A stretch of DNA of 52,506 bases from a virus, in the UHGV virus genome UHGV-0041832, one strand, 5' to 3'. Of this stretch, positions 1 through 52,506 are shown piece after piece. Positions within the stretch are counted from its first letter, which is position 1, and the number at the start of each line of letters is the position of its first letter. Under the pieces are notes generated by a model. It did no database searches. It was given only the letters and a program-made list of their open reading frames with translations, and was not told the DNA's origin. The position numbers were made by a program, and so were the translations under genes.

Positions 1-49
1 TACAACAAAAACTGTGTACCAAAACGTGACCAAAAATGGGGGGGGCAAC

Positions 50-1240
50 ATGCTTACGGATACCAGGTTAAGGGCCATCGCCAACAAGCCATACGACGGT
101 CCAAGCGAGATAGCTGATCGTGATGGCCTGTCAGCCAGGATAAGCCCAAAAGGGAAAATTACTTTCCAGTACCGTTACAGATTCAACGGTAAGCCAGTGC
201 GAATGAAGATCGGTGAATACGGGAAAATGAGTCTGAAAGACGCCCGCTATGCGGTGGCTGAATACAGGGAGTTGCTTGCGAAAGGGAAGAATCCGGCACT
301 GTGCGTAAAGCAGGCCATAGCCTTTGAACAGGGCAAGAGATCGATAACAGACGTAGTGGAAGACTATCTATCCCTGCCGAACGTCATTAAGCTGGTGGCA
401 TATAAAGAAGTCAAAAGCGCATTGATGCGCCATGTTGTCAACAAGTACGGCGACTACATAGCTGACGACGTAACGACAAAACAGTGGATGGATATATTTG
501 GCGAGATCACTGCGGCGGGTCACGCGGTTACGGCTGGTTTGATATTGAAGCGAATGAAAATCATCGTTAACAGCGCAATCAGGCGCGGGCTAATGACTAA
601 CACGGCGATAAACAATATCCGTGTAGCTGACGTTGGCGAGCATTATGCGGTGGGGGAGCGTTACCTTTCATGTGAGGAGATAGGCCACTTCTGGCGCACG
701 GTAGACAGTTCGCAGATCTATCCGCAGAACAAAATAGCCTTAAAGCTATTATTGCTAACCGGGTGTAGGGTTGGTGAATTGCAGAAAATGAGAAGGGAAC
801 ACCTAGACCTGGACAACGGTGTATGGACCGTTCCGGCGGCGGTGGCGAAGACAAGAAGTGAAATCAGGCGGGGATTATCTGACTTGTCGATAAAAATGCT
901 CAGGGAGGTTTTAACCTCCCATGAGTATGATTATGTATTCCCGCCAGTGATTAACGGCGGCAACAGGCCAGTAAACGCATCAGTGATAAAAGTAGCTGCA
1001 ATATTCGTGCGTAAAAGGATGGGCGGTAAATCATGGTCCTGTCACGACCTCCGCAGGACGTGCCGGACACACCTTTCAGCTATAGGTGTTCCGGTACATA
1101 TTGCAGAAAAGGTCTTAGGCCATTCATTAAGGGGGATACTGGCGGTGTACGACAAATATGATTATCTTGATGAACAAAAGGAGGCACTAAATAAGTTTGC
1201 GGATTATGTATTATCTTTGGCTGACGTTAAACCAATCTGA
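50..1240 (+). CDS. int: Tyrosine site-specific integrase (P4-like family)
   Basis: ORF 14..1240; N-terminal MLTDTRLRA...KGKITFQYRYRFNGK typical of P4-type integrase arm-binding domain; C-terminal catalytic region with HxxR and conserved Tyr context (AVYDKY). Likely start at ATG 50 rather than 14. Confidence 0.88.
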   Translation: MLTDTRLRAIANKPYDGPSEIADRDGLSARISPKGKITFQYRYRFNGKPVRMKIGEYGKMSLKDARYAVAEYRELLAKGKNPALCVKQAIAFEQGKRSITDVVEDYLSLPNVIKLVAYKEVKSALMRHVVNKYGDYIADDVTTKQWMDIFGEITAAGHAVTAGLILKRMKIIVNSAIRRGLMTNTAINNIRVADVGEHYAVGERYLSCEEIGHFWRTVDSSQIYPQNKIALKLLLLTGCRVGELQKMRREHLDLDNGVWTVPAAVAKTRSEIRRGLSDLSIKMLREVLTSHEYDYVFPPVINGGNRPVNASVIKVAAIFVRKRMGGKSWSCHDLRRTCRTHLSAIGVPVHIAEKVLGHSLRGILAVYDKYDYLDEQKEALNKFADYVLSLADVKPI

Positions 1241-1434
1241 TCAAAGAACTGCATTACGTCCTGATAGCGGTACATAACGCCACGCCCGGTACCAAGTACA
1301 TCAACAGGGGCCGGGAACGGAGTTCCGTTCCGTTCCCACTTTTTACGCCATAAGTAAAACGTTCCCCTGCTAATTCCCCCCAGCATACGGCAGATGGCAG
1401 GGCGACTAAGAAGAATTGTTGCCGTTTTATCCAT
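1204..1434 (-). CDS. AlpA/Xis-like small HTH DNA-binding protein (putative excisionase or integrase regulator)
   Basis: 76 aa, pattern LSRPAICRMLGGISRGTFYLWRKK resembles AlpA/excisionase-family HTH; convergent with and overlapping the 3' end of int. Confidence 0.55.
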   Translation of the reverse strand: MDKTATILLSRPAICRMLGGISRGTFYLWRKKWERNGTPFPAPVDVLGTGRGVMYRYQDVMQFFDQIGLTSAKDNT

Positions 1435-2093
1435 TATTCACCCCCCGTGTATTCAACGTGTCCTATACATCCGTCTATAATAGCTTGCGCCATATTGCGA
1501 TAATCGCACGAAAATTCGTTGTCGCGGTTAAAATCAATTTCTTTTGCAGCATCTTCACCGATAACCTTAGTAGCAAGTGCAAACGCAATTTCAGCCAGTA
1601 TTTTTTCTTTCGGATCTACATACAACTTATGAGCGAAATGCTTCCATTCCCCTGCTTGTTCAAAATCAGGCGCATCCATTTCTACAAAAAGAGCAAGGCG
1701 ATCACTTATATACTTGTATTTCAGAATAACATATTTCCGACCATCGACAGGATCTAGAAGCTCAAGCCATACTCCGCATGGAGGCTTTTCTCCTGCCATC
1801 CATTCCGTAACTTCTGGCGTATCGCAATCATGCCGCTCATCTTCGATTAATTCATCAATGATTTCACTTTCTTTATTCATGCCATCATCATCTTTATTAG
1901 ATAAATTAGCATATTTATCAAACTTCCAGCTTGCCGCCATAACAGAATAAGTGCCGCCAGTATCAGCGCGAACGCCCAAAAGGAAAGATGATCCATATTG
2001 GTATTCGTTTCGGCATGTTGAAACTTCAAAAGAAGGGTAAACTTCTGGATGTGTACGATGGCGAATTATGCCAATTGCTTTAAGTTTGTTCAT
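1434..2093 (-). CDS. Hypothetical protein with acidic central region
   Basis: 219 aa ORF, translationally coupled to neighbours; no family recognised. Confidence 0.5.
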   Translation of the reverse strand: MNKLKAIGIIRHRTHPEVYPSFEVSTCRNEYQYGSSFLLGVRADTGGTYSVMAASWKFDKYANLSNKDDDGMNKESEIIDELIEDERHDCDTPEVTEWMAGEKPPCGVWLELLDPVDGRKYVILKYKYISDRLALFVEMDAPDFEQAGEWKHFAHKLYVDPKEKILAEIAFALATKVIGEDAAKEIDFNRDNEFSCDYRNMAQAIIDGCIGHVEYTGGE

Positions 2094-2300
2094 TTATTTT
2101 ACCTCAATAATATTTCCGTTTTTGGTTGGAATAACTTTCCATTCATTAACAGGAATAAAATATTCAGGATGATTTTCAATCTCATGTTTTAAATGTGCGT
2201 AACATATTCGCCATTCCATAGCCTTGTCGTCCAGGTAATAAACATCGTCACCATCAATCTGATACAAAATACCAATAGGTTTTGCTTTATAAAATTTCAT
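2094..2300 (-). CDS. Hypothetical small protein
   Basis: 68 aa ORF, start/stop coupled to flanking genes. Confidence 0.4.
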   Translation of the reverse strand: MKFYKAKPIGILYQIDGDDVYYLDDKAMEWRICYAHLKHEIENHPEYFIPVNEWKVIPTKNGNIIEVK

Positions 2301-2731
2301 TATTGACCCCAGCGTTTTATGAATTCATCGTTTAATTTCGTGTCACCAGACCACTGAACACCATGTTCAGCGCCGAACGAATATATCAATTCGATTAGTT
2401 CGCTGAATTCTGATTTAATCATTCGACTGGTGGATGTTCCCAATACAACGAAGCCGGATTTATCCAGATTGGGGACGACGCCATATTTCTTAAGCCCAGC
2501 AGTAAACACCGCCTTCCAGTCTTCCGGCGACAGCTTCTTGCCGTACCAGTTAACCTGATCGCTAACGTCTGTTAGCAGCGCCCAAAGCAAAGCATTCTGA
2601 CTCAGCGAGCGTGTTTTCTCACGGATGGTAATTATCAGCGGGCTTTTGCTATCAGGCTTAATCTCCCTTATCTGCCTGATAGCATTTTCTTTCACGGCGT
2701 CATTGACTATTTCAAATCTAATTTGGCGCAT
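2300..2731 (-). CDS. ninB: NinB (Orf-family recombination mediator)
   Basis: 143 aa; close match from memory to lambda NinB (EIxN...IRExxRSLxQNxxLWAxLxDVSxQVxWxGxxL...WKxVFTAxL...VVPNL...GFVVxGxSTSRM...EFxELxELIxxFGxExGVxWS). Confidence 0.85.
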   Translation of the reverse strand: MRQIRFEIVNDAVKENAIRQIREIKPDSKSPLIITIREKTRSLSQNALLWALLTDVSDQVNWYGKKLSPEDWKAVFTAGLKKYGVVPNLDKSGFVVLGTSTSRMIKSEFSELIELIYSFGAEHGVQWSGDTKLNDEFIKRWGQ

Positions 2732-2740
2732 AATATCAAC

Positions 2741-3301
2741 TCAAAATAATTGCAACTGAAAGCGATCGTTGACTTCTTTTATTAACTGCTTAACCTGTTT
2801 CTTATCCCGCTTACGCTGCGTTAACAGGCGACTACCAACCTTACCGACTGTTTCGCTATCAGCGGCAAAACCATTTACTGCATTCATTACTTGCTCACCG
2901 CTTGCGCCATCGCAAATAAGTCCTTTAACGTGCGCCGCCATATCATCCGGTGTTTTTGGTTTTTCTCCGTAATAACCATTCCGGCGAATAGATGGTAATA
3001 CTTCCTCGAATACCCAATCCTGGAATCGTTCGGCAGATTCAAGTTTTGAGTGCATAATCAAGCGGAAAACATCAGGTTCATGAATCAAGGTCACACCTTG
3101 CGGTATAGGTTCAAATCCCAAATGTCGCATTTCGCGACATTTGATTTTTATCAATGAATTACAATGCTTTTTAACAGCATCCTGCGGCGTAGTGTACCCA
3201 AGCGCACGCGCAACATCCATTGCAACAAAAGCTGGCTTATCTGCATAAATAACCGTTTGCACTTGTTTATCATCAAACGAGAATTTAACTACTTTATTCA
3301 T
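2741..3301 (-). CDS. Bro-N domain antirepressor-like protein
   Basis: 186 aa; N-terminal FxFDDKQVxTVI...PxFVAMDVARALGY...LIHEPDVFRLIMHSKLESAERFQDWVFEEVLPSIRRNGYY is a Bro-N signature. Confidence 0.78.
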   Translation of the reverse strand: MNKVVKFSFDDKQVQTVIYADKPAFVAMDVARALGYTTPQDAVKKHCNSLIKIKCREMRHLGFEPIPQGVTLIHEPDVFRLIMHSKLESAERFQDWVFEEVLPSIRRNGYYGEKPKTPDDMAAHVKGLICDGASGEQVMNAVNGFAADSETVGKVGSRLLTQRKRDKKQVKQLIKEVNDRFQLQLF

Positions 3302-3312
3302 GCTGCACCGCC

Positions 3313-3510
3313 TTATCGCACACCATTACTATTTTTCCATTGCGCCCGCGCATACATGATCGCCCATAAAGAAATCAGCCTTGAACTAGACATAAAATCG
3401 TTTTTAAGTTTTTTCATATCAATGACTACAGGGCGATCAGGATCATCGCCGCGCATGTATTCCGCGATCGTGCTCATGTCTTCAACAGTTAAATCAAGTT
3501 CCTTGTCCAT
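3313..3510 (-). CDS. Hypothetical small protein
   Basis: 65 aa ORF in leftward operon. Confidence 0.4.
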   Translation of the reverse strand: MDKELDLTVEDMSTIAEYMRGDDPDRPVVIDMKKLKNDFMSSSRLISLWAIMYARAQWKNSNGVR

Positions 3511-3518
3511 AACTCACC

Positions 3519-3725
3519 TCACACGATACGCATTGTGTTTCTTAATTCACCGCGCAGCGCCTGTAACGCTTCACGAATTGGAACAAAAACCCGTTTAAAT
3601 TTTACGTGTCTGTACTTGCGCATAAGTGGAGGTGTATAAACCATCGCGCCGCGAGAATCGCACGGGAAACGGAAATGTGATTCATCAATGAATGTTTCAA
3701 CTGAATAAAAGATTACCCGTCTCAT
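3519..3725 (-). CDS. Hypothetical small protein
   Basis: 68 aa ORF, overlaps upstream gene stop (coupled). Confidence 0.4.
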   Translation of the reverse strand: MRRVIFYSVETFIDESHFRFPCDSRGAMVYTPPLMRKYRHVKFKRVFVPIREALQALRGELRNTMRIV

Positions 3726-4315
3726 AATTCTAACCCCGTTTCGCTGTTAAGTTTTTCGATTTCAAATACTGGTTTATCAGGCAGCAGGCCGTTATTTTTC
3801 CGGTATTCGTTCAGGCGGCTATCAAAATCAAACGCGAGATCATTAGCGTGACCGAATCGCCCAGGTTTAAACAGTGAGTAAAAATTAAGACCGTGTTTAT
3901 TGGTGTCTATGCAAAGTGTTTCATCCAGCACCATTAAACGCAGCGTGCGCGACAGGTAATTCCATGGGATACCCGTTTCAGCGCTAATATCTCTCATACG
4001 CTTTTTAACGCTGTAGTCACTAAATAACGCTGCCACACGATCACGACGTTGAGCGTACAAGTATTTAATTCGATACCCAAGCAAGCGGCGGCGCGGTCCG
4101 AAATATGTATACACACGCTCAACAATACCAGTATCGATCAGGTGTTTAATTGTCTCAGGCAAACATCCTGCTTCGTCATATTCCGCTGATAATCCTGTTT
4201 TCTGGCGTAACTGGTGCATTGTGTCGATGCCATCCAGTTCAAGGATATTGATAATTTTTGTTTCAAGTTCAACGCTCATTGTTTTTAGCCTCGATTTAAG
4301 CGCGAAAACAGCCAC
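3722..4315 (-). CDS. Hypothetical protein
   Basis: 197 aa ORF immediately downstream of DnaB in the leftward operon; true start may be the internal MSVELETK. Confidence 0.5.
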   Translation of the reverse strand: MAVFALKSRLKTMSVELETKIINILELDGIDTMHQLRQKTGLSAEYDEAGCLPETIKHLIDTGIVERVYTYFGPRRRLLGYRIKYLYAQRRDRVAALFSDYSVKKRMRDISAETGIPWNYLSRTLRLMVLDETLCIDTNKHGLNFYSLFKPGRFGHANDLAFDFDSRLNEYRKNNGLLPDKPVFEIEKLNSETGLEL

Positions 4316-4358
4316 CAGAAAGCTGTCAACTTTCCGGTAAGCCGTTTGCTCAAGTTAA

Positions 4359-5780
4359 TTAAAAGGATGCGTTATTCTGGTTATTTCGTGGTGAGAATCG
4401 GCTTGCCGCAGGACGTTGTTGCATTGACTGGATGCAAGCTGACGCCGCGCGGGCCTGGTCGCATGGTAAGATGTTGCCGTTATCGTCAAACCGCTGGTAA
4501 ACAGTCCCCGTTTTCCCGTGACGGTTTTTTGAAACAATGATCTCCATGTATTCGCGGGCAACAGATTGTTCGTTGTAGTATCCGTCTCGGTACACCATGA
4601 TGATACGGTCGGCGTCTTGCTCAAGGTTCCCGGAATCGCGCAGATCAGAATTGTTCGGGCGCTTGTTCGGTCGTTCCTCAACGCGGCGGGATAATTGCGC
4701 AAGTGCCGCCACTGGTACGCGCAATTCCTTCGCCATCATCTTCAATGACCATGACAATTGCCCTACAGCGAGATCGTGACGTTCTGCCTTAGCCAGCTTC
4801 ATTAACCCGATGTAGTCAATCATTACCATACCCAGGTTGGGATGATTCTGCTTCATTCGTTCAGTTGTGGCGCGTATTTCCTCGACAGTTAACTGTGATG
4901 CATCAACAATCCACACATCGAGATCAGCAAGTGCGCTCATTCCCTGGGTAACGTGCGCCCATCCTTCTTCATCCAGTTTTACCGGATTACGTAGGCAATC
5001 CGTTGACAAGTTCCCTGCGCCAGCGATAGCGCGTTCAGTCATCTGATCGAGCGACATTTCAAGCGTGAACAGCAAAACGCCTACCCGCTGACCTTCTCCG
5101 CCAGGGTATTGGCGTTCAGCCGCCGCGCGGGCAATTGCCAACGCCAACGCCGATTTACCAGACCCTGGGCGTCCGGCGATAAGCACCAGATCAGTAGCGT
5201 TAATGCCGCCTAACATTTCGTCGAGTGGGTCAATCCCTGTTTTGATGTTGTCAGAGTTCACGCCACACTCCATGCGTTTACTTAGCACTTCCGTGTATTC
5301 CTGGACAGCATCGCGCAACAGCACCGGGATAATCTGATCTTTTATTACCTTTAATTTTGAATACCGGGAATCAAAATCTTTCATCGTCTCTTTGACGACC
5401 TCAAGAGTCCCCGTTTCCAGTTTGTAGCGCATATCGTCGATGAGTTCCAACATCTGCCGACGCTGGTGCTCTTCACGTAGTAGCTGTGCGTATCCCTTCA
5501 GGTTGGCAGCAGAAGGGCACGATCGCGCCGTTTGCATTAGCGGTACAAAGTTTTCATTACCAATCTCATCGCCAACCAGTAACGCGTCGATGAGATTTCT
5601 GTTTCTGGCTTGCGCCCGGATAACTTCAAACGCACGTTTATAAAGCGGGATCGTGAACACTTCAGGATCAAGTGTGGCGAGAACATCTTGCGCGTTAGGA
5701 GTAAGGCCACCTAACAGTAGCCCGCCGATAACTGACGCTTCACGTTCCTGCTGTAGTGAGTTTATTTGCTCAGTTACCAT
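4359..5780 (-). CDS. dnaB: Replicative DNA helicase, DnaB family
   Basis: 473 aa; DnaB N-terminal domain (EREASVIGGLLLGG) and RecA-like core with Walker A GRPGSGKSALALAIA, plus downstream helicase motifs. Confidence 0.92.
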   Translation of the reverse strand: MVTEQINSLQQEREASVIGGLLLGGLTPNAQDVLATLDPEVFTIPLYKRAFEVIRAQARNRNLIDALLVGDEIGNENFVPLMQTARSCPSAANLKGYAQLLREEHQRRQMLELIDDMRYKLETGTLEVVKETMKDFDSRYSKLKVIKDQIIPVLLRDAVQEYTEVLSKRMECGVNSDNIKTGIDPLDEMLGGINATDLVLIAGRPGSGKSALALAIARAAAERQYPGGEGQRVGVLLFTLEMSLDQMTERAIAGAGNLSTDCLRNPVKLDEEGWAHVTQGMSALADLDVWIVDASQLTVEEIRATTERMKQNHPNLGMVMIDYIGLMKLAKAERHDLAVGQLSWSLKMMAKELRVPVAALAQLSRRVEERPNKRPNNSDLRDSGNLEQDADRIIMVYRDGYYNEQSVAREYMEIIVSKNRHGKTGTVYQRFDDNGNILPCDQARAASACIQSMQQRPAASRFSPRNNQNNASF

Positions 5781-5798
5781 TATGTTATTGCCTTCGGT

Positions 5799-6917
5799 TT
5801 ACAAAATGGAATATTCAGGGTAATAAACAAAGCGCCCAATTTCCCCATGATCCGGGCTGTAAATAATCACCGCTGCCAGACGCCGCGACCGCCAGCCGCC
5901 ATTAGTTGAATATGCGTCTTTGCCAGCTAATGTGCCGTGGTGCTCAACTATTCCAAGTGATGTTTCAACAACTGATTGATGGTGCAGATGTCCAGTGTGA
6001 GCGTAAACAGCCACAGACCTCCCGAAATCCTCCCGCCAGTCAGATACGCAAGCCGACAATAAATTTTCCGGCTTTTTGATAGTGTGCCCGTGGTGGTAAG
6101 CAAGGAATGTTTTGCCGTACTGTGTGTGGTGGACGATAGCAGGGGACACATCAACAGTTACGCGCGGTTCATCTTCGTAAAAAGCCGCCAGCGCCGCACG
6201 TAGCCAAATCATGCCAGACTGATCGTGATTGCCTGATAGTACCTGGATTTCAATATCCTTATGATTTAACAACATCTTTCCTACCGCCCGACGTACCGCT
6301 CGGATCGCTACATAGACAAGTTTTGCATAGCGTGAATCGCAATCCAGTACGTGATTGCTTGATGGCGTAACTGGCAACAGCCCGTCAGTGTGAAGAACAT
6401 CCCCACCGAGAAGCAAAACAGCTTTTTCAGACATCGGCGCAGCGCCCACCGCGTAGTCAAAGAATTCATTCAACACGCGTTCAGCGATCCCAGTGTCGTA
6501 GCTCTCGCCGCATTCAGCTTTATGAGCAAGCGCCCCGATATGCAGATCAAATACCGGATAAAGGGCCAGGCTTTTTTGAAAATCAATTTCAGGCACTGGC
6601 ACGGCCTCCGCGCGTGGTATTTCTTCCGTGAATGCGTCGCGGGCAGCTTCCATTAGCCTTTCCATTTCATCACGGTCACGGGCAGTTTTAATCCAGCGCA
6701 TGACCGTATTACCAGCCTTATCGACAAGAACAGATTCACCAGTAACGCCAAAACCAGGCGCGCGACGCGTTGATATTAAACCGCGTTTCGCCAGTTTTGC
6801 GCCTAGCCGCTCGACGTTGCGTTTTGACATGCCATATTTTTCAGCGATCTGCTTGTACGTTAAACCGTTGTTATATTCAGCGATCAATTGCTCATCGCTG
6901 ATTTTTCTTTGCGACAT
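5799..6917 (-). CDS. HTH domain fused to calcineurin-like metallophosphoesterase
   Basis: 372 aa; N-terminal HTH (LTYKQIAEKYGMSKRNVERL); all canonical phosphoesterase motifs visible in order: DLH, GDVLHTD, GNHD, YHHGH, GHLHH. Confidence 0.7.
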   Translation of the reverse strand: MSQRKISDEQLIAEYNNGLTYKQIAEKYGMSKRNVERLGAKLAKRGLISTRRAPGFGVTGESVLVDKAGNTVMRWIKTARDRDEMERLMEAARDAFTEEIPRAEAVPVPEIDFQKSLALYPVFDLHIGALAHKAECGESYDTGIAERVLNEFFDYAVGAAPMSEKAVLLLGGDVLHTDGLLPVTPSSNHVLDCDSRYAKLVYVAIRAVRRAVGKMLLNHKDIEIQVLSGNHDQSGMIWLRAALAAFYEDEPRVTVDVSPAIVHHTQYGKTFLAYHHGHTIKKPENLLSACVSDWREDFGRSVAVYAHTGHLHHQSVVETSLGIVEHHGTLAGKDAYSTNGGWRSRRLAAVIIYSPDHGEIGRFVYYPEYSIL

Positions 6918-6950
6918 AATGTTATTTCCTCATGTTTACATTTTGTATAT

Positions 6951-7874
6951 TTATTGACAGCAAACAATCTCTTTATATGTTTCTTCTACCATGTCGAATA
7001 CTTCCGGCCTGTAATAAAAAAATTCAGTGCTACCATCAAACTTAACAGGGAAGTTTATTTTATAGTCACTGAAAGCATCGTGCATTTTGCTTTCTATTTC
7101 CTGCATAATCTCAGTAGGCCCATTCCATGTTTTAACTACCTGTAAATCAGTCAGCCTTACACCTGCCTTACGAGCACTTTTAAATACTCTGTTCCTCCTT
7201 TCGTTCTCTTTTACGCTTACACCAATTTTCATTTGTGTAGGCACTTCAAGATCATCAACCATGATGTAAAGTTTTCCGTTGTAGTGTGATAAAAACCCGT
7301 ATTTAGCGCATTTCGGGCAACCGCGCCCGCTCTTAATGTCTCTAGGTTTAGCCGACCACTCATGATCACAAACCTTGCAGCGGCATAATACTTTTGTACT
7401 GTTATTAACTATTTCAACCAGCACTTCAATATCAGGATTAACCTTAGCAATAGCCGATATTTGTTCTTCATGCGATATTTTTTTGCCTTGCGCTCGTTTT
7501 AGCACCGCACATTTCTGGCAACCGCTCCCGATCTTAAGGCTTTTAGGTGTAGAATACCACTCATGATCACAAACCTTGCAGCGGCATAATACTTTTATTT
7601 TGTCGCCGGTAATTTCCCCAAGCACTTCAATATCAGGATTAACCTTAGCAATAGCCGATATTTGTTCTTCATGCGATAACTTCATATTCCCAGCGCATTT
7701 CTGGCAACCACGTCCATATTTAATATTGCTAGGTGTAGCCGACCATTCATGGTTACAAACTTTGCAGCGACATAATACTTTTGTACTGTTATTAACAATT
7801 TCCCCTAACACTTCAACATCAGGATTAACTTTCGCGATAGCTGCAACTTGTTCTTCATGTGTTAACTTGCGCAT
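6951..7874 (-). CDS. Three tandem CxxC..CxxC zinc-ribbon repeats fused to a T5orf172 (GIY-YIG-like) C-terminal domain
   Basis: 307 aa; three ~64-aa repeats (HEEQxxAIAKVNPDxEVLGEI...KVLCRCKVCxHEW...GxGCxKC); C-terminal GKLYIMVDD...KIGVS...FDGSTEFF resembles T5orf172. Confidence 0.6.
   Translation of the reverse strand: MRKLTHEEQVAAIAKVNPDVEVLGEIVNNSTKVLCRCKVCNHEWSATPSNIKYGRGCQKCAGNMKLSHEEQISAIAKVNPDIEVLGEITGDKIKVLCRCKVCDHEWYSTPKSLKIGSGCQKCAVLKRAQGKKISHEEQISAIAKVNPDIEVLVEIVNNSTKVLCRCKVCDHEWSAKPRDIKSGRGCPKCAKYGFLSHYNGKLYIMVDDLEVPTQMKIGVSVKENERRNRVFKSARKAGVRLTDLQVVKTWNGPTEIMQEIESKMHDAFSDYKINFPVKFDGSTEFFYYRPEVFDMVEETYKEIVCCQ
7310..7874. repeat. Three direct ~195-bp tandem repeats inside the zinc-ribbon gene
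   Basis: Near-identical DNA segments (e.g. agcacttcaatatcaggattaaccttagcaatagccgatatttgttcttcatgcgata at 7425-7482 and 7624-7681); also evident as duplicated alt-frame ORFs 7375..7566 and 7576..7890. Confidence 0.85.
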
Positions 7875-8013
7875 CGCTCCAACTCCTTAAGAACATCATG
7901 CGCGCTACAACGCAAAAACCCACCGCGACACCCGTTTGCACAGGTTGCAGTGTCTTATTGCGTCAGAGACGCCATCAGGTGGCTAATTTTCGATTTACAG
8001 AATGGTAGGTAGG

Positions 8014-8115
8014 TTATGGATTGATTAGCAGGTACAGACCGCCGAACAAGGCGACGTTAACAGCGATTGCCGCAGCGATGGCAAAAGCCAGGGCGAAAAC
8101 GTGTTTACCGTCCAT
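8014..8115 (-). CDS. Possible 33-aa hydrophobic mini-protein
   Basis: Hand-translated MDGKHVFALAFAIAAAIAVNVALFGGLYLLINP with GAGAGGA-like SD upstream; below ORF-track size cutoff. Confidence 0.25.
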   Translation of the reverse strand: MDGKHVFALAFAIAAAIAVNVALFGGLYLLINP

Positions 8116-8249
8116 TTTAAAATCCTCTCTGTAACGCTCTATAACGAGCTAATCGCAAAAAGGTAAGCAAAGTGTAGCACCACATGCGATTTAGCTCGCT
8201 GGTGAGGTTGTTTTGTGGGTAATTTTGGATTTTTGCGGATCGTGATTGG

Positions 8250-9302
8250 TCAAAGAACGCCAGCGCGCGTATCACGTAGCGTTTTTGGTTTAAGCAGGAA
8301 ATCAAGTGTCGCGGTGAAGCCATCGCCGAAGTAAAAATCTGAAGCCGTGTTTTTGAACGTTTCGAAGTAGGCGACAAAGCCGTTAATGCTTTTGTCTTTC
8401 AGGTAGTCAGTGAACGCATAGATCTTGCGTTCAAGATCCCGATCCAGTTCGGCAGGTGGTAACAGGCCGTCAAACGTGCTGTTAAATGCTTCCACCACGT
8501 CGGCAGCGTTTACAGTGGCTGACAGTTTGCGCCATTGTTCAGCATCAGTCAGATACCCATCAAATTTAGTTACCCGGCAAATGTTGATAGGCTTAGGTAC
8601 TCCACCACGGCTACGCCATTGGGTTAAAGCCCACTCAATTACTAACGTGATCTCATTCTCCGTATACGCTTTACGTGTTTTTGTTTCTGTCAGTAGTTCT
8701 ACGAATGGCTTAGCATCACGACATTTGCATCCTGCCTTGTCGTTGTAGAAGGCAAGGCAACGCAATGCCGCTTCGTTTACGCCATCCTGATTGACCATTT
8801 TTTGTTCATTTTCGACAATACACGAAGTGTATATATCTTTTTCTCTTTCTTTTTCTACTTCTAATTCTAATTCATGACCCTTTCCTGACCCGGTCATGAC
8901 CCTATCATGACCTTTTTGTGTTGGATTGATTAACTTTTCTAATTTTAATTGCTCCTTCGCTGTGTTTATGGCGGCCCTGTAAGCGCTTTTAGAAGTCATT
9001 GATTGGTCCAGCCTTTTCAATAACTTTAAACAAGTTATGTGGCCTTGAGAACATTCAAACAAACCAATTTCGATGAAGTATTTCATCATTTCTTCTATAC
9101 GTTTTTCAGTAGATCCGACGTTTCGCGCAATGATTCTCGCGTCATGTCGTAGGTCAAAATTCAGATTGTGCTGATCTACGTCATAAGTTATTAGTTCGAG
9201 GCAATACCAATAAAGCCCGTACCCTTCCAGGCCATAATCTAACAAAACGTTTTGAAGTTTTTCATCGCGGTTCGCATCGCTGTCATGCTTAAACCACTTC
9301 AT
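8250..9302 (-). CDS. Replication initiation / replisome organizer-like protein
   Basis: 350 aa; N-terminal MKWFKHDSDANRDEKL...YGLEGYGLYWYCLELI matches phage replisome-organizer N-terminal domain pattern; sits upstream of DnaB in the PR-type operon. Confidence 0.72.
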   Translation of the reverse strand: MKWFKHDSDANRDEKLQNVLLDYGLEGYGLYWYCLELITYDVDQHNLNFDLRHDARIIARNVGSTEKRIEEMMKYFIEIGLFECSQGHITCLKLLKRLDQSMTSKSAYRAAINTAKEQLKLEKLINPTQKGHDRVMTGSGKGHELELEVEKEREKDIYTSCIVENEQKMVNQDGVNEAALRCLAFYNDKAGCKCRDAKPFVELLTETKTRKAYTENEITLVIEWALTQWRSRGGVPKPINICRVTKFDGYLTDAEQWRKLSATVNAADVVEAFNSTFDGLLPPAELDRDLERKIYAFTDYLKDKSINGFVAYFETFKNTASDFYFGDGFTATLDFLLKPKTLRDTRAGVL

Positions 9303-9305
9303 AGA

Positions 9306-9641
9306 TCATCCCTCCGGCAACATCACTACATAGACATCACTGAATGCATCAAGACGACAAACAAATCCTTTATCCATTAACGCGGCGAAGGCATCATGTA
9401 CCGTATGAACAGGAAGTTCACACATTGCGGCTACTTCTTTGCGTGATGCATCATGTACCCGTCCTTTGTTATCTGCCTTTTCAGCCAGAGCCATTAAGAC
9501 AAGTTTTTGAATCGGGCTATTAAGTTTTACGTTCCATGCTTTACTAATCATGTTCATACTCATCGCATTTTCTCCTATGGTTAGAGTGAACGCGCGGGCG
9601 GGCATCCCATTAGCATTAGATAGCAGTGACTGACCGCTCAA
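9306..9641 (-). CDS. HTH DNA-binding protein (HTH_36-like), first gene of leftward early operon
   Basis: KLVLMALAEKADNKGRV...SRKEVAAMCELPVHTVHDAFAALMDKGFV winged-helix pattern. The track start is a TTG; a downstream ATG (MPARAF or MSMNMISKAW) is more likely. No separate Cro-sized ORF was found. Confidence 0.55.
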   Translation of the reverse strand: MSGQSLLSNANGMPARAFTLTIGENAMSMNMISKAWNVKLNSPIQKLVLMALAEKADNKGRVHDASRKEVAAMCELPVHTVHDAFAALMDKGFVCRLDAFSDVYVVMLPEG

Positions 9642-9868
9642 CAGATCCCGCCGTTGCGTGATATTTGTTTTTCGCTTCGCAGCGACACCGGATTTTTAAA
9701 GAGCATAAGGTAAGTGCCTTTTTGTGCCTTCAGTTATCTTTTTCCTTGCGTCTTTGCAAGTATGGCCTTACCTTGTCTGCAAGTTTACAAAATGGAATTT
9801 TAAGATCAAGGCTTAAAATACACGTTTTGTGACTTGCATCAAACTTTTTGAGGTTATAGGGTAGCGAC
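9642..9868. promoter_or_regulatory. Immunity region with divergent early promoters (PR-like leftward, PRM-like rightward)
   Basis: 227-bp gap between divergent HTH gene and cI; candidate -35/-10 pairs on both strands; TTGCAT-N15-TATAGG ending ~7 nt before the cI ATG suggests a near-leaderless cI transcript; contains one copy of the dispersed motif (9784-9796). Confidence 0.5.
9681..9713 (-). promoter_or_regulatory. Candidate nutR-like site (boxA + boxB hairpin) on minus strand
   Basis: Minus-strand GCTCTTTAAAAAT (boxA consensus CGCTCTTTAA) followed 6 nt later by UCGCU-GCGA-AGCGA hairpin with GNRA loop. Confidence 0.4.
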
Positions 9869-10516
9869 ATGAAAACAAAATGGTATGACTTAGCAAAGCA
9901 GCTCATGCGGGCGCAGGGCATGAGCCAGGATTCACTCGCGGATCGTATGGGGATAACTAAAGGCGGCCTGTCACACTGGCTGAACGGTCGCCGAGAGCCA
10001 AATCTTGAAGATATTGCGCGGATTATGCGCGAGCTTGGTCGTCGGCAGTTTACTGTTACACATGATGGCATGGTCATTGATGATTCTGTTTCTAATACAC
10101 TTCAGGCCGTGCCGCCGCGTGATTTAGGTAGTTACCCGGTTATTGACTGGAAGGACACAGTAAACAATATGGATGACGCAAGGCGTTCAGCATTACGACA
10201 CGTTACGACTAGCGTTATTTGTTCAGATGACAGTTACTGGCTGGTTGCCAAAGGTGAATCAATGAACGCGCCGCAGGGGTTGAGCATCCCGGCGGGGACG
10301 ATGATACTTGTGGACCCGCACGCGCCAGCTATTGACGGCAAACTGGTTATAGCCCAGCTTGAGGAAGGGCAGATACCGACGTTTAAACAGTTGATTATTG
10401 ATGGAGGTCAAAGGCTTTTACGTTCGCTCAATCCGCTGTATCCGCCAATCCCTATGAATCCAGAATCAAAAATTATAGGCGTGGTGGTTGATGCGAAGAT
10501 CGTAAACCTGCCATAA
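9869..10516 (+). CDS. cI: CI-type prophage repressor (XRE HTH + LexA-like S24 peptidase domain)
   Basis: 215 aa; N-terminal HTH (SQDSLADRMGITKGGLSHWLNGRREP); C-terminal S24 fold with GESMNAP (Ser) and downstream Lys context. Confidence 0.9.
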   Translation: MKTKWYDLAKQLMRAQGMSQDSLADRMGITKGGLSHWLNGRREPNLEDIARIMRELGRRQFTVTHDGMVIDDSVSNTLQAVPPRDLGSYPVIDWKDTVNNMDDARRSALRHVTTSVICSDDSYWLVAKGESMNAPQGLSIPAGTMILVDPHAPAIDGKLVIAQLEEGQIPTFKQLIIDGGQRLLRSLNPLYPPIPMNPESKIIGVVVDAKIVNLP

Positions 10517-10523
10517 ACATTAG

Positions 10524-10545
10524 CCGCCGAATGGCGGCTTTTCTT
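10524..10545 (+). terminator. Rho-independent terminator after cI (truncated by N-run)
   Basis: GCCGCCGAATGGCGGC hairpin followed by TTTTCTT; sequence then enters a 106-nt N gap. Confidence 0.6.
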
Positions 10546-10753
10546 NNNNNNNNNNNNNNNNNNNNNNNNNNNNNNNNNNNNNNNNNNNNNNNNNNNNNNN
10601 NNNNNNNNNNNNNNNNNNNNNNNNNNNNNNNNNNNNNNNNNNNNNNNNNNNCTTTTCTTTGCCTGGAAAACACCAAAACGTAAACAGAAAACGTTATTTA
10701 TTATTTAAATATCAATGCCATATAAAATATTTTAAAAAAGTATACAAAATGGA

Positions 10754-10782
10754 TTGACTCGATGTTTTACGGGGCGTATATT
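10754..10782 (+). promoter_or_regulatory. PL-like sigma70 promoter
   Basis: TTGACT (10754-10759), 17-nt spacer, TATATT (10777-10782); dispersed motif copy immediately upstream (10741-10753). Confidence 0.55.
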
Positions 10783-11036
10783 GCGAGTCAAAGGAAGGGC
10801 GCAGGTAACAAAAGCAACTTCCTGGCACTTTAAAAATCAGGCTTAACACCTTGTCAACCGTGGAGTAACTCCCCGATGGGGGACCGAAAGCGGCACTGAT
10901 AACAAGGCGCATGGGGTGTTTAAAGCGTTACATCCCCCACGAAACCGCACGCAAGGCGACGAGTCAGCTTGCTTGGAGTGAGCAAGGTCACGCCGGGAAC
11001 GGCGATGATTGCGGGATTAGTTGAAAGATGTTAAGC

Positions 11037-11074
11037 CGCTCATTAACAATCTGGTCAGCCGCTGGAAGTGCGGC
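11037..11074 (+). promoter_or_regulatory. Candidate nutL-like site (boxA + hairpin)
   Basis: CGCTCATTAACAA (one mismatch to boxA) then 8 nt then GCCGC-UGGAAGU-GCGGC hairpin, upstream of the arginine-rich protein gene. Confidence 0.4.
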
Positions 11075-11130
11075 AATTAACGAAGATGATTTTTTATTAA
11101 GTATCATCAAGGATATACGGAGATCAGATT

Positions 11131-11421
11131 ATGAGCGTTACAATTATATATGGTAAATGTGATAGCAAAATGAATGCCAGGGAACGCAGAAGGATAAAAA
11201 GAGAAAACGAAAGAAAATCATCACCTGCAATCAATAAAACAGACAATGTGGATAAAGCTATTCGATTTGCAAACGAGGAAAGATGCAAACCAAATAGCAT
11301 TAAAGAACGTCGCAAAGGATCAGTAAAATGGTATACGGAAAATGAAAGCGGCAGCTACTACCACGCAACGCAACCACGCCATTTAGGGGAAAAACCCCTG
11401 GATAAAGTCCGCTACCATTAA
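11131..11421 (+). CDS. N-like antitermination protein candidate (arginine-rich motif)
   Basis: Basic 96-aa ORF; internal Met at 11170 begins MNARERRRIKRENERK, resembling the N-protein arginine-rich RNA-binding motif; position after PL-like promoter and nut-like site. Confidence 0.5.
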   Translation: MSVTIIYGKCDSKMNARERRRIKRENERKSSPAINKTDNVDKAIRFANEERCKPNSIKERRKGSVKWYTENESGSYYHATQPRHLGEKPLDKVRYH

Positions 11422-11567
11422 TACAAAATGTAAACATCCGGGGATGACATTATGGTTATTCAGGCGCTTCAATTCAAACTGGCAGTAGCGGAAATGCTTC
11501 ACGATGCCGAAATGTGGAGCGCCGCGAATAAAGCCTTATACATAGTGTTAACAGCACGGGAGATTAA

Positions 11568-12212
11568 ATGGTGAAAACAGAGTTACATAAAAAGCTATGG
11601 ACGATTCAGCAAACGCTGAACGCGCCGAAAAATCAGCGTAATAATTTTGGTGGATATAATTACAGGTCGGCGGAGGATATTTTAGAGGCGGTTAAACCAC
11701 TGCTTCAAAGTATTACGCTGACTGTAAGCGATGAAATTGTCCTGATCGGCAATCGCTATTATGTGAAAGCTACGGCGACGCTAAGCGACGGTGAAGACGA
11801 AATAGCGGTAACGGCTTACGCCAGGGAAGAAGAAAGCAAGAAGGGAATGGACGCAAGCCAGCTAACAGGTGCGACATCAAGTTACGCGCGAAAATATGCT
11901 TTGAACGGTTTATTCTGCATTGATGATGCGCGAGATCCTGATACTGACGCATACGCTAAGCAGACAGGCCAGCAGCCTCGCCAGCAGAAAAACCCACCAA
12001 AACAACAACCACAGCAGCAGAAAGCGCCGCCAAATCCTGATGAAGTATTAGCACGTTTCTGTGATGCAGCAGCGAAAGCGCAGGACGCTAACAAGCTGCG
12101 TGAAATATTTGGCAAATGCTGGAAATTACTACCGGAAGGATCGGAACATCGAATCAAGGCAAAAGATGTTTATGACATCCGGGTAGCAGAGCTTAACGGG
12201 GAGATGGGTTAA
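11568..12212 (+). CDS. erf: Erf-family single-strand annealing recombinase
   Basis: Strong resemblance from memory to P22 Erf (LNAPKNQ...YRSAEDILEAVKPLL...SDEIVLIGNRYYVKATATLSDGE...AREEESKKGMDASQLTGATSSYARKYALNGLF). Confidence 0.92.
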   Translation: MVKTELHKKLWTIQQTLNAPKNQRNNFGGYNYRSAEDILEAVKPLLQSITLTVSDEIVLIGNRYYVKATATLSDGEDEIAVTAYAREEESKKGMDASQLTGATSSYARKYALNGLFCIDDARDPDTDAYAKQTGQQPRQQKNPPKQQPQQQKAPPNPDEVLARFCDAAAKAQDANKLREIFGKCWKLLPEGSEHRIKAKDVYDIRVAELNGEMG

Positions 12213-12616
12213 TGAGTTTAAATTCAATCACGCTGGGCGGGAATATCGGTAATGATATGGAGGTTCGCTACACACAAAACGGGAAAGCGATTGGTAGTTT
12301 TCCGTTAGCTGTAACGAATGGCTACGGCGATAATAAGCGGACAATGTGGGTCACTTGCCTGGTATTTGGTGAGCGTGCGGAAAAATTAGCGCCACATATC
12401 CGCAAGGGTGGAAAAATAGTGGTAAGCGGTCGCCTGGATGTTCGGCAATATGACCGGAACGACGGCACGAAGGGAACGGCGGTAGAAGTGGCGGTTAACG
12501 AATTTGAATTCATGAACGTTAACCAACAAGGCCAGCAGCAGAAAGCGCCTCCGCAGCAGCAGAATAATAACGGGAATAATCCGCCGATGGACTTTGATGA
12601 CGATATCCCGTTTTGA
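12212..12616 (+). CDS. ssb: Single-stranded DNA-binding protein
   Basis: OB-fold N-terminus, Gln/Pro-rich linker, acidic C-terminal tail DFDDDIPF. Confidence 0.92.
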   Translation: MSLNSITLGGNIGNDMEVRYTQNGKAIGSFPLAVTNGYGDNKRTMWVTCLVFGERAEKLAPHIRKGGKIVVSGRLDVRQYDRNDGTKGTAVEVAVNEFEFMNVNQQGQQQKAPPQQQNNNGNNPPMDFDDDIPF

Positions 12617-12631
12617 TCCAATAGGTTAGCG

Positions 12632-12910
12632 ATGGTTGATTATCTAAAACCGCCACCACCGCCACGAACAAAAGAGCAAGTATTAAAAGAAGCCCGTGAT
12701 CAAATCGATCGCGGGCTTTTTTTATGCGGCACGGCAGCGGAACGGATGGCAAAAAGATTTAGTGACCTGTACGCAAAACAAATATGGTTCGACAACTGGC
12801 AGGCAAGTTTTTATCCGCTGCAAAGAAAACCGGATATGCACTGGCCTGAATATGTCGATCCACGTATGCGCAAATATCGCGGGCGTATGGGCCAGGTCAT
12901 TAACGATTAA
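12632..12910 (+). CDS. Hypothetical protein
   Basis: 92 aa ORF. Confidence 0.45.
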   Translation: MVDYLKPPPPPRTKEQVLKEARDQIDRGLFLCGTAAERMAKRFSDLYAKQIWFDNWQASFYPLQRKPDMHWPEYVDPRMRKYRGRMGQVIND

Positions 12911-12922
12911 TGAGGTGTTATC

Positions 12923-13147
12923 ATGATTGAAGAAAAAGAAGTAGACAAGGAAATTCCTGACGGTTGTGATGAGCTTATTTGTTTTGACGGCGGCCTGTAT
13001 GAGTTCGAAACGTCTGCAGGGTGGCACGATAAATGGCCTAAGCCTACTCGCCAGGAATTAAGCGACCGTAAATCATTCGGCGAAGATGCCGAACGGCTGG
13101 CTAATAACAAATGGCTTGATAAGTTAATTGCGGAGGGTGGCAAATGA
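12923..13147 (+). CDS. Hypothetical acidic protein
   Basis: 74 aa ORF with upstream GAGG SD. Confidence 0.45.
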   Translation: MIEEKEVDKEIPDGCDELICFDGGLYEFETSAGWHDKWPKPTRQELSDRKSFGEDAERLANNKWLDKLIAEGGK

Positions 13148-13257
13148 GCTTTGCAAAAATTGCCGCATTGCTTGCGGCTTTATCTATCGCCGTGCTGTAT
13201 CTCAGTGTATCTCTTTATATCACGGTAGCGATCATTAAACTCATTACTAACATGTGA
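13144..13257 (+). CDS. Small hydrophobic membrane peptide (37 aa)
   Basis: Hand-translated MSFAKIAALLAALSIAVLYLSVSLYITVAIIKLITNM; ATGA overlap with upstream stop. Confidence 0.35.
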   Translation: MSFAKIAALLAALSIAVLYLSVSLYITVAIIKLITNM

Positions 13258-13265
13258 GGCCAATC

Positions 13266-13385
13266 ATGAAAGTCGGTAAGGATATTGTGACTGTCGCGTT
13301 TTGCATTATTTGCTTCCTGTTTGTGGTTGTTTCTTGTGGCGCATTTGCTGCGTTGGTTAGCTTTATTTTTAGAGGGTTGCCGTGA
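13266..13385 (+). CDS. Small hydrophobic membrane peptide (39 aa)
   Basis: Hand-translated MKVGKDIVTVAFCIICFLFVVVSCGAFAALVSFIFRGLP; stop overlaps next gene start. Confidence 0.35.
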   Translation: MKVGKDIVTVAFCIICFLFVVVSCGAFAALVSFIFRGLP

Positions 13386-13657
13386 TGAAAACATGGGATG
13401 CAAAGGCTGGTGATCTTGTTGTGTTGCCTGAATATCGTGATGACCCTGGCCTGGTTGTACTGAATAAGATATATAACGATCTCGAGCGCCCGCTAGTGGT
13501 TAAATACCTGGACGGAACAATCATAGAACCGCGCTACTTTGATGAGATTGAACTAAAGGCCCACAATGTTCGCGTTAAGCCGTTCCGTGCTTATGTTGAA
13601 AACCACTGGCGGAAATTGTTCGCCGGACTGAATGGGATGTTTGGCGTATGGCTATAA
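13382..13657 (+). CDS. Hypothetical protein
   Basis: 91 aa ORF, coupled. Confidence 0.45.
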   Translation: MMKTWDAKAGDLVVLPEYRDDPGLVVLNKIYNDLERPLVVKYLDGTIIEPRYFDEIELKAHNVRVKPFRAYVENHWRKLFAGLNGMFGVWL

Positions 13658-13839
13658 AATTAGTGAAAGTTAAAGACCTGAAAGGCGGAGAAAAGATCCG
13701 CACGTGGTATGGCTATAAATTTATTGTCGCTGCCTTTTCTTTCGGGTCAGGGGGTCAAGTAACATTATTTGATGAAGAAGACGACGAGGTGGGTAAATGG
13801 CATCTTGAACAATATGTTGAGGTGTTAAATGAAAATTAA
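13648..13839 (+). CDS. Hypothetical protein
   Basis: 63 aa ORF, coupled. Confidence 0.4.
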   Translation: MAIKLVKVKDLKGGEKIRTWYGYKFIVAAFSFGSGGQVTLFDEEDDEVGKWHLEQYVEVLNEN

Positions 13840-14161
13840 ATTACATAAGGCCTATGATAGCGAAACAAATAAGCTATCACTATTTATTGAGTTCGAACGC
13901 CGGATCGTGTGTGTACCGTGGGCGCGTCGCTTTAATGATGCAGCAGGGCGGCGACAGTTCGCGTTAGACATGTTGTTGCGCGGTTGCGGCCTTATGCGCC
14001 CGCTATCTGATTTAAAACGGATGATGCCTGGATCGTTCGGTCAGATTGATGAAATAGAAATAGGCCAGGAAGAGCTAAAACGGGCGCGTGATTTATTCCT
14101 TTCAAGTGAAGGAAACCCGTTCAACCCAGAAACTGAAATGAAATGGCATCACCCACTATAA
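13829..14161 (+). CDS. Hypothetical protein
   Basis: 110 aa ORF. Confidence 0.45.
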   Translation: MKIKLHKAYDSETNKLSLFIEFERRIVCVPWARRFNDAAGRRQFALDMLLRGCGLMRPLSDLKRMMPGSFGQIDEIEIGQEELKRARDLFLSSEGNPFNPETEMKWHHPL

Positions 14162-14165
14162 AAGG

Positions 14166-14795
14166 ATGAACATCATGAACGACATCAAAACAGCTTATTC
14201 ACTTGGCGGCAATGGCATGTTAATCACTCGCTACACTGAAGACGCAAGTGTTCATGAAGTGGAAACGAAGGATTATCACGAAGTATTAAAAGATATGGAA
14301 GCTGGCGCGTATGACGCTGATTTAAACCTGGCTATGCAGATCGTTGATATTGTGATGGACGCGTCGATCCGCGATTATGTTTCTTTAAACGCTGAAGAAA
14401 AAACGGTTGTAGCTCGTTATGTCTTCTGCCTTACTTTCGTAAAACGCATGGAAGAGGATTTTGGTCGAGTGCCAGTGCCGGAAGAGATTGACCCGATGGC
14501 GTTCGGAAGTGCTGTTATCTTCCCGCTGGATGAAAATCATATGGGTAGCATTGCACTGCATACTATGCGTGACATGATGAAAAAACTGTTTGAAGTTAAA
14601 TTGCTAGAGAAGTTCGTTGATGACGGTTACGAAGAAGAAGAAGTTAAACACCTTATGCCATTGTTTTACGGCGAAATGGTTGGCACTGATATGCGTGCAA
14701 ATGATTTCGGCGTGCAGGCGGCTATAGCTGTGCTTAATGATGCACGGAAAAACTCACAGCCAATGCCTGAACCGGAAAAACGTGTACTGCATTAA
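14166..14795 (+). CDS. Hypothetical protein
   Basis: 209 aa ORF with good SD (AAAGGA). Confidence 0.5.
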   Translation: MNIMNDIKTAYSLGGNGMLITRYTEDASVHEVETKDYHEVLKDMEAGAYDADLNLAMQIVDIVMDASIRDYVSLNAEEKTVVARYVFCLTFVKRMEEDFGRVPVPEEIDPMAFGSAVIFPLDENHMGSIALHTMRDMMKKLFEVKLLEKFVDDGYEEEEVKHLMPLFYGEMVGTDMRANDFGVQAAIAVLNDARKNSQPMPEPEKRVLH

Positions 14796-14894
14796 CAGCG
14801 TGATTGCGATCACATAAATATACATTTTGTGTTGTGATCGCGTATCCGTTTTGTAAACAGAAATCAAAAGGTTTACGGCACGGAGGAAAACAAG

Positions 14895-15113
14895 ATGGCC
14901 CGCGAATACATGCTTTATTGCGTTGAGGGTGGCGTAGGCCATGATGCCTACGTCGCCGGGAAAAGCTATCCAGCCGATGAAGTGCTTTCTAATATGCACT
15001 TCCGGGAAAATGAAAGCCAGGTGTCTGTGTGGAAACGGTGCATTGATGGTATTGAGGTTGTAAGCATCGAACGGTATTTAGGTGCGTTTGATTACGGTGT
15101 TATTGAGGCTTAA
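14895..15113 (+). CDS. Hypothetical protein
   Basis: 72 aa ORF with GGAGGA SD. Confidence 0.45.
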   Translation: MAREYMLYCVEGGVGHDAYVAGKSYPADEVLSNMHFRENESQVSVWKRCIDGIEVVSIERYLGAFDYGVIEA

Positions 15114-15115
15114 TT

Positions 15116-15208
15116 ATGGACGACACATTGTTTTATATGTGCTGTTGCTGGGGTTTTATTGCCTTATGCCTGTTTATCAGATGGTTTATTGAATACCATA
15201 TGAGGTGA
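15116..15208 (+). CDS. Possible 30-aa hydrophobic Cys/Trp-rich peptide
   Basis: Hand-translated MDDTLFYMCCCWGFIALCLFIRWFIEYHMR. Confidence 0.25.
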   Translation: MDDTLFYMCCCWGFIALCLFIRWFIEYHMR

Positions 15209-15211
15209 TAT

Positions 15212-15403
15212 ATGAAATGCGTTGGAGAATATAAGTTACCGGACAACGCCAAATTAGCTGGTGTCGGTTATTGCGGATGTTATTACTACAACTCAATCGG
15301 TGACATTTACCTAATCTGCATCATTAAAGGCGTTCAGCATTTTCGCTTGATGCCTTGCACATTAAAAGATCTAAAACAGGCGGTAAAAATGTATGAAGTA
15401 TAA
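15212..15403 (+). CDS. Hypothetical small Cys-rich protein
   Basis: 63 aa ORF. Confidence 0.4.
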   Translation: MKCVGEYKLPDNAKLAGVGYCGCYYYNSIGDIYLICIIKGVQHFRLMPCTLKDLKQAVKMYEV

Positions 15404-15596
15404 ACGCTATAAAGAGTGGAAAATCCCAGAAGCAGCAACAAAGGCAGCGCCCGGAAACTTTTCGGGCGTTTACTTTTATATGGAAGGCAAATGGTATTTC
15501 GGCAGCAGGCCTGATCACTATTATCAGGAAATATGCAAACCTCATGTATGGGATATAAAAGAGCGGGTGAAAGACGGTGTAATAGACGAGGTTTAA
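15393..15596 (+). CDS. Hypothetical protein
   Basis: 67 aa ORF. Confidence 0.4.
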   Translation: MKYKRYKEWKIPEAATKAAPGNFSGVYFYMEGKWYFGSRPDHYYQEICKPHVWDIKERVKDGVIDEV

Positions 15597-15597
15597 A

Positions 15598-15819
15598 ATG
15601 GTTAAGAGCTTTTTAAACTGGTTAAAGGCGTGGCTTTTGGTTACGCTTTTTGTTTTTTTGGTGTTCAGTGGCGCTATCGTCATATTTACGCTGGGTATGA
15701 TTTTTGTTACATGGTCAGTACCTGAATTTAACGACATTGAAAGCATTCTTTTTACTGTACGCGCTTTATTGGCTGGTAGCGCATTCATCGGTTTTTGCTT
15801 TACTGTTTCGCGTGATTAG
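15598..15819 (+). CDS. Small two-helix membrane protein
   Basis: 73 aa with two hydrophobic segments. Confidence 0.45.
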   Translation: MVKSFLNWLKAWLLVTLFVFLVFSGAIVIFTLGMIFVTWSVPEFNDIESILFTVRALLAGSAFIGFCFTVSRD

Positions 15820-15820
15820 G

Positions 15821-16069
15821 ATGAATGGTGATCCTATGGCTTTATTCAATATGTCAGAGCCGCAATTTAACGCCGTAAAGACTGCCGCCCGCGCCGCGCT
15901 TTCGGCCTGCAAAGCGGAGGTAGAGAAGAACGGCTACAGCGATAAAGCCACGCGGCTGATATTAGAGAAGCATTATCGCAAGGTTGCCCCACTAATCAGC
16001 ATTGAGCGTTTTGTGTGGTTGGTTGGGTATCTAAATAATCGGTGGGGTACTGATCAGGATTATTTCTGA
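15821..16069 (+). CDS. Hypothetical protein
   Basis: Internal start MNGDPMALFN of ORF 15704..16069, directly after the upstream stop. Confidence 0.4.
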   Translation: MNGDPMALFNMSEPQFNAVKTAARAALSACKAEVEKNGYSDKATRLILEKHYRKVAPLISIERFVWLVGYLNNRWGTDQDYF

Positions 16070-16620
16070 TGGGGGTCATGATGAAAAATGATTTTGGAGG
16101 TAGTCACACTCCAAAGGAAATTAAAGATCTATGGCAGACGCCTAAACCAGTTTTCAGAGGAATGGACCGCGAATTTGAATTTGTCGCGGACGTGGCGGCA
16201 AACAAAGCAAACGCGCTAGTTCCGCGATATATAACCGAAGAAATGGACACGTTGCATTATCCGTGGGGAGCGGTGGCAATGCCTGGTGAGTATGTTTGGC
16301 TTAATCCACCATATTCTAATCCTGGGCCATTCGTTGATAAGGCGGCGCTTGAACATCAACGAAATCATATTGGCTGTGTAATGCTATTGCCCGCTGACAT
16401 TTCTGTTAGCTGGTTTATGAACGGCGTGGAGACGGCAAACGAATGCCGATTAATCACGCGCGGGCGTCTGGCGTTTATCAATGCCGCTACTGGTAAGCCA
16501 GCAAGCGGAAACAATAAGGGTAGCTTGTTCTTGATCTGGCATCCACGGTGCAGACATGAATGTATTTTCACGCAGATAACACGTAAAGAGCTATATGCAA
16601 GAGGTGCAGAAAATGAATAA
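16069..16620 (+). CDS. dam: Phage N6-adenine DNA methyltransferase (Dam-like)
   Basis: 183 aa; DLWQTP start and NPPY catalytic motif (WLNPPYSN). Confidence 0.75.
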   Translation: MGVMMKNDFGGSHTPKEIKDLWQTPKPVFRGMDREFEFVADVAANKANALVPRYITEEMDTLHYPWGAVAMPGEYVWLNPPYSNPGPFVDKAALEHQRNHIGCVMLLPADISVSWFMNGVETANECRLITRGRLAFINAATGKPASGNNKGSLFLIWHPRCRHECIFTQITRKELYARGAENE

Positions 16621-16933
16621 AGCGGCTGAATTGCTGAGACTTGCGGCTGAAACTATCGAGGCAAGAGGGGAGCAAAACGGATACGATCGAAAAGAAGAAA
16701 AATCAGCGCCAAAAATAGCCACTATTTTCAACGCTAAGATGAATGCGAATTTAACCCCACTTGATGTATGGGATCTAATGATTTGCCTCAAGGAAGCGCG
16801 TTTAGGGGCTATTCTCGCTAATGGAACTGATCCGCTCGACACTCTTATAGACCTTATTGCTTATAACGCGCTTAAGGCCGAACAGATATTAGCGTATCGG
16901 GAGGAAGAGCTAAATGAAGATGGTGGCAATTGA
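16595..16933 (+). CDS. Hypothetical protein
   Basis: 112 aa ORF. Confidence 0.45.
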   Translation: MQEVQKMNKAAELLRLAAETIEARGEQNGYDRKEEKSAPKIATIFNAKMNANLTPLDVWDLMICLKEARLGAILANGTDPLDTLIDLIAYNALKAEQILAYREEELNEDGGN

Positions 16934-17417
16934 CAGGTTATTAGCCTGCGTTTATGTCGCCGTTTTCGTTATCATCAATCTTATTGTTAACCACTGTGGC
17001 CCGTGGGTAATTCCGATCACCACGGTAGCCGCCGTGTGTGTCAATATGATGATTCGTGATTTTCTGTTATATGACGGCGGCCTTAAATGGTCGGCTACAA
17101 CATGCGCCGCCGCTGGCGCAATCACGGTGCTGATAAATTACGACGCCGGAATGGTGGCGATCGCGTCATTCGTTGCGGTTGTTTCCGGTGCACTTATTTC
17201 TGGCGGCGTTTACCGGGTTTTGCCTGGTGGCTTTGATTCTAAACGTTGGCCTGCAAATATAGCGTCCGCCATTGGTGATGCGTTAATTTTTCCTACGCTA
17301 TCGTTTATGGCGTTTATGCCGGAAATATCAGCTATGCAATTCATCTCAAAAATGGCAGCGGTAACGGTGATCACCATCATTATGCGCCGCTATTTCACGT
17401 TTGAGGGTAGAAAATGA
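16914..17417 (+). CDS. Integral membrane protein (4-5 predicted helices)
   Basis: 167 aa, multiple hydrophobic segments; possible transporter-like fold but family not established. Confidence 0.5.
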   Translation: MKMVAIDRLLACVYVAVFVIINLIVNHCGPWVIPITTVAAVCVNMMIRDFLLYDGGLKWSATTCAAAGAITVLINYDAGMVAIASFVAVVSGALISGGVYRVLPGGFDSKRWPANIASAIGDALIFPTLSFMAFMPEISAMQFISKMAAVTVITIIMRRYFTFEGRK

Positions 17418-18172
17418 GCAGGGCTAAACATTGGTTAAATAATTGGCTTAGAAGTTGGGTGGTGTGGTCGCTGTACGACGGCAGCGGGTACGCCGTTAAA
17501 GATTGGGCGGAAGCTGGATATAAGTGCTATTGCTTCAACTATGACGGCGCAAATCACGGAGATTATGAAGGCGTTAAAATCATTCATCCAAATATTGAAT
17601 ACGTTAACGTCTGGATTGATAGCCATTTCCTGGTAATGTTCTCCCCTGAATTGTCTGTTTATCCAGAGCCTGACATTATCCTGGGCTTTCCTCCATGCGA
17701 CGATCTCGCTGTGTCAGGCGCTCGCTGGTTCGTTGATAAATACAGGAAAGATCCTTGTTTTCAGAATAGGGCGGCAAGAAACGCAATGTTGGTTGAATCT
17801 CTGGCTAACATGTATAACGTGCCGTGGATGGTGGAGAATCCTGTTGGTGTGCTGTCAACGCTATGGCGTAAACCGGATTTTATCTTCAATCCTTGCGCTT
17901 ACGGTGGCTACCTGCCGGAAGATGACAAGCATCCTGCTTTCCCTGATGTTTACCCACCGCGCGACGCGTACACGAAGAAAACTTGCATATGGTGCGGCAA
18001 CGGATTCAGGCAGCCGCTTTTTAGACCTGTAGATCTTAACTCTGGTGATAACCCTGGGTGGGCGAAAACCGGAGGCAGGACGAAACGAACAAAGATGATC
18101 CGCTCACTAACACCGCGTGGCTTTGCCCGTGCTGTATTCCTGGCTAACCATGACCGCGTTTTATCGGACTGA
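17414..18172 (+). CDS. DNA cytosine-C5 methyltransferase-like protein (divergent motifs)
   Basis: 252 aa; LYDGSGYAV (motif I-like), GFPPCDDLAVSG (PC motif with D replacing canonical Q), MVENPVGVL (ENV motif). Confidence 0.5.
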   Translation: MSRAKHWLNNWLRSWVVWSLYDGSGYAVKDWAEAGYKCYCFNYDGANHGDYEGVKIIHPNIEYVNVWIDSHFLVMFSPELSVYPEPDIILGFPPCDDLAVSGARWFVDKYRKDPCFQNRAARNAMLVESLANMYNVPWMVENPVGVLSTLWRKPDFIFNPCAYGGYLPEDDKHPAFPDVYPPRDAYTKKTCIWCGNGFRQPLFRPVDLNSGDNPGWAKTGGRTKRTKMIRSLTPRGFARAVFLANHDRVLSD

Positions 18173-18174
18173 AG

Positions 18175-18253
18175 TTTACAAAATGGAGTCATTGCGTGAT
18201 ATGGATCACATAATGTCGCTTTTCGCCTTGTTCTGGTGTATCCATTTTGTATA
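18175..18253. repeat. Inverted pair of dispersed motif (TTTACAAAATGGA ... TCCATTTTGTATA)
   Basis: Forward copy 18175-18187, reverse copy 18241-18253, in the gap between the MTase-like gene and ninG. Confidence 0.8.
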
Positions 18254-18522
18254 CTTCAAGCAAACAAAATGCTCTTTAAAAATCCGGCAGCGCTGAAATG
18301 CGTAGAAATCACCTGAAAAGGAGAGAGCATTATGTCTTTTGATGATTACCAATGGCATGACGACTATGAACGAGAAAGCGTTATGCGTGCAATGTGCAAT
18401 GTATGCAGCACGAAGAAAGGAGGCTGTAACGAGTGCAACGAATGCTTAGAACATTGGCTAAGGGCCGGACACGCCGAAAGGCTGAACGAAACAGAGAATC
18501 AAAAATAATCGGGGTGGTTTTT

Positions 18523-19128
18523 ATGCAAAACCCTAAAAAACCCATAAGACGCCGTTGCAAATGCTGCGGCGTTTTTTTTGAGCCTAAATATCACAATCAA
18601 ACGTGGTGCAGCGATGAATGTCTGGAAGAACTGAAGTTTGACCAGCTATGCCGCGACCGTGAGAAGGCTATGAAGGCTATGGAGCGGAAGAAACGCCGTG
18701 ATAGCCAGAGGGAAGAACGCAACCGGAAGCGTAAACAGTTAAATCCGCGTAGTTATTGGATCAAACAAGTTCAAAATGTATTTAACGCCTATATTCGCGA
18801 ACGTGACGCGCGCTTGCCGTGTATATCTTGCGGGACTTACTACGGTGAGCAATGCGGGTGGGATGCAGGTCATTACAGGACGGTAGCCGCCGCCGGACAC
18901 CTTCGCTTCAACGAGGATAATTGCCATAAGCAATGTAGGCACTGCAACCAGACACTAGACGGCAACATCGGAGGGTATCGCCCGGCGCTGATTCGAAAAA
19001 TTGGCCTCGCCAGGGTGGTAGCTCTGGAGAACAACAACGATACGCATAAATGGACGATTGCAGAATGTAAGGAGCTAATAAACATCTATCAGGCGAAATT
19101 GGACGCCTTAAGGAGAAAGGCAGCATGA
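18523..19128 (+). CDS. ninG: NinG (Rap) recombination protein
   Basis: Strong match from memory to lambda NinG (RRRCKxxxCxxxFxP...PRSYWIKQxQ...IRERDxxLPCISCGT...WDAGHYRTxAAAxxLRFNExNxHKQC...HRWTIxECK). ORF track starts at 18433; the ATG at 18523 fits the homologue. Confidence 0.88.
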   Translation: MQNPKKPIRRRCKCCGVFFEPKYHNQTWCSDECLEELKFDQLCRDREKAMKAMERKKRRDSQREERNRKRKQLNPRSYWIKQVQNVFNAYIRERDARLPCISCGTYYGEQCGWDAGHYRTVAAAGHLRFNEDNCHKQCRHCNQTLDGNIGGYRPALIRKIGLARVVALENNNDTHKWTIAECKELINIYQAKLDALRRKAA

Positions 19129-19532
19129 ATGAATATTCTTTTAGCCTGCCTTACCCGCCATCGAATAATCGCTATTACCGACATTCGCGCGGTTTTCACT
19201 ATATCAGCAAAGTGGGGAAGGAATACAGGGAACAAGTAAGAGACATCATCGAGCTATTAAATTTAAATATTAACCTACCTTGCCGACTGGCAATTGCCAT
19301 TTACGCCGCGCCGCCGGATAACCGGATCAGAGATCTGGATAATATCCCTAAATGCCTTTTTGACAGCCTTACTTATGCCGGATTCTGGAGGGATGACGGG
19401 CAAATTGACTCAATAAAAATTGTCCGCTGCCGGAAGGTAAAAGGCGGACGCTTGTTTATTAAGATCCGCGAACGCGGCGACCTACTACCGGATATTGACG
19501 AATACGCGACTAATATGTGGGGTGAGCAATGA
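19125..19532 (+). CDS. rusA: RusA Holliday junction resolvase
   Basis: 135 aa; RusA-like pattern including DLDNIPKCLFDSL. Confidence 0.8.
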   Translation: MNEYSFSLPYPPSNNRYYRHSRGFHYISKVGKEYREQVRDIIELLNLNINLPCRLAIAIYAAPPDNRIRDLDNIPKCLFDSLTYAGFWRDDGQIDSIKIVRCRKVKGGRLFIKIRERGDLLPDIDEYATNMWGEQ

Positions 19533-19711
19533 AAAACGAAGTTAAAGATCTGCAAATAGATATTCAGCGCGACGAGCGTGATTTAGAGACGGTCCGACAA
19601 ATCCAGGCTTTCCACATGCGCGAATTACTTGCGCTGAAAGAGTTCGAAAGAAAGCTGGTGCAATCCATTTCTGATCGTAAACGGCTGGCGGCGCGTTATG
19701 AGGGCAAATAA
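19529..19711 (+). CDS. Hypothetical small coiled-coil protein
   Basis: 60 aa ORF, coupled. Confidence 0.4.
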   Translation: MKNEVKDLQIDIQRDERDLETVRQIQAFHMRELLALKEFERKLVQSISDRKRLAARYEGK

Positions 19712-20439
19712 TGAATTTAGAATCCATTCTAAAATTCCACTTTCCTAAATCACCGCGATTATCTGACGAAAGCCGGGGCACGTCCCCGGACGCTCTTAAT
19801 ACGACGGATGCGCTAACCGCTGCGGGTATGGCGCAATCGCGCGTAGAGCTTGGATATGGCGCTTTTTTAGGGAAGATGGAACTATCACAAGCCGAAAAAC
19901 ATAGGGCCGTAGTTTTGCTTACAGAGCGTTTAAGGGCTATGGCGAAAGATTACGAATACGTGATGGAGTTAAACGAGGATCAGCGCAATGGACTTATTAT
20001 TCTTGTTGCCGTTTTCGCGTTTCGGGATTATTGCCAGAGTGCGGCGACCGAAAAAGTTTGCCCTAAGTGCGGCGGCCACGGGCATTTACCAAATCCATAT
20101 TGCAAATACACATCGACAATTTGTTCGCGGTGCAACGGCAAAGGCTACGTTAAAAACCATTGCCAACGTTGCAAGGGGCGCGGAGAAGTACCGGATAAAG
20201 CAGCCAGTGAAGCGGCGGAAATGCCAGTATTCAAAACGTGCCAGCATTGCGGCGGGCGCGGGTACTCGCGTTTCCCGGTAGATCTCGTCCGGCAGGCCGT
20301 TAACCAGCTTGTTTTCCCGGTAAGCAGATCAACATGGTGGAAGAAATACCGGGTTTTCTATGAAGACGCCATAGCGGAGCTATTCAAAGAAGAGGCCCGC
20401 GCGGAAAGCGAAATTAAACGAGTGACACGGGGTGAATAA
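19711..20439 (+). CDS. Q-like late antiterminator candidate (zinc-finger rich)
   Basis: 242 aa starting MNLESI..., multiple CxxC pairs (CPKCGGHG, CSRCNGKG, CQRCKGRG, CQHCGGRG); position after NinG/RusA as for Q in lambdoid phages. Family assignment from memory, not verified. Confidence 0.55.
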   Translation: MNLESILKFHFPKSPRLSDESRGTSPDALNTTDALTAAGMAQSRVELGYGAFLGKMELSQAEKHRAVVLLTERLRAMAKDYEYVMELNEDQRNGLIILVAVFAFRDYCQSAATEKVCPKCGGHGHLPNPYCKYTSTICSRCNGKGYVKNHCQRCKGRGEVPDKAASEAAEMPVFKTCQHCGGRGYSRFPVDLVRQAVNQLVFPVSRSTWWKKYRVFYEDAIAELFKEEARAESEIKRVTRGE

Positions 20440-20642
20440 TGGACAAGTTAGAAATAAACGATCAGTTTGCCGTTATCTTGTTCGAAGATAAAACGGGCGG
20501 CGCGTGGTGTAAGAAAGTAACTGGTGCAGAAGCGCGATTGATATTGGGTATGGCAAGCGCATTAAACGAAGGCGAATTGCCAGCCGTACCTATTGAGCCT
20601 GTTCACATTTACGGGAGGAATAGAGAAGATGAAAATAATTAA
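20439..20642 (+). CDS. Hypothetical protein (island gene)
   Basis: 67 aa ORF, ATG overlaps upstream stop. Confidence 0.45.
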   Translation: MDKLEINDQFAVILFEDKTGGAWCKKVTGAEARLILGMASALNEGELPAVPIEPVHIYGRNREDENN

Positions 20643-20976
20643 TATCGGGTGGTTATATTGCGAAAACTGCGACGACGACGGCATGGTTGTTAAGACTGAA
20701 AAAGGTTGCGGCTTCTTTTTGTATCAAGGCGATAAGTTTGTTTGTCCGCGATGCGGTGGTCATGGTGAGATAGAAATTATTGAAGATAGTGCTACAGCAC
20801 CAGAGCCGGAGCGCATTGTTCTTGACGAAAAAATAAAAATTCATCCTGATTTATTGCAGCAAATTATCGATCACATATCGGCAGCAGCAATCTATGCAGA
20901 TAATAATTATCAGCGTGAAATGAACGTCAAACGTGCGCTTGAGCAATATTTTAAGGGTGATAGTGATGGCAAATAA
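20629..20976 (+). CDS. Small zinc-ribbon protein
   Basis: CENCDDDG...CPRCGGHG; start at MKIINIG with GAGGAA SD. Confidence 0.45.
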   Translation: MKIINIGWLYCENCDDDGMVVKTEKGCGFFLYQGDKFVCPRCGGHGEIEIIEDSATAPEPERIVLDEKIKIHPDLLQQIIDHISAAAIYADNNYQREMNVKRALEQYFKGDSDGK

Positions 20977-21250
20977 ACACCTGCATTTGAATTTAAAAGG
21001 AGAATACTTCCACGCTATCCGGGCGGGGAAGAAGGTTGAGGAATACCGGCTTTACAATGAATACTGGCGTAAACGCCTGGAGGGGCGGGAGTACACAAGA
21101 TTAATCATTAAATGGGGTTATCCATCGGATGATGAGAAAGACCGGATTATCGTATTGCCTTACATGGGGTACGAAATCAAGTTGATTCAACATCCACTAT
21201 TCGGCCCTGATCCGGTGAAGGTATTCGCAATAAAGTGTGATATTTACTAG
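20966..21250 (+). CDS. Possible PUA-fold (ASCH/DUF3850-like) protein
   Basis: HLHLNLKGEYFHAIRAGKKVEEYR pattern reminiscent of ASCH-like beta-barrels; weak. Confidence 0.35.
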   Translation: MANKHLHLNLKGEYFHAIRAGKKVEEYRLYNEYWRKRLEGREYTRLIIKWGYPSDDEKDRIIVLPYMGYEIKLIQHPLFGPDPVKVFAIKCDIY

Positions 21251-21278
21251 CAATACAGATTTTAAGGTTTGTTGAGCA

Positions 21279-21488
21279 ATGAAAAAAGCTGGCCTGTCAA
21301 TTAGCCGCGTATTGTGCGGTGATGAAAACGAGATCCGCATAGAAATTAAATTTAGCACTGGTAAAGAGATAATTCTTTACACGACACCTGAAAACCTGAC
21401 GCTGGCGCTTACTGGTAAATCTGAAACGCCGTGCAACGTCCGGTTACGCAATATTGAAATTAAGGAATTAAGGAAGGGTGAAAAATGA
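21279..21488 (+). CDS. Hypothetical protein
   Basis: 69 aa ORF. Confidence 0.4.
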   Translation: MKKAGLSISRVLCGDENEIRIEIKFSTGKEIILYTTPENLTLALTGKSETPCNVRLRNIEIKELRKGEK

Positions 21489-21685
21489 AAAGTAGAATGA
21501 AACGCCTGGTAAGAGCTTACGACAAGGCTTTAATGGTTTTTAGTGACCTGCAGCACAATAAACGTGAGCGTCGTAAATGGGCGCGTTTATTTGCTAAAGA
21601 ATGGCACGAAGATGATGCGACAATCGACTGTCAAAGAGACGCAGACGAATTAGCAGATGATAACGTTTACTATATGATGTGGTGA
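21485..21685 (+). CDS. Hypothetical basic protein
   Basis: 66 aa ORF, coupled. Confidence 0.4.
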   Translation: MKSRMKRLVRAYDKALMVFSDLQHNKRERRKWARLFAKEWHEDDATIDCQRDADELADDNVYYMMW

Positions 21686-21689
21686 TAAT

Positions 21690-22055
21690 ATGCAAATAAT
21701 CATTGATTATCTTTGCCATGCTGCAAATACGCTTTTTGGTTTTTATCAACAACCATTCCTGAAAGAATGGGATGAAATGCTAAATGACATCCTCGACAAA
21801 GGATTAATAATGGAGGTTGACAAGTTTACAATCAAATTTAATTATGAGGGTGAAATTTATCTAATTTGGGTCGGGAATAGATGGTATTCATACGGTCATA
21901 TTTATTCAATTGGCGATAAATACATTAAAAGGGGTCAAGAATTCCGACCACGCTTCCGCACAATGCGCCGCCTGCATAACCTGCATATAAATATATTTGA
22001 AGATCAGGAAGCGCGGGAGCTATTCAAAATTTACGGGGGTAAACAATGGAGTTAA
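21690..22055 (+). CDS. Hypothetical protein
   Basis: 121 aa ORF. Confidence 0.45.
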   Translation: MQIIIDYLCHAANTLFGFYQQPFLKEWDEMLNDILDKGLIMEVDKFTIKFNYEGEIYLIWVGNRWYSYGHIYSIGDKYIKRGQEFRPRFRTMRRLHNLHINIFEDQEARELFKIYGGKQWS

Positions 22056-22276
22056 AGATCTGGCAAGCTATCGACGTAGTTGATAATGAATTATCTATGT
22101 TTGCCACTGACGGAAAGCGAGTGGTTATCGCTACATGGACGCACAACCATGATGATATTGTTTTTCGTCGCAAGGCTGCGGAGTGGCTTTTCTCTGATGG
22201 CGGCTACACGATGAACATCGCACAGCTTGCCAGAATGAAGGATGAAAAGCTGGTAGACAGCTACACAACTGCATAG
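22046..22276 (+). CDS. Hypothetical protein
   Basis: 76 aa ORF. Confidence 0.4.
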   Translation: MELKIWQAIDVVDNELSMFATDGKRVVIATWTHNHDDIVFRRKAAEWLFSDGGYTMNIAQLARMKDEKLVDSYTTA

Positions 22277-22286
22277 CGGGGCAAAT

Positions 22287-22520
22287 ATGTGTATCTATGA
22301 ACACAAGCGGGATAAAACCCGCTTTTTTGTTCGTGCTGGCGTGGCTTACCAGTATCACGACTGCGGATATATCGAGGCGCTTGCTTACGATCTGGACTTC
22401 GAACAAGAAAAAGAATGGTTCGATTTCAAAATTTACCGGAAGCGTAAACCGACGCGCGACGAGCGACACGCTATCCGGGACTTTTTAATCAGCATAGACC
22501 GCTGGGAGACAGAGGAATGA
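22287..22520 (+). CDS. Hypothetical protein
   Basis: 77 aa ORF. Confidence 0.4.
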   Translation: MCIYEHKRDKTRFFVRAGVAYQYHDCGYIEALAYDLDFEQEKEWFDFKIYRKRKPTRDERHAIRDFLISIDRWETEE

Positions 22521-22804
22521 GAGCGAAGAAAACAGCAGATCAGAAAGCGTTAGTTATCACTACAACTGATGTGTCGTTATTCACGAAGGGTGAAGAAATA
22601 GATCTTAAATTACTTTTCGGCATGTTTGAGCCACACGAAAAGCCGTGGTTCGTGCATGAAGACAAACAGGGAAATATGCGCGTAGTAGTGCCGGACAAAA
22701 ACAGCGACATATTTTTTGCTATTCCAGACCCGTTACATGACGGTGAATTGCTGGCGGTATTGTTGATCGCTGATGCTGTTACTTATAAAGGGAAAGAAAT
22801 ATGA
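22517..22804 (+). CDS. Hypothetical protein
   Basis: 95 aa ORF, coupled. Confidence 0.4.
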   Translation: MRAKKTADQKALVITTTDVSLFTKGEEIDLKLLFGMFEPHEKPWFVHEDKQGNMRVVVPDKNSDIFFAIPDPLHDGELLAVLLIADAVTYKGKEI

Positions 22805-23028
22805 AAGTTAAATTCTTGCACGATCACGGCTACCCATCATTAAAACGCGTGGTAGGGGAAACGGTAGACGTTGTTCATTCTGATGATGTGACCTGCGTCA
22901 TTTTGGGTAAAGACCTTATCGCTCACGGTGCTGATGATTACTACATTAACCCGGCGTGGTCATATACGTTTAGCCTGGGCGACTTCGTAGGCGATAAGGG
23001 GCGCGGCTTGCAAGTAGTCGAGGGTTAA
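22801..23028 (+). CDS. Small protein, possible member of island paralog family
   Basis: 75 aa ORF. Confidence 0.4.
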   Translation: MKVKFLHDHGYPSLKRVVGETVDVVHSDDVTCVILGKDLIAHGADDYYINPAWSYTFSLGDFVGDKGRGLQVVEG

Positions 23029-23032
23029 TATC

Positions 23033-23248
23033 ATGGACGTTTACGAAGATTTATACCTTCAAACAAATACCAGCACTTTTTATTTTTTGAAAAACGGCGT
23101 CGTATATCGCAGCGATGACGGGGTAATAATGAAAGAGTGGCTATTTAAACGCAAAGACCTACTTGATGACCTGGTTTTTGCCGGGATATTCCGTAAACGT
23201 CCGGCTAACCTGGAAGAAGAAATGCTGATCGACGAGGTATTAAAATGA
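23033..23248 (+). CDS. Hypothetical protein
   Basis: 71 aa ORF. Confidence 0.4.
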   Translation: MDVYEDLYLQTNTSTFYFLKNGVVYRSDDGVIMKEWLFKRKDLLDDLVFAGIFRKRPANLEEEMLIDEVLK

Positions 23249-23490
23249 AAGTGAATTATTTCAGGGCAAAAGACAAGGCAACAGGAAAGCGGGTGGCTAT
23301 CCTGGTTAATGAAGCAAATTATATGTTTGTTCTCCAGCCGTGGTGCATAGCTGACTATAACGATGATTATCGCCGTCACGCTGCGCGGCGGGCGGTCGGG
23401 ATGAAAGGCTGGCAGCCTCGCGACATGCTTAATTACTGCGACTGGAATCTGATAGCAAAATACACGGTCGATTATAAAGGGGTTTTCTGA
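23245..23490 (+). CDS. Hypothetical protein
   Basis: 81 aa ORF. Confidence 0.4.
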   Translation: MKVNYFRAKDKATGKRVAILVNEANYMFVLQPWCIADYNDDYRRHAARRAVGMKGWQPRDMLNYCDWNLIAKYTVDYKGVF

Positions 23491-23702
23491 TGCAAGTTAA
23501 ATGCTCATACTCAAGCAATGACAGTGTTTTCACGATTGGGAGTATTTATGACGTTCACATCGTTTATGGCAATGAAGCACACACAATGAGTAATTGCCTT
23601 GCCTTGATTGATAATCATGACGAAATATGGGTATTCAGGCCGAGCTATGAAGGCGGTGAAATATCCGGTGTAGGTTTTGCTGCCAGCTTTGAACGTTATT
23701 AA
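23490..23702 (+). CDS. Small protein, island paralog family member
   Basis: CSYSSNDSVFTIGSIYDV...ALIDNHDEIWVF shares FxxGxIY...(I/V)xDxxxxxW pattern with neighbours. Confidence 0.45.
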   Translation: MQVKCSYSSNDSVFTIGSIYDVHIVYGNEAHTMSNCLALIDNHDEIWVFRPSYEGGEISGVGFAASFERY

Positions 23703-23712
23703 AGGGGCAACA

Positions 23713-23970
23713 ATGAAACATTTATATTTTGAGGTATTGCAGACGCGCGACCGCAATATTTTTGAAGAAGGGAAGATCTATTGCGGCGTTCAACTCCACG
23801 GCGCACCGGGCGGTGATGGTGCAATGGCGATAACTGGCGATGATGATAAAGTTTATTTCGCTTATGTTAGCCATATCAATAACGCCGCTGGTTTGTATAT
23901 TTATCGCATAGTGCATGATTTCCGTGAGATCGCGGAGTTTTGCGCCCGCGAAGGCAGTAAACCGGAATAA
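23713..23970 (+). CDS. Small protein, island paralog family member
   Basis: IFEEGKIYCGV...AITGDDDKVYFA pattern; start at MKHLYFEV with AAAGGGG SD. Confidence 0.45.
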   Translation: MKHLYFEVLQTRDRNIFEEGKIYCGVQLHGAPGGDGAMAITGDDDKVYFAYVSHINNAAGLYIYRIVHDFREIAEFCAREGSKPE

Positions 23971-23980
23971 GTGAGGTGCT

Positions 23981-24220
23981 ATGAATCGGAAACATAGATA
24001 CCAGTGCACATACTCACGATGCAGCGCGTTTTTTAAGAATGGCAAGATCTACGAGGTTGACGCGGCATTGGTTGACGCAAAGGATCAGGAATATATTCAT
24101 GCCATTACTGACGACCAGGGGCAGTTATGGCGATTTTATAAGATGGGTTGTGGCACGGCGCTTGTTTATGCGCGTGCTGGTGGTGGTGCTTTTGCTGCGT
24201 TTTCGTATGTAGGGGTATGA
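23981..24220 (+). CDS. Small protein, island paralog family member
   Basis: CTYSRCSAFFKNGKIYEV...AITDDQGQLWRF pattern. Confidence 0.45.
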   Translation: MNRKHRYQCTYSRCSAFFKNGKIYEVDAALVDAKDQEYIHAITDDQGQLWRFYKMGCGTALVYARAGGGAFAAFSYVGV

Positions 24221-24441
24221 AAATGATTTTAACGTGTAACGAATCGAAATTGGGCTGTTTTGAGGAAGGCGTACAGTACACGGCTGAAAAACCGATGGGA
24301 TTGTCTCCTAAATTTCCGTTTATCGTCGTGACTGACACTTACGGTCACTTATGGTATGCAGGGCCGCTAGGCGGTATTGGTCGTTATGTTGTCCGTAGTT
24401 CGGATGGGGCGATGAAGGTTACTTTTACGGAAGAAACGTAA
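24217..24441 (+). CDS. Small protein, island paralog family member
   Basis: LTCNESKLGCFEEGVQY...VVTDTYGHLWYA pattern; ATGA overlap with upstream gene. Confidence 0.45.
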   Translation: MKMILTCNESKLGCFEEGVQYTAEKPMGLSPKFPFIVVTDTYGHLWYAGPLGGIGRYVVRSSDGAMKVTFTEET

Positions 24442-24539
24442 ATGTGATCTGTATCACAAGGTTTACGAAATGGCATTGTTTCGGCAGTGCCATTTTGTTA
24501 TAAAGAAGCTGAAGAGAGAACGATGCGGAGGGTAGAAAA

Positions 24540-24818
24540 ATGAAACGCTGGATTAACAAAGAAGTCGAATCTCGCTTAAACGCATTTTGGGAGATGGTGG
24601 AGAAAGAAGACCCAGCACACGCTGCAAGCCCTTACCTGAACAACATCGAATATCACTACATTGCAGCAAACAACGCGGAGTTCGAAGAAGAAGGTGGAGC
24701 CGACAAGTTCGCACAAAGCAACGCATTCAACAACGCAAACGAAATGATGATGGCAGTCATCGAACAGGCAGAGGAAGACTACGAATGCAAATCACTTGAA
24801 TTCGCACGTATGGCATAA
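24540..24818 (+). CDS. Hypothetical acidic protein
   Basis: 92 aa ORF with GGAGGG SD. Confidence 0.45.
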   Translation: MKRWINKEVESRLNAFWEMVEKEDPAHAASPYLNNIEYHYIAANNAEFEEEGGADKFAQSNAFNNANEMMMAVIEQAEEDYECKSLEFARMA

Positions 24819-24828
24819 GGGGGAAACC

Positions 24829-24969
24829 ATGAACGCTAACGCTAAATATCCGGCCTGGGTTTTCGAACTGTACGCAAGATACTTTGAATTACTGGCACAA
24901 GGTGAAGAAGCATTAAGCATTGACGAGTACGCGGAGTGCTTAGGGTTTAAAGGAGACGAAGAAGCATAA
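24829..24969 (+). CDS. Possible 46-aa acidic protein
   Basis: Hand-translated MNANAKYPAWVFELYARYFELLAQGEEALSIDEYAECLGFKGDEEA with AAGGGGG SD. Confidence 0.35.
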   Translation: MNANAKYPAWVFELYARYFELLAQGEEALSIDEYAECLGFKGDEEA

Positions 24970-25012
24970 AACACGGGGCCGGATGGCCCCATCAAATCAG
25001 AAGGGTGTAATC

Positions 25013-25312
25013 ATGAAAAGCGCTAAATTTATTGCTTGCTGTTTTGTTGAAGTTCCTAACGATGATGTTTTCTGTAATTATGAATTTAAAGACAGCTTAG
25101 GCAGATCTCATGTTGTTGTTGGTAAGCGCGGCGACTGGTTATATATCACTGATGGAGACAGGATCTTCACTAAAAACCAGTTGTTAATAATAAAGGCAGA
25201 AAATGATGAAATACCAGTAGGTAATATGGGGATTATGAATTATCACGCTGGTTTATTGTTAAAGCACGATACGGTAAACAAAGCGCGTAGCTTACCTGGT
25301 GCGGAGTTTTAA
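25013..25312 (+). CDS. Small protein, possible island paralog
   Basis: Start at MKSAKF with AAGGG SD; VVVGKRGDWLYITDGDRIF pattern. Confidence 0.4.
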   Translation: MKSAKFIACCFVEVPNDDVFCNYEFKDSLGRSHVVVGKRGDWLYITDGDRIFTKNQLLIIKAENDEIPVGNMGIMNYHAGLLLKHDTVNKARSLPGAEF

Positions 25313-25315
25313 TTT

Positions 25316-25570
25316 ATGGAAATAATCAAAATATGGCGCGGCAACAGTAAGGCTGACGGTGAGTTTTGCCGCGTCGTTCAATTCGTAAATTATGGTAGGT
25401 TTTACGAGCTACCTTATGACAAAAGGAAAGATGATTTCTATTTAAGCGAGTCAATCCCGGTGCACAGAAAAATAAAGGCGCTTAGGGGGTTATTGCGAAG
25501 TGGTTTTTATTCTTGCCCTAACCCATTAAACAATCCTGAACTGGTAGCTATTTTTTACGAAGGAGAATAG
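25316..25570 (+). CDS. Hypothetical protein
   Basis: 84 aa ORF. Confidence 0.4.
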   Translation: MEIIKIWRGNSKADGEFCRVVQFVNYGRFYELPYDKRKDDFYLSESIPVHRKIKALRGLLRSGFYSCPNPLNNPELVAIFYEGE

Positions 25571-25573
25571 ACA

Positions 25574-25897
25574 ATGTCTAAATTTATCAGCGTTAAAGTT
25601 TTCCGTGGCACTTTACCGAACGAAGAAAGATTAGGACAATTTGCCGGGCAACCTAGTGCATGTTTCCGTGTAGCCACTGAAGACGATGCGCATGTTAAAT
25701 GCTTCCACGTATCGGAACCGCCTTTTAATGCAGACCATCTTGAAGACCCGGATAGAATTAAAAGCCTAGTTTTTGCCTATCTGATGTTCCAGGGTATCGC
25801 TAATATGGAAGTGGAATTGCTTGGCGCTGAACTGGCGGCAGAATACAAAGTGACTGAAGGCGAAAACGGAGGGGTGGAAATTGAGCGCATCAAATAA
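25574..25897 (+). CDS. Hypothetical protein
   Basis: 107 aa ORF with AGGAGA SD. Confidence 0.45.
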   Translation: MSKFISVKVFRGTLPNEERLGQFAGQPSACFRVATEDDAHVKCFHVSEPPFNADHLEDPDRIKSLVFAYLMFQGIANMEVELLGAELAAEYKVTEGENGGVEIERIK

Positions 25898-26132
25898 ACC
25901 TTACAAGATCCGGTGTAAAGGCGAATACCCTGGGTTTACGATTGGTTGCGAATACCTGGGCCACATTGGGTACGGCCCTTTCGGTGAGTTAGGGATGAAT
26001 ACGATGGACGACGACGGCGACAGCAGGACGCTTGATCTTGATTCTGATGATTTCGAATACATCCCTCCAGTTACTTACCGTGCCGTTGATGATTTCCTGG
26101 CTGAACATGAAGACGAGGGCGATGATGATTGA
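25881..26132 (+). CDS. Small acidic protein, possible island paralog
   Basis: IRCKGEYPGFTIGCEY...MDDDGDSRTL then poly-acidic tail. Confidence 0.4.
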   Translation: MSASNKPYKIRCKGEYPGFTIGCEYLGHIGYGPFGELGMNTMDDDGDSRTLDLDSDDFEYIPPVTYRAVDDFLAEHEDEGDDD

Positions 26133-26319
26133 ATGCCTTATAGCTGTGATTGTTTTGCTTTATATCGCTGGCGCTATCCTGATGTCTTGTTTTATTAAGT
26201 TTAGCGGAGCTGAACCTGGCGGCCTTGAGATTCCTTTTTGGCCTGTGACTGTGTTTATCGCTTTCTTCGACGCTACGGCAGGGCAGATCAATCGAGCTAT
26301 TAAGGAGCGCAAGAAATGA
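26125..26319 (+). CDS. Small membrane protein (two helices)
   Basis: MIECLIAVIVLLYIAGAILMSCFIKF...PFWPVTVFIAFFDA; overlaps upstream stop. Confidence 0.4.
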   Translation: MIECLIAVIVLLYIAGAILMSCFIKFSGAEPGGLEIPFWPVTVFIAFFDATAGQINRAIKERKK

Positions 26320-26495
26320 TTGAAGATGGGGTGTACGCAACAGTAGTAGACGGGCTGTTTTACCGCGTAGAAGGTGATGATATTCGCATCCGCGTTGGCG
26401 GTGGTGAGTGGGTAGCGCCAATCATTAAGACGACGCGAGAAACAATTAAAATATTTCTTGATGCTGGTGAACTGGTGAGGGTTAGCGACCTATGA
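26316..26495 (+). CDS. Hypothetical 59-aa protein
   Basis: Hand-translated MIEDGVYATVVDGLFYRVEGDD...; ATGA-coupled. Confidence 0.35.
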   Translation: MIEDGVYATVVDGLFYRVEGDDIRIRVGGGEWVAPIIKTTRETIKIFLDAGELVRVSDL

Positions 26496-33839: not shown

Positions 33840-35116
33840 AAACCGTGAGTAAAGAACTGATTCAGGTTAATACCAAATTAACCGCTAATACCATACGCCG
33901 GGAAACTTATAACGGACGCGAGCACATTGTTGTGCCATCATATACGCTGCCATTCAATATCGTTATGAATCGTGAATATTACCCGGAAGCTGAAATTATC
34001 GCTAATTACCAGTCACTGGAGGGGACACTCGCCCCGCTGGGTCATCCTACCGTTGACGGTAAATTTGTTTCCGCATTTAGCCCGGAAGGATTGAACACCG
34101 GGTTTTGTGGAGCGTGGAACAGAAACGTTGAATTACGCGGCAATCGTGTTTATGTGGAAAAATGGGTGGATATTGAAACAGCCAGCCATTCAGAACAGGG
34201 GCGTGAATTATTAACCCGACTGGAAGCACTGGAGAAAGGAGAAAGCAAAGATCCTATCTGGTCGTCCGTCGCTGTATATCGTCAGCGTATGCCAGCTACT
34301 GAAGAGATGAAAGCCCAGGGCGCTGACCATGTAGTAAAAATTATGTCGATCGACCATGACGCTATTTTGCTGCATGAGCCGCCAGCCGCATCACCTGAAC
34401 AGGGTGTAGGGTTGATGGTTAATACTGACCAGGCGAAACCGTTAATGGCGGTGGCAATGAAAGAAAACAGTTACCGTACGCTTGAGAAACAATTAACCGA
34501 CGCGGCGCGTGAATTATTTCCTGATGCCGATTACGTGTATGTGGTGGACTTCACTGATAAAGAAGTGACGATCGCCACTAATACAGAAAGTGCTCAAGTT
34601 TGCGCATATGAAAAACAGGCTGATAAAATTATTCTCAATAATGGCGAGCTTGCAACCAACGAGGAAAGTAAATCCTGGTTTACGCAGTTCGCTGAACACC
34701 TTTCTAATCTTTTCTCCCTGAATGAAAAAATTAAGGCCAATAAATCGGAGGACGATCCCATGCCTTTGACCAAAGAAGAACGCGCCGAACTGGTAAAAGA
34801 AATTAACGAAGGCTTATCCGCCAATATCGCTAATGCAGTAGCAGAGGCATTAAAACCAGTACAGGCAAGCGTTGAAGAATTACAGACCAATCAGAAAGCG
34901 ATTAAAGAAGAGATCGCAGCAAACGCAAATAAAGAAGAAGCAGAAAAACGCGCCGCAGTAGCAAAAGTACACGGCGAAATTGTTGCTAACGCATTAAGTG
35001 GTGAAGCGTTAGACGCAATGTTTAAATCCCTGGGTAAAGCAGCACCAATGGCAGCAAACTCAGCCGCTGGTGGAAATAAACCTGCCACCCCTGACATTAA
35101 CAACTATTTCGCATAA
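33830..35116 (+). CDS. Putative scaffolding protein (possibly with N-terminal prohead protease-like domain)
   Basis: 428 aa; globular N-terminal half then Ala/Glu/Lys-rich coiled-coil C-terminal half; between head-morphogenesis and capsid genes. Confidence 0.5.
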   Translation: MGVKTVSKELIQVNTKLTANTIRRETYNGREHIVVPSYTLPFNIVMNREYYPEAEIIANYQSLEGTLAPLGHPTVDGKFVSAFSPEGLNTGFCGAWNRNVELRGNRVYVEKWVDIETASHSEQGRELLTRLEALEKGESKDPIWSSVAVYRQRMPATEEMKAQGADHVVKIMSIDHDAILLHEPPAASPEQGVGLMVNTDQAKPLMAVAMKENSYRTLEKQLTDAARELFPDADYVYVVDFTDKEVTIATNTESAQVCAYEKQADKIILNNGELATNEESKSWFTQFAEHLSNLFSLNEKIKANKSEDDPMPLTKEERAELVKEINEGLSANIANAVAEALKPVQASVEELQTNQKAIKEEIAANANKEEAEKRAAVAKVHGEIVANALSGEALDAMFKSLGKAAPMAANSAAGGNKPATPDINNYFA

Positions 35117-35126
35117 GAGGTGAATT

Positions 35127-35528
35127 ATGGCCCGTTTTCGTCGTGTAAATATTGACGGCAAATCCGTTACTGAAACAGCAGTATCTGCCGCAGCACTTAA
35201 GCCGGGTACTCCGGTAAAAATGGCGTCTGGTAAATTCGCTGCCGCAACTGATACCACAGGACGTATTTATGTTGTTAACCCGGCATACCATGAAGGTTTA
35301 GGCATTGAAGATGCGATCCCGGTTGGTCATTCCGTGGTTGCTGACTACGCAGAAGAAGGACGTGAATTTGCGATTCTGCTTCCTGAAGGTGCTTACACCA
35401 AAGACGCTGCCATCACCATTGGTGAAGGTGGCTTTAAATTGGTTACATCTGATGAACCTGTTTTCGCTTTCTGCCAGGAAACTGTAACCCTTGAAGCGGC
35501 TGATTTTGTACGTGTCCGCGTTGCATAA
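35127..35528 (+). CDS. Head-associated protein (possible decoration/minor capsid protein)
   Basis: 133 aa with AGAGG SD, just upstream of the capsid gene. Confidence 0.4.
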   Translation: MARFRRVNIDGKSVTETAVSAAALKPGTPVKMASGKFAAATDTTGRIYVVNPAYHEGLGIEDAIPVGHSVVADYAEEGREFAILLPEGAYTKDAAITIGEGGFKLVTSDEPVFAFCQETVTLEAADFVRVRVA

Positions 35529-35547
35529 TAATAAGAGGTGAAAAACT

Positions 35548-36600
35548 ATGTTGTTTAATAAACACAACCTTGCTACCAACAGCCGCATTCGTGCCCAGTG
35601 GGATCACCTTTGGGCGCAGCGCAACATGTTCAATGATCAGGACGGCGCTCTTATTGCCGCAAATATGGCAAACATGACCGCTGACATCCTGGCATGTAAT
35701 GCCGTTGGCGGCTTCGATCAGGAGTTCTGGAAAGCTGTCGATAACCAGATTATCGAAATGAGCACCGAAGAGACTGGTATTGAAATCGTAAACGATTTGA
35801 TGGCTGTGCAAACCGTATTGCCAATCGGTAAAACCGAGAAAATGTACAGCGTATCCGGTGATATTAACGATGAAGTTGTCGTTAGTATCGATGGTCAAGC
35901 CCCGCATGGCTTCGATCACACTGAATATGGCAGCGATGGCGACCCGATCCCGATGTTCGCAGCGGGTTACGGTGTCAGCTGGCGTCATTCCGAAGGTCTG
36001 AAAACTGTTGGTATTGACCTTGCACTGGATAGCCAGCGCCTGAAACTGCAAAAATTCAACAAGGCCCGCGTTGATTATTACCTTAACGGTAACGCAAAAA
36101 TCAACGTCAACGGTAAACCTGGCCAGGGTATTAAAAATCACCGCAATACCCAGCAACTAGTCATGACCTCCGAAGATCTCACCACTGACGGATTCGATGC
36201 TCTCATCAAATTCTTCACCACTGGTGCATTCGGTGTTATGGCCCGCAACAACCGCGTTGACCAGTATGATCTCATGTGGGTGTCACCTGAAATTATGGCT
36301 AACCTGGCAGCGCCGCACATTGCAAACGGGACTGTCGTAGGCAGTGTTCTGAATATCGTTAAACCGTTCATTCCGGTTAAAGAAATCCGTCAGACCTATG
36401 CACTGAAAGGCAACGAGTTCATTGCCTATCAACGCCGCCGCAACGTCATTACCCCGCTGGTTGGTATGACTACTGGCGTAGTGCCTCTGCCGCGCACCAT
36501 GCCTACCGATAACTACAACTTCAAAATCATGTCTGCCGAAGGCTTACAAATCACCTGCGACATGCTGGGCCGTTCCGGTGTTGTTTACGGTCACAAATAA
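35548..36600 (+). CDS. Major capsid protein (likely)
   Basis: 350 aa, strong SD (AAGAGGTGA), position and size typical; followed by terminator-like hairpin. Confidence 0.65.
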   Translation: MLFNKHNLATNSRIRAQWDHLWAQRNMFNDQDGALIAANMANMTADILACNAVGGFDQEFWKAVDNQIIEMSTEETGIEIVNDLMAVQTVLPIGKTEKMYSVSGDINDEVVVSIDGQAPHGFDHTEYGSDGDPIPMFAAGYGVSWRHSEGLKTVGIDLALDSQRLKLQKFNKARVDYYLNGNAKINVNGKPGQGIKNHRNTQQLVMTSEDLTTDGFDALIKFFTTGAFGVMARNNRVDQYDLMWVSPEIMANLAAPHIANGTVVGSVLNIVKPFIPVKEIRQTYALKGNEFIAYQRRRNVITPLVGMTTGVVPLPRTMPTDNYNFKIMSAEGLQITCDMLGRSGVVYGHK

Positions 36601-36756
36601 TTTCGTATTTCCTGTAACTCCCCGGCGCGATGCCGGGGNNNNNNNNNNNNNNNNNNNNNNNNNNNNNNNNNNNNNNNNNNNNNNNNNNNNNNNNNNNNNN
36701 NNNNNNNNNNNNNNNNNNNNNNNNNNGGGGATTTTTTTGTATGTGGAGCAAACAAA

Positions 36757-37143
36757 ATGGTCACTACAGAACAGGCGCGGGAATATCTTGAAAGCCAGGG
36801 TATTGACCTGCCAGACATTATCTTATCTTTGCTGGTGGAGCAGGCAAATAGCGTTAATGAATGCCTTGATGCCAATTATCCGTCCTCCACTGCAACATTG
36901 ATTCAGCTTTATCTCATTGGCCTGTTAGGACTCAGCCAGGCTGATAAATACGTTTCCTCGCAGACTGGTCCGAACGGTGCAAGCCAGTCTTACCGCTATG
37001 TCGATTTTAATAAGCGATGGAAGGCGGCCTATTCGTTGCTTTACTCACTGGACAAACACCATTGTACAGCCGAACTAATTCCACCAGATCCAGAAAACAC
37101 CGCGCACGCCGGGCTGTGGATTGGTAAGAGCAGGAGGATGTGA
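36757..37143 (+). CDS. Head-tail connector / DNA-packaging (gp6-like) protein
   Basis: 128 aa, first gene after capsid in head-tail joining block. Confidence 0.45.
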   Translation: MVTTEQAREYLESQGIDLPDIILSLLVEQANSVNECLDANYPSSTATLIQLYLIGLLGLSQADKYVSSQTGPNGASQSYRYVDFNKRWKAAYSLLYSLDKHHCTAELIPPDPENTAHAGLWIGKSRRM

Positions 37144-37331
37144 CAATGTGGAACGACCTGACATTACCAAATCCAGTATTGCCGAAACCATTTACCCGCG
37201 TGTGGGTTAAAACGGATAGCGGACGCCAGGTGGCGGCCTACCTCAATGATGCTGGCTTATGGGTAATTCTTTGCCCGCGCGTGGCGAAAACTCATCCAAA
37301 GGTCATTAGCTGGAGTTACGGCTATGAGTAA
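37140..37331 (+). CDS. Hypothetical small structural-module protein
   Basis: 63 aa, coupled. Confidence 0.4.
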   Translation: MTMWNDLTLPNPVLPKPFTRVWVKTDSGRQVAAYLNDAGLWVILCPRVAKTHPKVISWSYGYE

Positions 37332-37692
37332 GATTGCGCGATTCAGTTACAAGGCATTAGCCACCATCTACCCCGTAACGCATGACGACTGGACAAACGC
37401 CGACGTATACGGCGCACCATACCTGATTAACTGCGCATGGGAGCGCACCGACGGCACTGCAACAGACACAAACGGTAATGAGGTTAGCAATACAATAACC
37501 GTATTTACCGAACTGCTTCATAATATGCAGCCAGTGCAGCGCCCGAAAAACGGCTGGATGATTGCCACTGGCGACACCACTAATATTTCCGACCCGCTGG
37601 TGGCTGGGGCCAACGTTATTACCGGGATCGTTGAATGGGATATGAGCATGTTTAACGACACGCCGGATTATAAGATCGTGACAGGGGGTTAA
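37324..37692 (+). CDS. Head-tail joining protein (head closure-like)
   Basis: 122 aa, gene order. Confidence 0.4.
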   Translation: MSKIARFSYKALATIYPVTHDDWTNADVYGAPYLINCAWERTDGTATDTNGNEVSNTITVFTELLHNMQPVQRPKNGWMIATGDTTNISDPLVAGANVITGIVEWDMSMFNDTPDYKIVTGG

Positions 37693-37694
37693 TC

Positions 37695-38159
37695 ATGCCT
37701 ATCAAGGGGGTTAAACGCGTCCGTGAGAGATTAAAGCAGGAACTAAAGGAAATCACCGATAAAAAGACGCACGAAGTTTTATGGCGCGTCGGTATGCTGG
37801 CTGGTGGCTTCGCGGCAAACATGACACCAGTTGATACGGGTTTTTTAATTAACAGCCAATTTCAATATATAGGTAACACGGCGGAGGGTATGCAGTTACG
37901 GCTGGGATATACAGCCCGTTACGCTGAATGGGTGCACAATATGCCAGGCACATTAAAAGGCCAGCCGCGTGAACATTTCGGGAAAACAAATAACCTTTCA
38001 GATTTCGGGCCGAAACAGGTAATTGAGTTCGGCGGCGGTACTGGCAAAGGTAAATATTGGGACCCAAACGCGGAGCCGGAATTCTTGCGCAAGGCATTCG
38101 AAGATCCAAACAACGCCGACGATATTTATAAAGAGATTGTAGAAGGTTACAAAACATGA
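37695..38159 (+). CDS. HK97 gp10-family tail-component protein
   Basis: 154 aa; PVDTGFLINS signature. Confidence 0.65.
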   Translation: MPIKGVKRVRERLKQELKEITDKKTHEVLWRVGMLAGGFAANMTPVDTGFLINSQFQYIGNTAEGMQLRLGYTARYAEWVHNMPGTLKGQPREHFGKTNNLSDFGPKQVIEFGGGTGKGKYWDPNAEPEFLRKAFEDPNNADDIYKEIVEGYKT

Positions 38160-38542
38160 AGCGCAGCGAAGTATACGACGAAATAAGGGATTGGATTCAA
38201 TCCCACGGATACGATGAGGGCTATATTTTGCAGGCCCGTTTCTGGAATGAGCGGAGCAATTCGAATAATGACAGATACATCGTAATCCAGCAAAACGGCG
38301 GCGCGGCTGGTGAAGAAGCAATAACCCGTGATTATTTCCGCATTCTGGTTATTTCAGCGCGTAATGATACAAATATCAGTGAAGTGGAAGACCTTGCCGA
38401 TGCCATCCGTCAAAGTATGTTAACAGAATATAAAACTGATAAAATTACACACATGAAGCCAGTTGGCGCTATCCCTGCAATGCAGACAAGAGAAGGGCGC
38501 TTTATTTTTACCGTAGCTTTTCAAACCATCATATCAAGATAA
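38156..38542 (+). CDS. Tail completion/terminator-like protein
   Basis: 128 aa, gene order upstream of major tail protein. Confidence 0.45.
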   Translation: MKRSEVYDEIRDWIQSHGYDEGYILQARFWNERSNSNNDRYIVIQQNGGAAGEEAITRDYFRILVISARNDTNISEVEDLADAIRQSMLTEYKTDKITHMKPVGAIPAMQTREGRFIFTVAFQTIISR

Positions 38543-38555
38543 GAGGTAAATTAAC

Positions 38556-39032
38556 ATGTCTCAGACTTGCGAAAAAGGCACGTTTACAGGCCGTGACGTT
38601 GCTGTATTCTTCGCTATCGCTTGTCCAAATGCGAAGCCGGAAACTGGAGCGTACAAAGCGTTAGGCATGATGCGTGGTAAAACACTTTCCGTTGAATGGG
38701 AAACCGCTGACGCCACCGCCGATAAATCAGCCGATTACACGAAAGAATCAATGGTTACTTACAAATCCGTTTCTTTCTCCGGCGACGGTGTGTCCCGCAC
38801 TGAAGAAATCCATAATCAGAAAGCGCTGAAACGCCACGTAATTACGCCAGGTGAAACCACCGGATCACAACCTTATGTATGGCTGAAGATCGTTTCTCCT
38901 GTAGACGTAACTGAAGGCCCATTCCTTTGCACTTCCTTTAAAGAAGAAGATCCACACGATAATGTTTCCACCTGGTCCATTGAGTGCGAAAGCGCTGGCA
39001 AGGTAACGGTAGGCGACGTTCCGCCAGCATAA
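38556..39032 (+). CDS. Major tail (tube) protein
   Basis: 158 aa, strong SD (AAGAGGTAA), position before chaperone and tape measure; followed by GGGGCCATTTGGCCCC hairpin. Confidence 0.6.
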   Translation: MSQTCEKGTFTGRDVAVFFAIACPNAKPETGAYKALGMMRGKTLSVEWETADATADKSADYTKESMVTYKSVSFSGDGVSRTEEIHNQKALKRHVITPGETTGSQPYVWLKIVSPVDVTEGPFLCTSFKEEDPHDNVSTWSIECESAGKVTVGDVPPA

Positions 39033-39078
39033 CAGCCAATATTAACAATCGGGGCCATTTGGCCCCTTTTCTTTTAAG

Positions 39079-39786
39079 GTGAATACTATGATCCATGTTC
39101 GTACAGGACAATTTGCGGCTGTGGTGAACGGTAAGCGCTATGAGTTTAATCCTTGCTTTGCTGCGATGGCTAAAATCGGCAACGATAGTGAGCTTGTCGA
39201 ATATTTCGCACTTATCCACGGCAGCAAATACCCATCACGATTGCCTACAGATCCAGACCTCCGCAATCGCATTATGGCGCGGTGTTATGGTGAGATAGTA
39301 CAAACGTCAATGCGCATCCTGAAATGTTGCTCAGACGACGAAATAGCCCCGTTATTGGGTGAATGTAGGTTAACTTCTTCCGGCAAGTTACGACTAAAAC
39401 CCGGACTGATGCCGACCAGTGACGTTATCACGCTGGCACAACATTGCATGTACCACGGTTTAATCGGTGACGGGCCAGAAGAAGACGCCGGAGAGAGCCG
39501 GGAAGGGGAATATAAGCCGACTTTTAACGTGCTGGAATTCGTTTATTCTGCCGTAGCTCACCTGGGGTTATCAGAATCAGAAGCATGGAATATGACAATG
39601 ACCGGATATAGGGCCGTTGTACGCGCTAAAACGCCGCCAGACGAAAGAAACGAGAGAAGCAAGCCAAACATTCACATAAATAAACGTGCTTATGACGAGC
39701 AAATGGAGGCCGCTAAAAAGGCACTAGAAAGAATGAAAAATCGTGAGCAAGAAAAGCCCGGTAGATCCGGGCGTTTTGCTAATTGA
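39079..39786 (+). CDS. Putative tail assembly chaperone
   Basis: 235 aa between tail tube and tape measure; basic/acidic C-terminus. Confidence 0.45.
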   Translation: MNTMIHVRTGQFAAVVNGKRYEFNPCFAAMAKIGNDSELVEYFALIHGSKYPSRLPTDPDLRNRIMARCYGEIVQTSMRILKCCSDDEIAPLLGECRLTSSGKLRLKPGLMPTSDVITLAQHCMYHGLIGDGPEEDAGESREGEYKPTFNVLEFVYSAVAHLGLSESEAWNMTMTGYRAVVRAKTPPDERNERSKPNIHINKRAYDEQMEAAKKALERMKNREQEKPGRSGRFAN

Positions 39787-40153
39787 AATCTTTAATTGCT
39801 GTACCTGGTGAACTGTGTGTGATTGTATTGTATACAGACTTTGCCTTACTGCGATCTTTCCATTCTTTTAGGATGCAGTTATCAAACTTTGCGATAACCC
39901 TTGAAGGGGATAATTCTTCAACATCCATGTAAGTAAATCCTATCGTGCTGGTTACTGAATACCATACGTGATAACTATAATTACCGTCATGCTCGATTCT
40001 TTGTGGTTCCCCCATTATTTTATTCACTTGCTCACAAGTCATTCCAACTTGCAAATTTTTATCAGCTAACTTAACGAAATCAGTTGATCTTGCGCACCCT
40101 GTAAGAGCTAAAGCCATAACACCAATGAGAACCGCTTTGATTATTTTTTTCAT
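39779..40153 (-). CDS. Lipoprotein with BamE/SmpA-OmlA-like motif (moron)
   Basis: MKKIIKAVLIGVMALALTGC lipobox; LQVGMTCEQVNKIMGEPQ resembles BamE-type fold; opposite strand within tail module. Confidence 0.6.
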   Translation of the reverse strand: MKKIIKAVLIGVMALALTGCARSTDFVKLADKNLQVGMTCEQVNKIMGEPQRIEHDGNYSYHVWYSVTSTIGFTYMDVEELSPSRVIAKFDNCILKEWKDRSKAKSVYNTITHSSPGTAIKDFN

Positions 40154-40163
40154 GATTTACCCC

Positions 40164-40823
40164 TTAATTCCAGTTGCAAGCGTTTTTCACTTTGTCGATG
40201 TGGTTATAAAGACCATCAATGTTAAACACTGCTTTCTCAATGTCGCCAGCTTCCGGCACTACTTCAATGATGAATTGTTTTTCGTTAACCAGTTTTTTAA
40301 TCATTGGGATGGCTTTTTTGCCGTCCCATAATCCAAGAGCTTTATAATTAGTTGACCGCCACCACTCAGTAGCTACAGCTTTGTGAACGCCGATCCGGTA
40401 GTTAATATAAGTAGTGTCCCCGGCGTCAGTTACATGGTGTGACCATGCTACGAACATTTTTGTTTTATTACCCTGGCAAGCGATTGTTAATACCGGTTTA
40501 TTCTTATCCTGTGCCTTCAGTGTCGGGAAAGCATCAAGACTTCCGCTGAATTGTTCTGCTTTCACAAAAAGGAATACGTTTTTTGCGTCCTGCATATCAT
40601 CTTTTCTTTCAACTACAAGCCACTGTTTACCAGCATTTTCTTTTTCTAACTGTGCATCGTATGCGGCTTGTTTTGCTTGTTGTTCTGCAAGCCATTTAGC
40701 ATTTTTCTCTGCTAATGCTTGTTGCTCTTGATTGGTCACTATAGGCGCTTTTTCATTATCCTCATTGCAACCAACCAGACCCAATACCGCCGCAATCATT
40801 GCCACTTTTGCTAACCGTTTCAT
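40164..40823 (-). CDS. Lipoprotein with N-terminal coiled coil (moron)
   Basis: MKRLAKVAMIAAVLGLVGC lipobox; 219 aa; opposite strand, upstream of the BamE-like lipoprotein gene. Confidence 0.6.
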   Translation of the reverse strand: MKRLAKVAMIAAVLGLVGCNEDNEKAPIVTNQEQQALAEKNAKWLAEQQAKQAAYDAQLEKENAGKQWLVVERKDDMQDAKNVFLFVKAEQFSGSLDAFPTLKAQDKNKPVLTIACQGNKTKMFVAWSHHVTDAGDTTYINYRIGVHKAVATEWWRSTNYKALGLWDGKKAIPMIKKLVNEKQFIIEVVPEAGDIEKAVFNIDGLYNHIDKVKNACNWN

Positions 40824-40870
40824 AACCCACCACGCTAACTTGATTTACTGACCATTCCCTTTAGCTTCCT

Positions 40871-40910
40871 TATACAAAATGGAGTCGTTGAAGTAAAGCC
40901 ATTTTGTATA
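40871..40910. repeat. Perfect 12-bp inverted repeat TATACAAAATGG-N16-CCATTTTGTATA (paired copy of dispersed motif)
   Basis: Read directly in the gap between lipoprotein moron and tape measure gene. Confidence 0.85.
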
Positions 40911-40950
40911 AAATAGATACACAGATCACATTTTTGCATGAGGTTAAATC

Positions 40951-43293
40951 ATGGCTACCAGTGTAGGTACAATTTATTACGAAGTTGATGCGAAAACTGG
41001 TCAACTTCTCGTTGCACAACGACAGGCAGACCAGGCCTTTGATCGTATAGAGCGCGGCGCAAAACAGGCTGACCGCCAGGTAAACACCCTGAAAACATCC
41101 ATCAAGGCACTGACCAGGGTTATCCATCTGCTAATTGCTGCGGAGGCTGTGCGCCAATTTATGGATATGGCGGAGCAAGCAAAAATGCTTCGCGTAAAAA
41201 TCAAAATGCTTACGGGCGATGCGGAGTCCGCCGGACGGGTTTTCGACGGCCTGAAAGCAATATCCAGGGAGACGGGGCAGAGCCTGAAAGATACTGGCGA
41301 ATTATGGCAAGGCCTGGCTATCTCACTAAAAAACACCTCCGCTACGGAAGGGCAATTGCTTAACCTGGTTGGCACTATTCAGAAAATGGGTGCATTAGGC
41401 GGCGCGTCAGCGGAACAGATGTCTAACTCAATGCGTCAATTCCGTCAGTCTATCGACGGCGGTGTTCTTCGTGCCGAAGAATTTAACAGCCTGCTTGAAA
41501 ATACGCCGACCATCGTACAAACAATGGCCCGCCATATGGGATTATCAATGGGCCAGTTCCGCGCCGAAATGCTGGACGGCAAGATCACGGCTGAAAGGAT
41601 GGTTAACGCAATACAGGCGGCTACGCAGGAAACAAACGATAAGTTTGCTCAGTTGCCGCGCACATCCGGCATGGCTATCAATGAGCTTAAAGTAGAAATT
41701 ATGGGCCTTGTTGAGCAGTTGGATGATCTTTTTGGCGTGTCAGATGGCGTTGTTTCAGCTATCGACTTGATCACGAAAGGCGTTAAAGGGCTTGGCGATG
41801 GCGCTAAATTCGCTAAAACCTGCTTCGACACACTCAAAACGGCTGGTAGCGAATTTATCGACATGTTTGATGATGTGGCTGTTAAGGCTGGAGAGGTGGC
41901 AGAGAAGATCATCGCAATGGTGACGCCAATCAAGGCGCTAATGGATGGCTATAAATGGATGAAGGAGGTAGTAGGAGAGCAAACCGACGAATATAACAGC
42001 AACTACGAGAAGAAATACGGGAAGACCGTTGGCAAGGTCATGCAACTACAGGATGATCTGACCGCAGCAATCCAGGCTACAGAAGAAGCAAGGAAAAATG
42101 AACAGAATGCTGCCAATGACGGAGCGATTACCGGATTCGACAAGCCAGTAGACAAGCCGAAAAAACAGAAAAAAGAGAAGAAATCGGAAGCTGATCGGCT
42201 TGGTGACAAAGGTATAAGCGTTTCTGATCAGTACAACAAAGACGCCGCCGCCATGCGCAAAGCGTTGGAGAACGGCAAGGCCATTGATGCTGCATTTGCC
42301 CAGGGTAAAATCACGCTCCTTGAGTACCGCGCCGCGCAAAAAGGGATCGGCAAGGAACTGAAAGAAGAATTAGCACAAATTCCGGTAGATGAATTGCGTG
42401 ATAAATGGTCACAAATAGTAAGCCCGATGGATCAGCTAAAAGGCGAAGTTGACCCCATCCAGCAGGCGCAAAATGAATGGGCCATCCGTAAGCAAATGCT
42501 TATAGACCTGGGCGCTACTGAAGCGCAACAGAAACAGGAATTGTTAGCCTATGAGCAACAGATCCGCGATCTGAAATGGGAACAATGGCAGGCGCAAAGC
42601 GACACAAACGGCCTTATCGGTGATTGTGTTAATGGCCTTAAAGGCGGAATGAGTAATGCGCTTGTTGGCCTGTTAAACGGCACTCAATCATTGAGTGATG
42701 TTTTTGCTAACTTAGGAAGCAATATACTCGGCAATATCGGTAACAGACTCTCAGACATAGCTGCAAACTGGATAGCAGATCAGATCATGATGGAGACACA
42801 AAGCAAGGCCACGCAAACAAGTACAACAGCAAGCGCGGTAGCAGCTCAGGGAAGCATTGCTGCGGCGGCGGCCCCAGCAGCGGCGGCAACTGCGGCGTCA
42901 ACTGGCGGTAGCTGGGCGGCGGCTGGTTCGGCGGCGCTCACTGCGATCATGTCGCTGGCTACGTCAATTTTCGGCGGCGGTCGCTTTAATGGTGGTAGCG
43001 TCATTGGTGGTAATATGTACCGCGTAGGGGAACACAACAGGCCGGAGCTATTCCAGACATCTAACGGCAATCAATATATGATCCCTGGCGAGAACGGCAG
43101 AGTTATTCCGGGCCGTGATATTGGCGGCGGTGGCGGTATTAGTATGCCTGTCAGTATCAGCATTCAGACCACGAACGGATTCAGCGACGAAGACAGCCGC
43201 AGACTTGAATTAACAATGGAACGTGTAGCCATGAAAATGATAACAAGGGAATCTCAAAGACCAGGCGGAATGTTGCAACCTCGCCGCAAATAA
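40951..43293 (+). CDS. Tail tape measure protein
   Basis: 780 aa, extended helical regions, Gly-rich C-terminal segment; upstream of M/L/K/I/J. Confidence 0.88.
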   Translation: MATSVGTIYYEVDAKTGQLLVAQRQADQAFDRIERGAKQADRQVNTLKTSIKALTRVIHLLIAAEAVRQFMDMAEQAKMLRVKIKMLTGDAESAGRVFDGLKAISRETGQSLKDTGELWQGLAISLKNTSATEGQLLNLVGTIQKMGALGGASAEQMSNSMRQFRQSIDGGVLRAEEFNSLLENTPTIVQTMARHMGLSMGQFRAEMLDGKITAERMVNAIQAATQETNDKFAQLPRTSGMAINELKVEIMGLVEQLDDLFGVSDGVVSAIDLITKGVKGLGDGAKFAKTCFDTLKTAGSEFIDMFDDVAVKAGEVAEKIIAMVTPIKALMDGYKWMKEVVGEQTDEYNSNYEKKYGKTVGKVMQLQDDLTAAIQATEEARKNEQNAANDGAITGFDKPVDKPKKQKKEKKSEADRLGDKGISVSDQYNKDAAAMRKALENGKAIDAAFAQGKITLLEYRAAQKGIGKELKEELAQIPVDELRDKWSQIVSPMDQLKGEVDPIQQAQNEWAIRKQMLIDLGATEAQQKQELLAYEQQIRDLKWEQWQAQSDTNGLIGDCVNGLKGGMSNALVGLLNGTQSLSDVFANLGSNILGNIGNRLSDIAANWIADQIMMETQSKATQTSTTASAVAAQGSIAAAAAPAAAATAASTGGSWAAAGSAALTAIMSLATSIFGGGRFNGGSVIGGNMYRVGEHNRPELFQTSNGNQYMIPGENGRVIPGRDIGGGGGISMPVSISIQTTNGFSDEDSRRLELTMERVAMKMITRESQRPGGMLQPRRK

Positions 43294-43299
43294 ACTAAA

Positions 43300-43327
43300 C
43301 CCCGGTGCAATGCCGGGGTTATTTTTC
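43300..43327. terminator. Bidirectional rho-independent terminator
   Basis: CCCCGGTGCAATGCCGGGG hairpin with T-tract on plus strand and A-rich tract upstream. Confidence 0.65.
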
Positions 43328-43379
43328 GTATTTATAAACGACCATTCCGCGCGATATATCCCCTTTCGAATATCTCGAC

Positions 43380-43634
43380 TCACTTATGAGTGCCTTTCAC
43401 GCCACATAACTTGTTATAGGCATGGTGCTCAACAATTAACCAAACCTTCAAATCTTCGCTAAACAGCCTCCAATCAAGATTGATATCCATTTTGTATCCG
43501 TAACCGTCGCGTAACTTTTTGGGGTAAACTTCTTTTCTCAGAAAGGCTTTAAGTAATTCCTTACCTTTCTTGATGATCCGGTCCTGTGCGTTTTTCTGTG
43601 CTTTCAGATTTCTGTCAATCGCTACCAGTTTCAT
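43380..43634 (-). CDS. Small basic protein, possible RelE/YoeB-like toxin (moron)
   Basis: 84 aa; segment QDRIIKKGKELLKAF loosely resembles YoeB DKRIVKKINELIKD; opposite strand between tape measure and tail M. Confidence 0.35.
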   Translation of the reverse strand: MKLVAIDRNLKAQKNAQDRIIKKGKELLKAFLRKEVYPKKLRDGYGYKMDINLDWRLFSEDLKVWLIVEHHAYNKLCGVKGTHK

Positions 43635-43651
43635 AACTCACCCCATCATCC

Positions 43652-52506: not shown

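Follow-up and report, generated by a model that had tools for sequence, protein, structure and literature searches.

Gene organization at the locus

The DNA analysed here, UHGV virus genome UHGV-0041832 (52,506 nucleotides, hereafter the window), belongs to the mEpimmI group of Nus-dependent temperate coliphages (PMC11893012). Its nearest phage is mEp044 (94.6%), and one IMG/VR contig is 100% identical. The gene under study (5799–6917, minus strand) encodes a 372-residue protein in which a predicted helix-turn-helix (HTH) precedes a predicted metallophosphoesterase (MPE) domain. The open reading frame is as originally described: 372 codons beginning with an ATG with AGGAAA upstream, matched over its full length by PHROG 704. 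The gene is present in 35 of 5,426 complete E. coli genomes, where it is mostly named ‘hypothetical protein’.

A gene for a DnaB-family replicative helicase (4359–5780, minus strand; DnaB_C, 7e-76; DnaB N-terminal domain, 4e-12) lies 18 nt downstream. The placement of the MPE gene upstream of dnaB, as first proposed, was found at all 37 loci of the mEpimmI lineage and is absent outside it. The 18-nt spacer is fixed in 34 of these loci; in the other three an HNH-AP2 homing endonuclease gene separates the two genes, and the C-terminus of the MPE protein is remodelled. On the other side lies a free-standing homing-endonuclease-like gene (6951–7874, minus strand; DUF4379, 2e-21; CapR, 7e-15; phrog_681 endonuclease, 8e-57; weak matches to MUG113 and T5orf172). 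It encodes three treble-clef zinc-finger modules and a T5orf172/MUG113 C-terminal domain, and contains a tandem DNA repeat of 201 bp (7309–7678). The slot between initiator and MPE gene is variable, holding a zinc-finger homing endonuclease at 11 of the 37 loci, Bro-N proteins at seven and other genes elsewhere.

The O-like replication initiator gene (8250–9302, minus strand; Lin1244_N, 5.5e-11; phrog_345 and phrog_428) contains an iteron-like, partly palindromic array at 8871–8916 with an 11-bp period and 4.2 copies of TCATGACCC. This array is probably a replication origin within the initiator gene, as in lambda O. Comparison with loci L001–L040 indicated that the initiator region (9306–9641 and 8250–9302, minus strand) is modular: identity of the small HTH ‘replication initiation’ ORF ranges from 30 to 100%, whereas that of the MPE-dnaB block is 90–100%. 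Thus, initiator and origin specificity have been exchanged independently of MPE-DnaB. Such constancy, together with the linkage at every lineage locus and a replication module in which no lambda P- or DnaC-type loader is recognisable, would fit an accessory specific to DnaB: a non-canonical loader, or else a nuclease preparing single-stranded DNA entry sites at the origin. The DnaB helicases of P22-type phages do not require a separate loader. The MPE protein itself has no loader match in Pfam, PHROG or NCBIfam (lambda P or DnaC/DnaI AAA+) and no Walker A or AAA+ motif, in agreement with the original prediction that it is neither kind of loader, and both the MPE gene and dnaB persist where an HNH gene has come between them. 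A distant relative that has DnaB carries the two genes 3.5 kb apart, and the family is a core gene of Drexlerviridae that stands away from any DnaB in Jerseyvirus, Vibrio and Campylobacter phages. We rejected a helicase loader on the grounds of its missing homology and Walker A motif and the abundance of the family in phages without DnaB, and we give very little credence to a DnaB-specific accessory of any kind.

Several other features of the window were recorded. Downstream of dnaB, a 197-aa MarR-like or ‘Ren-like’ gene (3722–4315, minus strand) exists among relatives L006–L040 as two very different alleles, ~84–98% or ~35–38% identical to the window copy, in phages otherwise >90% identical; this is allelic replacement in a fixed slot. 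Plus-strand genes at 11568–12616, 18433–19128 and 19711–20439 belong to a set comprising an Erf-type annealing protein, SSB, NinG/Rap and a Q-like antiterminator (the last at 19711–20439). NinG/Rap and the Q-like antiterminator are on the arm opposite the replication genes, an unusual, non-lambdoid mEpimmI layout. No recognisable exonuclease partner adjoins the Erf-type protein or SSB in the window. The idea that the MPE protein is the exonuclease partner of this single-strand annealing protein is weakened by T1 and by a Microbulbifer prophage, both of which have a RecE- or YqaJ-type exonuclease with Erf as well as the MPE gene. Three runs of N (10546–10651, 106 nt; 36639–36726, 88 nt; 51398–51445, 48 nt) are masked or unresolved, and the 106-nt run is immediately downstream of the CI repressor gene, the expected place of the mEpimmI N-like antiterminator and nut region. 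The large ORFs scanned were the terminase, phrog_760 (no known function) and the tape measure; integrase, portal and tail tip were assigned by position or from the mEp044 annotation.

Domain architecture and catalytic motifs

Relatives were gathered with the window protein, a Jerseyvirus homolog (45% identity) and a Vibrio-phage homolog (31%) as seeds, yielding an alignment of 83 non-redundant sequences down to ~27% identity. An AlphaFold2 model built from this alignment had a mean pLDDT of 89.8 and a pTM of 0.76. The model begins with a three-helix HTH (residues 8–44, nucleotides 6786–6896; helices 8–16, 21–28 and 32–44), followed by a long conserved beta-hairpin (residues 56–80, 6678–6752; strands 56–65 and 71–80) in which W75 is invariant and S62 and K77 are nearly so. 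A helix (residues 82–97) and a lower-confidence linker to residue 113 (pLDDT 67–71; together 6579–6677) lead to the alpha/beta catalytic core (residues 114–366, 5820–6578). Pfam returned only sub-threshold HTH families for the protein itself and stronger HTH matches for its relatives, resembling sigma-70 region 4, Fis, LysR and MarR. Among 33 mEpimmI-lineage variants dN/dS was 0.066 overall, 0.045 in the HTH (residues 1–55) and 0.060 in the core. The gene is under purifying selection, the HTH included.

The original prediction had read DLH, GDVLHTD, GNHD, HHGH and GHLHH in order behind an N-terminal HTH, and all five were recovered, at residues 124, 172, 229, 275 and 309. They correspond to the ordered superfamily series DxH, GD, GNH[DE], H (275/276) and GHxH. 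On the minus strand, motif I (D124-L-H126) is encoded at 6540–6548, motif II (G172-D-V-L-H176-T-D, the Mre11-like GDxxH form) at 6384–6404, motif III (G229-N-H-D232) at 6222–6233, motif IV (H275-H276-G-H278) at 6084–6095 and motif V (G309-H-L-H-H313) at 5979–5993. D124, H126, G172, D173, H176, G229, N230, H231, H276, G309, H310 and H312 are invariant in the 83 sequences, and H275 is at least 90% conserved. As these 12 residues are invariant, the five motifs together form a conserved catalytic signature rather than a chance occurrence. Misalignment with the phosphoesterase fold would have counted against the prediction; in the model the core adopts the beta-sandwich MPE fold and each motif lies in a loop after a beta-strand. 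From the alignment and model, we conclude that the predicted two-metal phosphoesterase site is complete in a highly divergent calcineurin-like domain, and that the gene is a fusion of a predicted DNA-binding HTH module to an intact, predicted metal-dependent phosphoesterase.

The protein did not reach the gathering score of the Pfam models PF00149 (Metallophos) or PF12850 (Metallophos_2). Weak matches to Metallophos were obtained with 6 of the 83 relatives (best E 4e-4), and to Metallophos_2 with 5 (best 2e-4). The missing match reflects the sensitivity limit of these models and does not argue against an MPE fold; Pfam alone would miss this enzyme. Profile and structure searches were the check originally suggested. 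The best PDB profile match, which was weak (E ~0.1), was to Thermotoga Mre11/SbcD, with the motif II GDftH of the family opposite GDLLH. Nucleases were top-ranked in both fold searches, and the nuclease branch of the MPE fold is favoured, by a margin that is not decisive.

We also considered a protein phosphatase of the lambda NinI (PP-lambda) kind, that is, a PPP Ser/Thr phosphatase acting on host or phage phosphoproteins. In the lambda nin region ninI lies just after the NinG gene. NinI belongs to the same superfamily, and in some relatives the MPE gene occupies the comparable slot right after NinG. However, the window protein has neither the GDxHG, GDxVDRG and GNHE motifs nor the PPP variant of the fold, which upholds the distinction from PP1-like NinI drawn at the outset. 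The fold comparison excluded a NinI-like identity, one relative’s genome also has a separate small Pfam-Metallophos protein, and a phosphatase of this kind is extremely unlikely. That relative is the metagenomic phage L100, which carries a 216-aa Metallophos protein (1422–2072), possibly NinI-like by its size, and an HTH-MPE member (7001–8230). Its nin-like region also holds NinB, a dGTP diphosphohydrolase, HD_4 and dCMP deaminase.

Distribution and gene context of the family

PHROG 704 (‘DNA repair exonuclease’) matches the MPE protein end to end (E 1.1e-138, residues 4–368), and the protein is 58% identical to T1 gp16 (ST16) and 66% identical to TLS gp66. A tblastn search recovered the family from 2,045 of the 50,697 phage records, or ~4% of deposited phage genomes, the main hosts being Escherichia, Klebsiella, Salmonella, Vibrio, Campylobacter, Flavobacterium and Rhodobacter. 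An exhaustive HMM search yielded 6,317 clusters at 50% identity, nearly all of 380–410 aa with the same architecture; Campylobacter-phage members have no HTH. Besides being a core gene of Drexlerviridae, it is found in Jerseyvirus, Dhillonvirus and many Vibrio and marine phages. Thus, the gene is already catalogued and not new, and its linkage to dnaB is lineage-specific. In the literature searched we found no functional study of the PHROG 704/T1 gp16 family, and ‘exonuclease’ is a name from annotation. Other database labels include ‘proof-reading exonuclease’, ‘DNA polymerase II small subunit’, ‘oxidoreductase’, ‘Rrf2 family transcriptional regulator’, ‘sigma70_r4_2 domain protein’ and ‘DNA endonuclease-like’, and in one record the source is given as a ‘Streptococcus phage’. 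This annotation drift is that of a family without a curated model; the labels are guesses because the family has no Pfam model and no experiment was found. The family is thus a large ‘known unknown’, of which the window copy is an ordinary, well-conserved member.

Gene order differs among lineages. T1, TLS and Henu8 share the order helicase-Dam...(HNH)-MPE-(HNH)-holin, and the MPE gene precedes holin in 508 of 522 Drexlerviridae, some of which have a dNMP kinase or PNK gene after it. In Jerseyvirus and one metagenomic contig it lies among tail genes; lysis and head genes flank it in a Vibrio phage, and a ligase gene adjoins it in a Campylobacter phage. The order in a Microbulbifer prophage is NinG-MPE-dGTP diphosphohydrolase-holin-terminase, and other relatives carry the gene near those for beta-clamp, ThyX, RNR, dCMP deaminase and PolA. 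We surveyed the neighbours in a clade with ~30% identity to the window protein (80 loci). The 476 neighbouring ORFs fell into 322 clusters, the commonest being an upstream NinG/Rap (16 loci), followed by endolysin/holin, virion protein, HNH endonucleases (at least 10 loci) and dATP/dGTP diphosphohydrolase. With so many clusters and the top one at only 16 of 80 loci, there is no obligate or conserved partner gene. The MPE gene usually closes the early DNA-metabolism region and borders lysis or late genes, often after NinG.

This early/late boundary position, before holin in Drexlerviridae and in the post-NinG slot that is lambda Q’s, together with an HTH resembling those of known regulator families, raises the possibility that the main task of the protein is to regulate transcription, perhaps at the switch from early to late genes, with the MPE domain as a sensor or accessory. 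Across PHROG 704 relatives, however, the MPE core is conserved best, with its catalytic residues invariant, and the HTH varies most; in the Campylobacter-phage members it is missing altogether. In the window phage, moreover, the gene is far from the late operon, and mEpimmI phages have an N-like system (PMC11893012). As the window phage has its own Q-like antiterminator, a late-regulator role for the MPE protein is unnecessary, and we consider a primarily regulatory protein very unlikely.

Free-standing homing-endonuclease genes recur beside the MPE gene in phages that are unrelated to one another. Besides the window gene at 6951–7874, they were found at 7016–7624 in locus L034, 42028–42510 in T1 (L098), 5966–6637 in TLS (L183), 4513–4986 in L002, 6208–6717 in L004 and 8292–8909 in L099. 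HNH genes adjoin the MPE gene in T1, TLS, Henu8, a Vibrio phage and at least 10 marine loci. These arrangements suggest that homing has targeted this conserved gene repeatedly.

Proposed function

Our preferred reading, to which we assign a probability of about one half, is that the protein works alone as a metal-dependent DNA nuclease, with the HTH as its tether. It consists of two modules, an N-terminal (possibly winged) HTH with the beta-hairpin and then the divergent calcineurin-like MPE domain. The enzyme would act as a divalent-metal-dependent DNA phosphodiesterase with chemistry of the Mre11/SbcD/PolD-DP1 type, held on DNA by its own HTH, and its production would fall early in lytic growth, alongside that of initiator and DnaB helicase. 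We infer a DNA substrate and a nucleolytic activity from the intact predicted site, the selected HTH, the nuclease-like fold and the DNA-metabolism neighbourhoods. These also support the cautious wording of the original prediction, that the protein could be a nuclease or phosphodiesterase; most likely it is a DNA nuclease and not a new replication factor.

A possible but unlikely alternative is a small-molecule nucleotide phosphodiesterase or phosphatase serving counter-defence or nucleotide-pool remodelling, with the HTH used, for example, in autoregulation. Candidate substrates would be cyclic mono- or oligonucleotide immune signals, Ap4A, dNTP or dNMP, and 2',3'-cyclic phosphate ends. A fused, conserved and selected HTH, predicted to bind DNA, is not expected of such a hydrolase, and the first rank of nucleases in both fold searches also speaks against it. 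As for counter-defence, the PADLOC models matched no defence-related family (0 families), and the gene is not mentioned in the defence-trigger and escape literature examined. To our knowledge, no anti-CBASS, anti-Pycsar or anti-Thoeris enzyme has this fold and architecture.

What an HTH-tethered DNA nuclease would do may differ between phages. More speculatively, in virulent T1-like relatives it may break down the host chromosome for nucleotide salvage, and in the temperate phage of the window it could trim or process DNA ends, or replication or recombination intermediates. Restrained DNA processing is likelier here because the phage is temperate and the gene sits in an early operon, a setting in which DNA cleavage without discrimination would be at odds with lysogeny. 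The TLS re-annotation reports degradation of the host genome by both T1 and TLS; it does not identify the early gene product responsible and lists gp66 as ‘proof-reading exonuclease’ only (PMC11447400). The dNMP kinase or PNK gene behind the MPE gene in some Drexlerviridae would suit nucleotide salvage. In the literature searched, no link to a sequence was found for the classical T1 ‘gene 2.5’ host-degradation locus. The T1 mutants of Roberts and Drexler (1981) have a phenotype in generalized-transduction frequency. A bolder version, which we regard as quite unlikely, is that the family is the host-chromosome-destroying enzyme of T1-like phages, a T5 A1-like DNase with its own DNA-binding module, captured beside DnaB in the mEpimmI lineage for a restrained role such as opening DNA, or clearing it so that the helicase can enter, or processing replication intermediates. 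This version, if true, would establish a new class of Mre11-like phage nucleases that stand alone, are guided by an HTH and are very widespread. If the family were the host-DNA nuclease of T1-like phages, a question open since 1981 would be closed, and a second, independent MPE nuclease for host takeover would join T5 A1.

Comparison with known systems

T5 A1 is a pre-early predicted metallophosphatase reported to resemble nucleases of double-strand-break repair and of polymerase proofreading. Host-chromosome degradation requires A1, which is also sufficient for it and acts alongside the DNA-binding protein A2. A1 is a 556-aa protein of PHROG 1745, the only PHROG it matches, with its DNA-binding function on the separate protein A2, whereas the window protein has its own HTH. 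A profile of the A1 family (9 members) carries all five MPE motifs. Single-sequence tests and tests with this 9-member profile gave a superfamily-level alignment only, and a specific kinship with T5 A1/A2 was rejected: profile-profile alignment of the A1 and MPE families (hhalign) covered motifs I–III only (E 0.026, probability 1.9%), which makes the two analogues in one superfamily and not close kin. By analogy, A1 and A2 could serve as a functional model for an MPE domain plus a DNA-binding module. Phage records with an A1-family protein number 1,135, among them those of an Autographiviridae podophage, Caulobacter jumbo phages and Flavobacterium phages (homologs in Agrobacterium phage Atu_ph02, L094; Caulobacter phage CcrPW, L095; and a Flavobacterium phage, L096), a wider spread than the ‘predominantly Demerecviridae’ of the 2026 T5 preprint.

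Mre11/SbcD and the window protein have the nuclease-domain fold and the GDxxH form of motif II in common, with a profile similarity that is not significant (E 0.1). In contrast to Mre11/SbcD, the window protein has no C-terminal capping domain, ending about six residues past its core (114–366 of 372), and an N-terminal HTH stands in place of the cap and partner. The MPE gene’s neighbours are a homing endonuclease and DnaB, and no SMC-type ATPase partner of the Rad50/SbcC kind is present among them or among the large ORFs scanned in the window, so an Mre11-Rad50-type complex is not open to this phage’s MPE protein. Archaeal PolD DP1, a 3'-5' proofreading exonuclease to which the window protein is ~14% identical, has an OB fold before its PDE domain and a DP2 partner; the window protein has an HTH and beta-hairpin in place of the OB fold and no DP2 polymerase partner. 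The closest likeness is to PHROG 704 itself, T1 gp16 and TLS gp66, which share with the window protein the HTH, hairpin and MPE architecture and the invariant residues. The two differ in setting: the Drexlerviridae copy ends the helicase/Dam operon before the lysis cassette, whereas the window copy, in a temperate mEpimmI-group phage, is fixed beside dnaB.

Follow-up and report, generated by a model that had tools for sequence, protein, structure and literature searches.

The gene at positions 6951-7874 of the window, the 52,506-nucleotide stretch of viral DNA analyzed here (UHGV-0041832), is probably a T5orf172-family gene for a homing-type endonuclease, free-standing within the early replication operon of a temperate E. 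coli phage. Its product combines an array of three zinc-finger units with a C-terminal domain of predicted GIY-YIG fold. Natural alleles with one, two, three or four modules show that the DNA repeats encoding the fingers have recombined, and the cassette that carries the gene appears to have moved between phage backbones. By analogy with known members of the family, we infer that the encoded protein cleaves DNA at a target site and that the gene homes.

Protein architecture

An open reading frame check gave a 307-residue protein with an ATG start on the minus strand. Its parts are listed here.

6951-7874, minus strand: coding sequence for three CapR/DUF4379 zinc-finger units followed by a putative T5orf172 nuclease domain of GIY-YIG fold; named 'zinc-ribbon domain-containing protein' in RefSeq (WP_001229015.1)
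7680-7865, minus strand: repeat unit R1, residues 4-65; predicted zinc ligands C37, C40, C57 and C60, from repeat mapping and invariant alignment columns
7479-7679, minus strand: repeat unit R2, residues 66-132, with a linker 5 residues longer; predicted zinc ligands C99, C102, C119 and C122
7290-7478, minus strand: repeat unit R3, residues 133-195; predicted zinc ligands C166, C169, C186 and C189
6954-7289, minus strand: T5orf172/MUG113 domain (assigned from models and predicted fold), residues 196-307, with elements in GIY-YIG fold order

A reading of this DNA made without database searches (the sequence-only reading) had proposed three zinc-binding units in this frame; the three units are confirmed, and zinc binding by them is supported. 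The units are 62 (R1), 67 (R2) and 63 (R3) residues long. Two Pfam models each match the whole protein in three stretches, namely DUF4379, a 'probable treble clef zinc finger' (2.3e-21), and the CapR homology domain (6.6e-15). The solved DUF4379 chains mt-SAF33 and 6yxx_E2 were found with the finger units by sequence as well as by fold, and in the predicted structure pLDDT is about 90 inside each unit.

Each unit has the pattern CxCxxC...CxxC. The paired CxC/CxxC motifs described earlier are thus present in each unit, but among 417 unique units from homologues the first cysteine of the CxC is less conserved than the other four, and the near-invariant cysteines (unit positions 34, 37, 54 and 57) form two CxxC knuckles. 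In the same 417 units, surface positions 24-28, 38, 42-44, 46-47, 50 and 52 are hypervariable. The 120 best homologues have between two and six finger units per protein, and a search of the window found no other finger units and no second copy of the gene elsewhere in it.

Other Pfam models that matched the whole protein (zf-PHD-like, U83, HypA, UPF0181 and L51_S25_CI-B8) did so below their cut-offs, and cysteine knuckles or repeats account for these matches. NCBIfam gave nothing but sub-threshold noise, for instance HypA and YoaH, and noise of this kind leads to odd database names such as 'Zn finger protein HypA/HybF'. We suggest that the annotations 'zinc-ribbon domain-containing protein' and 'HypA/HybF' be changed to putative T5orf172-family homing endonuclease.

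The C-terminal domain

Sequence models and structure prediction support the assignment of the C-terminal domain to the T5orf172 family of GIY-YIG-fold domains, which upholds the earlier suggestion of a T5orf172-like C-terminus. The whole protein scores just under the Pfam curated cut-offs (MUG113, 20.2 against 22.3; T5orf172, 18.1 against 20). Taken alone, the C-terminal domain passes for MUG113 (22.6, cut-off 22.3) and marginally misses for T5orf172 (19.9, cut-off 20). The T5orf172 model matches 14 of 15 homologues (best 3.3e-7), and PHROG 681 'endonuclease' matches the 307-residue protein at 7.7e-57. In the viral structure library BFVD, the isolated domain had 154 Foldseek matches at E <= 1e-3, many of them named T5orf172; the match to ICP1 ORF88, which is Odn, has E = 1.5e-5.

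The predicted fold elements are b1 (199-206, with Y203), b2 (214-220, with K216-I-G218), a1 (223-236, with R226), b3 (245-253) and a2 (254-267, with E261 and H265), followed by G281-x-x-E284-F-F. No variation occurs among 46 homologues at Y203, K216, G218, R226, E261, H265 or E284. R226 lies in the first helix and E261 in the helix after b3, and the two were matched to R27 and E75 of I-TevI solely from where they lie in the predicted fold. Two database relatives, P0081 and P0088, have another C-terminal end, without the KF[DSN]G..EFF motif of this family.

Used as a profile against PDB sequences, the C-terminal alignment had no match at E <= 10, so a fold comparison was needed; in this comparison the domain matched active GIY-YIG nucleases. 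The canonical GIY-YIG model (Pfam PF01541) did not match the whole protein at E <= 0.1, and hhalign of the C-terminal profile with the catalytic domain of I-TevI (an approximate query sequence) aligned five columns with a probability of 0.06. The motifs 'LYI' and 'KIG' stand in place of GIY...YIG, and only the fold is held in common with the canonical family.

A putatively mobile cassette beside the replication genes

The window is a prophage of E. coli. Its nearest isolated relatives, phages mEp021 and mEp013, belong to the mEpimmI group, which was described as non-lambdoid in a paper that does not discuss the gene (PMC11893012). The features around the gene are the following.

4359-5780, minus strand: DnaB-like replicative helicase, beyond the 372-residue gene
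5799-6917, minus strand: gene for a 372-residue protein with HTH and a PHROG 704 'DNA repair exonuclease'-like (phosphoesterase-like) part, immediately downstream of the putative nuclease gene
8250-9302, minus strand: Lin1244_N-type replication initiator, upstream of the putative nuclease gene
6956-7900, minus strand: cassette of 945 bp, present or absent in comparison with empty-site relatives; own ribosome-binding site AAGGAG at 7883-7888, 8 nt before the ATG
6805-7903, strand not applicable: island that differs from locus L018 by a single mismatch (99.9% identical); flanks at 89.7% (upstream intergenic) and 93.4% (372-residue gene)

The gene shares its strand with the replication genes and lies leftward of a CI/LexA-like repressor gene. 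It had been placed between the initiator and the helicase, at a site held to be unusual for lambdoid phages. The initiator side of this placement is right, but the helicase is not a neighbor because the 372-residue gene intervenes. Nor is the location odd, since a nuclease gene beside replisome genes is typical (PMC10448857). A promoter and terminator scan of 6700-8400 returned sites no commoner than in shuffled sequences, with no private promoter or terminator evident, and the one Rfam match in 6500-8500, to an lncRNA, was at chance level.

The limits of the cassette were set by the empty site in locus L003; further empty sites are at L027, L028, L032, L049, L052 and L063. The cassette is low in GC, at 0.40 (the 3rd percentile among 924-bp windows); the window as a whole has 0.46 and the two downstream genes have 0.50. 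Close relatives (66-100% identity) are all in one slot, and all close cassette relatives examined are directly upstream of the 372-residue gene, a pattern also expected of an accessory gene that selection maintains in one lineage. In a set of 53 viral contigs, 16 loci carry this gene in the slot, with 1, 2 or 3 units; 15 carry Bro/Rha-KilAC genes there, 5 carry a DUF559 nuclease and 6 are empty. Decayed alleles were also found (P0040 and P0132).

Upstream, the break in identity with L018 is 3 bp from the cassette edge. More distant family members occur elsewhere: one has nrdD fragments, next to an HNH_3 gene, on one side and a radical-SAM gene (PF04055, judged nrdG-like from its position) on the other, and a second lies near the integrase end of another prophage. 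The L018 island, the low GC content and the family members in unrelated loci are compatible with homing and also with ordinary hot-spot recombination. We note that the slot also takes non-nuclease cargo (Bro-N/Rha with KilAC) and could be a hot spot for recombination in general; presence and absence alone are therefore no proof of nuclease-driven mobility.

Repeats and copy-number alleles

Three DNA repeat copies of ~195 bp had been claimed. The three copies are real, but the length is not uniform, the periods being 186 and 201 bp. A repeat search found three copies of 173 nt at 82-84%, and Tandem Repeats Finder gave only 1.8 copies of period 201 at 85%. The description of the repeats as near-identical at the DNA level was overstated: pairwise identity is 72-77% for full units and 75-84% for a 171-nt core (72-84% overall). 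The 58-nt exact block reported earlier is genuine and is listed with the other long exact block.

7621-7678: 58-nt exact block, R2 copy; partner 7420-7477 in R3; the natural allele that lacks 201 bp (L014, 240 residues) has its junction inside this block
7420-7477: 58-nt exact block, R3 copy; partner of 7621-7678
7556-7596: 41-nt exact block, R2 copy; partner 7355-7395 in R3; encodes the segment that holds the protein-level junction of P0134
7355-7395: 41-nt exact block, R3 copy; partner of 7556-7596

There is also a 26-nt exact block (7771-7796 is identical to 7384-7409). The repeats are mosaic, with the start of R3 resembling R2 and the middle of R3 resembling R1.

The sequence-only reading had raised potential copy-number change by recombination, and this is seen directly in natural alleles of related loci. 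The allele shorter by 201 bp (11 contigs on record) has its junction inside the 58-nt block. In the allele shorter by 387 bp (4 contigs), R1 joins R3 at TTGAAGTG. All remaining bases of these two alleles are identical save one SNP. The four-unit allele P0134 (+201 bp, 1 contig) has an extra 67-residue hybrid R3/R2 unit, its junction being mapped at the protein level. Alleles with one to four units fall in the same cluster at >=90%, and in the same slot of isolated phages mEp013 has one unit and mEp021 has six.

We considered whether the two-unit allele could be a de Bruijn or short-read mis-join across the 58-nt block. This may hold for any single contig, but we reject it as a general account because the allele is in 11 contigs, the one- and four-unit alleles have other junctions, and mEp013 and mEp021 have one and six units. 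At the one-unit junction the homology is too short for a mis-join to fit.

Proposed mechanism and alternatives

We take the same-strand gene series leftward of the repressor to be an early operon that would be switched on at infection or induction. The three CapR-homology finger units, arranged as beads on a string, would bind a DNA site sequence-specifically, and the C-terminal GIY-YIG-fold domain would cut close to the bound site. If a related, cassette-free phage genome were in the same cell, repair of the break would copy the cassette and a short flank into it. Unequal or intramolecular recombination between the internal DNA repeats adds or removes whole finger units, and a changed number of units should shift target recognition.

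The protein might instead be a domesticated nuclease that serves the phage as an Odn-like weapon against heteroimmune phages, satellites or superinfecting relatives, for instance at their replication regions, giving exclusion without homing. ICP1 has domesticated a T5orf172 nuclease for such a role (Odn), and coliphages Inny, Muut and Mt1B1_P17 have probably done the same (PMC8263062; PMC10448857). The position of the gene in a same-strand series with replication genes, adjoining the initiator gene, would suit a weapon, as would an intact and widespread reading frame (176 recorded contigs encode the identical protein) and finger surfaces whose hypervariability is what an arms race would give. 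However, Pfam and PHROG scans showed no RepA_N or other borrowed DNA-binding or initiator-like domain from which a specific victim could be deduced, and the sole PADLOC match was PDC-S57 (E = 0.011, 13.4 bits). The gene is often absent, replaced or decayed in sister phages, which a dispensable selfish element fits better. We regard a weapon as unlikely, with the qualification that marker exclusion is a by-product of cleavage by homing endonucleases, so that the two mechanisms overlap.

It is still less probable that the protein binds DNA without cutting it, as a CapR-like repressor or a replication accessory factor whose C-terminal domain is merely DNA-binding or structural. T5orf172 was first annotated as DNA-binding, and the gene lies between the initiator and helicase-associated genes. 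The CapR of PLE is a domesticated finger domain with a repressor role (PMC8096241), but it has no nuclease domain, whereas here that domain is kept. The Tyr/Arg/Glu-type residues invariant in 46 homologues and the fold match to active nucleases also argue against a non-cutting protein, and phages with an empty site run the replication module without the gene. That the triple repeat is an artefact of assembly or annotation is hardly credible. Short-read assemblers may mis-join across repeats and the window has three runs of N (10546-10651, 36639-36726 and 51398-51445), but these lie outside the gene, and the units differ at 16-28% of positions and so can be resolved in assembly. Three complete E. 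coli chromosomes contain this 924-bp gene at 100%, 99.8% and 99.8% identity, and this, with the 176 contigs, answers the earlier concern about assembly.

Relation to known systems

T5orf172 homing endonuclease genes of this kind were described by Barth, Dunham & Seed 2023 (PMC10448857): their CapR/DUF723/DUF4379 fingers are repeated, their nucleotide-level repeats recombine, and the genes favor sites close to those of the replisome. Examples include ICP1 gp174, gp165, gp121 and others, Vibrio phage Helene and T5 Orf141 (PMC8096241; PMC10448857). They share with the present protein an N-terminal array of ~60-residue four-cysteine units and a C-terminal T5orf172 domain, and both kinds of gene are free-standing beside essential or replisome genes, with other nuclease classes at the same loci. 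Up to six units occur in both. In-frame loss of units through nucleotide repeats removed 228 bp in ICP1 gp174, and 201 and 387 bp here. The present gene is carried by a temperate phage or prophage of E. coli, whereas the ICP1 genes are in a lytic vibriophage, and unlike them the present locus offers the full series of one to four units in one cluster, with six in mEp021 and base-exact junctions. The link to the ICP1 proteins is drawn from Pfam models and fold.

Odn (Gp88), the origin-directed nuclease of ICP1, has the same T5orf172 nuclease domain, with its Arg and Glu kept; this domain is an active DNA nuclease, and its activity is lost in the E180A mutant (Barth et al. 2021, PMC8263062). The present protein differs in using zinc-finger repeats and in having no RepA_N-type domain homologous to a satellite initiator. 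The finger unit of the present protein resembles PLE CapR in that it matches the Pfam CapR homology domain; CapR is a single ~15-kDa domain, whereas the present protein retains a conserved 112-residue nuclease-fold domain. Specific DNA binding by the CapR domain is lost in Cys-to-Ser mutants (Netter et al. 2021, PMC8096241). EDxHD/Vsr-like homing endonucleases of phage group I and II introns likewise have 3-5 CapR/DUF4379/DUF723-like units before a ~100-residue nuclease domain (PMC12350094), but their nuclease is Vsr/EDxHD-like and intron-encoded, and the present gene is GIY-YIG-like and free-standing. I-TevI and the T4 Seg proteins are similar in the modular 'beads on a string' DNA-binding region, which includes a small zinc finger, and in the intron-less, free-standing homing logic of the Seg genes. 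They differ in that the present protein has no PF01541 match, 'KIG' for 'YIG', and an array built from a single finger type in tandem where they have NUMOD/HTH modules.

Because this architecture and evolutionary behavior are already in the literature, the locus adds an example and no new concept. More tentatively, the finger array could be a naturally reprogrammable recognition device, in which each ~62-residue unit reads its own sub-site through the hypervariable positions, recombination adds, deletes and hybridizes units, and the 1-, 2-, 3-, 4- and 6-unit alleles cut different targets. If so, the natural alleles would be a native counterpart of engineered zinc-finger nucleases, and the allelic series would make the code directly testable. 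Barth et al. 2023 (PMC10448857) had already put forward the idea of a reprogrammable array in general terms; the new part, if found, would be a demonstrated unit-to-sub-site code. The slot amounts to a natural experiment in cultivable temperate E. coli phages (mEp013, mEp021 and many prophages), with otherwise identical 1-4-unit alleles, empty sites and a DUF559 nuclease, and it is a convenient system for measuring whether T5orf172 genes home, the extent of any co-conversion, and the effect of finger number and hypervariable residues on target specificity.

Protein domains and structure models

The open reading frame under study is real and encodes a 307-aa product. Three units of 62, 67 and 63 aa, each with the pattern CxCxxC...CxxC, follow one another across residues 4-195:

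6951-7874 (-), gene under study
7680-7865 (-), unit R1, residues 4-65
7479-7679 (-), unit R2, residues 66-132
7290-7478 (-), unit R3, residues 133-195

The sequence-only reading had described zinc-ribbon repeats followed by a T5orf172-like C-terminus, and its description and domain calls were right. The repeats match Pfam DUF4379, a 'probable treble clef zinc finger' (2.3e-21, three stretches), and also the CapR homology domain (6.6e-15, three stretches), and the whole protein matches phrog_681, 'endonuclease', in PHROGs (7.7e-57). Within the whole protein, the C-terminal domain scored just under the Pfam cut-offs for MUG113 (20.2; cut-off 22.3) and T5orf172 (18.1; cut-off 20). Alone it scored 22.6 and 19.9, respectively, and of 15 homologous domains, 14 give a T5orf172 match, the best at 3.3e-7. 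Many homologues are already named 'GIY-YIG nuclease family protein' by NCBI.

AlphaFold2 modelling from 46 three-unit homologues gave a mean pLDDT of 85.9. Predicted confidence is ~90 in each unit and in the C-terminal domain, with weaker linkers and a low pTM, which is the profile expected of a model of beads on a string. A separate model of the C-terminal domain (pLDDT 93.8, pTM 0.84) gave 154 hits at E <= 1e-3 in a viral structure library; many bear the names T5orf172, CapR-homology or treble-clef, and ICP1 ORF88, the nuclease Odn, is among them. The fold runs b1 (Y203), b2 (K216-I-G218), a1 (R226), b3, a2 (E261, H265) and G281-x-x-E284-F-F, and all these residues are invariant in the 46 homologues. 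This order matches the GIY-YIG arrangement of an Arg in the first helix and a Glu in the helix after b3, from which we infer the residue equivalences. Alignment of the domain to I-TevI with hhalign was uninformative.

Repeat units and copy-number variation

The repeat DNA has start-to-start distances of 186 and 201 bp and contains exact blocks of 58 nt (7621-7678 = 7420-7477, as had been noticed), 41 nt (7556-7596 = 7355-7395) and 26 nt (7771-7796 = 7384-7409). To call the repeats near-identical was an overstatement, because full units share 72-77% identity and their 171-nt core 75-84%. The units form a mosaic: the start of R3 resembles R2 and its middle resembles R1, a pattern that gene conversion or unequal exchange between units produces.

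Three complete E. coli chromosomes carry the 924-bp gene with identities of 100%, 99.8% and 99.8%, and 176 contigs are on record as encoding exactly this protein. These records rule out an assembly artefact as the source of the gene; the chance that the triple repeat is artefactual is negligible.

The predicted copy-number change was borne out by natural alleles with different unit numbers within the same 90%-identity cluster.

Alleles differing in unit number (changes measured against the window gene)
L014 / P0121; 240 aa; 201 bp cleanly deleted, and a single SNP close to the 3' end; junction inside the 58-nt block; 11 contigs
L019 / P0122; 178 aa; 387 bp deleted, which joins R1 to R3; junction TTGAAGTG; 4 contigs
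P0134; 374 aa; extra hybrid R3/R2 unit; junction, by protein comparison only, in KVLCRCKVCDHEW, the stretch that the 41-nt block encodes; 1 contig

Among the best 120 homologues, unit counts are 2 (15 proteins), 3 (57), 4 (36), 5 (7) and 6 (5). A unit resembles the others of its own gene as closely as it does those at the same position in other alleles, and R5 and R6 of phage mEp021 are 94% identical; these sequence similarities indicate continuing birth, death and conversion of units. Across 417 unique units, there is a near-invariant scaffold (H3, I10, N14, C34, C37, W41, P45, K49, G53, C54, C57) and a set of hypervariable positions (24-28, 38, 42-44, 46-47, 50, 52; up to 3.5 bits), whose variability is consistent with specificity-determining residues.

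The cassette and its slot

The window is a prophage of E. coli, and its positions 4000-10000 are 100% identical to E. coli strain MS 21-1. On the minus strand the order is initiator (Lin1244_N), gene under study, 372-aa HTH/PHROG 704 protein and DnaB:

8250-9302, initiator gene
6956-7900 (-), 945-bp cassette, defined by comparison with an empty-site relative (L003)
5799-6917 (-), 372-aa protein with N-terminal HTH

The cassette includes an RBS of its own; the stop codon and the flank overlap. Its GC content is 0.40 (window, 0.46; two downstream genes, 0.50), the 3rd percentile among 924-bp windows. The 372-aa protein matches PHROG 704, 'DNA repair exonuclease' (1.1e-138), is a metallophosphoesterase in some RefSeq records and reaches no Pfam family above its cut-off; its gene directly precedes DnaB, the position expected of a helicase loader.

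Slot content in 53 IMG/VR contigs encoding the 372-aa protein
Gene family under study, with 1, 2 or 3 units; 16 loci
DUF559 (Vsr-like) nuclease gene; 5 loci
Bro-N or Rha + KilAC genes; 15 loci
Empty; 6 loci

Among isolated phages, only mEp021 (six units) and mEp013 (one unit), both of the 'mEpimmI' group (PMC11893012), match the gene at the DNA level, and both carry a homologue in the same slot. All close homologues checked singly occupy this slot, even beside an initiator of another family (HTH_36). More distant homologues (57-63% identity) lie at unrelated sites: one between nrdD fragments, adjoining an HNH_3 gene, and a radical-SAM (nrdG-like) gene, with no integrase within the 8 kb examined, and another near the integrase end of another prophage.

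The DUF559 occupant (L002 3590-4645; also L016, L017, L040, L046, L062) encodes 351-378 aa; its C-terminus matches DUF559 and PADLOC mREase_II (1.3e-8), and its N-terminal ~280 aa have no recognised domain and no zinc fingers. In mEp021, gene 10 (L005 1842-2345), an HNH_3 + AP2 endonuclease gene missing from the window, lies between the homologue of the 372-aa gene and DnaB, so that this replication module has two slots for nuclease genes. In two relatives (L004 ~3451-3571, L002 ~3425-3590), an additional AT-rich stretch of ~120-145 bp separates the slot from the 372-aa gene, with an imperfect direct repeat of ~25 bp (GGTTYACWGAATGAGTATTTATT / GGTTTACATTTTGTATATTCATT) on its two sides; neither the window nor the empty site has this stretch, which may be left over from another insertion. 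Further along the same-strand gene series lies a stand-alone Bro-N domain gene (2741-3301 (-), 1.7e-21).

The L018 cassette has one mismatch in 1,099 bp (6805-7903) against the window, and its flanks are 89.7% (upstream intergenic), 93.2% (initiator) and 93.4% (372-aa gene) identical; the first upstream mismatch, at 7904, is 3 bp off the cassette edge set independently by empty sites. Conversely, backbones 84-100% identical carry cassette alleles just 72-78% identical. Frameshifted or truncated alleles also occur (P0040, P0132). This comparative pattern of invasion, exchange and decay is as expected of homing endonuclease genes (HEGs), although it leaves the nuclease unproven as the driver.

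A putative homing-type endonuclease gene

The gene is probably a free-standing homing-type endonuclease gene of the T5orf172 family. Its finger array would target a DNA site, the GIY-YIG-fold domain would cut DNA, and repair of the break would spread the cassette; intragenic recombination alters finger number. CapR, DUF723 or DUF4379-type fingers occur in 87% of 229 T5orf172 HEGs, often several in tandem ('class V repeat proteins'), with repeats that also exist in the DNA and undergo recombination; in ICP1 gp174, 228 bp are deleted in frame, and phage Helene has six repeats (Barth, Dunham & Seed, PMC10448857). These HEGs lie near essential genes, including those of the replisome, and often adjoin HEGs of other classes (PMC10448857). 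The gene under study is a new member of a published class and adds one more example, and the claim that its position is unusual is unsupported, because such genes typically occupy replisome-adjacent slots. Intron-borne HEGs described in 2025 have the same finger array, but fused to a Vsr/EDxHD-like nuclease (PMC12350094).

Nuclease activity has been proven for the T5orf172 domain of ICP1 Odn, and the E180A substitution abolishes it (PMC8263062). That our gene is likewise a domesticated weapon against competitors or satellites seems rather unlikely, and such a weapon would overlap mechanistically with homing. The CapR homology domain takes its name from the PLE repressor CapR, a sequence-specific DNA-binding protein that needs its four Cys for binding; the N-terminal regions of T5orf172 homing endonucleases in ICP1 are related to it (PMC8096241). 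A non-cutting regulator is very improbable for the present gene, whose catalytic-type residues are invariant and which is dispensable. The main value of the gene is that it offers an existing series of alleles in a tractable E. coli system.

Other features of the window

8872-8912, three overlapping 19-nt copies inside the initiator gene
8014-8115 (-), small ORF, 33 aa
10546-10651, 36639-36726 and 51398-51445, runs of N (106, 88 and 48 bases)
40164-40823 (-), 219-aa ORF

The 19-nt copies (TCATGACCC-type, 11-bp period, partly palindromic) adjoin an AT-rich stretch (8800-9100, GC ~0.36) and by sequence look like replication-origin iterons inside an initiator gene, as in lambda O. The 33-aa product (MDGKHVFALAFAIAAAIAVNVALFGGLYLLINP) is strongly hydrophobic and its ORF is located within the 375 bp of intergenic DNA on the upstream side of the cassette; relatives have a gene at the equivalent position (mEp013_13 in mEp013, where the DNA encodes a near-identical peptide; called in L007-L011). 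The runs of N, masked or unresolved sequence, all lie outside the finding. The 219-aa ORF scores above the cut-off for VasI, the Pfam name of a type VI secretion system family (1.2e-15); it runs against the plus-strand late ORFs around it, is located upstream of a 1656-aa ORF (46378-51348) and is a possible moron.

Follow-up and report, generated by a model that had tools for sequence, protein, structure and literature searches.

In lambda, the C-terminal region of the N protein, with its WY motif, binds RNA polymerase; the nutL site is made of boxA CGCTCTTA, 8 nucleotides, and the boxB hairpin GCCCU-GAAGA-AGGGC, the lambda boxB loop being GAAGA or GAAAA. P22 nutL has boxA CGCTCTTTAAC, a 9-nucleotide spacer and boxB GCGCU-GACAA-AGCGC, and each of these phages has two nut sites. 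For the temperate coliphage mEp021, Gp17 is presented as an N-lambda-like early antiterminator in PMC11893012, which cites Valencia-Toxqui et al. 2023 (Arch Virol 168:92). According to section 3.5 of PMC11893012, arginines 17, 19, 20 and 24 of Gp17 are fully conserved and the protein has three targets: nutL and nutR1, which lie upstream of the repressor gene and of gp17, respectively, and nutR2, which lies downstream of gp32. The mEpimmI phages are described there as Nus-dependent, as a group, and as non-lambdoid.

The DNA analyzed here (the window, all 52,506 nucleotides of virus genome UHGV-0041832) is that of an mEpimmI-group, mEp021-like temperate coliphage. Seven phage records match a 948-base region around the module. 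DNA identity to four of them is 92-99%, MagusPhagus being the closest (99.4%), followed by mEp010 (95.9%), mEp515 (94.1%) and mEp021 (92.5%); mEp013, mEp044 and mEp554 match the 948 bases at 79% coverage. Single prophages matching the same region are present in 35 of 5,426 complete E. coli genomes. On the + strand the order is repressor, terminator, promoter, nut, N-like gene, kil-like gene, erf and ssb, which parallels both lambda and P22; the first genes of the divergent operon, on the - strand, encode an HTH protein and a protein of replication. This neighbourhood is the same as in mEp021, and the gp17 ortholog is the first gene of an early operon beside the immunity region, with candidate terminators downstream. 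The features that frame the module are:

9869..10516, + strand: cI-type repressor gene, ortholog of mEp021 gp15/Rep021 (HTH plus S24 peptidase)
10522..10539, + strand: intrinsic terminator 3' of the repressor gene (7-bp GC-rich stem, then a T run)
10754..10782, + strand: early sigma-70 promoter, TTGACT-N17-TATATT (10/12 consensus positions)
11131..11421, + strand: gp17 ortholog, a 96-aa N-like antiterminator ORF (PHROG 271, mEp021 orthology)

The repressor assignment (Pfam Peptidase_S24, 5.8e-19; HTH_3, 1.5e-12) agrees with the mEp021 annotation, in which the repressor-gene terminator appears as TERM_1. As in lambda, a repressor gene, an early promoter, a nut site and an N gene are followed by kil and recombination genes. 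Directly after the gp17 ortholog, a 40-aa ORF (11452-11574, + strand) is weakly similar to lambda Kil (Pfam Lambda_Kil E 2.2e-4, below threshold; PHROG 2055 E 1.4e-3), and because of it the gene order comes closer to that of the lambda pL operon. Between the terminator and the promoter lies a run of 106 N (10547-10652), with the octamer CTTTTCTT duplicated on both flanks. In an E. coli prophage that is 100% identical (L003) and in mEp021 (L001), the terminator directly joins 'CTTTTCTTTGCC'. Given that relatives are contiguous here and that the flanks repeat CTTTTCTT, we rejected the idea that the run conceals a feature and regard it as an assembly gap, either a scaffolding or a circular-join artefact. 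Elsewhere in the window, a 307-aa protein (6951-7874, - strand) has three tandem repeats of about 60 aa, each with CxxC...CxxC zinc-ribbon motifs, in the pattern HEEQ..AIAKVNPD.EVLGEI...CRCKVC.HEW...GCQKC; its mEp021 counterpart is annotated only as a putative zinc-ribbon protein.

Judged by sequence, the ORF at 11131-11421 is an ortholog of Gp17: it is the counterpart of mEp021_17, also in its length of 96 aa, with 92.7% amino-acid identity to Gp17, and contains ...KMNARERRRIKRENERK...; the mEp021 literature reports Gp17-dependent early antitermination, and Nus dependence for the phage group. It matches PHROG 271, 'anti-termination protein N-like', over residues 1-95 (E 1.3e-13), and P22 gp24 (from BK000583; 6.9e-40) and lambda N (4.1e-23) fall in the same PHROG. 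Against the Pfam family PF25694 (N_peptide) the ORF scores 15.9 bits, under the cutoff of 27.9, while the PHROG 271 match is full-length; 14 of 16 family members match PF25694 below threshold, the best at 4.8e-4. Pairwise similarity is slight. The BLASTP match to P22 gp24 is short and weak (MSVTIIYGKCDSKMNARERR against MTV-ITYGKSTFAGNAKTRR, E 0.017), and a forced alignment gives 34% identity, the two proteins being otherwise barely alignable. Compared by tblastn with 50,697 phage records, the ORF matched the seven mEpimmI phages alone and not the N gene of any lambdoid phage. No solved N peptide was retrieved from PDB sequences with phmmer, and scanning the GTDB species representatives with a protein pattern yielded no relative. 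The family is narrow: we found 31 homologs, the most distant at about 60% identity, and every one came from E. coli or a gut sample.

An earlier note, made from the sequence alone, had pointed to a basic ORF here resembling the arginine-rich motif of N proteins, and the alignments with P22 and lambda, together with PHROG 271, bear this out. The motif, at about residues 14-29 (MNARERRRIKRENERK, encoded at 11170-11217), aligns with those of P22 gp24 and lambda N. Three of its arginines, R17, R20 and R24, never vary among 16 homologs, and conservation of R19 and R21 is at least 90%. In multiple alignments, the segments matching P22 gp24 and/or lambda N are the arginine-rich motif, D-x-V-x-K-A-I and the C-terminal WY. 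The likeness to P22 gp24 lies in the N-terminus, MxVxIxYGK...NA[KR]xRR, where both proteins start MxV(x)IxYGK and carry the NA[KR]xRR motif at about residues 14-30. With lambda N it is the V-x-x-A and WY motifs, the latter C-terminal, that align along with the arginine-rich motif. The conserved C-terminal half of Gp17 (WYxENESG...LGEKPLDKVRYH) has no counterpart in P22.

The earlier note had placed the start of the arginine-rich protein at an internal methionine. Such a start is not needed, as the gene begins at the upstream ATG at 11131, with a GGAG Shine-Dalgarno 8-11 nucleotides before it. Counted from this ATG, the arginines of the ORF fall exactly at 17, 19, 20, 21 and 24, and since the published arginine numbering fits, the published start must be the upstream ATG rather than the internal Met. 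A start at Met14 was rejected: it has no Shine-Dalgarno, conservation and the likeness to P22 gp24 extend over residues 1-13, and the published numbering disagrees.

Three sites in the window combine a 17-nucleotide boxA block with a short hairpin:

11037-11074, + strand: nutR1, 17-nt boxA block GCTCWTTAAMAATCYGG plus short hairpin
11037..11049, + strand: nutR1 boxA, CGCTCATTAACAA (boxA pattern match)
11058..11074, + strand: nutR1 boxB hairpin, GCCGC-UGGAAGU-GCGGC (MFE hairpin)
9705-9672, - strand: nutL, 17-nt boxA block GCTCWTTAAMAATCYGG plus short hairpin
9693..9705, - strand: nutL boxA, TGCTCTTTAAAAA (boxA pattern match)
9672..9685, - strand: nutL boxB hairpin, UCGC(U)-GCGA-(A)GCGA (hairpin fold; the U-A closing pair is optional)
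18270-18303, + strand: nutR2, 17-nt boxA block GCTCWTTAAMAATCYGG plus short hairpin
18270..18282, + strand: nutR2 boxA, TGCTCTTTAAAAA (boxA pattern match; 7.2 kb downstream of nutR1)
18290..18303, + strand: nutR2 boxB hairpin, GCGC-UGAAAU-GCGU (hairpin fold)

In the 52.5 kb, YGCTCWTTAA occurs exactly only at 9705-9696 (- strand), 11037-11046 (+ strand) and 18270-18279 (+ strand). The 17-nucleotide block GCTCWTTAAMAATCYGG has three exact matches and one with two mismatches, against 0.11 expected, and a hairpin follows 2-4 nucleotides after each of the three exact blocks. These are the published nutL, nutR1 and nutR2, equated by position and description only: as described for mEp021, one site lies on the opposite strand upstream of the repressor, one upstream of gp17 and one about 7 kb downstream. 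A 47-nucleotide string spanning the nutR1 boxA and hairpin is identical in mEp021. The two phages differ only at the strain level: the DNA of the region is about 92.5% identical, and a single base is changed in the nutL boxA flank. The boxA and GCCGC/GCGGC hairpin reported in the earlier note are thus present at 11037-11074, where PMC11893012 places nutR1. So are the boxA and GNRA hairpin that it had seen on the opposite strand, at the published place of nutL; its range for them, 9681-9713, does not hold, because the hairpin occupies 9685-9672 and that range loses the 3' arm. The nutR2 site at 18270-18303 is additional to the two sites of that note.

To get a comparative perspective on the hairpins, we drew on 45 IMG/VR loci, 24 metagenome loci, several E. 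coli prophages and two divergent contigs, the latter with Gp17 homologs at 65-67% identity. At the nutR1 position, the boxA of short-leader relatives reads TGCTCTTTAACAA, TGCTCTTTAATAA or close variants, and the boxB hairpins are:

nutR1 boxB in the window and mEp021: GCCGC...GCGGC
nutR1 boxB in relatives L048 and L049: GCUAC-UGAAAU-GUAGC
nutR1 boxB in relative L047: UGCAC-UGAAAU-GUGCA
nutR1 boxB in relative L057: GCAC-UGAAAA-GUGC
nutR1 boxB in relative L058: UCGC-UGAAAU-GCGA

The outer pair of the nutR2 boxB is G.U, A-U or C-G depending on the relative, and the nutL loop occurs as UGCGAA, UGUGAA and UGCAAU. A metagenome scan added no further nutR1 variants. In an alignment of 20 unique site variants, P22 nutL included, drawn from more than 100 related loci, standard pairs fill 97.7% of the boxB cells versus 82.2% in shuffles, and none of 500 shuffles reached the observed value. 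Both sides change in four of the five stem pairs across the 20 aligned rows, and every slid-register control collapses. All the loop variants are a U followed by a GNRA tetranucleotide (GCGA, GUGA, GCAA, GAAA or GGAA); loop length varies from 4 to 7 nucleotides according to whether the U-N pair closes, and the loops may adopt a GNRA-like fold. The earlier worry that the two candidate loops, UGGAAGU and GCGA, were unlike each other therefore falls away: UGGAAGU contains GGAA, the nutL loop is GCGA, or UGCGAA with its closing U-A, and both reconcile as U-GNRA-N. The boxA-spacer-boxB arrangement is that of P22 nutL, but the loops differ. P22 has a GACAA pentaloop and lambda likewise a 5-nucleotide loop, whereas those of the window are U-GNRA-N, either 6-7 nucleotides long or a GNRA tetraloop closed by U-N. 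The sequence and these comparisons show the anatomy of the module, its N homology, the boxB covariation and the conservation of the three sites.

Single boxB hairpins are thermodynamically unremarkable (z = -0.3 to -0.8; those of lambda and P22 are only modestly better, at -2.0 and -1.5), so the support for boxB is comparative, and the 10-nucleotide boxA pattern, when one mismatch is allowed, is about as frequent as chance predicts (20 matches versus 17 expected). Both facts would suit a small basic ORF and random GC hairpins that merely happen to lie near A/T-rich boxA-like strings, with no functional link among them. The excess of the 17-nucleotide block over expectation and the compensatory stem changes at homologous positions refute such a coincidence, and the ORF is moreover conserved, with invariant arginines and a PHROG 271 match, leaving this explanation with next to no probability. 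A Nun-like exclusion factor, as in HK022, would bind the boxB of competitors and terminate rather than antiterminate the phage's own transcripts. An arginine-rich motif at the same genomic position as Nun in HK022 agrees with that idea, and the D-x-V-D-K-A motif of the Gp17 ortholog may resemble Nun. HK022 Nun-type factors, however, act from a genome that has no cognate nut sites and uses put RNAs instead, whereas the phage studied here owns three cognate, conserved nut sites with covarying boxB stems, and Rfam identified no put-like RNA. With the ortholog in mEp021 reported in PMC11893012 to antiterminate, we consider a Nun-like role very improbable.

The module is very likely a processive antitermination system of the lambda N type belonging to an mEpimmI temperate coliphage. 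PHROG 271, the orthology to Gp17, the three nut sites and the covarying boxB all support the N/nut-type reading that the earlier note had offered; it had named the lack of a covarying boxB hairpin, and of N similarity in the ORF, as grounds for giving the reading up, and both the covariation and the PHROG 271 match were found.

The promoter TTGACT-N17-TATATT, also noticed earlier, is borne out by its 10/12 consensus positions and its retention in relatives. Its hexamers are identical in the relatives examined, divergent ones included, apart from L057, which has TTGACA-N17-TATAGT. It is the predicted promoter of the gp17 operon; it had been labelled PL-like, but the published nomenclature names this operon rightward, with nutR1, and not PL. 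Abutting the -35 hexamer is a repeat:

10738..10753, + strand: operator-like repeat AAGTATACAAAATGGA (repeat family; abuts the -35 hexamer)

A repeat search found related copies at 9781-9796 and, inverted, at 9812-9838, in the intergenic region between the repressor gene and nutL. The motif AAGT(T/A)TACAAAATGG is repeated, with an inverted related copy, beside both early promoter regions, and the repeats at 9781-9796, 9812-9838 and 10738-10753 are candidate operators of the Rep021-type repressor.

The leader, counted from the -10 hexamer up to the ATG at 11131, measures about 348 nucleotides and folds far better than shuffled sequences (z = -4.26; 0/100 shuffles as good). The several hairpins that had been noted in it are confirmed, though the leader is not uniform across the group. 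Long-leader members carry an additional segment:

10825-11037, + strand: structured leader segment of about 212 nt ('long-leader' members only; no Rfam match)
10825..10841, + strand: extra boxA-like 17-mer GCACTTTAAAAATCAGG (the fourth block match, with 2 mismatches; no boxB hairpin after it)

The nutR1 boxA lies about 252 nucleotides past the -10 hexamer in the long form (the window, mEp021, mEp010, mEp515, MagusPhagus, L048 and L049) and about 40 nucleotides past it in the short form (mEp013, L037-L041, L047, L057 and L058); matches of mEp044 and mEp554 to the leader show the same gap of about 200 nucleotides. A 9-bp helix, GGCTTAACA/TGTTAAGCC, closes its structured part (10840..11037, + strand). 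Conservation is higher in the segment than in the flanking sequence, and even L048 and L049, whose gp17 is about 70% identical, have it nearly unchanged. RNAalifold predicts 58 pairs, nearly all of them invariant; in the hairpin at 10968-10986 three pairs have compensatory changes, and there is a wobble change as well. Scanning 9300-11700 and 10780-11135 against Rfam, at E values up to 10, returned chance-level matches only, and ARAGORN detected neither a tRNA nor a tmRNA in the leader. In a relaxed blastn search of phages, the segment matched outside mEpimmI only as chance-level fragments. A 20-mer from it matched only mEpimmI viral contigs and three unrelated bacteria (Corynebacterium, Verrucomicrobiae and Sphingomonas), the bacterial matches being taken to be chance. 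The segment is present in 31 of 5,426 E. coli genomes at one copy each, thus disfavoring a MITE-like mobile element. In mEp021, a 37-aa gp16 is annotated inside it. We rejected gp16 as a real gene: in the aligned variants most substitutions alter the amino acid, some radically, and the RNA helix is preserved, which makes an RNA role likelier than a coding one.

For the long-leader phages, one could propose that this 212-nucleotide RNA is itself the main device, independent of protein and put-like or riboswitch-like, controlling either elongation or gp17 translation. The segment is strongly structured, its conservation exceeds that of the flanks even in phages whose gp17 has dropped to about 70% identity, it opens with a boxA-like sequence, and one helix has compensatory changes. 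Yet it matches no known RNA family, its predicted pairs are nearly all invariant, so that the structure is weakly tested, and the sister phages mEp013, mEp044 and mEp554 do without it while keeping the promoter, nutR1 and gp17. The last point shows the segment to be dispensable for the core mechanism and leaves a protein-independent main device improbable. A more modest suggestion, which we offer tentatively and think somewhat doubtful, is that 10825-11037 is a previously undescribed cis-acting structured RNA that tunes Nus/Gp17 loading at nutR1 or gp17 expression; otherwise it would be a neutral scar left by recombination, or the small gene gp16. PMC11893012 contains no mention of the segment. 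The leader's MFE fold pairs the nutR1 boxA-spacer sequence AAUCUGGUC (11048-11056) with GAUCAGAUU (11121-11129), which sits between the Shine-Dalgarno and the gp17 start codon, and the complementarity is kept only in part in divergent relatives. The modeled pairing might couple nut occupancy to gp17 translation, comparable to lambda N, which autoregulates via nutL.

Taking N-type antitermination as the working mechanism, the promoter at 10754 would fire when the repressor is absent. As the sequence shows, its transcript carries nutR1, with its boxA and then the short boxB hairpin, and next encodes the 96-aa Gp17 ortholog. Following lambda and P22, the arginine-rich N-terminus would bind the U-GNRA-N loop of boxB, and host NusB/NusE would bind boxA; this binding and the geometry of the complex are drawn by analogy only. 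The complex would then ride RNA polymerase through downstream terminators toward ninG, rusA and Q, and may be loaded anew or strengthened at nutR2, which lies 7.2 kb farther downstream. The nutL site would serve the divergent replication operon in like manner. Antitermination activity and its dependence on the arginine-rich motif are reported in the literature on the ortholog, and Nus dependence is reported group-wide. Candidate intrinsic terminators on the + strand downstream are found at 13162-13178, 15446-15470, 15624-15650 and 22305-22324. Farther along the same strand as the gp17 operon lies the late regulator:

19711..20439, + strand: Q-type late antiterminator gene (Pfam Antiterm PF03589, 4.8e-30)

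Homologs of ninG, rusA and Q (18433-20439, + strand) come after nutR2, and the position of nutR2 just upstream of them would suit a site that helps polymerase to stay resistant to terminators until Q is expressed. The phage carries this lambda-like nin/Q block despite the description of its group as non-lambdoid.

Compared with P22 and lambda, this phage has three nut sites instead of two, and its structured leader region lies upstream of nutR1, whereas that of lambda lies downstream of nutL. The module is real but already known, having been described experimentally in the near-identical phage mEp021. Processive antitermination of the N/nut type is thereby seen at work beyond the classical lambdoid phages, using three nut sites and a U-GNRA-N boxB loop; mEp021 and its group had already established this, and the window adds only another member. 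What the present analysis contributes are the window coordinates of the three nut sites, a formal test of boxB covariation, and the finding that the gp17 leader exists in two forms, one of them with a highly conserved structured RNA and an extra boxA.

Follow-up and report, generated by a model that had tools for sequence, protein, structure and literature searches.

The four genes between positions 16,069 and 18,172 of virus genome UHGV-0041832 are probably accessory genes from the early operon of a temperate, mEp021-like E. coli phage, assembled as a mosaic rather than as a single pathway, the whole account comprising two orphan methylases, a miniature transporter and a DUF6378 protein. They lie in a stretch of 52,506 nucleotides, which we call the window, and the original prediction had raised the possibility of a non-canonical cytosine modification from a PCD motif in the last of them. 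The finding is mostly ordinary and removes a false lead. Within a Dcm-like family that is very common in phages, PCD is a normal variant, and the chemistry of one family member is plain 5-methylcytosine (5mC) formation.

Gene layout and phage context

Four ORFs on the same strand were found where the original prediction had placed a DNA-modification block:

16069..16620, plus strand: Dam-family N6-adenine DNA methyltransferase, 183 aa (PF05869, TIGR01712, phrog_111)
16613..16933, plus strand: putative small helical DUF6378 protein, 106 aa from the ATG at 16613 (PF19905; P0279 is 100% identical)
16914..17417, plus strand: predicted mini YhhQ/VUT-family (COG1738-like) integral membrane protein, 167 aa (phrog_4899, profile homology)
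17414..18172, plus strand: predicted compact Dcm-like C5-cytosine DNA methyltransferase, 252 aa (phrog_757)

Neighboring ORFs overlap by 8, 20 and 4 nucleotides, in order. The second ORF can be read in its longest form from 16595 (112 aa) or in a shorter form from 16613 (106 aa); the start at 16613 is most likely, since NCBI starts P0279 there and the ATG at this position shares bases with the Dam stop codon in ATGAATAA. The four ORFs are real genes and not chance ORFs. All three non-Dam ORFs match PHROG families, with E values from 3.7e-17 (second ORF) to 1.1e-86, and dN/dS ratios against mEp021 and MagusPhagus fall between 0.02 and 0.20 for all four genes. Nucleotide identity is 87-90% to phages mEp010, mEp515, mEp044, mEp021, mEp554 and mEp013 and to MagusPhagus; the mEp021 record has the same four genes annotated in the same order, and the block is present in 35 E. 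coli genomes. Scanning for promoters and terminators within the block gave nothing exceeding shuffle expectation.

The first gene is, as expected from its NPPY motif (residues 79-82, nucleotides 16303-16314), a Dam-like methyltransferase. It matches PF05869 over its full length (E 1.9e-51; 174.5 bits against a cut-off of 28.1) and scores 140.5 bits against a cut-off of 97.05 with the TIGR01712 phage_N6A_met equivalog model, and its mEp021 orthologue, gp30, is 94.5% identical. Orphan methyltransferase models matching Dam (E 9e-24) were the only matches in a PADLOC scan. This enzyme would methylate adenine at N6, and we infer GATC as its target from the family.

The protein encoded by the second gene matches PF19905 (E 3.5e-9; 37.3 bits against a cut-off of 27.1) and is identical to the 106-aa P0279, which NCBI names “DUF6378 domain-containing protein”. 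Alignment of the family reveals a conserved core of about 95 residues followed by a variable tail; the window protein is without this variable C-terminal tail of 55-65 residues, which most relatives carry. The homologues found in a search were all close copies in E. coli prophages, PDB searches gave no sequence matches, and nothing functional on DUF6378 was found in the literature. AF2 gave a poor model (pLDDT 60, pTM 0.35), and a Foldseek search with it was meaningless (best E 0.46). The PHROG label “phosphofructokinase” (phrog_474) was rejected as implausible in a helical protein of 106 aa. DUF6378-like sequences may be MazG-like (all-alpha NTP pyrophosphohydrolase).

Independence of the genes is evident for the Dcm-like family, whose homologues in a T1-like phage, in a T7-like phage and on a phage contig of 134 kb have no VUT, Dam or DUF6378 neighbor. 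Counting against a mosaic, the overlap of the transporter and Dcm-like genes takes the form ATGA, and the two are still adjacent in the relative L004, where they are only 54% and 64% identical. This kept adjacency could mean that the two genes are functionally coupled and not together by chance in a mosaic. E. coli itself has Dam, Dcm and YhhQ and makes preQ de novo, so a benefit of all three genes in a typical host is not obvious.

The Dcm-like protein and its PCD motif

The motifs originally quoted for the C5-methyltransferase-like protein are all present: LYDGSG at residues 20-25, GFPPCDDLAVSG with Cys95 and VENPVG with Glu141. In nucleotide coordinates, motif I (YDGSG, residues 21-25) lies at 17474-17488, motif IV (PPC followed by D, with Cys95) at 17690-17701, motif VI (ENP, with Glu141) at 17834-17842, Lys188-Lys189 at 17975-17980 and a motif IX-like segment, RSLTPRGFARAV, at 18101-18136. 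The reading of motif VI as a retained ENV was correct for the Glu-Asn pair and not for the Val, the form being ENP (E141-N142-P143), which is found in 118 of 120 close homologues. Residues P93, P94, C95, E141, N142, P143, K188 and R230-R235 are invariant among 23 aligned members, and the alignment likewise places R152/K153 (WRKPD) and N245 among the invariant positions, which may be candidates for the motif VIII Arg and motif X (GN) positions; the target-recognition region is very small. Within motif I, G23 and S24 are invariant, FDGSG is the family form in 97 of 117 members, and the window sequence aligns to motif I of DNMT3B in a PDB profile match.

The window protein has no Pfam or NCBIfam match at E <= 0.1, PF00145 included, while PF00145 is matched by 10 of 23 relatives at E <= 1 (best 1.3e-6). 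When the family was compared to E. coli Dcm by hhalign, motif IV alone was aligned (E 0.049). Against PDB sequences, the protein gave only marginal matches, to DNMT3B and M.HaeIII (E about 0.08), whether searched singly or as a profile, so that a comparison of folds was needed. Structure prediction, proposed earlier as a check, yielded a class I Rossmann-like methyltransferase fold with C5-methyltransferase topology, DNMT3-like, with DNMT3B as the closest solved fold. BASEL phages label the family “Dcm-like C5 cytosine methyltransferase”, and dN/dS of the window gene is 0.12-0.20. Fold, profile and transitive homology thus identify the product as a predicted compact Dcm-like C5-cytosine methyltransferase.

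The suggestion of altered chemistry, drawn from a PCD where PCQ is canonical, was not supported. We surveyed the top 120 homologues and found the PPC motif in 117; the catalytic Cys is followed by Thr in 111 of these, by Asp in six and by Gln in none, and Thr and Asp flip between close relatives. LC-MS showed that the Dcm of phage K42 (Drexlerviridae) forms 5mC at the CCTGG site in the msDNA of retron Ec86; its catalytic mutant C82A/E128A/K175A/K176A was inactive and abolished retron Ec86 activation (bioRxiv 10.1101/2023.08.16.553469). We link the window protein to this published enzyme through a related Drexlerviridae protein, the Dcm-like protein of FritzSarasin (bas04_0049), which shares 60% identity with the window protein over 233 aa and which, read from Met22, has exactly the length and residue numbering of K42 Dcm.

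By analogy, the window enzyme would use SAM, with Cys95 of PPC as the nucleophile and Glu141 of ENP, to form ordinary 5mC, most likely at CCWGG as in the characterized Drexlerviridae relative. By methylating phage DNA in advance, the two orphan methylases may weaken methylation-sensitive restriction where the host is without Dam or Dcm or carries cognate restriction enzymes. The Dcm-like activity could also be of the kind sensed by retron Ec86, and the gene predicts that Ec86-type defenses could sense these prophages or phages.

The membrane protein and the missing DpdA

Strong hydrophobicity (mean Kyte-Doolittle +0.99) and five to six hydrophobic segments mark the product of the third ORF, in agreement with the membrane protein predicted earlier, and TMHMM and Phobius give 6 transmembrane helices for its mEp021 orthologue. 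The 167-aa protein has no direct match in Pfam, including Vut_1, or in NCBIfam. A profile search found 257 relatives, and PF02592 (Vut_1) was above its gathering score in eight of the ten relatives scanned; scores were 37-53 bits against a cut-off of 27.2 for the profile relatives together with PEAT2 and AB3P2, these two scoring 38-39 bits. In phages, homologues with 28-36% identity carry the annotation “VUT family protein”. By hhalign, the family aligns to the “putative preQ0 transporter” of CAjan over 139 columns (probability 96%, E 4e-9) and to E. coli YhhQ over 141 columns (E 3.4e-4). Polar residues invariant in the family (N22, R48, D49, D122 and K146) are retained. This gene is under the strongest purifying selection of the four, with dN/dS of 0.024 relative to mEp021 (40 synonymous and 4 non-synonymous differences) and 0.061 relative to MagusPhagus. 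Profile and transitive homology thus point to a miniature YhhQ/VUT-family transporter homologue, and the protein, so far annotated in mEp021-like phages and the inspected E. coli prophages as “putative membrane protein” or “hypothetical”, can now be renamed accordingly. E. coli YhhQ is reported to transport queuosine precursors (Zallot et al. 2017), and by analogy the window protein most likely imports a 7-deazaguanine base of the preQ0, preQ1 or queuine type.

A membrane protein inside a modification block had been considered unusual. Its presence is not, as yhhQ homologues have already been described in phage 7-deazaguanine DNA-modification clusters such as that of CAjan; what is unusual is the missing DpdA. 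A DpdA-like gene (phrog_887) directly adjoins the VUT-clade gene in nine of nine isolate phages and in three of four of the later metagenomic contigs. Comparison of phrog_887 to CAjan DpdA by hhalign gave a probability of 94% (E 1e-7), and the DpdA-like profile had no matches among PDB sequences. The Opt-719 gene beside VUT, considered as a second Dcm-like protein, proved to be DpdA-like. The idea that the VUT clade always stands beside DpdA was also rejected, the exceptions being the P0133 and P0138 lineages and L029. Using three phrog_887 proteins as tblastn queries, we found nothing in the window (best E 0.065) or in positions 1-51,521 of MagusPhagus. Among the early-region ORFs examined, none had a TGT-like match in Pfam, and no preQ0-synthesis genes are annotated in the mEp021 region or MagusPhagus or were found among the window proteins scanned.

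One could imagine a single new hypermodification pathway, in which the transporter imports a precursor and the PCD protein, perhaps with DUF6378, attaches this precursor or a non-methyl group to cytosine; the methyltransferase-like gene would then functionally stand in for DpdA beside the transporter. We consider this very improbable. The Dcm-like family is found in 1,520 phage records and the transporter clade in 21, indicating that the enzyme is independent of the transporter. The Drexlerviridae family member makes plain 5mC (the 60% identity was measured with FritzSarasin), PCD and PCT vary among near relatives, and base exchange is not within the known chemistry of the C5-methyltransferase fold. 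DNA of phage mEpimmI is cut by NdeI, which argues against wholesale hypermodification.

Another possibility is that a VUT-DpdA module had its DpdA displaced by recombination and left the membrane protein as an evolutionary remnant, or that this protein now has a non-transport role such as superinfection exclusion or membrane perturbation. DpdA is indeed the usual VUT neighbor elsewhere, CAjan yhhQ is dispensable for DNA modification, a natural deletion fusing the two genes is known (P0127), and Drexlerviridae early regions group Dcm-like, VUT, DpdA and Dam genes closely, making them donors for mosaic exchange. Yet the low dN/dS relative to mEp021, the strongest constraint in the block, the intact ORF in all seven mEp-type phage records, the occurrence of the block in 35 E. 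coli genomes and the retained invariant polar residues make these alternatives unlikely. Further DpdA-less VUT lineages exist, so loss of DpdA does not bring decay.

Within the mosaic account, the phage has no DpdA to put the imported 7-deazaguanine base into DNA, so the base would enter the Tgt/queuosine-tRNA pathway of the host or have another use. A bolder reading, which we regard as doubtful, is that this temperate coliphage, with no detectable DpdA, keeps a strongly conserved mini-YhhQ translationally coupled to its Dcm-like enzyme so that the phage or the lysogen can deliberately manipulate the 7-deazaguanine/queuosine pool of the cell, or for an unrecognized substrate. If true, queuosine-tRNA may be raised to tune translation, or the preQ0 supply of DpdA-encoding competitor phages may be altered, and phage VUT proteins would have a new auxiliary role outside DNA modification. 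A transporter so strongly conserved without DpdA is a simple, testable case for phage YhhQ function beyond 7-deazaguanine in DNA.

Comparison with known systems

The Dam-family protein is an ordinary member of the PF05869/TIGR01712 phage family, with the same full-length match and NPPY motif and no notable difference. The transporter shares full-length profile homology and a multi-pass membrane character with YhhQ/VUT proteins (PF02592, COG1738), and it has the same short format of about 160 aa as CAjan gp41, PEAT2, AB3P2 and the Drexlerviridae versions. Unlike the CAjan 7-deazaguanine cluster, the window phage has neither DpdA nor preQ0-synthesis genes detected, and the neighbor of its transporter gene is a predicted cytosine methylase.

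The Dcm-like protein shares the class I methyltransferase fold, the xDGSG, PPC and ENx motifs and a motif IX-like helix with DNMT3A/3B, M.HhaI and M.HaeIII (PF00145). DNMT3B, a bona fide 5mC enzyme, has PCN-DL at the position of PCD and is likewise without PCQ. Identity to DNMT3A/3B and bacterial C5-methyltransferases is 12-19%, and the window protein, at 252 aa, is far shorter than these and its target-recognition region is minimal; in contrast to canonical enzymes, it carries ENP rather than ENV, and no QxRxR or GN motifs are visible in its sequence.

A CmoX-type carboxymethyltransferase, using carboxy-SAM made by host CmoA to form 5-carboxymethylcytosine, or an enzyme preferring some other cofactor, is very improbable. 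Relative to CmoX of Synechococcus phage S-B43 (PDB 8yf3), the window protein has FPPC instead of SPPC, its C-terminal motif has an invariant Asn with no carboxylate-binding Arg (R350) identified, no CmoA/CmoY partner genes accompany its gene, and its characterized close relative makes 5mC.

The closest likeness of the Dcm-like protein is to the Drexlerviridae Dcm-like proteins of PHROG 757, namely FritzSarasin bas04_0049 and the Dcm of phage K42/KarlJaspers, which is the trigger of retron Ec86. They are of the same size class, have the same “DNPGWAKTGG” variable-region subtype and a DNMT3-like fold, and the spacing of catalytic residues is identical (C82/E128/K175-176 in K42 Dcm, C95/E141/K188-189 here). 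The window protein differs in a 13-aa N-terminal extension and in Asp rather than Thr after the catalytic Cys. Its gene belongs to a temperate mEp021-like phage and is translationally coupled to a VUT gene, whereas the Drexlerviridae dcm gene stands alone in lytic phages.

The four-gene block and its phage

The window belongs to a temperate coliphage of the mEp021-like (mEpimmI) group. The four open reading frames of the DNA-modification block described in the original prediction lie exactly where it had placed them, every motif it quoted is found, and all four genes are on one strand with overlapping ends.

Block genes from the ORF listing, with counterparts from the mEp021 annotation
16069-16620, +: gene 1, Dam, 183 aa (gp30, putative N6-adenine MTase)
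16595/16613-16933, +: gene 2, DUF6378, 112/106 aa (gp31, hypothetical)
16914-17417, +: gene 3, membrane protein, 167 aa (gp32, putative membrane protein, 6 TM helices)
17414-18172, +: gene 4, Dcm-like, 252 aa (gp33, putative DNA cytosine methyltransferase)

In mEp021, gp30-gp33 sit between predicted terminators t3 and t4 in the N-antiterminated early operon, with ninF/ninG/rusA/Q downstream. Block DNA is 87-90% identical to that of mEp010, mEp515, mEp044, mEp021, mEp554, mEp013 and MagusPhagus; the E. coli MS 21-1 chromosome has it in a prophage at 100% identity, and it occurs in 35 of 5,426 complete E. coli genomes. In the mEpimmI paper the cytosine methylase receives no more than a passing mention and the membrane protein none. 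Directly 5' of Dam lies an ipe-like gene (15836-16069, +; started by the mechanical ORF list at TTG 15704) with 96% identity to its mEp021 counterpart, the 77-aa ipe ("inducer of pleiotropic effects"). Between the replication genes, 6951-7874 (-) encodes a 307-aa protein with three DUF4379 treble-clef zinc fingers, CapR-homology repeats and a C-terminal T5orf172/MUG113 (GIY-YIG-like) domain.

Gene 1 unambiguously encodes a member of the phage Dam family (174.5 bits on PF05869; 140.5 bits on TIGR01712, cut-off 97; NPPY motif present), as originally predicted. The gene 2 product is 106 aa long versus 161-170 aa in most relatives, mEp021 included (window 16613-16933 compared with 5115-5612 of L001, a phage record). 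Alignment of the DUF6378 family shows a conserved helical core of about 95 aa and a variable, poorly conserved C-terminal tail, which gene 2 is without. Identical copies of the 106-aa protein are recorded on 202 contigs, which range up to a 5.4-Mb chromosome. PDB sequence searches, a fold search of the predicted model and the literature assigned no function to gene 2.

The Dcm-like methylase

Pfam and NCBIfam scans of the gene 4 protein gave zero matches; it matches phrog_757 "DNA methyltransferase" (E 1e-86), and its family spans more than 7,555 protein-database clusters and 1,520 of 50,697 phage records. The C5-methyltransferase fold proposed originally is supported by a confident AlphaFold model (pLDDT 86.5), whose top Foldseek matches are exclusively C5-cytosine methyltransferases, with DNMT3B/3A at E 2e-6. 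A PDB sequence profile search with the family matched DNMT3B and M.HaeIII alone (E about 0.08), and 10 of 23 relatives touch PF00145 (best E 1.3e-6). Invariant across the 23-member alignment are G23-S24 (motif I, DGSG), P93-P94-C95 (motif IV), E141-N142-P143 (motif VI), W151-R152-K153-P154, K188 and a C-terminal IRSLTPR...A.A...N block.

PCD in place of PCQ had been taken to suggest altered, possibly non-canonical cytosine chemistry. Of the 117 closest homologues with an identified PPC motif, 111 carry Thr immediately after the catalytic Cys, six carry Asp and none Gln; ENP is kept in 118 of 120. Asp occurs only in the mEp021-like clade and in a handful of others; Thr and Asp switch among close relatives in the 23-member alignment. 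The top structural match, DNMT3B, which does make 5mC, has PCN-DL where gene 4 has PCD. PCQ is thus not required and its absence is no signal.

The trigger of retron Ec86 is a 711-bp gene of the KarlJaspers-like Drexlerviridae phage K42; its product, a "Dcm-like C5 cytosine methyltransferase", was modelled on DNMT3A with C82, E128, K175 and K176 assigned to the active site, was shown by LC-MS to place 5mC in msDNA at the Dcm site CCTGG, and lost activity as a quadruple alanine mutant (bioRxiv 10.1101/2023.08.16.553469). The identically annotated protein of BASEL Drexlerviridae phage FritzSarasin, 236 aa from Met22 and numbered exactly as K42 at C82, E128 and K175-K176, matches the gene 4 protein with 60% identity over 233 residues, the variable segment DNPGWAKTGG being common to both. 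C95, E141 and K188-K189 of gene 4 correspond to these residues with identical spacing. The K42 result and the FritzSarasin match therefore make this a family of known kind, with ordinary 5mC chemistry demonstrated in a member, and CCWGG is a reasonable extrapolation for the gene 4 target. Of the original interpretation, then, the Dam and C5-methyltransferase fold calls stand and the altered chemistry is not borne out. The alternative of a CmoX-type carboxymethyltransferase has precedent, but no SPPC/Arg signature was identified in gene 4, CmoA/CmoY partners are absent, and this reading is at odds with the 5mC found for K42 Dcm.

CCWGG (116 sites vs 58 +/- 6.5 in dinucleotide shuffles) and GATC (245 vs 168 +/- 11) are enriched rather than avoided in the whole window, which fits normally methylated rather than exposed sites. 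Since CCWGG enrichment is a general feature of E. coli, we draw no conclusion from the CCWGG counts.

Homologues of gene 4 stand without Dam, DUF6378 or membrane-protein neighbours in very different phages: alone in a T1-like contig, beside helicase and polymerase genes in a 134-kb phage, and between ligase and gene 1.7-like genes in T7-like Salmonella phages. The Dcm-like gene is therefore an independent orphan methylase module. In a 55.8-kb phage contig the block (window 16914-18172) has a natural deletion variant: the 171-aa metagenomic protein P0127 fuses, in frame, about 100 N-terminal residues of the VUT-like protein to about 70 C-terminal residues of the Dcm-like methylase.

A putative miniature transporter and its neighbours

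A word-based search with the gene 3 protein recovered only 12 close relatives, and an exhaustive profile search 257. Vut_1 (PF02592, the YhhQ/queuosine-precursor-transporter family) scored above gathering in eight of ten relatives scanned. Tblastn of phage genomes gave seven mEp-type records at 97-99% identity and 14 distant matches (28-36% identity, at least 84% of length); several distant homologues are annotated "VUT family protein", and those of PEAT2 and AB3P2 score 38-39 bits on Vut_1. Against an alignment of 20 sequences, window protein included, the 159-aa "putative preQ0 transporter" of phage CAjan matched with 96% probability (E 4e-9, 139 columns) and E. coli YhhQ at E 3.4e-4 (141 columns). 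On these scores and profile matches gene 3 encodes a putative miniature YhhQ/VUT transporter, and YhhQ/VUT genes are already known from phage 7-deazaguanine clusters. Two distant relatives of about 340 aa (P0208, P0272) carry a fused C-terminal DUF5020 domain. Gene 3 is the most strongly constrained of the four genes (40 synonymous and 4 non-synonymous differences from mEp021, dN/dS 0.024; 0.061 against MagusPhagus) and is not decaying.

Each of the nine distant isolate phages inspected (PEAT2, AB3P2, Opt-719, LHE71, RCIP0319, Phc, Lg3, Flyfo Tbat1_6, ECO111 5-P) has a phrog_887 "queuine tRNA-ribosyltransferase" (243-275 aa) directly beside the transporter; the phrog_887 family aligns with DpdA of CAjan, known from experiment to be required (94% probability, E 1e-7). 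Among six metagenomic relatives DpdA is adjacent in three (contigs L028, L030, L031) and absent within 4 kb in two (P0133 and P0138 lineages); the sixth, a short contig, is counted in neither group. In the window and in its 54%-identical relative L004 the Dcm-like methylase takes DpdA's position. No DpdA-like sequence was found by tblastn of the window (best E 0.065) or in MagusPhagus positions 1-51,521, and no TGT-like protein emerged when those early-region ORFs that were examined were scanned with Pfam.

Outside the mEp phages, the transporter's nearest relative (P0133, 46% identity) lies on a 38.8-kb metagenomic phage contig (L023, 4001-6258), where two small uncharacterised genes and then a PF01555 N6/N4 DNA methylase follow, a second example of a DpdA-less mini-YhhQ close to a DNA methylase. 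The Tunavirus Escherichia phage LHE71 has a VUT and DpdA-like pair with a Dcm-like gene about 2 kb off on the opposite strand (1175-1854, -, and 3986-5289, +); this gene appears as two separate HSPs and may be split or frameshifted.

The block as a probable mosaic

The block is best read as a mosaic of early accessory genes that comprises two orphan methylases, a DpdA-less mini-YhhQ and a small uncharacterised protein. The methylases (6mA, 5mC) would pre-methylate phage DNA. On family membership only, and with modest confidence, the transporter is taken to import a 7-deazaguanine base, which would enter the host Tgt/queuosine pathway. Drexlerviridae early regions, in which Dcm-like, VUT, DpdA and Dam genes lie within a few kb of one another, are plausible sources for recombination pairing a VUT gene with a methylase. 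That the genes instead form one new cytosine-hypermodification pathway is very unlikely: in phage records the methylase family outnumbers the transporter clade about seventy-fold (1,520 vs 21), the family's characterised member makes 5mC, and NdeI cuts mEpimmI DNA. All components of the mosaic belong to known families, and the only non-trivial point is that a YhhQ-like transporter is conserved without its usual DpdA partner.

Follow-up and report, generated by a model that had tools for sequence, protein, structure and literature searches.

The 98-nt gap between a stop codon at position 24441 and the ATG at 24540 of this virus genome is read here, with moderate confidence, as a transcription-unit boundary in which a terminator-like hairpin overlaps a CRP-type promoter. 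The element itself is of an ordinary kind, namely a promoter/terminator module that calls for no new mechanism, and the phage-wide family of CRP-type modules to which it belongs was previously undescribed. The window, i.e., the whole stretch of 52,506 nt that was analyzed, represents a complete mEp021-like (mEpimmI) temperate coliphage, and the region matched mEp044, mEp010, mEp013, mEp021 and MagusPhagus as well as E. coli prophages. The mEpimmI group has been described before, and all of its phages belong to one immunity group (PMC11893012). The gap is located in an island of about 25 small plus-strand ORFs between the λ-type Q gene and the lysis cassette (Table 1), and the island ORFs that were tested matched solely families without assigned function in Pfam and PHROGs. 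The island is part of the tail of the N-dependent rightward transcript, and its position between Q and the late promoter follows from the pR'/tR'-like site situated directly before the holin gene. The earlier note had described the gap as the only sizeable one inside the island, and its 98 nt are indeed the largest within the array from Q to holin, the other gaps being at most 43 nt long save for one of 106 nt which closes the array ahead of the holin. No compositional break was found at the gap. The first gene downstream of it, geneA, is also present in virulent rV5-like phages.

Table 1. Coordinates of the gap element, its paralogues and the flanking features in the window.
Feature	Position	Strand	Details
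Candidate pL (9.8-kb module)	9782-9843	-	palindrome 9828-9843; TTGATC 9809-9804; TAAACT 9787-9782
pR	10754-10782		canonical, TTGACT-17-TATATT
Module P14.8	14799-14859	+	CGTGATTGCGATCACA / 17 / TTGTGA / 16 (with CCGTTTTG) / TAAACA; ATG at 14895
Module P18.2	18174-18282	+	CGTGATATGGATCACA / 17 / TTGTTC / 16 (with CCATTTTG) / TATACT
Q antiterminator gene, λ family	19711-20439		Pfam PF03589 at 4.8e-30; phrog_127
Gap module	24.4 kb	+	TGTGATCTGTATCACA / 17 / TTGTTT / 17 / TGT-TATAAA
CRP-type palindrome TGTGATCTGTATCACA	24443-24458	.	6-nt arms, 4-nt centre
Leftward degenerate motif copy	24461-24473	-	CCATTTCGTAAAC on - strand, GTTTACGAAATGG on + strand
15-bp hairpin with UUCG tetraloop	24465-24498	+	stem 24465-24479 / 24484-24498; tetraloop 24480-24483
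Predicted -35 hexamer TTGTTT	24476-24481	+	17 bp from palindrome 16-mer, 17 bp to -10
Rightward motif copy CCATTTTG fused to extended -10 TGT-TATAAA	24490-24504	+	-10 part 24496-24504
Predicted start and leader	24511-24539	+	start 24511 or 24512, leader 28-29 nt, inferred from -10 position
geneA	24540-24818	+	92 aa, phrog_7287; first gene 3' of gap
geneB	24829-24969	+	46 aa, phrog_22232
GGGGCC-GGAT-GGCCCC hairpin	24975-24990	+	22 nt upstream of geneC start (25013)
geneC	25013-25312	+	99 aa
λ pR'/tR'-like late promoter	26676-26750	+	TTGTAG / 17 / TAAAAT / 7 / AACAAT
Strong terminator, tR'-like	26732-26750	+	between late promoter and holin
Holin-lysozyme-spanin cassette	26775-27925		right flank of island
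Second inverted motif pair TTATACAAAATGG-N16-CCATTTTGTATAA	40870-40911	.	between divergent genes
Weaker fifth module	40.9 kb	-	7/10 palindrome matches

Two palindromes had been noticed in the gap. The first, TGTGATCTGTATCACA, was found where the earlier note had placed it and with arms of the length given there; it starts 2 nt past the stop codon of the upstream gene. The second, AAATGGCA-N12-TGCCATTT, was likewise present at 24468-24495, but the two are adjacent instead of nested as had been claimed. TGTGATCTGTATCACA contains the sole exact CRP core TGTGA-N6-TCACA in the 52.5 kb (10 of 10 core positions), and the 22-mer surrounding it at 24440-24461, AAATGTGATCTGTATCACAAGG, agrees with the CRP consensus at 17 of 22 positions, including all of positions 1-11. 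When at most one mismatch to TGTGA-N6-TCACA was allowed, six sites were detected in the window as compared to 1.49 expected, a number reached by none of 100 shuffles. All six of these sites are non-coding, and each adjoins GT(T/A)TACAAAATGG or its complement CCATTTTGTA(T/A)AC. CRP is the putative binding protein of the palindrome. In the orthologous gaps of related phages the left CRP half-site is conserved. Of the 38 unique variants, 17 have an intact right half, with 9-10 core matches out of 10, and in the other 21 it is degenerate (8 or fewer); it often reads CCCCGCA or CTCGCA. At fixed offset, ten core matches were counted in 9 variants, nine in 8, eight in 7, seven in 10 and six or fewer in 4. 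The weak fold of the first palindrome (-4.6 kcal/mol, z = -0.8) led us to reject an RNA hairpin or terminator at this site, and the paralogous palindromes (z = -1.5 and +0.2) also folded no better than shuffled sequence.

The CRP-type site is part of an architecture that recurs in the phage, in which a palindrome is followed after 17 bp by TTGxxx, a spacer of 16-17 bp containing CCATTTTG and a -10 element. Four such arrangements with at least 9 of 10 palindrome matches were found in the window as compared to none in 300 shuffles. When aligned on the dispersed motif that is described below, the modules at 14.8, 18.2 and 24.4 kb are in perfect register and the module at 9.8 kb, whose 16-nt spacer also contains CCATTTTG, is off by 1 base; moreover, TTG and -10 are conserved in register across the families of the former three. 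Taken by themselves, the hexamers of the gap are modest: TTGTTT matches the consensus at 3 of 6 positions and, at a distance of 17 bp, TATAAA at 5 of 6 without the final T, with TG at -15/-14, and a consensus promoter scan of the window left the site below threshold and unlisted. The distance from the 16-mer to the -35 hexamer, 17 bp, is identical to that of lac P1 as measured on the K-12 sequence. Further indications come from the nut sites. Three boxA-like sequences, namely nutL (9703-9693, minus strand), nutR1 (10826) and nutR2 (18272), correspond to the nut sites published for the mEpimmI group (PMC11893012), and pR, the 9.8 kb module and the 18.2 kb module are each followed by boxA/nut at a distance of 20-75 nt. 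The last of these modules includes a leftward motif copy at 18174-18186 and the nutR2 boxA CTCTTTAAAAA (18272-18282). A nut site has to be part of the transcript, which makes the positions of the 9.8 and 18.2 kb modules suitable for pL and for a second rightward promoter, and their location just upstream of boxA/nut, as is the case for pR, argues that the architecture behaves as a promoter.

Comparison to the 46 relatives that were recovered through Q is in line with this. P14.8 was present in 45 of the 47 sequences scanned (the 46 relative loci and the window) and P18.2 throughout the 46 relatives. In both modules the half-sites TGTGA and TCACA do not change, in contrast to the freely varying 6 bp at the centre; a promoter with a dimeric CRP-type site would be expected to show this pattern. 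The palindrome at 18.2 kb coincides with "TERM_4", a purely predicted feature of the mEp021 record. A search for the module outside the mEpimmI group returned solely seven mEp-like records. At 44.4 and 51.9 kb, a CRP-type palindrome lies across the predicted start, a placement associated with repression. Other readings of the gap promoter were discarded on inspection: neither TTTACG as an alternative -35 nor a class II CRP site at -41.5 has a -10 at the required distance, and a sigma-54 reading of TGGCA-N-GC is contradicted by the GC dinucleotide, which is unconserved in relatives. The earlier proposal of an internal operator or promoter that subdivides the island gains comparative evidence from the architecture common to the gap and four other modules, from the nut placement and from conservation despite differing flanks.

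The gap copy of the module is accessory. Exactly one copy occurs in 36 of the 46 relatives, 3.3-5.0 kb past the Q start and 1.6-2.6 kb before the holin, and none in the other 10 or in mEp021. In E. coli prophages, an element of about 95 nt is preceded by unrelated upstream genes and directly followed by geneA, geneB or geneC; the element itself hardly varies despite the different genes on its flanks, and is better conserved than the flanking coding DNA. E. coli M1/5 (CP053296) and MS 21-1 possess copies with 99-100% identity. Hardly any change was seen among the 38 unique variants in the motif arms, TTGTT and TTTTGTTATA, and none in TTTTGTT; the -10 reads TATAAA in 16 and TATATA in 17, and most of the variation falls within the hairpin loop and the centre of the palindrome. 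The leader from the element to the next ATG has a constant length in the relatives, and in the window a Shine-Dalgarno sequence, GGAGGG, is found at 24527-24532 ahead of the ATG at 24540.

The second palindrome leads to a sequence that is dispersed over the whole genome. Inspection of the near-CRP sites revealed an asymmetric 13-nt motif, CC(A/G)TTTTGTA(T/A)AC, of which about 14 full copies are spread across the genome, all of them non-coding; 11 of these point toward the next gene and are located about 40-50 nt upstream of its start codon. With at most one mismatch, 9 copies of the 13-mer were found as compared to about 0.06 expected according to our own estimate, and with at most three mismatches 39 copies as compared to 19.7 expected, none of 100 shuffles reaching 39. 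The 8-mer core of the motif occurs in 27 copies as compared to 6.4 in shuffles. The 8-mer AAATGGCA was not enriched in the window (7 found, 4.2 expected), and AATGGCA-N12-TGCCATT with mismatches allowed showed no excess there. The second palindrome is therefore an inverted pair of the 13-nt motif, in agreement with the earlier note. The left arm of the palindrome is the copy at 24461-24473, which lies between the CRP-type site and the -35 and which in most relatives reads CCATTTTGTA(A/T)ACT. The gap pair and the inverted pair at 40.9 kb share an identical GG..CC spacing of 16 nt.

On the RNA level, the inverted pair of the gap is part of a hairpin with a folding energy of -19.9 kcal/mol (z = -6.8) on the plus strand as compared to -11.2 kcal/mol on the minus strand. 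Located 24 nt past a stop codon, it has a core at 24471-24492 (-12.2 kcal/mol, four G-C pairs) which is followed by UUUUGUUAU at 24493-24501, and the first four U of this tail pair with the upstream A-tract in the minimum-energy fold. The motif pair at 40.9 kb folds strand-symmetrically (-13.4 kcal/mol on the plus and -13.6 kcal/mol on the minus strand) and without an inner stem, so that the six inner pairs are specific to the gap. Across 31 unique variants, 99.6% of cells were paired while the loop varied freely, and 27 of the 31 retained about -20 kcal/mol on the plus strand, with values between -6.8 and -15.4 kcal/mol on the minus strand. Six stem pairs vary, each on one side only and via wobble, and all frequent stem changes are wobble-compatible on the plus strand only. 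Selection on the hairpin is thus suggested and not established, since no double-sided compensatory change was found among the 31 variants and the shuffle control was uninformative. Constraint on the promoter and the motif could also account for the conserved stem. Terminators were predicted by ARNold at the homologous sites of mEp044 (T7) and mEp010, and a terminator scan of the window left the gap hairpin unlisted. Rfam 15 gave no match at gathering score in the whole window, and for the gap hairpin only mir-33 at chance level (E = 0.82). The RNA processing signal that had been considered earlier is retained in part: a plus-strand hairpin with a U-rich tail, kept by wobble changes, is present, but it looks more like a terminator or 3'-end structure than a processing site.

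A further hairpin, GGGGCC-GGAT-GGCCCC, had been listed together with the two palindromes at 24974-24989; it exists, although one base to the right of that position, and as an element of its own, associated with the 5' UTR of geneC, it does not belong to the gap module. It folds with -14.0 kcal/mol (z = -3.3) and is conserved in 24 loci including that of mEp021, where the loop varies and C-to-T changes leave G.U pairs on the plus strand. A consensus scan scored it as terminator-like on the minus strand only. Since it lacks a U-tract on the plus strand, we interpret it as a structure that serves the leader or RNA stability and that probably forms in the mRNA ahead of geneC.

Following from these observations, we propose that on the DNA level the gap acts as a sigma-70 promoter of the phage's own "house" type. 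The CRP-type site TGTGATCTGTATCACA, whose centre precedes the predicted start by about 60.5 bp, would be combined with the weak -35 TTGTTT, a 17-bp spacer that carries the phage-wide CCATTTTG and the extended -10 TGT-TATAAA, and transcription would start near 24511 and pass through a leader of 28-29 nt into the 92-aa gene at 24540. Since no nut site follows, the predicted transcript would run for about 2.2 kb through the downstream small genes to the terminator at 26732-26750, and the second half of the island would constitute a separately regulated, probably cAMP-CRP-responsive unit. On the RNA level, transcripts arriving from upstream, i.e., from pR or from the 18.2-kb promoter and through Q, would fold into the 15-bp UUCG hairpin, which the inverted motif pair and the six extra inner pairs form together, and then continue into UUUUGUUAU. 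For RNA polymerase that has not been modified by N (the N-like protein Gp17) this hairpin would function as an intrinsic terminator or as a 3'-end stabiliser.

Several other explanations were weighed against this proposal. The 13-nt motif, the palindrome or both might be operators of a phage regulator, for example of the CI-like repressor of the single immunity group, in which case the inverted pair of the gap would be a bivalent operator that blocks or gates transcription of the island and not a promoter core. The asymmetry of the motif and its approximately 14 non-coding copies genome-wide, some of them at or beside pL and pR, as well as the two inverted pairs with the same 16-nt spacing would suit such a role, and conserved genome-wide operators would fit a single immunity group (PMC11893012); moreover, the surroundings of pR in mEp021 show no further conserved palindrome. 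However, the motif at pR is located upstream of the -35 and not over the promoter, a CI-like HTH/S24 repressor would be expected to bind symmetric sites, and the register of TTG and -10 together with the distance to the start codon fits a promoter core. We regard the operator explanation as unlikely, although it is the main rival. Operators often overlap promoters, and the two readings are compatible. A somewhat smaller chance is given to the gap being an intrinsic terminator only, which would separate two blocks of the N-antiterminated delayed-early transcript and whose promoter-like features would be by-products of motif reuse. Despite the strong plus-strand hairpin with its U-rich tail 24 nt past a stop codon, the strand asymmetry that is maintained over 31 variants and the ARNold predictions in mEp044 and mEp010, this explanation accounts neither for the exact CRP core and its fixed 17-bp distance to TTG, which is common to modules that lack a hairpin, nor for the conserved extended -10 and the leader of constant length, and the hairpin core with its four G-C pairs reaches just -12.2 kcal/mol.

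It is very improbable that the gap is a non-functional mosaic junction, i.e., a recombination linker left by recent horizontal spread in which palindromes arose by chance. The flanking genes do differ between relatives and geneA is common to virulent rV5-like phages, but the element is conserved beyond the flanking coding DNA, its variation is confined mainly to the hairpin loop and palindrome centre, its architecture is shared with other modules far beyond chance, and the composition does not break at the gap. Least credible of all is a Q-dependent late promoter (pR'/qut equivalent) in the gap. Downstream of a λ-type Q (PF03589), non-coding DNA of some size is first encountered in the gap, and the hexamer AACGAT at 24519-24524 of its leader resembles the λ pause element; by contrast, the element is missing from mEp021 and from 10 of 46 relatives with the same Q, and AACGAT is missing from the leaders of the geneB and geneC types. 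Moreover, a far better pR'/pause/tR' candidate directly precedes the holin (26676-26750). Its counterpart in the λ sequence, pR', reads TTGACT-17-TAAATT-6-AACGAT, and the stretch from about 10 nt upstream of its -10 through AACAAT is nearly invariant in 44 relatives including mEp021. A late promoter in the gap is effectively refuted by this presence/absence pattern and the better site before the holin.

The combination of a terminator-like hairpin and a CRP-type promoter thus remains the preferred reading of the gap. Beyond it, one may speculate, at a level that we consider possible but doubtful, about a house-promoter regulon that would drive much of the transcription of the mEpimmI phages, which are prevalent in the human gut, and that joins a lac-like CRP site at about -60 to the previously undescribed 13-nt motif as the genome-wide operator of a phage regulator, possibly the immunity repressor, similar to P1 or to stoperators. 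The gap copy would then be an accessory member of this regulon that renders part of the array from Q to lysis catabolite-sensing and prophage-expressible, and its paired motifs would double as a terminator.

The predicted gap promoter resembles known class I CRP-dependent promoters in several respects. As in lac P1, 17 bp separate the 16-mer, here with an exact TGTGA-N6-TCACA core, from the -35; the site is centred at -60.5 from the predicted start as compared to near -61.5, or another helical turn upstream, in class I promoters, and a weak -35 with an imperfect -10 is typical of activator-dependent promoters. In contrast to lac, the phage spacer carries the conserved CCATTTTG, and the right half-site is decayed in about half of the gap orthologues, which differs from class I sites. 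A second comparison concerns the morons of lambdoid phages, said to have been described by Juhala and colleagues in 2000, which reportedly possess their own promoter and terminator and a distinct composition. Similarly, the block behind the gap is an accessory one in a compact array, present in 36 of 46 relatives, with its own predicted promoter and a downstream terminator. However, it would be a unit of about 2.2 kb with about nine small genes and not a single gene, it shows no compositional contrast, its terminator is the shared tR'-like one (26732-26750), and geneC and others exist in relatives without the gap element. As for the gap hairpin, it shares the stem-loop, a U-rich stretch behind the core, the upstream A-tract and the position after a stop codon with Rho-independent terminators, including bidirectional ones with A-tract and U-tract, but differs from them in that its stem is largely an inverted promoter motif and that its sequence is kept nearly base for base and not in structure alone.

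The 13-nt motif, in turn, invites comparison to the C1 operators of phage P1, which are dispersed and asymmetric. The stoperators of Cluster A mycobacteriophages are likewise dispersed asymmetric operators (PMC9283540). Shared traits are an asymmetric motif of about 13 nt with many non-coding copies in a single shared immunity group, inverted "bivalent" pairs at times and frequent overlap with promoters. On the other hand, the motif orientation relative to transcription is not uniform here (11 of 14), and the repressor of the phage, encoded at 9869-10516, is a CI-like HTH/S24 protein, different from P1 C1 and L5 gp71; for its homologue Rep021, no operator is defined in the description of the mEpimmI group (PMC11893012). 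With respect to CRP in phages, cAMP-CRP acts directly on several promoters of coliphage T1 (pir, dam, recE), as was demonstrated experimentally (Laganenka et al., 2019, PMC6737242). CRP represses in T1 (PMC6737242), an unrelated phage, whereas the geometry observed here suggests activation at four modules.

Taken all together, these results amount to a regulatory map, amenable to testing, of gut coliphages that are common and were defined as a group only recently, and whose published annotation is limited to nut sites and a few terminators. The array of about 25 genes would fall into two parts, one close to Q and a distal one under separate control, and the likely late promoter is relocated to just before the holin. 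Furthermore, host cAMP-CRP is suggested to feed into early and accessory transcription at several promoters, and the conserved 13-nt motif is flagged as a candidate site for a binding partner. For the annotation of such phages it is instructive that the T7 hairpin of mEp044 and the TERM_4 palindrome of mEp021, both called "terminator", sit in promoter-like modules.

Further copies of the dispersed 13-nt motif and further palindromes resembling the CRP core (TGTGA-N6-TCACA) were detected, and these are listed together with a predicted late promoter and the masked runs.

Further features of the window
Feature	Position	Detail
Back-to-back motif pair	40870-40911	tail region, divergent genes on either side
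CRP-like palindrome	44419-44434	core matches 9/10
CRP-like palindrome	51892-51907	core matches 9/10
λ pR'/tR'-like late promoter, predicted	26676-26750	TTGTAG / 17 / TAAAAT / 7 / AACAAT, then strong terminator; holin directly 3'
Masked N run	10546-10651	
Masked N run	36639-36726	
Masked N run	51398-51445	

The two additional palindromes overlap a motif copy or lie just downstream of one. Judged from the sequence, both cover the predicted transcription start, which would be a repressing and not an activating position. In the 14.8-kb module and in its counterparts in relatives, a second motif-like copy, ATACATTTTGT (14815-14831), is found in direct orientation between palindrome and -35; the same position in the gap element (CRP-type palindrome, inverted motif pair and predicted promoter) holds its inverted copy. 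At the promoter pR, a reverse-oriented motif within an A-rich, UP element-like stretch abuts the -35 (GTATACAAAATGGA-TTGACT, 10740-10759); the equivalent position in the gap element, 5' of TTGTTT, is occupied by the left arm of its inverted motif pair. The first masked run falls between pR and the terminator of the repressor gene, and the immunity region is therefore only partly readable in the window; at the equivalent site mEp021 has only ~60 nt, which are A/T-rich.

Homopolymer lengths vary within the gap element of relatives (L012, L005) at the sites homologous to 24452-24458 and 24525-24532: one prophage has a 13-C run in place of the right CRP half-site, and another a 13-G run at the ribosome-binding site, where a close relative has 7 G. 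Slipped-strand variation may account for these runs, or they may be artefacts of assembly.

A promoter-like module (18174-18282) lies directly 5' of nutR2, a boxA-containing site. Its CRP-like palindrome is the same site as 'TERM_4', a GenBank feature of mEp021 that is a prediction only (L002 20087-20120), and its RNA fold was no better than that of shuffled sequence (z = -1.5). In the late-promoter candidate, AACAAT represents the pause element, which resembles a -10 and lies near +1, and the stretch from ~10 nt 5' of the -10 through AACAAT is near-invariant in 44 relatives, mEp021 among them. Two variants of the -35 region occur, with the spacer AAACAAA(C/T)AGAT kept, and this conserved spacer could be a Q-binding element.

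Regarding gene content, the product of the leftward gene beside the motif pair (40164-40823, 219 aa) contains a domain of the Pfam family VasI (type VI secretion; E = 1.2e-15), and such cargo is unusual in the structural region of a siphophage. The island, a small-gene array, holds paralogous genes: phrog_15318 was matched by both adjacent genes 26316-26495 and 26492-26668, and phrog_31142 by both 23490-23702 and 23981-24220. Furthermore, the island gene at 24540-24818 (92 aa, phrog_7287) shares ~70% nucleotide identity with genes found in over 100 virulent phages of the rV5-like type (Vequintavirinae), which indicates that temperate and virulent coliphages have exchanged genes.

Follow-up and report, generated by a model that had tools for sequence, protein, structure and literature searches.

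Two minus-strand lipoprotein genes, here termed A and B, interrupt the tail region of the window, i.e. the whole 52,506-nt stretch of DNA that was analyzed. Judged from sequence, the locus is most likely a two-cassette moron in the slot between a gene at the tail chaperone position and the tape measure protein (TMP) gene, an ordinary kind of feature. The host element is a prophage of E. coli, a mEp021-like (mEpimmI) temperate siphophage. With regard to function, we tentatively propose, at a probability of roughly 45%, that A and B guard the envelope of the lysogen against other phages, with the expression and localization outlined below. The locus and its surroundings comprise the following features:

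38556-39032, tail tube gene
39079-39786, plus strand, DUF6246 gene, left flank (Pfam PF19759, E 3.9e-55; phrog_791)
39756-39772, both strands, predicted bidirectional intrinsic terminator, GCCCGG-TAGAT-CCGGGC
39779-40153, minus strand, gene A, 124-aa lipoprotein precursor (lipobox LTGC, Cys20, Ala at +2)
40164-40823, minus strand, gene B, 219-aa lipoprotein precursor (lipobox LVGC, Cys19, Asn at +2)
40869-40897, minus strand, predicted sigma-70-type promoter of the B-A unit (-35 TTTACT at 40897-40892, 17-nt spacer, -10 TATAAG at 40874-40869)
40870-40911, interrupted inverted repeat, arms TTATACAAAATGG and CCATTTTGTATAA spaced by 16 nt, within the divergent B-TMP interval
40951-43293, plus strand, TMP gene, right flank (Pfam TMP_3, E 1.1e-49; phrog_1538)
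43380-43807, minus strand, ParE-like pair, interrupting the tail operon
51510-51758, minus strand, secreted-protein gene, interrupting the tail operon

A and B are conserved minus-strand genes flanked by the DUF6246 and TMP genes, in agreement with the surroundings given in the preliminary description of this DNA. The DUF6246 gene is a putative tail assembly chaperone by its position only, DUF6246 being a family without assigned function. The tail operon had been regarded as otherwise co-directional; in fact, it is also broken by two further minus-strand units, the ParE-like pair and the secreted-protein gene. The DUF6246 gene and the 3' end of A are convergent and overlap by 8 nt. The flanking DUF6246 and TMP genes have GC contents of 47.6% and 50.1%, respectively, compared to 36.8% in A and 41.2% in B.

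Both open reading frames were present with the clear lipoboxes previously noticed. The precursors of A (MKKIIKAVLIGVMALALTGC, followed by ARST) and B (MKRLAKVAMIAAVLGLVGC, followed by NEDN) begin with a charged n-region, a hydrophobic core and a lipobox, LTGC and LVGC, respectively, each matching the pattern [LVI][ASTVI][GAS]C. The Gly-Cys of the lipobox is invariant across all homologues of both proteins. As neither protein has Asp at +2, both would be expected to be sorted to the inner leaflet of the outer membrane. When the window was scanned for lipoboxes in all six frames, six loci emerged, namely A, B, an Rz1-like spanin (27663-27857) and three others which were taken to be spurious. A role of A and B as spanins was rejected because genes for a holin, a lysozyme, Rz and an embedded Rz1-like lipoprotein are already present in the phage (at approximately 26976-27925). 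Both genes are under purifying selection, with a dN/dS of 0.07-0.16 for A and 0.21-0.26 for B.

B matched the VasI/TagO domain (Pfam PF11319) across residues 55-218 with 58.1 bits against a gathering threshold of 26.5 (E 1.2e-15), a domain that the preliminary description had overlooked. The score against the NCBIfam equivalog TIGR03360 was 47.4 bits, far under the cutoff of 124.2. The protein consists of a signal peptide, a flexible tether, a helix at approximately residues 31-63 and the VasI/TagO-domain beta-sandwich (residues 67-219), in which Cys116 and Cys216 are invariant, the latter within a C-terminal ACNW motif. Alignment with other phage-borne VasI-like proteins revealed that the Cys pair and the ACNW motif are held in common, whereas B lacks their N-terminal RLxCYD Cys motif. 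Compared to TagO/VasI, an accessory protein of type VI secretion systems (T6SS; PF11319, TIGR03360), B shares the Pfam domain but differs by its lipoprotein anchor on a helical stalk, by its location between phage tail genes and outside any T6SS gene cluster, and by a score below the equivalog cutoff. TagO/VasI, for which no role in immunity has been reported, is still given as being of unknown function in a 2026 review. The predicted model of B displayed an IalB-like beta-sandwich on a helical stalk. The likeness to IalB (invasion-associated locus B of Bartonella; PDB 3dtd) is one of fold, with 8% identity; IalB originates from another phylum and context, and its own mechanism is not known. 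The family is a narrow one, amounting to 10-12 clusters at 90% identity, and all close homologues of B occupy the same phage slot. An iterated search with the B alignment returned the same 12 clusters and none new, a yield that was probably limited by the Q/A-rich linker dominating word selection. In RefSeq, B already carries the name TagO.

For A, a BamE/SmpA-OmlA-like motif had been suggested. By sequence, the match to Pfam BamE (PF04355) was sub-threshold (18.9 bits, gathering threshold 23.2; residues 33-51 only), and the suggestion was confirmed at the level of the fold and by distant homologues with BamE domains. The predicted model is a BamE/OsmE/BLIP-like alpha-alpha-beta fold, i.e. the alpha-alpha-beta-beta-beta SmpA/OmlA (BamE) fold on a lipoprotein, with invariant Cys40 and Cys93. 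A differs from the BamE/OsmE/BLIP-like superfamily by an extra C-terminal tail, the conserved Cys pair and its score below the BamE threshold, and nothing suggests that it joins the BAM complex. Protein inhibitors (BLIP) and the T6SS immunity protein BtiO are members of this fold family; the BtiO match of A was weak and is common to every BamE-like protein. The AF2 models of A and B were built from 9-11 sequences and reached pLDDT values of 69-70, corresponding to moderate confidence; the domain models were compact with well-scored cores. A sequence search of the PDB gave no match for either protein, and a fold search of BFVD returned uncharacterized phage proteins only.

The occurrence of A and B in related phages shows cassette behavior. 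The DUF6246-TMP slot carries different cargo in mEp013, mEp021, mEp554, MagusPhagus, L007, L009, L021 and L040. The first position is occupied by B, by one of two secreted proteins (138 and 129 aa) or by a membrane protein of 59 aa, and the second by A, a 106-aa protein or nothing. The cargo is exported in nearly all cases, and the signal-peptide start MKRLAK is common to slot cargo. A and B assort independently among the relatives and are therefore separate cassettes rather than a two-part system, so that they cannot be treated as one unit, as had been done before, and an obligate pair is ruled out. The designation as moron, on the other hand, was well supported by the opposite strand, the low GC content, the own terminator, the predicted promoter and the variation of the cargo among syntenic relatives. 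The position also agrees, the slot being that of the original moron, HK97 gene 15 (PMC3594210).

A, which is preceded by a separate GGGG ribosome-binding site, starts 10 nt past the stop codon of B; therefore, A and B probably share one transcript. The predicted promoter of this unit matched the consensus at 9 of 12 positions in a fixed-register scan, in which the background frequency of at least 9 matches is about 0.4%. It had been passed over by a generic promoter scan because the -10 element is without its final T. Upstream lies the motif TACAAAATGG (40908-40899), which gave no convincing fit to the consensus sites of the host factors DnaA, IHF, CRP and TyrR. The early P_R-like promoter (10743) and the ParE-like moron (43879) display the same promoter architecture, as do the three homologous sites in mEp021. 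A CI-like repressor is encoded at 9869-10516. Given that the layout and upstream motif are shared with the early P_R-like promoter, the A/B unit could be repressed in the lysogen and expressed only upon infection or induction.

The promoter overlaps a sequence that had been described as a perfect palindrome at 40871-40910 bounding the insert. It is really an interrupted inverted repeat with perfect 13-nt arms (40870-40882 and 40899-40911) and a 16-nt spacer. The repeat, with the spacer of exactly 16 nt, was present in 37 of 37 mEpimmI-type loci with any cargo, and it persists even where the identity of the TMP falls to 31%; it is therefore an element of the phage backbone, probably a regulatory one, and not the edge of the insert. 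Its arms belong to a motif family distributed across the window. An RNA hairpin is disfavored, as the predicted stability was modest (z of -2.4 and -2.7) and the arm variants found in relatives were uncompensated; for the same reasons, the repeat more likely acts at the DNA level. At the other end of the unit, the predicted terminator lies 6 nt past the stop codon of A on the minus strand, where it forms a GC-rich hairpin with a T-run (39772-39756); on the plus strand, it falls inside the DUF6246 gene at its 3' end. The annotations of mEp013 and mEp021 contain corresponding terminators on the minus strand, T16 and TERM_9, respectively.

Superinfection exclusion and a contribution to host fitness or virulence, the roles put forward in the preliminary description, are both plausible. 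We favor a role in phage exclusion because the slot is shared with HK97 gp15, because VasI-domain proteins occur as cargo at conversion loci and because of a preprint on the VasI-like protein SDIC4B. HK97 gp15 (YebO-like) is a small inner-membrane protein and a proven superinfection exclusion protein (PMC3594210). Its gene resembles A and B in its slot between tail chaperone and tape measure genes of a temperate E. coli siphophage, its autonomy, its envelope product and its dispensability (PMC3594210). In contrast, A and B are two outer-membrane-type lipoproteins of unrelated families that are encoded antisense to the late operon, and there is no sequence relationship to gp15. In Brucella BiPBO1, a VasI-like gene lies downstream of the CI-like repressor; a Labrenzia phage has one next to its CI region, P88-like phages carry theirs between ogr and int, and in Pasteurella Pmp14 it precedes the putative TMP gene. 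A VasI-like gene paired with a Zn-ribbon gene is also present in P2-like phages. This distribution shows that unrelated temperate phages recurrently carry a VasI-domain protein as selected cargo at their lysogenic-conversion sites. SDIC4B, which has a VasI-like fold and is encoded in defense islands of Serratia and Enterobacteria, alone confers 10-200-fold anti-phage protection in E. coli; it is reported to lack BLAST similarity to VasI of T6SS, and its gene frequently neighbors BrxR (bioRxiv 10.1101/2024.01.28.577318). Compared by description only, SDIC4B and B share the VasI-type fold and a location outside T6SS clusters in mobile or variable DNA of Enterobacteria; B differs in matching the VasI HMM directly and in residing in a phage tail module. 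As SDIC4B is without BLAST similarity to VasI and B matches the VasI Pfam family, the two may belong to different branches.

Lipoproteins encoded in another slot of mEpimmI phages exclude phages experimentally (PMC11893012). Like A and B, Lpp021/Lpp010 (PF24052), Cor and T5 Llp are small phage-encoded lipoproteins, and the genes of Lpp021/Lpp010 belong to the same phage family, in which they likewise lie on the minus strand in the tail module; the TACAAAATG motif recurs upstream of lpp021. However, the lpp genes lie downstream of J and encode PF24052 proteins of about 72 aa, while A and B occupy another slot and are larger. A Pfam scan (E up to 1) detected no match of A or B to PF24052, Cor, Llp or Bor; Lpp021, used as a control, matched PF24052 with an E of 5.6e-31. 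Therefore, an identity of A and B with the tested Lpp exclusion genes (PMC11893012) was rejected, and the likeness to Cor, Llp and Bor drawn in the preliminary description stands as an analogy but not as homology. Among the defense models of PADLOC 2023, which contain none for SDIC4B, neither protein found a match. The lack of a PADLOC or exclusion-lipoprotein family match and of a correlation between cargo and receptor type counts against an exclusion role, as do a promoter that might be silent in the lysogen and the moderate confidence of the models. In particular, mEp013 and mEp554 both use LamB, yet their slot cargo differs. Masking of a receptor, the mechanism considered previously, thus received no specific support, as the cargo does not track receptor use.

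According to the proposed mechanism of exclusion, the conserved outward-facing phage promoter beside the inverted repeat would drive whichever cargo the slot holds, antisense to the late operon, and transcription would stop at the bidirectional terminator. A and B would be exported by Sec, lipidated at Cys20 and Cys19, respectively, and transferred by Lol to the outer membrane, into its inner leaflet. B would then hold its disulfide-stabilized VasI/IalB-like beta-sandwich approximately 5-8 nm into the periplasm on the helical stalk, while A would act as a compact binding module of the BamE/OsmE/BLIP fold. Binding of either protein to a periplasmic or outer-membrane component or to the incoming tail tip might block superinfecting phages at or after adsorption. 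Prophage lipoprotein morons that alter the host envelope are an already known category; the VasI cargo at conversion loci together with the SDIC4B preprint makes B simply testable. The slot further behaves as a modular expression platform, comprising a conserved predicted promoter, the inverted repeat, a conserved terminator, the MKRLAK start and swappable exported cargo. It is thereby, in a phage family common in the human gut, a compact source of candidate envelope-acting proteins directed against phages or competitors.

A and B might instead provide the host with fitness or virulence traits, such as OsmE-like tolerance of envelope stress, Bor-like serum resistance or IalB-like adhesion and invasion. 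We consider this unlikely, as the likenesses are at the fold level only and concern proteins whose mechanism is itself unexplained. The fast turnover of cassettes within one phage lineage is more typical of conflict genes, and a position in the inner leaflet of the outer membrane, as predicted for both proteins, speaks against a surface adhesin.

Still more doubtful is that B and/or A counter interbacterial weapons as orphan immunity proteins (periplasm-acting T6SS effectors, the T6SS spike, colicins or muramidases) or modulate a host T6SS. TagO/VasI is without a reported immunity role, B remains far from the TIGR03360 cutoff (47 against 124 bits) and is devoid of the RLxCYD motif, and the BtiO match is weak and unspecific. 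Moreover, no effector gene was found near A or B. A broader and distinctly speculative idea, to which we give little credence, is that the VasI/TagO domain is a general periplasmic shield against puncturing nanomachines, be it T6SS spikes or the tail tip and tape-measure conduit of a superinfecting phage. T6SS clusters would then carry VasI/TagO to blunt incoming or sister-cell spikes, while lipoprotein or secreted forms would be disseminated by temperate phages infecting alpha- and gamma-proteobacteria. If so, B would provide the first handle on TagO function, and the mEpimmI slot would be a dedicated platform for exported anti-invader proteins.

A contribution to lytic growth, with early expression of A and B and either an Llp-like receptor block on lysing cells or an aid in injection or assembly, is similarly improbable. 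It is consistent with the order of upstream motif, -35, 17-nt spacer and -10 that the predicted promoter shares with the early P_R-like promoter at 10743, with the promoter region being a conserved backbone feature, and with the presence of VasI-fold proteins in virulent T4-like phages, e.g. RB16 and Aeromonas phage 65.2. However, close relatives can do without the cargo or carry another in its place, and A and B therefore cannot serve an essential lytic function. In addition, the unit runs antisense to the Q-dependent late operon, by which its own expression late in infection would be opposed, and the low GC content marks an acquired accessory. Finally, nothing specific apart from the narrow family (10-12 clusters at 90% identity) would favor decaying, non-functional hitch-hikers or chance open reading frames, a view that is effectively refuted by conservation: dN/dS values are 0.07-0.26, lipoboxes and Cys pairs are invariant, the models are compact, and the identical A+B pair occurs in many independent genomes, namely in 14 of 5426 complete E. 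coli genomes and also in nine IMG/VR viral contigs.

Lipoprotein genes B and A are real genes that form an accessory unit. The prophage that carries them belongs to the mEp021-like ("mEpimmI") temperate siphophages of E. coli. The nearest phage records are mEp013, mEp554, mEp021 and MagusPhagus, and several complete E. coli genomes contain prophages with 100% identity across the B-A region. RefSeq annotation of both genes already exists, and the description of the phage family dates from 2025. The pair occupies the slot between the DUF6246 and tape measure (TMP) genes.

Features of the slot, its flanks and further antisense units
38556-39032, tail tube gene, flank of the slot
39079-39786, DUF6246 gene, in the tail-chaperone position
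39779-40153, minus strand, gene A, 124-aa ORF, 10 nt from B, with its own GGGG ribosome-binding site
40164-40823, minus strand, gene B, 219-aa ORF
40951-43293, TMP gene, other flank of the slot
43380-43807, minus strand, ParE-like toxin unit (84 aa, PF24732, small 51-aa ORF upstream), directly after the TMP gene
51510-51758, minus strand, 82-aa secreted protein without a lipobox, its signal being of the signal-peptidase-I type (MKKLIVACILSALSFGAFA before S)

Both ORFs start with a signal peptide and lipobox of the typical lipoprotein type, MKRLAKVAMIAAVLGLVGC before N in B and MKKIIKAVLIGVMALALTGC before A in protein A. The Gly-Cys of the lipobox is unchanged across all homologues of either protein. 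The two minus-strand lipoprotein genes of the preliminary description are confirmed. Neither protein has Asp at position +2, so by the established Lol-avoidance rule both should end in the inner leaflet of the outer membrane. Compared pairwise with its homologues, B gave dN/dS values of 0.21-0.26, and A gave 0.07-0.16. GC content is 41.2% in B and 36.8% in A, compared to 47.6% and 50.1% in the genes on either side. The A stop codon is followed after 6 nt by a terminator-like GC-rich hairpin (39756-39772) that has T-runs on each strand, and the annotations of mEp013 and mEp021 include an equivalent terminator on the minus strand. The proposed moron reading is supported by the low GC content, the predicted terminator, cargo varying among relatives and the slot itself, which is that of the HK97 superinfection-exclusion gene 15, located between tail chaperone and tape-measure genes, where the term "moron" was coined (PMC3594210). 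Apart from A and B, the window has one credible ORF with a lipobox, encoding an Rz1-like proline-rich lipoprotein (27663-27857, plus strand, cleavage before TST) nested in the lysis-protein gene of a holin-lysozyme-Rz cassette.

The tail operon had been described as otherwise co-directional, which is incorrect because at least two further antisense units occur in this module (43380-43807 and 51510-51758). The first is a second antisense moron in which the ParE-like toxin and the 51-aa ORF probably constitute a toxin-antitoxin pair, and relatives differ in cargo at this position too. Downstream of J, mEp021 has the exclusion lipoprotein Lpp021, whereas the present phage has the 82-aa protein; just upstream lies a long poly-T/N-masked/poly-A inverted structure (51343-51502).

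A and B are independent cassettes, as they occur in various combinations among the phage loci compared.

Contents of the slot
B and A: nine distinct IMG/VR contigs
B and an unrelated 106-aa protein: eight contigs
B-like gene alone: loci L007 and L030
A and a 138-aa secreted protein: locus L040
A and a 129-aa secreted protein: loci L009-L011
A and a 59-aa membrane protein: mEp013
138-aa protein alone: mEp021 and MagusPhagus

The first slot gene usually starts with the signal-peptide sequence MKRL(A/I)K, whether or not the mature proteins are related, and shares a common 5' leader (40806-40823 in the window, 3579-3600 in L009, and the slot genes of loci L002 and L012). This suggests that cassettes are exchanged at a recombination junction inside the signal-peptide coding region; the predicted promoter, the leader and the start codon are part of the backbone.

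The "perfect palindrome" thought to bound the lipoprotein pair is an inverted repeat interrupted by 16 nt (40870-40911; TTATACAAAATGG - 16 nt - CCATTTTGTATAA). It occurs with exactly this spacing in 37/37 mEpimmI-type loci examined, including loci with other cargo and with TMPs only 31% identical, indicating that it is part of the backbone, in the divergent region that separates slot and TMP gene, rather than an insert edge. Each arm contains the 9-mer TACAAAATG, of which 12 exact copies are present in the window (starts at 5800, 6939, 9786, 10743, 11422, 18177, 18243, 40873, 40900, 43488, 43879 and 43949). The full motif, (G/T)T(A/T)TACAAAATG(G/T), is phage-specific and strongly over-represented: with up to 2 mismatches, the 13-mer occurs 14 times compared to 2.2 expected, and 14 copies were reached in 0/100 shuffles. 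Almost all copies are intergenic and usually directed at a gene start, and some are arranged in pairs as inverted or divergent repeats, of which there are three (18174/18242, 40870/40899 and 43878/43946). The positions are kept in mEp021, one of them upstream of lpp021, an exclusion gene that has been tested. The motif, which is not described in the mEpimmI paper, could be the operator of the CI-like repressor or the site of another regulator.

Three copies are followed by a sigma-70-like promoter in the fixed register motif-N-(-35)-17-(-10), and mEp021 has equivalents of all three. The background frequency of at least 9 promoter matches is about 0.4%.

Predicted promoters behind the motif
Early P_R-like promoter, 10743: TTGACT / TATATT, 10/12 matches
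B-A unit: TTTACT / TATAAG, 9/12 matches, plausibly the promoter of the pair
ParE-like unit: TTCACA / TATATA, 9/12 matches

The common register would be consistent with shared regulation of the B-A and ParE-like units with the early promoter, possibly including repression in the lysogen. Three intergenic stretches of the genome are masked by Ns (about 10547-10651, 36650-36740 and 51398-51445); one separates the repressor terminator from the P_R-like promoter, where regulatory sequence is unreadable. Other repeats include a CRP-like dyad (family D9), (C/T)GT(G/A)A-N6-TCACA(A/T)AATG, at 18193-18215, 40917-40935, 44417-44439 and 51890-51912. The first and third of these end in or just precede a plus-strand ATG, the third preceding a gpL-like gene, and a weaker copy lies just before the TMP start codon. 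A 35-nt repeat (family D13), TATTTTTCGCGTAGAAGCGCGTAAA(C/G)AT, lies ahead of the starts of two structural genes (31536-31570 and 43918-43952), and family D1 comprises three tandem 173-nt units (7305-7864) within a minus-strand gene (6951-7874).

B matched Pfam VasI/TagO (PF11319) over residues 55-218 with an E value of 1.2e-15 and 58 bits (gathering score 26.5). Its RefSeq name is "type VI secretion system-associated protein TagO", and it scored 47 bits against the NCBIfam equivalog, well under the cutoff of 124. The AF2 model (pLDDT 69) consists of a disordered tether, a single long helix (residues 31-63) and a beta-sandwich. Alignment with VasI-like proteins of unrelated phages revealed 12 invariant positions, among them Cys116, Tyr142, Arg143, Trp218 and Cys216, the latter in a C-terminal ACNW motif; these invariant positions suggest a periplasmic disulfide. 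B differs from most of these relatives in its lipid anchor and in having no N-terminal RLxCYD motif. For A, no family scored above threshold (BamE 18.9 bits vs 23.2; weak DUF7738 and OsmE matches), and searching 1.8 billion representative proteins at full sensitivity returned 11 matches only. As most of its distant matches have BamE, DUF3192 or DUF7738 domains, the earlier BamE hint is right at the superfamily level.

We tentatively assign an envelope-level anti-phage role (probability about 0.45). For B, this is suggested by the slot shared with HK97 gp15 and by the precedent of exclusion lipoproteins in the same phage family, which occupy another slot and belong to another protein family, PF24052 (PMC11893012). 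In addition, unrelated temperate phages repeatedly carry VasI-like signal-peptide genes at lysogenic-conversion positions. In Brucella BiPBO1 such a gene lies directly downstream of the CI-like repressor, in a Labrenzia phage it adjoins the CI region, in P88-like phages it sits between ogr and int, and in Pasteurella Pmp14 it is flanked by a chaperone gene and the putative TMP gene. Finally, SDIC4B, a VasI-fold protein of enterobacterial defence islands, alone gives E. coli 10-200-fold phage protection (bioRxiv 10.1101/2024.01.28.577318). The case for A is weaker and draws on the slot, on cassette turnover, on the presence of protein inhibitors in its fold family, and on another siphophage in which a similar SmpA/OmlA gene adjoins the TMP gene.

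Exclusion or host fitness/virulence, as put forward in the preliminary description, would be a reasonable interpretation, and a host fitness or virulence function taken by itself is unlikely. Receptor masking found no support, since cargo does not follow receptor use among characterised phages, and the suggested analogues Cor, Llp and Bor are not relatives of B or A. Protection from T6SS or other toxins is somewhat less probable still, and a lytic-phase function for the phage is improbable. A 2026 review of T6SS accessory factors still lists TagO/VasI as of unknown function (PMC13584744; also PMC6653060). The main value of B is as a cheap test of what the VasI/TagO fold does. In P2-like phages (P88-like, 500465-2 and PhiR44_2), a two-gene unit beside a hok/mok-like gene lies between ogr and int/attP (2436-3666 in locus L041, 3358-4588 in L004/L005). 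One gene encodes a Zn-ribbon membrane protein and the other a secreted VasI-like protein of 297 aa in which RLxCYD is repeated three or four times. This unit may be the counterpart of the SDIC4 anti-phage system, which also has two genes.
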